DNA from: Diadema antillarum
Taxonomy: Eukaryota
Length of the DNA: 64,000 nt
Direction of reading: 5' to 3'
Assembly: GCF_040938485.1 (NCBI RefSeq)
Contig: NW_027271004.1
Location: forward strand, 868,001-932,000
Shown here: piece after piece, positions 1-64,000 of the stretch
How positions within the stretch are numbered: the first letter of the stretch is position 1
Layout: each line of letters begins with the position of its first letter
Notes under the pieces: generated by a model
What the model saw: the letters and a program-made list of their open reading frames with translations, nothing else
Databases searched by the model: none
What the model was told of the DNA's origin: nothing
Position numbers and translations under genes: made by a program

Positions 1-13782: not shown

Positions 13783-14533
13783 GGTAGTGGTGGTTCTTGT
13801 TGTTGTTGTTGTTGCATTTACTTGTAGTTTTTGTTGTAATTTTCTCTACAGAAATCAATCTCATTGGAATATCTAGAATGTCATTCCTGCGAGTAGACCT
13901 TGATGACCCAAATTAGCAATATGACCCTGTGTGATTATACATCTAGTCATAATTGGAGCGTAATAAAACAAAACATGGACTCGTGGAGAGTTCGCTGAAA
14001 GGCGTACGTGGATCTGTCGTCAAGTGGTCGTAAAATGGTTGTCGTCATGTTATTTTCTTTTTCCCAGGGACTAGAAAATGGAAAGATTCGTTGACTGAAA
14101 AAATAAGAAAATTCCATTAACCTATAATTGAGAGTCCTCAATGAAAAGGAGTGTTTGAGTTTCTGAGATAAGTTGACATTTCGTATAGTTATGATTTATA
14201 TGTCATTCGCAAGTGTTATAATTATACATTATTACTAAGTGAAGTCATTAACTGTTCTCTCCCTCAAAAAAAGGAGGAAAAATAGGAAAAGGGTATGCCA
14301 TATTATTCAAGGAGTCTGGTGTGCATTTCCCAATTTAACTGAAATAATGACTGACTGTTATCCACGGACAGAGATGCGTAATCATGCTGTTTATGTTATT
14401 AATTGTTTAATGTTTTTAGGATGCTTACATTGTCAGGAGAACGAACCTGCATCAACTTAATAATCTTCTTCTTACATCAGTGACTGAAAATAAGTGTACG
14501 GGGAAATTCCAGCAACCAAATTATATCACATTT

Positions 14534-14534
14534 C

Positions 14535-14593
<59 letters not shown>

Positions 14594-14602
14594 AAACAAC
14601 AA
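14534..14602. repeat. (CAA)n microsatellite
   Basis: Directly visible. Confidence 0.95.
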
Positions 14603-17600
14603 CAGAACAAACAACTTCTGATTTTTCGAGATGCTATTCTTATGTCTTGCATAATTAGTTAAAAAAAACATGACGACAACCATTATAGCCGATAATATTG
14701 TCGACAGACTATATTAAAAGGCATTGAAAGATGGGATATAATGCATGGTTTTCTGTTACTAAGTTTGATATGTTTTGACTTGATTATACGAACGCAGAAT
14801 AGTATTGTATATATTGAAATTAATTCTGGATACAGATGATATTCTGCAACCCACATCATGCAACTCTACTTTGATTTTGAGTTATAAACGCGAATATGAT
14901 GTAAAGTGAATGTGCGCACAATACACGAGAAGGAAGCACCAATACAAGGTTTTTGGAAGAGACTTTGCATGATGCACACAGCAACGGGGGCTTAATTGAT
15001 GACTAATGGTTTAGGTATTACTAGTAGTGTAGTGATTATTGTCCCTGCATCGTGCAGTGGAAGTTGCGGATGGCTCTCCACAAAAAAATAATAATAATAA
15101 TAATGATAATAAAAATGATAACAAAAATATGTATACATACTGTATATATTTACATGATAATCGAATCTAGATTGGACTCTTCGGTACAGGTGTAACAAAT
15201 TGCTTGGCCAAAGTGGTGATATTTGCAACATTCATGATGTTGACAGTGTGGATTGATTTGTTCAAATTCTTTCTCTCATTACTGTCATTCTCCTTCTCTT
15301 TCTCCTCCTCATCCTCCTCTCTCTTCCCTCTTTCTACATTTTTATCTTTTTATGTACATCCATCTCTGCCCTTTCAAAATTTGAATGACCTCAAGTATAA
15401 AAATGAGGATGCAAGTTCACCATTAGAATATCGAACAACTGGAGAATTTGTCATTTTGAATACATTGGAAGAAGAAAGTGAAAACGAAGGCAATGGTATT
15501 GTGTGTGTCTGTTGTCTGTCTGTTTGTGTGTTAGATCGATTTGCAATGGATGTCGTTTAATGATACATAATAAAAGTGACTATATAACTTTACGTTTTCA
15601 TCAATACGCAACTTATAGTAGGCTAGATACTGCATGATTATTACCATACTTGAAAACAAGTGTAAATATTTTATTTAGTTATGTATATAGTTCATCGCGG
15701 TGAAAAAACTATTACATGTATTATCGAATAGACAAGATATTTGCATGGTTGCATGAATCGCACCTTTCTGCTTGTGGAGTTTATCTTGAAAATAAGGTCA
15801 TCTCAAACAGCTTGAGAAATATTTCCTTGTCTCGTAAGCATGTCGTTCACAACGGAAAAGGAGATGCCTTTTAATGCCAGGTATCCCAAATAGAAATTTG
15901 ATTTTAGCACTAAGAGAGATGGGGGGGGGGGGGGGTAACACTGGTGTTGGATCATGACTGTGAACCCAGTATATGTTACTGTCTAGTTTACGTATCAAAA
16001 TGCATATTTCTAACTATAAACACAACTAAAACGTCTTTCATCTTCCTACGCATCTTTTTTATGCATCTTTTTTTTTTCTTGCTAAAAATGTAATCAAAGT
16101 TTTAGCTGGAATTTCATGTTATGCTACCACGACGTCATTACGTCCGAAAACAAGGTGGACGAAAGAGAGCTACGAGTATTCACTGTGCGCGAAGGGCAAC
16201 ACGATTCTCAACGCACTATTTTCACTCCATTATAAGAGGAGGGATTCAGTCTGTTGTTTAATTTGTGTTATTTTGGGGTTAAGATATTCTCCATATGAAT
16301 TTTGTATANNNNNNNNNNNNNNNNNNNNNNNNNNNNNNNNNNNNNNNNNNNNNNNNNNNNNNNNNNNNNNNNNNNNNNNNNNNNNNNNNNNNNNNNNNNN
16401 NNNNNNNNNNNNNNNNNNNNNNNNNNNNNNNNNNNNNNNNNNNNNNNNNNNNNNNNNAGAGATGGCAATATCTCCCCCCGGATGGATATATCAACGAGGG
16501 TGACGCGAAATACTCCCAAATCCTCTCGAATTCTCGGTTCTTTGCATGAGTATGTCGACGAGGCCCTGTAATCCTTGGAATAAAAGTCTGAGGTAATGTC
16601 AATTTACACAAAATCTTCTGACTATACTAGACCTATATACTTGGTAACGATATCACAGGGTTGCATCTGTTCGCCAAATGTCTTTCGTGTAAGTGTCCAA
16701 GGAAAAAAAGAAACAGAAAAAAAATATCATATAAAAGCGCATAATGATATTCGAGTCCATTCATATCAATTAAGTTGGAATGTGAACAGCGGGAATAAAT
16801 ATATCGAACTGACGACCCTTAATGACCTCCTGGACATCTATGTCTTTATAAAGTAATCGGACATGGAAAACTTGTGTTCTTAAAAGACGTATAGCGATCG
16901 TTCTGCCGCCACTACTGGATTGAACAGGTGCCATAATCAAATAAAAAATAGCGTTATTTGTATATGAACATTGCCATTTACTCACGTAAACATGTTCGAC
17001 TTGTTAAGATGAAAATGACACGAATCGTTTTTGTATATAGAAAGCCATATTGCGTTATTTATTTGTAGTCGAATGTAGTGCATTTAGTACAATATACATT
17101 GGAATGTACTAGTAACGCTGCCATTTGTTGTCGATTTTGGCTCTTCGGGGGCGATTTCTGAGATGGTAGCCTTCTTTGGCATTGACGTGACCTGACCTCC
17201 CGTGAATTGATAATGAATGTTTTTAAACTTTACCATCGGATGTATAGTCTAGTGGGATTTCTGAAAAAGGGCTCTCTAAAATGGTGTTAGAGGCATTTTT
17301 TAGTAAAAGTTGGGAACCGGTCTCTTTTACCTAATTTGAGTATGCTGAATCCGAAAAATCCGGTTCCCAAGCGAAATTCGCCGATCTTGACCATCTAATT
17401 TGCATAAACAAAATGGCTGCCAAGCCACAGAAATTATCATTTTCAGATACGCATTTTCTAGAAATTCTTTGCAAACGAGCTGGAAAAAAGTGATTTGAAA
17501 TGTTTGTATAGAGAATAGAATTACAAATTTAAGGGATAAACGTTTCTCAGGTGGTAAATAGTATATTTTATTCATAATTATGCAAATTAGGACTGAAATA

Positions 17601-18837
17601 TGCAGATGAATATATTTATATAATCAAATACATTAACACTGGTAGAGTAATTTTGACATTTTTTTTTTCTTGAGAGGCAAATTAAATACTAAATATGAAG
17701 ACTTTAAGGTTTTGAGGGTTAGGAAAACTTCGGTTCCCAAGCGAAATTCACCGATCTTGACGATCTAATTTGCATAAACAAAATGGCTGCCCAGCCACAG
17801 AAATTGTGAGTAACAGACACGCATTTTCTAGATTTTTGTTTTGTTTTGTGAACGACCTGGAAAAAAGTGATTTGAAATCTATGCACATTGAATGGACTTA
17901 GCAACTTGAGGGATAAACGTTTCTTAGGTGGTAAATAGTATATTTCTTTCATAATTATGCAAATTCGTACTGAAATATGCAGATAAATATATATTAACAC
18001 TGGAAGGTTTTTTATGTTTTTTTTTTCTTGAGAGGGAAGGTAAAAACACTAGACATATAGACTTAAAGGTTTTGAGGGTTAGATAAAAACCAGAATCCCT
18101 TTTCAGTGGTATCAAAATAAATGCAAATATTGTAATTGGTATCCAAATTATATGTAGGCTTCATGAGTTTTATGTGCATGCAGTTCATTCAATAGCCTAT
18201 ATACCCTGGTAAAATTTTATTTGTTCAAATCCTCTAAAGAGGTCCTTTGGGATTTTTTTTTAAGAATTCAAGTTAGGATCTCCAAGATCTCAAAAGGCGC
18301 AGCCAAATTGGCAAATTATCGAAAAGTTTAAGTATTTCAAGTGCGTTTGACTGCAAACTTTCTGCGAAACTTCCCACTACAGCTAGGGATATTTCATTTT
18401 GGCTGTCCTCGCCAAACTTCTCGATCTCTTGCCAGTGTGACCGGACAACAAAAGATCGTGAAGACTTCGCGATCTTAAACTTTGCGATCTTTTGCCACTT
18501 TTGCCTTATCATGATAAACTTAGATAAGGATGTTAGAATAGCAGTGAGGGAGAATAAATGGGAAAAAGAAAAGACGTGTGGCACACACCTACCTATATTT
18601 GATCCTTGTACATCTGTTATAAGAATGTAACTTACTCAACTTCCAAGACAGTTCGAACTCTGAAATTGCCTCGGCCAGTGCAATCTGCGAAATAAGGGGT
18701 TTACACCTTCCTGTTCCTTTTTGTTTTAGTTTTAAATTTACGTGGATAACATGCCGCCAGTGATAACCACCAAGTATGATGCATTTCAACTTATTCTTAA
18801 CTGGACGACGCCACGCTCCTTGTCTGTCTGACTTATG

Positions 18838-19735
18838 ATATATCTCACCAGGTGTGATTCAGATCATAGAAATGACATTCTTAGCAAACAGACCTCTAGC
18901 TTTAAGGGCCAATGGGTTGTAAGAACTAAGGAATAATGAATATTCATTAGAAACCATGTTACATACAGAAGATTCCACTTCGTATCAGACGTAAAGAGTT
19001 GCCATTTTGCCTCTCTTAATATGCTTTATCAAGTATAGTTTTTGAATATCCACGTTGTCACTTGAATTTCTGCCCAAGAATTAGGATATGGATCTTTTCA
19101 TGGAGGACCTGGGTTTTCCACCACCTTGCTAACATGAAGTTACTTTTGTTCTCTTGAGACTAACATCGATCCGATAGCTACCTTAAAGAAGCCTTCTTCC
19201 GTAGATACAGGAGTTGTTTTTTTTTTCTGCCAGACTGATATTGACAGTAGCACTCTTATTAAAGCAAGTGATCAATGGCTCACAATCATCAAGGATGCTG
19301 CTTGTACGAGAAGAAAACTAAAGCGTTCCAAGAATATGGTTGTTATCAGTCGTCTTTATAAGAATAAACTTATATTCGATTCAAAGATGTATCACACAAG
19401 CTCGTTTGGCACAAAATATGTTCCGCCATTTTACCGACAAAAGTATCCTGAACGCTCGCGGAAGCAGTTCAACGACTATACTCCTGTCTTTAAAAAAAAA
19501 CGATAAAAAAGAAGAAAATCCTGCTCACTGTGGCAGACCTGATCTTTCTTCACCAGTAGACAATGGATGGGAACGTTTTGATGTGGTCTACAGCCTGTAC
19601 AGCTGATATATCTAGCTCCAATCCTGCAAAGTTGCCTTGAGATGATTTCATCTGCATGCGAAAGCAATGCAGAACATTTCGATGCAAATATCACAAATCA
19701 GGCCTACGATGTACAGCAGTGTGTGCATGTAAAGC
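18838..19735 (+). pseudogene. Academ transposase remnant (XPG-like and Cys-rich C-terminal part)
   Basis: Fragments in shifting frames: LTRCDS (cf. LTGCDS), VFIRINLY..CITQARL, PDLSSPVDNGWERF, LAPILQSCLEMIS, then RKQCRTFRCKYHKSGLRCTAVCAC. These match the P..P...GW / LE.I.C.C...C...RC.C.K.GL.CT..C.C tail of Academ-like transposases. Confidence 0.75.
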
Positions 19736-19737
19736 TA

Positions 19738-20317
19738 GTATCTCACCAACAGAGACATCTCCGCGACGTCTCCAGCCTATTGTCGCAGCAGTCGCGGAGA
19801 CGTCTCCAACACAAAATGTCTTGCGGTCTCACCAAGGAGACGTCTCTGAGACGAGTTATGGCAGGTGTCAAAATTTTTCAAATATGAGGGAGCCGTTGCA
19901 GGATCACCTGACTTGATCTAGGCAGGATGTCAGTACGCAGATGGGTCACGTGGTTTCTAAAGTAGGTCAAACAGCGTCAAATAGAGTCGCGGAGACGTCT
20001 CCGCGACCTCTCACCAGTTTTTCTGGTCTCCAGCAGGTCCCGGCGACGTCTCTGAGACGTCTCGGAGACATCGCGGAGACGTCTCAGCAGTCGCGGATAT
20101 GATTAGTATCCGCGACGTCTCCGCAACTGATGGAGACGTCTCGGAGACGTCGCGAAGACTTCACGAAAAATCGAACATGTTTAAATTTCTTGCGACTGAT
20201 CGCAGACTCTGTAATTTTCAGGAGAGGTCTCGGAGACGTCGCGGAGACGTCTCTGCAACTAGTATAATCTGGAGTCGCGAACTAGTCGCAAACTAGTTTC
20301 AAGCCCGGTGAGATACC
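19738..20317. mobile_element. MITE with many GAGACGTCTC / CGCGGAGACG palindromic motifs, nested in the Academ element
   Basis: GTATCTCACC...GGTGAGATAC inverted ends; inserted immediately after the Cys-rich coding remnant. Confidence 0.7.
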
Positions 20318-20859
20318 CCTTTAGCAATAATGTGATGATGCAAACCTTGTATGAATGTAGATCAATTTAGCTCGATTGTGAAATAGACTTTTCGACTCAG
20401 ATTATGTTTCTTTTCAGCCAAAATAAGGTGTTGATGACTAGAATTACAAAGTTCATCCTTCGTTTCTGTTTCCGACACTGTCCGAGATAACAGGATTTTT
20501 CTTACATTTTTTTTTTTTTGCTTGAGCCTGGAGAGTGGATGAAGAGATAGATAAAAAAAAAATAAGTTATGACGAAATTTATGAAAGCTGCCACTTGATT
20601 TTAAATCAAACAGATTGAAAATAACTATAAACCAATTTATCCATTAATGAAAACGCCAAAGTACAGGGAAGGATTAAGTGACCTTGCACTAATCCGAAGA
20701 GTAATGTATAGTGTTGTGATTGCCCGGCTGGCGATAACTTTGATGGCAAGACCTTGTTTTTGGTGGTAAATATGCATAGAAAATGGATGAATATTTGCAT
20801 ATACTATTATGCAAATGAGATAATAGATGTGTGTTGTTTAGTAGTTGCAGTCAATTTTT

Positions 20860-21960
20860 GCATCTCTTATTCACACCAGGAATCATTAACAGGTCTTGAT
20901 GTTATAACTGTTATGAAACATATTCATATATTGCGGTAGTGCGTTGTATAATCTCGAAACTTCCCTGGTCTACGGCCTCTTGAATATCAATTTACAAGCA
21001 TATTTCCTTTTAGTGTCATTCAGTTCTCCTTTATTGATTGATTCCAGTACCTGGTTCACTTTGGACTCTGACGACATCATAATATGCAACTTGTTTGCTT
21101 GATAACTTAGCTGTATTTTAGTAAGCCAAGGTACATTTTGATAGCAAGACTTTGTTTTAGGGAATATATCCATACAAATGGCCAACTATTTGTATAATTC
21201 ATTATGCAAATTAGATTATTAGGGTATTTCTAATAGCGGGTTTTTTTTTTGCATCTCTTTATCACAAGAGAATCATCAACTTATGTCTTGATATTATAAC
21301 TATAATGATTCAGATTCATATATCGCGGCAATGTGTTGTAGAATCTCGAAGCCTGTTGTAGTATAGCCTCTTGCATACCAATTTCATACGTCATTGCAAA
21401 TATTGTTATTCTTTTTTTTTTATTCTGAATTGGTTGATTCCAGTACTCGATTTTCCTCAGACTCAGATGACACCATGTACAGTTTGCTTGACCGATTGCA
21501 TATCTATTTTTCACTACGCCAAGGTACATTTTACTAGCAAAACTTTGTTTTAGGGGAAAATATCTTAAAAAAGGAAAAAGTTTGCTTAATTTATTATGCA
21601 AATGAGATGCATGTTTTATTTTAATACTTAAAGTTGGTTCTTGTATCTTTTTATCACACTAGGAATCGTGAACCGGTCTTGATACAATGAACTATCATCA
21701 GAATTATGATTCAGATCCATATATTGCGGCAATGCGTTTTTTTTTTTTTTTTTTGATTTTCGATTTTCGATGATTTTTTTTTGATTTTTGAGTTTCGATG
21801 ATTGGAAATAAACTATGATTGAATTGAATTGAATTCAATTGAATTGAATTCAATTGAATTGAATTCAATTGAATTGAATGCGTTGTAGAATCTAGAATCC
21901 TGCCAGTTATGTATCCTCTTGTATACCAATTTGCATAGATAATTGCTTAAGTGTAATTCA
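20860..21960. repeat. Three degenerate tandem copies of a ~390-bp unit inside the Academ element
   Basis: GAATC..AAC.GGTCTTGAT..TATAACT...CATATATTGCGG...TTGTAGAATCT recurs at about 20881, 21271 and 21663. Confidence 0.75.
21739..21876 (+). mobile_element. Short retro-insertion (LINE/SINE-like 3' end: AATAAA + (GAATT)n tail) with 8-bp TSD
   Basis: AATGCGTT at 21731-21738 and 21877-21884; AATAAA at 21807; the sister repeat copies show the empty site. Confidence 0.65.
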
Positions 21961-24783
21961 ATTCTTTTGAATTGATTAATTTTGATTCGACTCTGGCGAC
22001 ACCAAGTCCTTTTTGTTTGCCCGATAACTTTTTAAAATGATTAAAAACAGAAGTGAACACGTATTAGGTACTATACATGTGCATATATATGCGGTAATGC
22101 ATTGCTGTGTCAGCGGCAACTCCTATTTGCATATTTCACTTCTTAATTTGCATATATAAGTGAAAGTTATGAAAAATTGATGACCTAGCTATTGTCTTTG
22201 CACCTTAATTACTGAAATCATTACTATTTCCGCATGTCTAGGACCATTTTAGGAAAATTAGATCATCGAAACACCATAGAAAGCAATAAATTGGCGGCCA
22301 TTTTGTTTATGCAAATCAGATGCTCTTAGACTCGAAATTCCTCTTTGGAACAAGAATTTTTGAATTCAGTGTACTTGATTTATACGAAATAGCCCGGTTC
22401 CCGACATGTAGGTACAAACACATAGATACACGGATAGATGAACACGTAGGTACTATACATGTGCATAATATATGCGGTAATGCATTGCTGTATCAGCGGC
22501 AACTCCTAATTTGCATATTTCACTTCTTAATTTGCATATGTAAGTGAAAGTTATGAACAATTGATGACCTAGCTATTGTCTTTTCACTTTAATTTCTGAA
22601 ATTATTACTATTTCTGCATGTCTAGGAACATTTTATGAAAATTAGATCATCGAAACACCTTAAAAAGCAATGAATTGGCGGCCATTTTGTTTATGCAAAT
22701 TAGATGCTCTTAGACTCAAAATTCTGCTTGGGAACCGGAATTTTTGGATTCAGCGTACTTGAATTATACAAAATAGACCGGTTCCCAACTTTTACTAAAA
22801 AATGCCTCTAACAGTCATATTTTCCCCAAATCCCACTAGACTAGTAGGGTTTGCATGACATCTTACAGAGTGCATTGTGGCTGGATTGGGCCGGGTCGGG
22901 TGGTGGGATGATCTACATCTATATTTATATGTACAGGGTATGTGTGTTGTGAGTGTGTATGTGTTGGGATGAGGATGTGTGGGGTGTGTGTGTGGAGGGA
23001 GGGGGGGGGGGGGAGGGAGGTGTAGTCTGTGTGGAAGTTCAAGTTATGTTTGGGTAAGGTGGATCTTCTCGCCCCCTGATTTGGCTTGTTCCAGTCTCTG
23101 CAATGCACACATTTTTTTCAGTTGGAAGGGAGGATGAAACTGTTAATTGATCACTCATTATAGTTTGTTTACTTGTTTGTTTGTTATATTCTCCTTCCCC
23201 ATCTAGGAATATCGCTCTTGAACAAGATCTGATTTGTATATGGTAACTTAATGTTCTGCCTTTTTTTTTTGTTCTTTTTTACAATTCCTCTACGTTGTTC
23301 AGTGATTGCGTTATATTAATCAAGTTGATTGTTGTAAATAGTGTGATTCTGTATAATTTTTCAATAAAACATAAATAAAAAAATGACACGAATCGTGAAT
23401 AAAGTGATTAATTTCGAACAAAGAGATGCTTCTATATGTGGCTGTGTGACTAAAATCAAAATCGATCCCTCAAGATTCGAAAATCATTTTTTTAATCGAC
23501 GTCTTCCTGTGAGATCGAATATTTCAACTTGCAGAGCAGATCAATCTTGAAGCATAACAATTATAGTGTCACTTTTTGACAGCTGTTTAGGTTAAATTGG
23601 CACACAGACCCCCCCCCCCTCCAGAAAAGCAACAACATAACGAACAGATCTGTTTTCTTATTTTGCCTCTAAGCTATTGACAGGAATTCCATCCATCTCA
23701 AGTTCATGCACGACTATTTCACCGATAAATATTTTCCCTGTGTACGTTACATCTAAAATGCTTTTTGGGGGCTATTCCTGAATATCGCCTTTCCTAGGAA
23801 TTGTCATACTGTGAATATACTTCAATGTACCAAAATTTTCCTGATCATCAACAGACGGCAATACTTACACCCTGATATGACGGTAGTAACTATACTTATA
23901 TAGGTAAAATCACCTCCCCACGCTTGGAGTTTTACAGAAGGCTTACATTATTTTCAATGCTCGCTGAATGTGATATTGTAACATTTCTTACTTTCTCGTT
24001 GGTTTCTTCCAATAGTTTTTAATGAAAATTCAAATATTAACNNNNNNNNNNNNNNNNNNNNNNNNNNNNNNNNNNNNNNNNNNNNNNNNNNNNNNNNNNN
24101 NNNNNNNNNNNNNNNNNNNNNNNNNNNNNNNNNNNNNNNNNNNNNNNNNNNNNNNNNNNNNNNNNNNNNNNNNNNNNCCATACAGGTACACTTCCCAAAG
24201 CCTAAAACAAGCCCTGAACAAGACGTGTAAGAAGACATGTAAAGGGTCAAAAGCTTAGCAGCAATAAAAGGCAGCAAGTGAACGACTAAAGAAGATCTAT
24301 TTCATTTTTATTTTATATTCACTCAACCTGACATACACAGGCACACACACACACAAACAACTTGACGTATGCATGTGACACCACACATTTTCAAGTAATA
24401 CATTCAATAACCATTAAGCATTCTTTTCTTTAGTATTTTATTTCAAAATAAAAAAACAATCGGCATGAGTAAGAATGTGGCACGAGCAGTACACGAGACA
24501 CTATCAATTTTCACAAGTTCGAATCATTTGCAATGAATCATACTTCTTTTGCAATACTGACAACCAATTAAAAAACAACAATCTCAGATAAGCAGGGATG
24601 AAATGAAGAGAATGAATTAGGAAAAGATCCCGCACACACAAAGTCATGGAAGAATCAGTCATGCTAGAAAATATCATGGACCACTTGATACATCTAAATT
24701 TATCCAGTCAGGGTATTGCTGGTACTTTGTGTTCAAAACATAATAATATGTCGATGCAGTGAACCACAAAACAGTACATACTG

Positions 24784-24870
24784 TATATCGTCGGCCTCAT
24801 GCCAAAAGGGCCCTAACAGTGTACAAAGTCTATGGTGTTAAGGCCCTTTTGGCATGAGGCCGACGATATA
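24784..24870. mobile_element. ~85-bp palindromic MITE (copy 2, inverted relative to copy 1)
   Basis: TATATCGTCGGCCTCATGCCAAAAGGGCC...GGCCCTTTTGGCATGAGGCCGACGATATA. Confidence 0.85.
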
Positions 24871-27386
24871 GTAAGACCTGGCTGTCTTGCAAATCAAATC
24901 ACACAAACAGAAGCCCAAGAGACAGATTTCCAGCAAAGCTTTGAAATTTGTTCAGATGCTGTCAATTTCTTTGATGGTAAGCAGCATACATTATTAAAAC
25001 ACCTGCTAATCTATGCGATGTTTATTTTGACAACTCGCAGTATTCACTGTTGCACAACACTTCATGAATCCATAACCAGCACCAACACTGCATGAAGCTA
25101 GTGTGACAAAAATGACTGTGCACAAACATCTTCACAACTTCAATAACTACATACCCTCTTGTAGCTGGAATTCATTTCATACATAGAGTGAAACCTCATT
25201 GGAAAGCATTACACCTCAACATATTGCACATAAACGTGGCAGGCACAATATAAAAGAATTCAACAAGATAATACTGGAACTACACAGCACCCAACTGAGC
25301 CTTTGTGGGGCTATCTGAAAAACAGAATGACCATGAACACTATCAAAGTCCCTCTCATGTATTTTTACTGACATTATGGAATAAGAGACTGAAAGATAAG
25401 GTTGGCTTGCATCATTTTGACACAGATTATATAATATTTTTCAATGAATTTGTGGCCTTACATATTGATCATTTTATTACAATCAGGGAGGGCACCTCTC
25501 TTTTACAATAGATCATCCTTCACTATTTTATCCGTATAAAGTGTGAAATTTAGAGGACAAGGGGTAAAGTATAAGATATGAGATGTAATAAAACACATGT
25601 GTACACATATAACAGACACATGTTCTAGCAATCATGTAAAAATTAAAAAAAAAATGAGCATATAAAAACGTTTATTATCTACATACATGTACCAAATGAT
25701 AACATAATTGTATATAGTTTTCACACAGTCACAAAGAGCCCATCACCAGTAACAAAAAAAAGGTTCATACGAAAAAAAGACATTTCCCACACCAAAAAAA
25801 AAAAAAAAAATAGTAATAAACATATTAATACAAAATAACAATGAGAACAATAAAGCTCACTGTTCCTAAGTATAGTGTATAGATAATAAAATTCTTGCAG
25901 GTAAAACAAACAAAAAAAGTAACAGGGTGTTACAATCTACTTACTAGCCTACTGGAATGATATGATAAAAAATTGAATACTGAGAAGTGAACTTTTGTTA
26001 TTTCAACCTGACATATGCTAATACTTGATGAAGTTTGCTGAAATTTTGTTCAGAAGTACTCACACAGAATATCATTCCCATGAAAGCATAATGCCTTGCA
26101 CCTTAGTAAGCACATACATCTGGATGTGTATTTTATATAATAACATAACTTCTGTACATTAGGTGTTTAAAAAAGATCCAAAGCCTCTCAGTGCACCGAA
26201 ACCAAATACTGCAAATGTGAAAGATCAGGTGGTAAAAAAGAAACCTGTCATAGATAATGCCAATGATACAAACCTAATAAATAAGATTAATGGTTATTAC
26301 ACTTGCCCATTTACTGTAACAGTAAAGCAATCATGTTAAAAAGCACTGTTTACATTTATTATTCATTTTCAGAAGCAATTGTGGACAACAACTCTTCATC
26401 AAATAAGGTTTTACCTACAATAATTTTGGCTGACATTTGGACCTCTGAAATGGTAATGATGGCTAACAGGCAGTTCACTTGCATATAAATTATGGTGACT
26501 GCTAATTTGTAGGCCTACAGCTTGCTGATATCATCAAGAAGGATGTATTATGCAGCTTGGGTAATAGTGGCTTGATTATAAAGTAATGGCAAACATTTCA
26601 GATTTCAATGGACATTCATACTGAGCTTGTATCTGTAAACTGCAGATAAATACTGAATTTTGATGTTTATTCTGGCACTCTTTTTACTGCATACTAAATG
26701 GGATGAAAACATAAGCATTTGCTTTGCATATTGATAAAAAGTGTCAAAATTCAAAATGTGCACTCACTGCATTGTTCACAACCAAAGTATGTGAGGCACC
26801 ACATGTCTTTTACAGCTCAAATTCCTTTTTCCCGTAAAGCTTCAATTACCTTACTTTTTGGTTGATCTTCATTTTGCCTTACGAAGGAATCCCATGTCAT
26901 ATTACTAGCTGGCTTCTAAAGATGTGTGTCAGTCACAGCTAATTTCTAAGAAAATATTTTTTGAGTAAAAGCACAAAGTGAAAGCTTTAATTGTTTCAGT
27001 ATTTTATCTGATGCAATCAAGAGCTATTATATGATCAAAACATGGTAACAATATTCAATCCTTTTATCCCACAATGGGTATGTTTGCTTATAGTCGACCC
27101 AAATTCAGCAGTTTAAGCAATGGTAAAATTGCAGGGTCACTTTTCTTTTTTAGTGAGAGGCTGGTTCATAACTGTATTATGTCTGAATTTATATCTAGAT
27201 TCAACATGAAACAGAGCAAGTAGAACTGGCATACATATTCCTTTATAAAAATGTATTGTTTGTAGTGGTAGTGTTGATATCTTCCACAAGTAGAAATAAA
27301 TATTGCTGTAGTAGTACAAGAAGAATCTCATCTATACCTTATCAGAGGGAATGGCTCTTCTTCTTCATTCTTTCCACTTCTGTTTC

Positions 27387-30048
27387 TCAATAATTGTAGC
27401 CTTTCCATGCGAAGGAGTTCAGAATGCCAATATCTTTCAGTTTCCCTTCTGCAACTCGTTTAGCATCTGGCGCTTTCTCACCCGAGTTCCTTGTCAACCT
27501 GTCCAGCATGTCATCTACTGCCTCTGGAGTCATTTTGGGATTTTGCCGATTCGATGTGAGTGGAATTTCCTTCCGTATCTTGGGTTGTAGAAATAAAAGT
27601 TTAACATTTTAATCAGTTTTCAGTATTCTGATATTCTGAGAGCAACAGATAAATGAAATGCAATGTAATACCAGCTTAAAGGGAACGCAAACCCAAAGAG
27701 CAATGTGGATTGAGTGAAAGCGGCAACATTAGCAAAGCACATCAGTGAAAGTTTGAAGAAAATCGGACAATCGATGCAAAAGTTATGAATTTTTAAAGTT
27801 TTTGTATTGGAACCGCTGGATGAGGAGACTACTAGCGGTTATGACGTATGAGTGGAGAACAATATAAAGAAAATATAAAGAAAATTCTACAAAAACTCAG
27901 TTTTCATGAAAATTACAAATTTCATCAACTTGATACTGACATAATGTTAAGGGTAGCAATTATTCCCGCTGCTTTCTGAAAGCGGTTAGTCAAGTGCCCT
28001 TTCATAATGCTAGAGAATTGAATTTTTGTTGAATTTCCTTTATATTTTCTTTGTATTGTTGTCCACTCATACGTCATAACCTCTAGTAGTCTCCTCATCC
28101 AGCGGTTCCAACACCAAAACTTTAAAAATTCATAACTTGTGCATCGATTGTCCGATTTTCTTCAAACTTTAACTGATGTGTTCTACCAATGTTGCTGCTT
28201 TCACTCAATCCACATTGCTCTTTGGGTTTATGTTCCCTTTAAGAAGTAGACAGGCACTAAATATGCACTCTAAAAAATTCCGAGTCAGAACTGACCCGGA
28301 ACTGGGTCCATTGGGGTCACACACCATTCCGGGTCAAAAATGACTTGGAATTTGGTCATGAAGACCCCGAATGGGGTCACCCTGACCCAATTCATGACTC
28401 TGAATGGGTCATATCTGACCCCATTCCTTGTCATATCTGACCCAGAACGGTGTGTGACCCCAACGGACCCAGTTCCAGGTCAGTTCTGACTCGGATGTAT
28501 TAAGAGTGTGGAATTCATGTAATGTTGCTGTCACAAAATCTCCCATTCACTGCATGTCAGCAAAGTGCATTTGAGAAGATACAGTACACCTTGATCAGTT
28601 GCAGTATTAACCACCAAGCTCTAAGGGCCGCTGTTTGTGTGTTTGCATCCATGCGCATGTTTATGTGTGTATGGAAAATACACACTTCAGGAAATACACA
28701 TTTACATACATTTACACACATACACATCAGGAAGTACACATAGGCACTGTGCCAACACCGGGCAGAGTCTTACTTTTGCTCAGGTAGTGGTGTATGTGCA
28801 TCTTCCTTAGGCCCTAACTCCAGGGACTTTAAGAATGTGCACTATGTATATTTAGCAATGATGACCATTACAAGCCTGTAGTAACACACTGAAGCAAAAT
28901 AACCTTCATATCAACGCATGAGAATGTATGTGAAGGCATGTGAAATAATGAATGCCTGGATATTTCGCTTCCTCACCCAACCTTAAATATACAGTGTAAC
29001 TCCTCAAGAAAGTACCTATATTCCTTGCTCAACTAAAGAGAAACAAGAATTCTTCTGATCTGAAAATTATTTTGTTTTTCAAAAAGATATAAAATGACCT
29101 GCAGAAGATGACTATGGTGCTAAACATTAAGACAACTGAGACTGTTTTCTCTTTCAAATTTTGTCTCCAGCACATTTCATACAAACGATAATAATGCATG
29201 TTTGAAGTGGAGGGAGTGGGTATATAGAAGCTGTTGATATACGTAGAGTAGATAATGGATTCACTCTCCTTGTCAGGCATCTACTAGTATTTCATTTCAT
29301 GGTGGAAATGAGGTGTGTTCATGATATTCCCATTTCATCAAAATAATACGTCCACCTCCTTCACTCTTCTCATTATAGTTTATGTAGGTTTTGCATGGCA
29401 TATTACAACTTTGCATGATATGATTGAACACTACCATAAATCATTTAGATGAATGACTATCAAACATTAAAGATAATATAAAGTTTTGGTACCTTAAAAG
29501 TTTCCCTGAGTTTCCTTGTCTTAGTTTGTGTTTCAGGTTAAAGTACCTTTCATATAACTAACACTGTGAGACTTACTCGCCCCAAAGTACTCTCATGTCT
29601 TAGTAATCATGCAATAATGATTTCGTACCAGAGCAGAGCGGGCTCTGAAAAATTCGAACGAGCCGTTAGTTTGACTCGACGCGGTACCGCGACAATCAAT
29701 ATACACGTATTGTACGAAACCATTATTGCATGATTACTATTAAGACATGAGAGCACTTTGGGGCGAATAAGTCTCACAGTGTTAGTTATATGAAAGGTAC
29801 TTTAACCTGAAACACAAACTAAGACAAGGAAACTCAGGGAAACTTTTGAGGTACCAAAACTTTATATTATCTTAAAAGGAGACAGATCAATGTTAGCACA
29901 GTAGAATAAAGACAAGTTTTACCTCATAGAGTCTTTCTACCAGCTGGTCGACCTCATACATGCTGACTTTCTGGTGGCCGAGGTGCATATCATCAGGCTT
30001 GGTGATGGTGCCCCAGGGGCGCTTGGATGTGCGATGGGGAACAGCCAT
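27387..30048 (-). CDS. Small uncharacterised protein (105 aa in a two-coding-exon model)
   Basis: Exon 30048-29923 (MAVPHRTSKRPWGTITKPDDMHLGHQKVSMYEVDQLVERLYE, GT donor, phase 0) plus exon 27578-27387 (AAG acceptor; IRKEIPLTSNRQNPKMTPEAVDDMLDRLTRNSGEKAPDAKRVAEGKLKDIGILNSFAWKGYNY*). Internal repeat EVDQLVERL/AVDDMLDRL. A TAG acceptor at 30094-30096 implies an upstream UTR exon. An extra in-frame middle exon cannot be excluded. Confidence 0.8.
27680..28238. mobile_element. Kolobok-type foldback MITE with TTAA TSD, family B
   Basis: TTAA|AGGGAAC...GTTCCCT|TTAA; almost the whole element is an inverted repeat. Truncated copy at about 59790-60185. Confidence 0.9.
28266..28508. mobile_element. CACT-ended MITE (EnSpm/CMC-like) with 2-bp TG TSD
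   Basis: TG|CACTCT...AGAGTG|TG; inverted CCGAGTCAGAACTGACC..GGAACTGGGTCC arms; internal TGACCC repeats. Confidence 0.8.
29471..29872. mobile_element. MITE with ~150-bp TIRs and TAA TSD (PIF/Harbinger-like)
   Basis: TAA|AGATAATATAAAGTTTTGGTACC...GGTACCAAAACTTTATATTATCT|TAA. Confidence 0.85.
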
Positions 30049-31765
30049 GATGCTTATACTGATAAGCTTCTGTGCACAGAGAGTAGGGATCACCTATTGT
30101 GGTAATATGGAGGCAAAAATACATATTGTTGAATATGTGTAGGATTTATATGTTTCTTGTATTTTTTCTTCCAGTCGGAAAATTTCTCCTTTTTTTCTCT
30201 ATAATGGTGGATGTGAAATAAGATTATGTTGGGTGAAGTTAATGAAATTTATTGATAGTGTATTTTGGTAGTTTTTATAATTGAATTAGGGCATAAAAGT
30301 TATTCTTTTTCTCTCTTTGGTGTTAAGTTAAATGTATGTTGTTTTTTTTGTCCTGAAAAAGCTGATCAAATGTATCATGTTTGTTTGTAAATATGTATGT
30401 ATATTTGTGTCCTTCCCAACTGTGTTGTAATGGACCAGGTCCATTGTATTTCTTTCCTTGTACTTACCTGCCTGTGGGCAGGTATAGTAACCCAGGATTG
30501 TTTCTTACATGCTTTGATTTGTGAAGATATAAAGTAATATGTTTTATATATATATAGTTACACTAACTCATGGAAGGAGGCCAGTTGTTTGAGCATCATT
30601 CCTTTCCTCACAAGACCACAAAAATAAACTGAATTGCATTGATTCAGCTTTGTAAACAGCAACATATGCACACCAAGTAAAAACATCAGATGATAAATCA
30701 GATGAGAAAGATATGTACATAGGTAAGCAAATAGGTAAAATTGGTGTGATATATAGGTACATATCAAATCCTAAAGTAAAAAAAGGCATGTTGCTGAAAG
30801 CCATTTGAGCTTGACACATTAAAGTGCAACCTGCTCAAAATTCACTTGCTCTAATTGTATGATTCTCTTTGCATGAATGTATAGAAATTGTGGGGGTTTT
30901 TTTTCTATGACCAGGTGAAACATGAAATAAACATGATTCTGCGCTTGGCACAAATCAAGGAAAACATATACAATAGGGTGAGGCTGTTTAATAGTAGATT
31001 CAATGTATCACAATGGTAGAGTCAGCAAGAAGCAGCATTACATAAAAGATGAAGACTAAATCAATATATTAGCAGGAACTAATGAATAAAATGTAATAAA
31101 GATTATGTATTCAATTCAAGTCATTCACCACATCTGAAAATAATGGGGAAAAAAAACACAGCACAGCTCCACTATAAATCTAACATTTAGCGTTACAATG
31201 TCATTCAGATTGAATAAACCTGTAACTACCACATAACATCAAAATCATCAGTGCAAGTAAATTAATGGCAATAATAAGAAAAATAATAGAATGAATAAAA
31301 TCCTCCATACGACAATGTCTTGGGAATGTTAGACACGTTTGGACCACTACAATTAATGCTGGAACATAATTTTACTCGGGCTATATATGTAACGTTAGAA
31401 ATACGTAAACACATCTTCCCGACTTTGGTTGCACGATCCGAATCACGTCTGCGAGCAGGCATTTTTGTGGTTTCCTTCGCAAGACATTGTAGCAGATATT
31501 TTCAGCGCCAGTGTTTATCACAAGCATATCATCACAATATTATGTGGAATTAAAAAATAATTTAGCTCGCTATACATTACCTGAAACACTTGTGATCAAC
31601 TCGGCAGTGATTAATACCCTGCTGGCTGATGATACCCTGTTGGCGACGTATACAGTAAGGAACGATCGTGTCAACTACATGCAAATGTGTTGACATGGTA
31701 CAAATTTCCAAACGCGCACTTGTCTTCGGTCGACTGAGTCCGGTTGTCAAGCACGGCAGGTGTAC

Positions 31766-31778
31766 GTTGCTAGGCAAG
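31766..31778. promoter_or_regulatory. Near-consensus RFX X-box in the CpG-richer region between two divergent genes
   Basis: GTTGCTAGGCAAG versus consensus GTTRCY-N(0-3)-RGYAAC; candidate minus-strand donor CAG|GTAATG at about 31600. Confidence 0.45.
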
Positions 31779-32145
31779 GGTCTCAGCTATCCGGGGATGC
31801 ACCACCAAGTGAGGGCGCTTGCTCAAGAGTTTCTCACAAAAATTTTTATCTTTCTTCTGTCTCGTTCTCCGCTGCTAGCTGCTGGTCCCCAAATTTGAGG
31901 ACAACATCTCACGCAAAAGCATCACCCGGCAGGATAGGATCTTTGATTGCACGATCACACACGGAGGACAACATCCCGAAAGACAACAACAACACCCATA
32001 TCTAGACGCAGTAGAGTAGTCTGTCGTGGGGTGTGATCGGAATCAAGAATCGTGTTCTATTCTGTAGACAAGATACAGTCCCATGCATTTAAATTTGTGC
32101 TGTGAGTTTCAAGTTGCTTTTACTTGGTTGGAGAATACCAGGTCC

Positions 32146-32361
32146 AGGGGTCTGTTTCATTAAAGCGATACGATTGATCTTACGCTTGATTTTATTGAAC
32201 ATAACTCAGCGAATCGAGCATAAGATCAATCCTGATCACAGATAAGTCTATTTGAATTTCATTAAAACGCTTACGCTTGATTAAAACAGATTTAATGCAT
32301 AACATCAATTGCATCTCATGTTCGTAAAGGTCTTTTTTGACTTTGTGAAGAAACGGGCCTC
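32146..32361. mobile_element. MITE (GGGGTCTGTTTCA...GAAGAAACGGGCC ends)
   Basis: Imperfect inverted ends of the same type as 4915-5087. Confidence 0.55.
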
Positions 32362-32657
32362 AGCACACAGCAGGTATCGTACTGTCTAACACTTGTGTTG
32401 ATTGCATGTTATAGTCTTATACCTTATACCTTACTCCTTACTATAGGGTTCCTTATGAGAAGTCGACCAGCAACATACTAGACCCTAGCTAGGTTGGATA
32501 TGGATTGGAGTCACATTCATAATATCAAGTTTCGACATGATTAATGGGACTTGGTCTGAGAGTCTGATTCTATAACAACTCACGGGGCATTCCACTATCT
32601 CCACTGTCTTCACATTCGGGCTGGTTGCAGTTACTACCTGATTAACTAGACCCCTGA

Positions 32658-32806
32658 GGGGCATTTCATGAAGCACTTTGTGTTGATATTCACCAAGATA
32701 TTTTTCTGTCAGACTGTTACAAGCTACTGAAATCCTTTCATCTTTATTGGCTGAGAGCGAATTTGTCCGACAACTTTGTCAGACAAAATGCTTCATGAAA
32801 TGCCCC
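32658..32806. mobile_element. MITE with GGGGCATTTCATGAAGCA TIRs
   Basis: Perfect 18-bp TIRs; inverted sister copy at about 48131-48268 and a fragment at about 7200-7300. Confidence 0.85.
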
Positions 32807-33245
32807 CTCCCCCAGATCTTGGTAGCCTGTATTCCTGTCTGTCATCCTTCAAACCCATGCAAGTGAGGAAAGACTTCCTTAAAATGCCCCCACTAATTTT
32901 TCCATACCACGCCACACTACCCAACCCATGCTAGCTTATGCACTGATGCACACACATTTGCATTTGACAAGTGGTAGGGTATGGGGGGAGGAGGGAGGAG
33001 TATATGGAAGTCTCCCTGCAAGTTAAATCCAGATATTGCTGAGATAACAATATTGCTGAGATAATATTGCATTGATAACTCCCCTACTGGGTACCATACT
33101 GTGTACTGTTTTCGGGTGAGGATTAGGTAATTATAACAAGGATCAGTATAGAGACTCATTTATGCCATAAGATTAGGCACATGTCATAGTCTTTGTATTT
33201 ATTTATCTTCCCTGAAACTTGCAGGAGTGATTGAAAAAAAAAATC

Positions 33246-36200
33246 ATGGCAGCCCTTCCTGATGATAATCCTGGTGGAGTCCTTGCCGAAGAAGGAAATG
33301 CTCCATGTGAGGCATTTGTGGAAATGCTCATGATGATGGGTATAGACAGAAATCTTGCAGAAAAGGTAATTGTTGTAATACCTGCAGCTGGTCTTTGTTT
33401 TATGTTGTTATTTTCACCATGAATTTTACTCAAAGAAAGAATAGGTTTTATGCTCACTGATAATTCAAATGTTCTTGTAAAGTGAGACATGTTGAAGGTA
33501 CCCAGTACTCTAAAAACATACCGGGTACATTTGATTTACCATAGTAGTGCACCAATTGTGCCAATATAACTGATACTTCTTGACCGTTTTCCAGAACATT
33601 AGAAGGCTTCTTCAAAAGTTTGTTGTGTGCCTTTAAGTCATAAAAGTGGATTTTGATATATATATTGATATAAAATGAGAAAACAAAAATAAGCCCATTA
33701 TATATTAACAGAAATAAATGAATAACTAACTACTTTTTTCAATTTCTGAAGCTTGCTTAGTTTGTAACTAGAAAAAAGCATTAGTCTTTTCTCTGTTTGT
33801 TTTCAGGCAGTTCAAACAACAGGGAATATCTCAGCAGAAGCAGCTGTTTCTTGGGTATTTGAAAATGCTGATATGTCGAAAGGAAGCATTTTAACAGAAA
33901 ATGCACAGGTGAGATATTTACATCTATAGTGATATCATCTCCAGTGGTGCCATCATTTTTTTTTCTCTTTTTTTTTTTTCCATTGTATGGAGTTCCGAAA
34001 GTCATTTCATGGTTACAACAATGAGTAAGTCAGCAGTCTGGCAGACTAAGATTGTACATTGTAAGCTTCACTATCACTATTACATTGTAAGTTGATAAAA
34101 CATTCAATGTGATGATTACCATTATGCTAGATGTTATGTTATCAAACATTTCAGAGCAATTAAAGAATGTTATCTTATACATACCGTTAATATAAAAGTA
34201 TGAATTTACAAAAGTATTCTTCTATTCATAATAGAATATATGCCTTCATTTATCTTCCCCCCCCCCCCCCAACAAAAAAAAGAAAAAAGAATGCACTATT
34301 TTGAGCATATTTTTAAATCTAGAATGCCATTTTAAACTATATTCGACATCCTAGGTGTAGTCAACAACTAATCTCAGCCCGCCATGACATCAAATGTCTG
34401 GTAGTGGCAAGGATCTCATTTAACTCTTACAGTCTTCAAATCACTGTCCAGTTAGTCAAACCATAAATCCCAGCCCTGTGATTAAATCAGCACCACAATC
34501 TTAAAATGCTTCTGACAATGCATTAAACCTGTTGTTGACAGGACTAAAGGAGTCCAAGATCAAATCACCATGCTACTTTTTCACCCTCTGTTTTGTCGAA
34601 GGAATTTGATAATGTCAAGATGGTCTTCGCCGTCAATACTGCACTAAAGATGGGAGTCGGCAAAGTGGCGGCACAGGTAGGCCATGCCTGTCTTGGCCTC
34701 CACCGCATCCTGGTGCGGGAGCAAGAACAGTACGGGGATCTCCTCGTGCAATGGGAAGCATTCGGGTGAGATTGTATGACAGACTCCCTTTTCTTACAAA
34801 TTGTCTTCAATTTGATTTGATTGACATTGAAATCAATCCCTTCATCGATTCCGTATTTGTATTGTTTGATATTGTTACTGTTACTGTTTTTATGATGTTC
34901 TGTGATTACTGTGTAGAGAAGGAAAGATTGTGCTGAATGGTGGATCAAAAGAGAGACTGGAAGAGCTTCAGGCACAAGCAGTTTCCCTGGGTCTTCCAAG
35001 CTACCTCGTTCAAGATGCTGGTCACACTCAAGTAAGTTTGGACAAAATCTGATTTCTCACTTTGTAGTTTGTTGCTACTGTTGTTGTTTCATGTAATCTT
35101 GGAAATACCGTATTGTCACTCTGTTGCAAACGTCTGAGTGGTGTAAAGCATATTTTACAGGACAAGGGGCTACATAACTTTTTTTAACCACTTGCGCGGT
35201 TGGGCAAGCGGATTGTCAAATTTGCTGCAAAACACTTGCCCAAACATTAATTTAGCTTGCCTGAAAAAAGTCCAAAACATAAGGAAATAATATAGAAAAT
35301 CATCTGTAAGTCAAGGGCTTAATGAAACACAATTATTTGAATAAACAGCACACATCGATTTGCATGTTTAATCACAGTGGAGTAGCAAACTTGGTGTTTG
35401 TTACTCCATTGTGATTAAACACTCCAATCAAGTGTTGCTGTTACATTGCACTGGGTCTTCTTCACATACCAGTAAGTGTTGGAAAGTTGCTGAAATGACA
35501 TATAAAGTGTCTTGCATCACTAAAGAGCCATTATCTTGGGCTTCTGTATGGTTGACTTTGTGGGTTTTTTTTTTTTTTGGGGGGGGGGGGGGTGGGGAAT
35601 AAGTGAAACAATGGTGGCTACAATACTTTGCTTGCCCAATTCAGGCAAGCATTAGTTCTCATTGTTCAAAAACAATTGCCCAAATTTGATTTTCACTTGC
35701 CCCAGGCAATCGGGCAAGTGCTTATGTAGCACCCTGCAGGATAATCTTTTTTCAAAGTTTAAGTTCCATTTCCTGCACATTTCAGGTGTGAGATAGGAAG
35801 CTTGCTTAATTTGTCCATTGAAGAAATTTTTTGCAAGTGCTTGAATATATTCAAAGGAGTGGGGGAGGGTGGCCACAAATAAGAATAGGTGCCTTTAACA
35901 TGATCACAATCCAACCATCCATCTGGTAGACACTTGTCCCCAATATTCAAGTAATGGTAGAATGTAGAGACTGATGGAGGCCCATCTAGGACACTTTGTT
36001 ATTTATAGGCATTTTTTAATGAAAAATTTTCAAGTTTTTCAAGTAGCCACTCAAGATTTCAGCTGAGAATCCACATCTGTTCTATCTCCAAGTTCTATTT
36101 TCAGTCAAGCTTTTGCAGAAATGAGAGAGTCTCTAAAGAGGAGGTTGCCTCAATTTGTGTGTCAAAAGAGTGGTTGCTGTACTTAGGATGGTTTGATTTT

Positions 36201-36952
36201 GCTACAACACGCATTTCCCATAGACGCTTGCCTGAGTATACTCAGGACTCGTCCTCAACGGGTTAATGTACCTTCTCTCTTACACCCAAAGAGAGCCATT
36301 AATTATGTTCTCTTCTAAACCTGTCCAAGGCATCAAGTTATACATTTAAAGATATATTTCAGATTTGATTGAGATAGTGTGTTTGTGTACTTGAGGATTT
36401 TGAATGACTTTGATCACTTAGAAACATAGGGCAAAAAAAAGAGGAAAATCTTAGTATAATGCAGAGTAGCAGATTTTCGTTAAATTTGTGAGAAGGATGT
36501 GATGGTACCAATCTCTTTTGGGGGAATACGAAGGAAGCAATTCTATGTTAATGGGACTTGGGAAAACACATCAAATTAGGCAACATTTGACTTTTGCATT
36601 TACAGAAGAATAACACATGTAAGGCTATGAATGCACTTTAGGACTTTCATTTTCATCCATTTATCGAATTATCAGACACATGCGCCATCAACATACATGG
36701 AGGTGACTGTATATCATTCATCACAAGATTCTTTAATGGTTATGTTCCTGTTATTGAATTTTAAGAGTGACGAATGTTTTCATATGTCATGCTTCATTAT
36801 TAATCCATGCATCTATAATACATTTCATTATAACAGAACACTATCGCTTGCTTCTATCTTTGTAGATTCCAGCCGGTTCATGTACAGTCTTGGCCATATT
36901 CGGACTTGCCAGTAAAGTTGATCAGGTGACAGGACAGTTAAAGCTTCTTTGA
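33246..36952 (+). CDS. PTRH2-like: UBA-domain-containing peptidyl-tRNA hydrolase 2 (PTH2 family), 195 aa
   Basis: Exons 33246-33365, 33807-33908, 34602-34765, 34917-35031, 36866-36952, all phase-compatible. N-terminal UBA-like LMMMGIDRNLAEKAVQTTGNISAEAAVSWVFEN; PTH2 motifs KMVFAVNTALKMGVGKVAAQVGHA, W...GEGKIVL, LVQDAGHTQIPAGSCTVLAIFG, VDQVTGQLKLL*. Confidence 0.95.
35163..35736. mobile_element. hAT-like non-autonomous element in a PTH2-like intron
   Basis: GGGGCTACATAA...TTATGTAGCACCCTG inverted ends with repeated CTTGCCC/GGGCAAG subterminal motifs; TSD imperfect. Confidence 0.55.
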
Positions 36953-38666
36953 CGAAGAGAGAAGCAAGAATTTGTTGACCAGCAGACATTCTGCCCCCCC
37001 AATGGAAGAGCCACTGTTCCATGTGCAACAATAACCGCCTGACGACAATAGTGCAGTGTTTGTAGCACACTATGCTCTCAGTGTTTGTGACATTGTTGCA
37101 GAGTGTCATTTGCAAGCGTAAGATTGGAGCTGTCCGTGTTTGCGATCGAAAGCAGTGTATATCTATGTGTGTCATTCGTGTGACTTTCACTGCTTGGATG
37201 TTTTCTGTGGTCTTTCACGATGGAGCTAAGTGCAGTGTAGTAATCAAATGACAGTTTAGTGCTTTTCTGCCAGTCAAGTTCTTATGTCTATCTCTGTGAA
37301 AAAGATGCTGGAATCACTAAGTATCATCATTGCACCTTGGTAGTCTCTTTCAAGGAAAGCTTGATTTTTTTTTTTCAAAGTTGTTGCAGATTTCATAACG
37401 GCACAAGTAAAGAATCACTGTGAACTGCCCATTGTTGTTGTTTTTTATGTTTAGGAAAAAAAAATGAGCAAGGATTACAAAACAGAAAATTCAATTAAAT
37501 GCTGTGAGTTTTAAGAGGAAAATTTGAACAGATTTGAATTCTGGATCTTTATGTTTAATACAAAAGTTATCCTTTTTTGGACAGTCTGCCATGAAATGCC
37601 AGAATCATTTAGAGCTACTTGACTTTAAGTAGTGTTTGTCCTGTTTAAAGGACAAATTATCTGACAGGTTCTTAGGCTACATGATTTCAGGTATTAGGAG
37701 TAAAGATTTTTTTTTTCAGTGTTATGGATTTTGGAGATATCTCCCATGTGGTACATTATAGTGCAATAACTATGTTATGTTTCCCTGTCTAAGCAATTAA
37801 TGGTGTTGGAATTGCGCTTTTATGTTAATAGTTGCATAGTGTTTTGAAGTGTCTATTCGACGAATAACTCACAATATTTTAGCTCCTTTACAGGTGTTTT
37901 GGACAACAGATGACTGCACCAATTTCATCTTGAAATGCCAGTGATATGCTGAAGTAGAAGTTAGTAGCCCTTCATCATATTAAAATGAGAAAATCATCCT
38001 TTGGGTTTTCATTAGTCATTCTTAATCATTTGTGCCACCATGAGCAAATGAAGAGAACTGCTCATGAGATATTGAAACAACTATGTTGAATGGCCCATGG
38101 AATGTGAAATGGGAGGATATAGTGACGTTGACAAACACACAACCTGTTATTTGTCCACTTTGTTCACATCAACACTGATTGAATGTACAAATGTACTATT
38201 ACTCTCTCTTATGAGTCAAAATTTTCTTTTTACAAATGGTGGTTCTCCTTCATTTCGTAATGTTTCATCTGGAGGTTAAGGGCATATCCATTCTAATGTC
38301 TCGGGTTAATGATGAGAAATGACAGTGTGCATTGAAGTGTTCTACATTTCTCTGACTGTGTCATCTTCCTGTGGTCAGTGAATTTTTACATCATGATCAC
38401 GAATCGGGAGGTAATGAAGTACTTGCCACAAGATTTGTTGTTCTAAGGCAGTAGGAGTACACGCTCCTCCCCCCCCCCTTTTTTTTTTAATGCAAAAATA
38501 ACAGTTTCTAGCTTTAAAGATACTGGAAGACACATTGACAAACTGTTTCATCCCAGTCATTCAAAGTTTTGTTTGTTTTGGATTTTTTGTTCAACCTGAA
38601 GTCACCAGACTCAAGAGTAGTATGACCAACAATCTTGCACATTTGGTTTGGAACATCACATTATTA

Positions 38667-39981
38667 TTATACCCCCGCCAAACGAAGTTTGAAGGGGGTA
38701 TATAGGAATCAGCGGATGGTCGGGCGGTCGGGCGGTCGGTCGGTCGGGCGGGCGGTCGGGCGGTCGGGCGGTCGGTCCGTTGCAAATCTTGCATCGCGAA
38801 CTACTTCCTCAGTTTTCAACCGATTCCCATAAAACTTGGCACAGATGTGTGCCTTGGGTTGTAGATGTGCAAGACGTATTTTTTGACAGTACCCAAAAGT
38901 ACGTTGCCATGGTAACGGCATATTATGGGCAAAAATGGGTACAAATCTTGCGTCGCGAACTCCTCCCACAGTTTTTAATAAATTTTTATGAAATTAGGTA
39001 CAGATGTTCGTCTGAATATGTTAATGTGCAAGACACATATTTCCGCAGTGGCAAAAAGTGCGTTGCCATGGTAACGGCATGTTATTGGTAAAATATAGGG
39101 CAAAATGCTTCATGGCATAACTGCTTCATCAGTGTTCTTCCAATTCTCATGGAATTCATATTGAATGTTTGTCTTAGGATATAGGTCAGCATGACACATT
39201 TCTTGACAGTGACAAAAAGTATGTTGCCATGGTAACAGCTCACATATTATGAGCCAAAATGATGGAAAATTTTGTGTTGCAAACTACTTCCTCAGTTTTT
39301 GCCCAATTTCCATGAAACTTGGTACAGATGTGTGCCTTTGGTTGTAGATGTGCAAGACGCATTTTTTGACAGTACCCGAAAGTACGTTGCCATGGTAACG
39401 GCATATTAATGGCAGAAGATCAAGGAAAGATCTTGCGGATTTAACTACTTCCTCAGTTTTTTGACCAAAGCTTATGAAATGTGGCACACACCTTGATCTT
39501 GGTGGGAAGATGTGGAAGACATATTTTTCGGACGTGTCGGAAGCTGCGTTGCCATGGTAACGGCATATAAATGGCAGAAGATCAAGGAAAGATCTTGCGG
39601 ATTGAACTACTTTCTCTGTATTCGACTGAAGCTCATGAAATGTGGCACACACATTGGTCTTGGTGGGAAGATGTGCAAGACATATTTTTTGGACGTGTCG
39701 GAAGCTGCGTTGCCATGGTAACAGCATGTTAATGGTGGAAGATCAAGGAAAGATCTTGTGGATTGAACTACTTCCTCAGTTTTTGACAAAAGCTTATGAA
39801 ATGTGGCACACACAATAGTCTTGGTGGGAAGATGTGCAAGACATATTTTTTGGACGTGTCGGAAGCTGCGTTGCCATGGTAACGGCATTTAAATGGCAGA
39901 AGATCAAGGAAAGATCATTCCTTGGGTAAGACTGTCATCACGGGGCGGGGGTATTAATCACCTTAAGTGATATTTCTAGTT
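38667..39981 (+). mobile_element. DINE-1/HINE-like (Helentron-associated) non-autonomous element
   Basis: 5' TTATACCCCCGCC with inverted GGGGGTATA; (GGTC/GGGC)n microsatellite; central ~161-bp tandem array; 3' subTIR GGCGGGGGTAT, then a short stem-loop (ATCAC..TTAA..GTGAT) and CTAGTT. Confidence 0.8.
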
Positions 39982-40874
39982 ATGTTCCAAACTATAATGC
40001 AACACTGTGAATGCTTTGTTGAAATTGGTTTCTGTTTGTATCAAACAGAAACTAGATGAACTTTATAAAATTATGATAATTTGAATTAATGTTGATTTCT
40101 AGAGTTGCAAATACAGTTAAAAGATGCATATTCCTATTACCGTACATACAAATTGTATTGTCATACTTCATGATCTTCAGGGATATAATGAAGGCTTTTC
40201 CACTACACATATGCAAATGCTAGTACAGTTGCTAGTGCCTAATCTTGATGACTCGGGCACAAGACCTATGTACTGACGAAGTGACTGTCATGTATGAAGT
40301 GACTGAAATTGATAATCTGAATATCACACAAAAGTCAGTACACAGGCTCACACAACCCACCATAACTTGTTCACACTTGAATGGCACTAACAAGATGAAT
40401 TCATGCAAATTGTCTTTTTGTGTAAGTATCTGGTGAAAGTGTTGACTCTTTTGGTAAGAGGTGAATTTAATGCACCTTGGAATTGTTTCAGTGATATTAT
40501 TGTCCAATTGAAGCTGTGTTCAAGTTTATCAGAGTCCCAACTGAACAGCACAAGCAATGAATCTTTAGGTTTTCCTGATAAGCTTTATGTTCATTCTTTT
40601 CTTGAAATTACAGTGTTTCCTCACTGTAAGGAGATCCTTGAAATTGAGATTTTTTTTCCATGATATCAGCATATTCGTGTTAAAAATCAGGAGCAAATGG
40701 GCTGAAAGAAAAGAATGAAAAAACATAAGACTTGGTTGTATTGTGACCAATGGAAATAGTTTGTTATATTAAGTAGCTCATTATACTGAAGTTCCCATTA
40801 TACTCAGTACAATTGTATCTATGGGAAACAAGCTTTATTGTAAGGACAATTGCATCTCAAAATGGATTATGATT

Positions 40875-41358
40875 GGACTAGAAATTGTCAATGAAGAAAC
40901 AACAGATCCCACGGAATAGTGTTTGAGTGCTATGGTGACATAGGTAAGGACTGAAATTCATGACAGATTGAATGTAGTCAGAACTCAAGTGGCTACCAAC
41001 AGGAGTTGTAAAGAAACCTAGAGTATGTATCCTATTCCAATCATTTGACTAACTTACACAATATCCAGCTAGTCATGATTTCAGTGCCACTTGTGGACAT
41101 ATCGTCACCTGCGTACCCGTACTCAAAAGATATTTTATGGCGTTCAATTTTGTTGGCATGGACATTTTGCATAATATTATTTGATTATGTTTGAAGACTC
41201 CAAGTGTCCTTAGTAAGATGGGCAGTGATGTGAATTTTTTTGTTGAAGAAAATATTAGAGAAAGTTATTTCAGTACAGTGACAGAACACCCAGGACTGAC
41301 GTGGGTAATCTTCAGGCCACAGTGGCTATCTGGAGGACCCCGTAAGGCGTCGGGTTAG
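40875..41358 (+). pseudogene. Possible highly decayed NAD(P)H-binding/flavin reductase (BLVRB-like) fragment
   Basis: Stop-interrupted, frameshifted pieces LEIVNEETTDPTE, IQLVMIS..., TEHPGLTWVIFRPQWLSGGP (cf. LDWTIVRPxxLxxGP). Recognised by eye only. Confidence 0.3.
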
Positions 41359-41480
41359 ATTACCAATAGCTGTTCAAAATGTGCCTCAAAATGAATAGCA
41401 CAGCGGAGTCCATCTCATGAATATGAAAAGCTTGAGAGAGCAAGTGAAATGATTGAGGATTATGTTTTAAGTAGTTTAAA

Positions 41481-42215
41481 ATGCAACATTAAAACAGTGT
41501 GCAAAATACCTGTTTCATTGCCGTGGTAACTTGACCAGATGGGGATACATATACCCTGCTACCACTGTAAACAATCAAATGAAATACACACACACAAACA
41601 TACACATACATCTGTGTGCATGTGTTGGTAAATATACAAAGGTATCTACTTGATTCTCTATTCATGATAACAGTAATACCGAGTGTAAAAAGCTAGAAAT
41701 GTTTCATTTATTGCAGGTAGAATTTTCAGTGGAAATATGCCATGATATTCACTGTACATGTTTACACAGTGTATACATCAACTGGTATGTATATGAAGCA
41801 ATTTAATATGCAGCATTAGAGCAGTGTGCAAAATACCTGTTTCTTTGCAGGGGTTATGTAATTAACCAGATGGGAATATATATACACTGTACTCTGCTAC
41901 CATAGTAAAAATTAAATAAAATACACACACACACACACACATTCATGTGTAAGTGTGTGTTGGTAAATATACAGAGATATCAAATGGAGTCCCGATTCAT
42001 AACAGTAATCAGGAGTGTTTAAAGCTTGAAATGTTTCATTTATGGCCGGCGTATTCATTTCTGTGAAATTATACATGGCATGATATATATGGTACACAAT
42101 GTCTACGTCTACTGATATGTATGCATGTACATGTATTAAGTATTTTAAAATGCAGCATTAAAACAGTATGTGCAAAATACATGTTTCAGTGGAGTGGTTA
42201 TTTAAACAGATGATT
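41481..42215. repeat. Degenerate tandem duplication (~330-bp unit, two copies plus the start of a third)
   Basis: ATGCA.CATTA.A.CAGTGTGCAAAATACCTGTTTC recurs at about 41481, 41807 and 42150. Confidence 0.8.
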
Positions 42216-43705
42216 ATGATTATATATACATGTATAAGACTATTTCCAGCCATAAGGAGAAATGAGGAATAAATGATAGTTTGGGGGAATTTTGATAAAA
42301 AGCATAATAATATTCAGAAACAAATACATGTACATGTATTGCCCTCTCTTGAAAATTATGCATTAATATGGGCTCAGTGAAGCATTGAATTGACAAGAGC
42401 AAAAAAAGACATACCACTAAATTCTGTATGTTAATGAGAAGATACACATGCACAACCCTCTTTCTATTTTTTTAAAGAAAAGGCAGATACAATGTATCCT
42501 CCACCAATGACCAGTTTTCTATGCACATCCAATACATTGTATTACATCCATGATATTTTTTTTTTTGGCATCACTGACAACCTCCCCTAAATTGTATTGA
42601 TGGTACAGTCCTCTACACACACTAAGCCATAAGTGTCCTACTGTGGAGTAGTCCTGAGGCCCCAAATCAATGACAAGGCATTGAAAAACATTGTCAAAAC
42701 CGTAAGGGGAATCCAAAATTTCCCTTTCGGAGCAAATTCCCCTTAAGATACCTCATTTTCATACATATATTCTCCCTATGGACAAGTATATTTATATTTG
42801 TATACGTACATGTATGATTACATGCTCTGTAATCATGGTAATATTATTTTGAATAAAATACATATATGTACAAAAAAGATATTTAAAGCAATGCTACAAT
42901 TACCTGTGGCCTTTCAGTAAACACACACTGCTGACACTTGAACAGTGTACTAGTAATAAAGTTAAAAAGCAGTCTTTTCTTTTCCTCCTCAATGACATTG
43001 TTTGAAGACAAGAATTTTATAAACCGATTCATGAAAAATATACACATTGACCCATCACACACTAAAACAGGATAATCAAATTTTTGTAACATCTTTCGAC
43101 TTTTTAAAGATATTTATGCACATACATAATATCAATGAATTTGACTGGAAATTATATATGGTGTACTGTATACCTGGGTACATATACGCATTGCAATAGT
43201 TTGATGATTAACAAAACAAAACAAACTTCTAGATTTTGTCTTATACACTATGTACACTAAAAAGTAGAAAACCACAACAAAGGGTAGAAACATGCATTAA
43301 AACCCCTTATCATGCATTAAGAAATAATATACATGCACGCCTTAAGGTACACTTTTCTATGCACCACTGTATTTGAATATTTCAGTTGAAAATTGTAGGC
43401 ACTGTTTTGTTGAGCTGAAAGTGTCAGTTTTACTTTGTTGGAATCTTATGTACACACATACTCTTTCCCCTTGATATTTGGCTTGTGTCAAGCTCAGAAC
43501 AAATTTCCAAAACTGTCATTTCAATGATTTGAAGGAATGTCAACAAATTTTGTGAGGTCTTGCGCACACACCACAGCCACAAAAGTGGATGAGTTGTGGT
43601 ATGCCTGAGACTGAAAACATGCAAGTATTTTACCTGTATTTTGCCTGTACATGTATCTTACTTTCAGCTGGTTGCTCACCAGTATAGTGTACGACGCTGT
43701 TGGCG

Positions 43706-43990
43706 CAGTATGCATGTTAATATGAAGAGTTTGTTCTCAAAAACCAATAAGTCAATTTTTGAAGATTTTGAAGTACGGTGTCTGTCATAAAGTACAAAAT
43801 AATACCTTTTAAATGATATATTGGTCACTACATATAAAGGTACATTTTTGAAGTTATGGTCAAAAGAAGCAAAAAATTTCTTATTATTCTCTTTATTTTT
43901 CTTGACCTTTAATCGCAAATATCTCCATTTGGCAAATGTGGACTTATTGGTTTTTGCGAACAAACTCTTCATATGTTCTCTACATACGAG
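43706..43990. mobile_element. Inverted-repeat (MITE-like) segment
   Basis: ATATGAAGAGTTTGTTCTCAAAAACCAATAAGTC is inverted as GACTTATTGGTTTTTGCGAACAAACTCTTCATAT. Confidence 0.6.
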
Positions 43991-44705
43991 TGCCATATAT
44001 CCTGCAGTTCCTGCAGGTGACCATGCCAACTACGCTTGATAAATAAAGCAGGTAAGAGAAGTCTTTGACATTGATAATCAGGCCTGCAGGCGACTCCCAT
44101 AGTAACAAAGTCGTCCGGACTGACAGTTTTCTTTCTTTATAAAATTATCATCATCTCATAATATTCAAACAAATAAAGTATATGAAGATATCTAGATAAC
44201 CATTTTGAGCCCTTAATTTTACTGCCTTGTATCCGAAATTTTGTGATACAGCCTGTACACGTAGTCATTTTTCTCATAACGGGATTGCACTGTATAAAAT
44301 TATTTTCACGAAATTGAGATCTGCCAAATTACACAGAATGTCAAGTTGCTATAGTAGTATATGTATAACATTATATTCGACCTCGAGACAACAAGCATCA
44401 TTTCACATCATGTAGGCCTACATTTTTTTCACATTCATGCTCTCTGAATTGTCCTTAACAGCTTGCGAAGATGACCAATATTTTCATGTTGTACATATCA
44501 AAAACCTCTTGCTGGTACATGTATTTCACGTTGGCTCTGCATTTTCTTTACATATTAATGGTCGCAACAGATGGTCACATCCCTCAGTACACCACAGAGT
44601 ATTTCTCTCTATCGAGAATCCAATCCAGTCACACAAGCACTTTATGTGGTAGATTCAGTTTGCATAATTATAGTAGTATATCAACACTTGACGAGGTACC
44701 GGTAT

Positions 44706-46580
44706 TCATCCGTTGACAGGCAGCGTGATGTCAGGGGGCAACTCCCACACGCAGTCAAGGCAAAGGGCGGATTTGCACTCGTCACAGTCGCCAAATTCCT
44801 TAGCCCGCACGTACTCGGTCTCTACTCCCGCGACCGTCAACTTCAGCCGGCCACGCGACGAAATCGATGAATATGGCTGTCGACTTGGGATTGGCAGGAC
44901 ACTCGATTCGGGTGACGGGCTGCTTGTGCTGTTCCTGAAACGTGTTCCAAGACTTATCTTGACTCTTCCCTTTGCAGATAAGATGTGCGAGGTATCGCTA
45001 GGCTTGGGGGCATCGCTGCCTTCCGTTCCTTCCGTGCCTTCCTCTGGCTCTAGCTCTCGCACAACTTCCTCAGAAATGTTAACAGCTTCTTTGGCGGTAT
45101 CAGCAGCTTCCTCGGAGGTGTTAACAGCTTCTTTGGCGGTATTAGCAGCTTCCTCGGAGATGTTGACAGCTTCTTTGGCGGTGTTAACTGCTTCTTCGGA
45201 AGTGTTGGCAGCTTTCTCTGGGGTGCTGGCAGCTTCCTCGGAGGTGTTAACATCTTCTTTGGCGGTGTTATTAGCAGCTTCCTCGGAGGTGTTGACAGCT
45301 TGTTCGGAAGTGTTAATAGCATCTACTTCCTCGGAGGTGTTAATAGCAGCTTCCTCGGAGGTGTTGTAATTAGCAACTTCTTCTGAGGGATTAACAGCTT
45401 CTTCGGAGATGTTGTCAGCTTCCCCAGAGGTGTTATTAGCTTCCTCGGAAGTGTTAATAGCAGCTTCCTCGGAGGTGTTGACAGCTTCTTCGGAAGTATT
45501 AATAGCAGCTTCCTCGGAGGTGTTAACAGCTTCTTCGGAAGTGTAAGCAGCTTCCTCTGAGGTGCTGGCAGTTTCCTCGGAAATGTTAACAGCTTCTTTG
45601 GCGGTGTTATTAGCAGCTTCCTCGGAAATGTTAACAGCTTCTTTGGCGGTGTTAGCAGCTTCCTCGGAGGTGTTGACAGCTTCTTTGGCGGCGAGAGCAG
45701 CTTCCTCGGAGGTGTTGACAGCTTCTTCAGAAGTGGTAACAGCCGCAGCTTTTTCGGAGGTGTTAGCAGCTACCTGGAAAGTGTTATTAGCAGCTTCCTC
45801 GGCGGTGTTGACAGCTTCTTCGGAAGGGTAAGCAGCTTCATCTGGGGTGATAACAGCTTCTTCGGGGATATTTATAGCTGCTTCCTCAGATGAGGTGTTA
45901 GCGGCTTCTTCTGAGGTGCTAGCTGCTTCCTCGGAGGTGTTAACACCTTCGTTGACGATGTCAGCAGCGACCTGGGATGTGTTAACAGCTTCCTCGGAGG
46001 TATTAACGGCTTTTGCGCAGGTGTTCATAGCAGTTTCCTCGGAGGTGTTAGCAACTTCTTCTGAGGTGTTAACAGCTTCTTCTGACGTGTTATCAGCTTT
46101 GCCAGAGGTGTTGGCTTCATCGGAGGTGTCAGCAGCTTCCTCGGAAGTGTTTATAGCAGCTTCCTCGGAGGTACAAACAACTTCCACGGAGTTGCTAGCA
46201 GCTTCCCTGGAGGTGTTTGCAGCTTCCTTGGAGGTGATAGCAACTTCTTCTGAATTGTTAATGTACGCTTCTTCTGAGGTGTTAGCTGATTCCCCAGAGG
46301 TGTTATTAGCTTCCTCGGAAGCATTTATATCAGTTTCCCAGGAGGTATGAACAGCTTCCTCGGAGTTGTTAGCAGCTTTCCCGGAGTTGTTGGCTGCTTC
46401 TGAGCACAATCTGCCGTTCTTTCTCTCAACAACAGAGTTCATGTCATCCCCATTTAAGCTATGCTTTGTAAAATGTGATCCGCAGTTGGCTTGGTTGTTG
46501 GAAACGTCACATTTTGCCTTGCTATCCTCGCGGATCGGTGGAAATTCACTTGTTGATTTCAGCATGTTTGTGCTTTCCAT
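44706..46580 (-). CDS. Intronless 624-aa acidic tandem-repeat protein (N-T-S-E-E-A-A/V units) with C-terminal CxxC-x4-CxxC
   Basis: 1875-nt uninterrupted ORF; the repeat units differ largely at codon third positions (ACC/ACT, TCC/TCA, GAG/GAA); unique N- and C-terminal flanks; an upstream in-frame TGA bounds the ORF. Confidence 0.7.
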   Translation of the reverse strand: MESTNMLKSTSEFPPIREDSKAKCDVSNNQANCGSHFTKHSLNGDDMNSVVERKNGRLCSEAANNSGKAANNSEEAVHTSWETDINASEEANNTSGESANTSEEAYINNSEEVAITSKEAANTSREAASNSVEVVCTSEEAAINTSEEAADTSDEANTSGKADNTSEEAVNTSEEVANTSEETAMNTCAKAVNTSEEAVNTSQVAADIVNEGVNTSEEAASTSEEAANTSSEEAAINIPEEAVITPDEAAYPSEEAVNTAEEAANNTFQVAANTSEKAAAVTTSEEAVNTSEEAALAAKEAVNTSEEAANTAKEAVNISEEAANNTAKEAVNISEETASTSEEAAYTSEEAVNTSEEAAINTSEEAVNTSEEAAINTSEEANNTSGEADNISEEAVNPSEEVANYNTSEEAAINTSEEVDAINTSEQAVNTSEEAANNTAKEDVNTSEEAASTPEKAANTSEEAVNTAKEAVNISEEAANTAKEAVNTSEEAADTAKEAVNISEEVVRELEPEEGTEGTEGSDAPKPSDTSHILSAKGRVKISLGTRFRNSTSSPSPESSVLPIPSRQPYSSISSRGRLKLTVAGVETEYVRAKEFGDCDECKSALCLDCVWELPPDITLPVNG

Positions 46581-48410
46581 TTGGCTCCGTCAGGTGTTAT
46601 AGGCAGGTGGATATTGCCTCTACAACCTCTCTGCGTTGCAAACTGTCCTACAGCGAATTATAACGTGGAATATAGTATGCTCGCTTCCTGCACAAGCTTT
46701 TATCAGCGTTATCAAAGTCAACAATGTTGACACATTCGACTGCCTCTCAATGACTACGCGGTAGAAGGACTGCACTGGGGAATCCCCAGTGTTGATAGTC
46801 TTAGTTTCTAGCCTAGTTGCCGAGGCGAGGCGATGGTGGGTCCTTGCCATGCTTAAATTGATTGAAAGTGTTTGTCCTTTTTTGAAGAATACAGAACATG
46901 GGTAGATTGTTGTTGACAGTGAGCAGACCTTCAGGAGATGAGTATGCAAGTTTAAAATACGAGGGACTGCAGTAGCTGCAGCGTGGACCCCGCTTTGACC
47001 ACCACACCACCAGTTCAGGTCATCCATACCATTTAATCAGGTAGGTGGTGAAAAAACGTGTGCAGTGGCGGATCTATGGGGGAGGGGGTGGGGTACCATG
47101 CACTATGTAATTAGTAATGCTCGAAAAGCGCACTGAAATTCCCAATCAAATATATACAAGCACACATAATCATATAATAAGTATATATCTTATTATACAT
47201 ATACATTGTAATAAACATACATGTGTACACACACATAGGTGTTCATATATCTCACTAAAATAAAATGGTAAATCAACATTCTGAGTGTTAAATTCAACAT
47301 TCAACAATAGGTTGGAGTGACATTTAAATTGTTGATTTACCATTTCATTCTTATAGTAAATGTATGGATATAGCGTCGATTGTCCGCCACCGGCGTGAAA
47401 CCACCGGCAGTGGACAAGACGCCAAAGCACAGGTACGCCTATTATATATCAATATGTATACACATATATATCAGGGATCAACATTAGCAGTTCAAGTGTC
47501 GGGCCACCAAATTTCCATGAAAGGGTGTGTACAGTTCTGGTCGAGGTAAGGATTTAGCTTTTAACGTCTCGCGAGATATTCAGAACCACTCTATGAGATG
47601 TCACAGGGCAAGCAATTCTAAGGAGTATCAAAAGTTTATTTGATGAAAATCGGTTATTGAAATGGCTGAGATATAAAAAAAGGTGAAACAAAGAGATCCT
47701 TATAAAAGGCGTGGCCTGTAGTATTATATTATTTTTACTTTTTTTGGGGGGGGATATCTCTGCCATTTGAAAACCAACTTTTATCAAATAAACGTTGAAT
47801 CCTTCTTAAAATTACATGCTCTTTCATATTTCATAAGAGGTTCCTCATCTCACTTAGGAATGTAAAAAAAAAAAAGAATCCCCACCTCAACCAGTACTGT
47901 ATACAGCCCCTGGTTATCCTTTGGTGACCCGATTTAAGATTCAAAACAGGTTGTTTGTCTCCATTTATATCGGGCCACTGCATTTTTTTTTTCAGGCCAC
48001 CAAAACTTCATATTTGACAATTGAAAGAGACACCAGAAGAAAAAAAATAGTGGCGAGTCCTGTTTATGAATGTGTATAGCATCTTATTAACCGTCATGCC
48101 AAGCCATTTTTACCGCAACACTATACACCTGGGGTATTTCATGAAGTATTTGTCCGACAAAGTTGTCGGACAAATTTGCTCTCAGCCAATCAGATGCAAG
48201 GATTTTAGTAGCTTGTAATAGTTTGTCAGAGAAATATCCGACCAAAATGCTTCATGAAATGCTCCCCTGATGTCAAATTACTTAAATTTACGTTAAAAAT
48301 GAAGCTAAAAACAGAACCGCCCCCGAAAATTAGGTCAATGCCAAACAGTCATTGAGTTCAATGTTTGAAATTCAACTCACCTTTGTGTGGTGTGGTGTGC
48401 TGTGTTTGTT

Positions 48411-48414
<4 letters not shown>

Positions 48415-48477
<63 letters not shown>
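48415..48477. repeat. (TG)n microsatellite
   Basis: Directly visible. Confidence 0.95.
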
Positions 48478-48478
<1 letters not shown>

Positions 48479-48590
48479 CGGAGTGAGCGATTTAAAGAAT
48501 GGAGGGGCGGTCCCCTCAGGTAGGCATCTCCCTGGCATGGTCTACTCGACTGTGGTTCTGCTTAGTAGATGCTCCATCGAGGTCATTTAA

Positions 48591-48969
48591 AGGGATGGTA
48601 CAGTACAGTGGAGATGAGAATTGGGCTTTAAACAGTTTGAGAGATACTAAGAAAGAACTTGTGATATAGTACAGAACATACCATTTTAAGAGGAATTCAA
48701 AGTTTATTTGATAAAAATCAGGTTTGGAATGACTGAAACATTCAAAAATAAAGTAAAACAAAGCGATCGTAGTAAAGTGTGGGTCCCACACTTTATTACA
48801 ATCGCCCCTTTTTGGATATCTCAGCCATTTTAAAACCAATTTTCATCAAATAAAGGTTCGATTCCTCATAGAATTACATGTTCTTTCATTTCATTAGAGG
48901 TTTCTCATCATTTCACCAAAAAATGTTCGAAACCTGAAATTTGGTCTCAACCAAAACTATACAGTCCCT
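48591..48969. mobile_element. Kolobok-type non-autonomous element, family A, with TTAA TSD
   Basis: TTAA|AGGGATGGTACAGTA...TATACAGTCCCT|TTAA; homologous to 9312-9691. Confidence 0.85.
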
Positions 48970-49192
48970 TTAAAAGAAGGCTGCACCGTTTTTCTAAGCA
49001 GAAACATATTAACAAAATATGCATGTCTTAAAGTGAGTTTTTACTGCAACAAATAGAATACTCTACATTGAGAAAGGGAAGCGTAGATCTGTGTCCAACC
49101 TCCAGATAGGATGGACCCTACTTTGCAGAGGAATTTTGCCCAGGATATACACACGCGGCTGACAATTTCTCCTCAAATTGGGTCGGCCCATA

Positions 49193-49223
<31 letters not shown>

Positions 49224-49349
49224 ACAGACAGATGCAATAACACATGCGCTTGTAAACATGAGTTACTTATTCAAATTCATGAAATACTTCCGTCGAGATG
49301 TTTTTATTGCAACTGATAGACAAATTGCAGCACTTGCTGTCGGGCGAAA

Positions 49350-49420
49350 TATCGGTGGTGTGGTGGAAATGACGCCTGTCCGGAGATCAGAAGGGCGTAG
49401 GTTCGAATCCTGCTCGAGTA
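49350..49420 (+). mobile_element. tRNA-derived SINE head fragment
   Basis: A-box-like TGGTGTGGTGG and B-box GGTTCGAATCC, but no complete acceptor or anticodon stems. Confidence 0.55.
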
Positions 49421-50729
49421 CGTACGCCCATGATATTTTTATCATGGCTACTACTAACATACTGATCAATTCAGTGCTTATTTACGTCGATGTAGGGCAA
49501 CTTGTCAATCAGTTGCAATGAGTAACCTAAGTAATTATTTTGGAAAAGTCCATTCTTACCGTCCATTATTACAACTTACTATAGCATACGTCACACCCGG
49601 GCAAAGAAACAGCACAGTCCACAGTGCATGATGTCAGGTGGCTTTTTCTGTTCAGTTGTTTGTTGTTTCTTAGTTGTTGTTTTTCTTGTAATCAGATCTG
49701 AGTGCAGGTGATCGCGTTATATACGTGTATAAGCTGTAAAAGTCATGCCTGTTCTGAGTATTGAAGAACACGCTTCGATCAATTTTCCACAGTCCATATC
49801 ATATTCTTTATTGTAGAGACCGTATATCCTAAATTTCACTGGAGCCCACAACGGTTTCAGTATATCGCATCACTTCCCTTGATAATTCCTATAGACCTTA
49901 TATATTTGGCCACTCAGAGCTTGAAGATTAAAATTTTAAGCATACAAGTGAAGTGTGTGGAAACATAGGCTCTCTATATGTATCCATATTCCTTTTCCGG
50001 AGTTCACCTCCCCCCCCCCCCCCATTTTTTTCCAGTCAGTAGAGCTATTGGCGCATTGTTATATATGAATTTGTTTCGATTTTATCTGGCAAATCAGTAG
50101 CAAAATCAGTGTGTGTGTGTGTTTTGGCAGATTGTGCATAATGTTTCATATTTAACTATCGATTACTTTTTTCCAGCATTACATCTTTATCAGTATCGTT
50201 TTGTTATCACTGCAACAAAATTGGCTTTTTGAATGATTATGACGTCTTTGATTTGATTTGATTTCTGCTTTCACTTCTTTTAACACTTTATTTATGAAAC
50301 ATTTTTAATATCTATGCAAATAAATTGCATGTTTTTAACCCTATTCTCACCAGCGGGGGGAGGGGGGAGGGGGAGGGGGGGGGGCTAAAATACCCGACGT
50401 TTCGCGTGATTACTCCCCAACGCATGGTGCTCACGCGGCGATAGTTTATGACTTTTTTCTTTCAAGTATCGCGCAACTTTTGTCCCTACCGGGCATACCT
50501 TTATGAAGCCACGCCCCTTTGAAAATAATTCGTCGACCCAAAAATTGCTCAAAAACATGATTTTGTTTACAAATCCAATGTAAATTGTGTTTTTGCAATT
50601 AATTCATATAAAAATAAATATTTTTACTTTCAATGACTGATAATGATTTATTTTAGCATGATTATGCTTTAAAAAGTTTCTGCGACAAATTTTGGCAGGC
50701 TTCCAACCCACAATTCATATCATATTCAT

Positions 50730-64000: not shown

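What the first reader, a model, noticed from the sequence alone, without database searches (positions are those of the whole stretch)
44706..46580. Orphan-like 624-aa protein in which most repeats overlap an N-glycosylation sequon with an S-x-E phosphorylation motif
Seen: about 445 aa of 7-8-aa units (roughly 60 by division) such as ANTSEEA, VNTSEEA, INTSEEA and VNISEEA, with synonymous variation and higher-order blocks (TAKEAVNISEEAAN). Established: N-x-S/T is the N-glycosylation sequon, S-x-E is the Fam20C motif of secreted biomineral phosphoproteins, and T-x-x-E is a CK2 site. Inference: a polyanionic, Ca-binding or spacer protein, possibly skeletal matrix or gamete coat. Caveat: no signal peptide or strong in-frame acceptor is visible, so a cytosolic CK2-phosphorylated protein is equally possible.
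Basis: partly seen in the sequence, partly recalled or inferred. Interest (0 to 1): 0.75.

Follow-up and report, generated by a model that had tools for sequence, protein, structure and literature searches.

The report
Acidic repeat protein from decayed RING gene
A sea-urchin gene without introns encodes a very acidic protein of about 60 short repeats that has no export signal and descends from a small zinc-finger (RING) protein family, so it is most likely an intracellular, fast-evolving lineage-specific protein and not a secreted skeletal or egg-coat phosphoprotein.

Summary
A 624-codon open frame lies at 44706-46580 (-). It contains 447 residues of degenerate 7-8-residue units such as (A/V)NTSEEA, with 42 N-x-S/T sequons and 44 S-x-E motifs. 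31 units carry both motifs overlapped.

It is very likely coding:
- It is the only one of six frames without a stop across the array. The three other frames whose unit consensus has no stop carry 4, 6 and 9.
- Third codon positions vary most.
- The second haplotype (contig C42) keeps a 593-codon open frame, and all five indels are multiples of 3.
- The 21-nt unit occurs nowhere else in the 1.75-Gb assembly.

It is not a true orphan. The last ~40 residues, a C-x2-C-x5-C-x2-C knuckle, match an unnamed family of ~200-residue transcribed proteins (hhalign probability 97.5%, E 8e-12). These carry an N-terminal RING-HC cysteine pattern plus this same C-terminal module. The urchin N-terminus is a colinear, decayed RING relic (shuffle z = 7).

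No hydrophobic segment exists anywhere in the protein, and an in-frame stop lies 4 codons upstream of the ATG. The secreted, N-glycosylated, Fam20C-phosphorylated reading is therefore not supported. An intracellular polyanion with 46 CK2-type sites, anchored by a conserved zinc knuckle, is the best reading.

Expression is unproven and pN/pS between haplotypes is ~1. Interest is moderate.

The parts
44706..46580 (-). Complete single-exon coding sequence, 624 codons plus TGA. Predicted protein is 65 kDa, pI 4.05, net charge -94.
   Evidence: The ESM Atlas holds this exact 624-aa sequence, so a public gene model with this CDS exists.
46401..46580 (-). N-terminal non-repeat region (residues 1-60). 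It is highly divergent between haplotypes: 14% substitutions and a 96-nt in-frame indel.
46458..46514 (-). Decayed RING relic (residues 23-41, K-C-D-V-S-N-N-Q-A-N-C-G-S-H-F-T-K-H-S). It is colinear with ligands 1-2 and 5-6 of the family's RING-HC. A 14-residue gap removes ligands 3-4, and ligands 2, 6, 7 and 8 are substituted or absent. The whole relic is deleted in the C42 haplotype.
   Evidence: BLASTP E 3e-4. hhalign E 4.5e-4, probability 33%. Shuffle test z = 7.0, 0 of 2000, with the same register against three relatives. Deletion in allele B.
45060..46400 (-). Tandem array of about 60 degenerate 21/24-nt units (residues 61-507, consensus (A/V)-N-T-S-E-E-A), with net charge -90 and higher-order 42-135-nt blocks.
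   Evidence: The unit is found only here and at the allelic C42 locus in the whole assembly.
44709..45059 (-). C-terminal non-repeat region (residues 508-624): an acidic, Ser/Pro-rich linker followed by the conserved module.
   Evidence: 1 substitution in 363 nt between haplotypes.
44739..44852 (-). Conserved C-terminal module (residues 577-614): a predicted beta-hairpin, then E-Y-x-R-x-K and a C-x2-C-x5-C-x2-C-x-W-E knuckle (the four Cys lie at 44751-44786). It is shared with the P0002/P0005/P0007/P0008 family.
   Evidence: phmmer over 1.84 billion representatives, P0002 E 1.2e-4. BLASTP 54% identity, E 5e-12. hhalign probability 97.5%, E 8e-12. All 15 invariant columns are kept. Shuffle z = 24. 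The fold models are of low confidence.
46581..46710 (-). Proximal upstream region, presumed core promoter and 5' UTR. It holds TATA-like GATAAAAG at 46704-46697, TATAAT at 46662-46657 and an in-frame TGA at 46592-46590, and the ATG has A at -3 and G at +4. Roughly 2 differences in 130 nt between haplotypes, against ~6% further upstream.
   Evidence: The promoter role is inferred, not shown.
43892..43913 (-). First canonical poly(A) signals downstream of the stop: ATTAAA at 43913 and AATAAA at 43897, about 800 nt after the TGA.
   Evidence: Their use is not shown.

Best explanation
This is a real, intronless, lineage-specific protein-coding gene of a sea urchin. It descends from a small echinoderm family of ~200-residue proteins with an N-terminal RING-HC finger and a C-terminal C4 zinc knuckle. 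In this lineage the RING decayed. A short acidic segment between the two zinc modules, possibly the family's conserved S-(E/Q)-E-A-A motif, was amplified by slippage or unequal exchange into about 60 units. The C-terminal knuckle stayed intact. The product lacks any signal peptide, so it stays in the cytosol or nucleus. It would be a disordered polyanion (net charge -94, 46 CK2-type S/T-x-x-E/D sites) tethered through its zinc knuckle to whatever partner the family binds, without E3 ligase capacity. Shown here: the open frame and its coding signatures, the homology of both termini, the absence of hydrophobic segments, and in-frame allelic length variation. Inferred: transcription, intracellular location, phosphorylation, partner binding, and the origin of the repeat from the S-E-E-A-A motif.
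For: This is the only stop-free frame of six across 446 codons, while comparable frames carry 4-9 stops. Unit lengths of 6, 7, 8 and 9 aa mean many indels, all multiples of 3, in an array with 7-8% indels. The third codon position is the most variable. The second haplotype (C42, colinear over more than 40 kb at 92-98% identity) keeps an open 593-codon frame. Its indels of 96, 45, 21, 21 and 48 nt are all in frame, whereas flanking non-coding indels are mostly not multiples of 3. The unit and the termini are single-locus in the 1.75-Gb assembly. C-terminal module homology has hhalign probability 97.5% and E 8e-12, with all family-invariant residues kept. A colinear N-terminal RING relic gives z = 7. 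Decay of the N-terminus beside an intact C-terminus argues for continued selection on the C-terminus, which requires the repeat frame to stay open. The relatives are transcribed: contigs from 17 runs, many sharing one 5' end. They are intronless on a genomic contig that carries a SINE-like element abundant in this urchin. The family holds S-(E/Q)-E-A-A at an invariant position between the two zinc modules. There is no hydrophobic segment, the ATG has a good context with an in-frame stop just upstream, and the proximal promoter-like region is conserved. The Atlas holds the identical 624-aa model, with pLDDT 0.41, which fits disorder.
Against: There is no solid expression evidence. The only run that holds any of the locus is a small 'echinoderm metagenome' library of uncertain RNA status, with one 214-nt contig at 45913-46126. 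Chance genomic carry-over could explain it. pN/pS between the haplotypes is about 1.0 (26 non-synonymous and 8 synonymous changes). The low divergence of the C-terminal CDS (0.28%) is matched by the 3' flank (0.5-1%), so polymorphism shows no purifying selection. Most allelic indels are whole repeat units, which are in frame by construction. The RING relic is deleted in one haplotype. The zinc-knuckle fold models are of low confidence.
Confidence: 0.6

Rival explanations
1. A dying gene or relic. On this reading the locus is a former RING gene that lost its function, and the repeat array is a minisatellite whose frame is still open only because its unit is 21 nt and lacks stops.
For: pN/pS is ~1 between haplotypes. 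The RING is destroyed, and its relic is deleted in one haplotype. The N-terminus diverges by 14%. There is no firm transcript evidence. Whole-unit indels are in frame automatically.
Against: There are zero stops in 446 codons, against 4-9 in the control frames of the same array. The many within-unit indels are all multiples of 3. Third positions vary most. The C-terminal module keeps every family-invariant residue while the N-terminus has decayed. The 96-nt indel outside the repeats is also in frame.
Confidence: 0.2
2. One reading: a secreted, heavily N-glycosylated and Fam20C-phosphorylated polyanion, such as a skeletal matrix or gamete coat protein, with the signal peptide supplied by an unseen upstream exon.
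For: There are 42 sequons and 44 S-x-E motifs, 31 of them overlapping. A plausible internal acceptor (t-g-t-g-c-t-c-a-g just before residue ~60) exists in both haplotypes. If it were used, the divergent N-terminal 60 codons would be intronic.
Against: The ORF has no hydrophobic segment. A crude scan found no signal-peptide-like ATG exon with a consensus donor within 6 kb upstream on the minus strand. An opposite-strand ORF with a TM-like segment at 51458-51772 suggests that another gene starts there. The homologous family is made of RING and zinc-knuckle modules with free cysteines, which is typical of intracellular proteins. The N-terminal 60 codons still align colinearly with the family's RING.
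Confidence: 0.05
3. A fast-evolving reproductive or immune protein. On this reading the gene is functional, but its repeat number and N-terminus are under diversifying selection, as in other polymorphic urchin repeat proteins. The acidic array would be the functional surface, not a passive spacer.
For: There is allelic length polymorphism (593 vs 624 aa), a highly divergent N-terminus, and pN/pS of about 1 overall with 10 non-synonymous and 0 synonymous changes in the first 27 codons. The gene is single-locus, lineage-specific and intronless.
Against: No tissue data exist. With no signal peptide the protein could not act extracellularly. The N-terminal excess of changes lies beside an alignment-ambiguous indel. 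The same pattern is expected under relaxed constraint.
Confidence: 0.12

Closest known systems
Unnamed family of ~200-aa proteins found here (P0002/P0005/P0006, P0007, P0008; from transcriptome contigs and one genomic contig, probably echinoderm)
   Same: The C-terminal module is shared: hairpin, E-Y-x-R/K-x-K/R, D-C-x2-C-(K/R)-(S/A)-A-L-C-x-(D/E)-C-(I/V)-W-E. It shows 50-54% identity, hhalign probability 97.5%. A colinear N-terminal relic is present. Both are intronless. An S-(E/Q)-E-A-A motif sits between the zinc modules.
   Different: The relatives are 201-239 aa with a complete C3HC4 spacing (C-x2-C-x12-C-x3-H-x2-C-x2-C-x14-C-x2-C) and no repeats. The urchin protein is 624 aa, has lost at least 5 of the 8 RING ligands, and has ~447 aa of repeats in place of the ~90-residue helical and basic middle part. 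The family has no Pfam match above threshold, no PDB relative and no name.
RING-HC (C3HC4) E3 ubiquitin ligases (Pfam zf-C3HC4 / zf-RING_2)
   Same: The relatives show the canonical ligand spacing. Weak Pfam, PDB, Foldseek and language-model leads all point to RING domains such as TRIM25, parkin, PML, SIAH1 and Not4.
   Different: All of those matches are below significance. The urchin protein itself has no intact RING, so it cannot be filed as an E3 ligase.
CK2-phosphorylated acidic-serine repeat proteins (for example Nopp140/NOLC1 and treacle), recalled from general knowledge
   Same: It is a long, disordered, repeated acidic Ser/Thr stretch with many S/T-x-x-E/D sites and no signal peptide.
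   Different: There is no sequence homology. The basic stretches that alternate with the acidic ones in those proteins are absent here. Phosphorylation was not tested.
Secreted acidic phosphoproteins phosphorylated by Fam20C (SIBLING/SCPP proteins, phosphophoryn) and urchin spicule matrix proteins, recalled from general knowledge
   Same: It has a high density of S-x-E, strong acidity and a tandem-repeat organisation.
   Different: Those proteins all enter the secretory pathway through a signal peptide, and this one has none. No homology was found.

Membership tests
Secreted Fam20C/N-glycosylated acidic matrix proteins | N-terminal signal peptide or other route into the ER/Golgi lumen | tested here: not met
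   The Kyte-Doolittle maximum is -0.46 in the first 70 aa and 0.9 in the whole protein. An in-frame stop lies 4 codons upstream. A crude scan found no signal-peptide-like upstream exon.
Secreted Fam20C/N-glycosylated acidic matrix proteins | Dense S-x-E motifs and N-x-S/T sequons | tested here: met
   There are 44 S-x-E and 42 sequons, 31 overlapping. These are motifs only, and their use was not shown.
Secreted Fam20C/N-glycosylated acidic matrix proteins | Presence in skeletal or extracellular proteomes, with phospho- or glyco-modification | not testable with these tools
   No proteome data were available.
Unnamed RING + C4-knuckle family (P0005-like) | C-terminal E-Y...D-C-x2-C-x5-C-x2-C-x-W-E module at the extreme C-terminus | tested here: met
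   hhalign probability 97.5%, E 8e-12. All 15 invariant columns are kept.
Unnamed RING + C4-knuckle family (P0005-like) | N-terminal C3HC4 RING with all eight zinc ligands | tested here: not met
   Only a relic is left. The alignment shows ligand 2 as Ser, a 14-residue gap over ligands 3-4, ligand 6 as His, and ligands 7-8 absent.
Unnamed RING + C4-knuckle family (P0005-like) | Compact ~200-aa architecture with a conserved helical and basic middle region | tested here: not met
   The protein is 624 aa and its middle is replaced by ~60 acidic repeats.
Unnamed RING + C4-knuckle family (P0005-like) | Intronless coding sequence | tested here: met
   P0008 is uninterrupted on the genomic contig L027. 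The urchin CDS is one open frame.
CK2-substrate acidic repeat proteins | Clusters of S/T-x-x-E/D in a cytosolic or nuclear protein | tested here: met
   There are 46 minimal sites and no secretion signal.
CK2-substrate acidic repeat proteins | Demonstrated phosphorylation | not testable with these tools
   This needs phosphoproteomics or an in-vitro kinase assay.
Non-coding minisatellite open by chance | Stops and frameshifts accumulate equally in all frames whose unit consensus has no stop, and there is no codon-position bias | tested here: not met
   The counts are 0 stops against 4, 6 and 9. The third position is the most variable. All indels are multiples of 3 within and between haplotypes.

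The most novel reading that the evidence does not exclude
The locus may record, within one gene family, the replacement of a catalytic RING domain architecture by a new polyanionic repeat domain. On this reading a conserved 5-residue motif (S-E-E-A-A) in the linker of a 200-aa RING protein was amplified about 60-fold and the RING then decayed. Only the C-terminal zinc knuckle stayed under selection, giving a RING-less, highly charged adaptor or decoy that is still changing length between haplotypes (593 vs 624 aa).
Probability: 0.3. Interest if true: 0.5.

Novelty: new variant of a known kind. Interest (0 to 1): 0.35.

Why it matters
If the gene is expressed, it gives a clean, datable example of how a lineage-specific "orphan-looking" protein arises from an older gene. 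A tiny internal motif expands into a large disordered acidic domain, one ancestral domain (the RING) decays, and another (the C4 knuckle) is retained. It also flags a small, unnamed echinoderm zinc-finger family with a conserved C-terminal module of unknown function.

There is also a methodological lesson. The striking sequon/Fam20C motif density is most likely a by-product of the repeat unit in a protein that never enters the secretory pathway. Motif counting alone would therefore have misfiled it as a biomineralisation protein.

Tried and rejected
**Searches that found nothing useful**
- Whole-protein word search: no hit. The same search restricted to residues 505-624, candidate lengths 343-1092 aa: no hit.
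- Pfam on the ORF: only a sub-threshold TFIIH C1-like match over the knuckle.
- phmmer of the C-terminal 121 aa against 1.84 billion representatives gave four hits. Three (P0001, P0003, P0004) are low-complexity or repeat matches and were rejected. Only P0002 is a true relative.
- Exact look-ups of both alleles in the 15-billion collection and its contig index: absent.
- PDB sequence search with the family profile: nothing significant.

**Structure**
- AlphaFold model of the family: residues 1-115 have moderate confidence, the C-terminus is poor.
- AlphaFold model of the urchin C-terminus: pLDDT 48.
- Foldseek against the PDB: no significant match, only weak RING rows.
- The Atlas structure rows for the urchin protein have TM 0.40 or less and were ignored.

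**Collection scans**
- Viral and metagenome contig scans for family members: none.
- A virus-derived origin, hinted at by Atlas feature neighbours among Nucleocytoviricota RING proteins at scores of 0.89 or less, therefore has no support.

**Literature**
- Run accessions and general terms returned nothing relevant.

**Expression**
- One run, one 214-nt contig, RNA status uncertain. I do not count this as evidence of transcription.

**Synteny and context**
- No nucleotide similarity between the relatives' contigs and the window flanks, so orthology versus paralogy is open.
- Neighbouring ORFs: no Pfam hits. Rfam over 40-52 kb: nothing.

**Constraints observed**
- The six N runs in the window were left untouched.
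Full report
**1. The observation**

The minus strand of the window carries an ATG-to-TGA open frame of 624 codons at 44706-46580. It is by far the longest ORF in the 64 kb.

Tandem Repeats Finder reports one array at 45061-46400. Its periods are 21, 42, 66, 87 and 135 nt, with 66-70% matches and 7-8% indels.

Parsing the protein gives about 60 units in residues 61-507. Thirty-six are exactly 7 aa, ten are 8 aa, and a few are 6 or 9 aa. Typical units are ANTSEEA, VNTSEEA, AINTSEEA, VNISEEA and ANTAKEA.

Motif counts are as follows:

| Motif | Count |
|---|---|
| N-x-S/T sequons | 42 |
| S-x-E | 44 |
| N-x-S-x-E (both overlapped) | 31 |
| S/T-x-x-E/D | 46 |

About half of the units, not "most", therefore carry both motifs overlapped. 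The predicted protein is 65 kDa with pI 4.05 and net charge -94.

**2. Is it coding, or a minisatellite open by chance?**

Several independent signs favour coding.

- **Stops by frame.** Across the 446 codons of the array this frame has no stop. The three other frames whose unit consensus is also stop-free carry 4, 6 and 9 stops, and the remaining two carry 49 and 51. These control frames share the same duplication history. A mean of about 6 stops makes zero improbable, at roughly e^-6 (my rough estimate).
- **Indels within the array.** The array is old enough to have 7-8% indels between units, yet every unit-length change is a multiple of 3.
- **Codon positions.** Among the 36 canonical units, nucleotide entropy is highest at third codon positions: 0.80 against 0.60 and 0.55. 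Synonymous alternation is frequent, for example GAG/GAA, TCC/TCA/TCT and GTT/GTC.
- **Single locus.** The 21-nt unit, allowing one mismatch, occurs 28 times in the 1.75-Gb assembly, and all 28 lie at this locus or its allelic copy. Neither the repeat protein nor the unique termini have other relatives in the genome.

**3. A second haplotype**

The assembly has 2963 contigs and 1.75 Gb. The only sequencing run that holds words of the locus is labelled "echinoderm metagenome".

Contig C42 contains a second copy, colinear with the window for more than 40 kb at 92-98% identity. I read it as the other haplotype; this is an inference.

Its frame is open for 593 codons. The two alleles differ by five indels of 96, 45, 21, 21 and 48 nt, all in frame. 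Indels in the flanking non-coding DNA are mostly not multiples of 3, for example 1, 2, 5, 7, 34 and 43 nt.

Four of the five coding indels are whole repeat units, which are in frame by construction. Only the 96-nt indel in the non-repeat N-terminus is informative.

Substitutions give no sign of constraint:

- pN/pS is 1.0, from 26 non-synonymous and 8 synonymous changes.
- The low divergence of the C-terminal CDS (0.28%) is matched by the 3' flank (0.5-1.0%).
- The N-terminal 60 codons (14%) and the region more than 130 nt upstream (6%) are the most divergent parts.

**4. It is not an orphan**

A phmmer search of the last 121 residues against 1.84 billion representative proteins found one genuine relative, P0002 (201 aa). 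Word searches with that protein added P0005 and P0006 (same cluster), P0007 (68% identical) and P0008 (56%).

These proteins share two modules:

- an N-terminal pattern C-x2-C-x12-C-x3-H-x2-C-x2-C-x14-C-x2-C, which is the RING-HC spacing;
- an extreme C-terminal module with E-Y, D-C-x2-C-(K/R)-(S/A)-A-L-C-x-(D/E)-C-(I/V)-W-E.

The urchin C-terminus (residues 577-614; 44739-44852) aligns to this module as follows:

- BLASTP gives 54% identity and E 5e-12.
- hhalign gives probability 97.5% and E 8e-12.
- All 15 columns invariant in that alignment are kept, including the four Cys, W and E.

The urchin N-terminus (residues ~19-46) aligns colinearly to the family's RING in the same register for all three relatives: A-x-C-D-(V/I)-x-x-N-(Q/E)-A, then a 14-residue gap, then C-G-x-x-F-x-K-H. 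The support is BLASTP E 3e-4, hhalign E 4.5e-4 at only 33% probability, and a shuffle test with z = 7.0 and 0 of 2000.

In that alignment at least five of the eight zinc ligands are gone, so the segment is a RING relic and not a RING. The C42 haplotype has deleted it altogether.

What can be said about the relatives:

- They are transcribed. P0005 lies on contigs from 17 runs, many starting 121 nt before the ATG.
- P0008 is uninterrupted on a 2.6-kb genomic contig.
- That contig also carries a ~185-bp interspersed element matching many copies in this urchin genome (40 matches scored out of 1427 first-look candidates) at 79-88% identity. Its source is therefore probably another echinoid or echinoderm; this is an inference.
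- The family has no Pfam match above threshold, no PDB relative, no significant structural neighbour and no name. All weak leads point to RING domains.

A six-frame search of the urchin genome with P0002 finds only this locus and its allele. The 624-aa gene may therefore be the family's sole representative here.

**5. Where the repeats may have come from**

All family members carry S-(E/Q)-E-A-A (S-E-E-A-A in P0007) at an invariant position between the RING and the C-terminal module. This is the core of the urchin unit (N-T-S-E-E-A-A/V), and it sits in the colinear position.

Amplification of this short segment is an attractive origin for the array. It rests on five residues, so it remains an inference.

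**6. Gene model and location of the product**

- An in-frame TGA lies four codons upstream of the ATG in both haplotypes (46592-46590).
- The only AG between that stop and the ATG has G at -3 and a purine-rich tract, so it is a poor acceptor.
- The ATG has A at -3 and G at +4.
- The 130 nt upstream are nearly identical between haplotypes. They contain a TATA-like GATAAAAG at 46704-46697.
- The first ATTAAA and AATAAA lie about 800 nt past the stop.
- The ESM Atlas holds the identical 624-aa sequence, so a public gene model has the same CDS. Its predicted structure is poor (pLDDT 0.41), as expected for a disordered protein.
- No window of the protein is hydrophobic. KD19 reaches at most 0.9, and the maximum in the first 70 aa is -0.46.
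- A crude scan of 6 kb upstream on the minus strand found no ATG exon with a hydrophobic core and a consensus donor.

One caveat remains. A reasonable acceptor (…t-g-t-g-c-t-c-a-g) sits just before residue ~60 in both haplotypes. An alternative 5' exon therefore cannot be excluded without cDNA.

**7. Interpretation**

The secreted, glycosylated, Fam20C-phosphorylated reading fails its defining test, which is entry into the secretory pathway. It also conflicts with descent from a RING/zinc-knuckle family.

The best reading is an intracellular, disordered polyanion with many CK2-type sites, tethered by a conserved C-terminal zinc knuckle and RING-less. The strongest argument that it is still functional is differential decay. 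The N-terminal RING has degenerated while the C-terminal module keeps every conserved residue, and that module can only be translated if the 1.3-kb repeat frame stays open, which it does.

The main rival is a gene in the course of dying. It is kept alive by the neutral-looking polymorphism and the lack of transcript evidence.

**8. Expression**

One search and one read-laying run were allowed. The only holder is a 2.7-Mb contig set from an "echinoderm metagenome" library whose RNA status is a guess. One 214-nt contig lies on 45913-46126 with a single mismatch. Random genomic carry-over could give this, and I do not count it as evidence of transcription.

**9. Limits**

- Orthology or paralogy with the family could not be tested by synteny.
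- The fold models of the knuckle are unreliable.
- N runs in the window were not touched.

Noticed in passing
G000:C42:185463-187244 (+) (L002:94-1875): This is the allelic copy of the gene on a second contig. It is 593 aa, has five in-frame indels relative to the window, and has lost the RING relic. The region is colinear with the window for more than 40 kb at 92-98% identity, which suggests that the 1.75-Gb assembly holds both haplotypes.
   Followed up: yes
window 47204-49010 versus C42 (about 182390-184820): About 1.8 kb upstream of the gene has no counterpart in the other haplotype, which holds about 2.4 kb of unrelated sequence. This is probably a haplotype-specific insertion, perhaps of mobile elements.
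   Followed up: no
L027:2048-2238 and many places in G000 (for example C197:2610157-2610336): A ~185-bp SINE-like interspersed element gave 1427 first-look candidates in the urchin genome (40 scored), at 79-88% identity to a copy on the foreign contig that encodes P0008. It is useful as a taxonomic marker for that contig.
   Followed up: partly
window 51458-51772 (+): A 104-aa ORF starts with ATG and holds one strongly hydrophobic ~19-residue segment followed by several sequons. It looks like the first exon of a type II membrane protein on the opposite strand. If so, 46581-51457 would be a divergent intergenic region. It has no Pfam hit.
   Followed up: partly
window 52481-53334: A polypyrimidine (C/T-rich) low-complexity block has GC skew -0.46 and an 83-nt degenerate tandem repeat. 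It produces spurious 230-280-aa Pro/Ser/Leu ORFs on the plus strand.
   Followed up: no
window 39346-39916: A 161-nt tandem repeat has 3.5 copies at 88% matches. This is the array another first-stage note describes as carrying phased RFX X-boxes.
   Followed up: no
window 2583-2901: An AGT microsatellite of about 107 copies abuts a masked N run at 2902-3076. Five further N runs of 133-150 nt lie at 7606, 16309, 24042, 53907 and 55950. All were left untouched.
   Followed up: no
window 44713-45369 (+) and 45847-46350 (+): Antisense ORFs of 218 and 167 aa lie over the repeat array. They are by-products of a unit whose reverse frames lack stops, they are interrupted by stops elsewhere in the array, and they are not independent genes.
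   Followed up: yes
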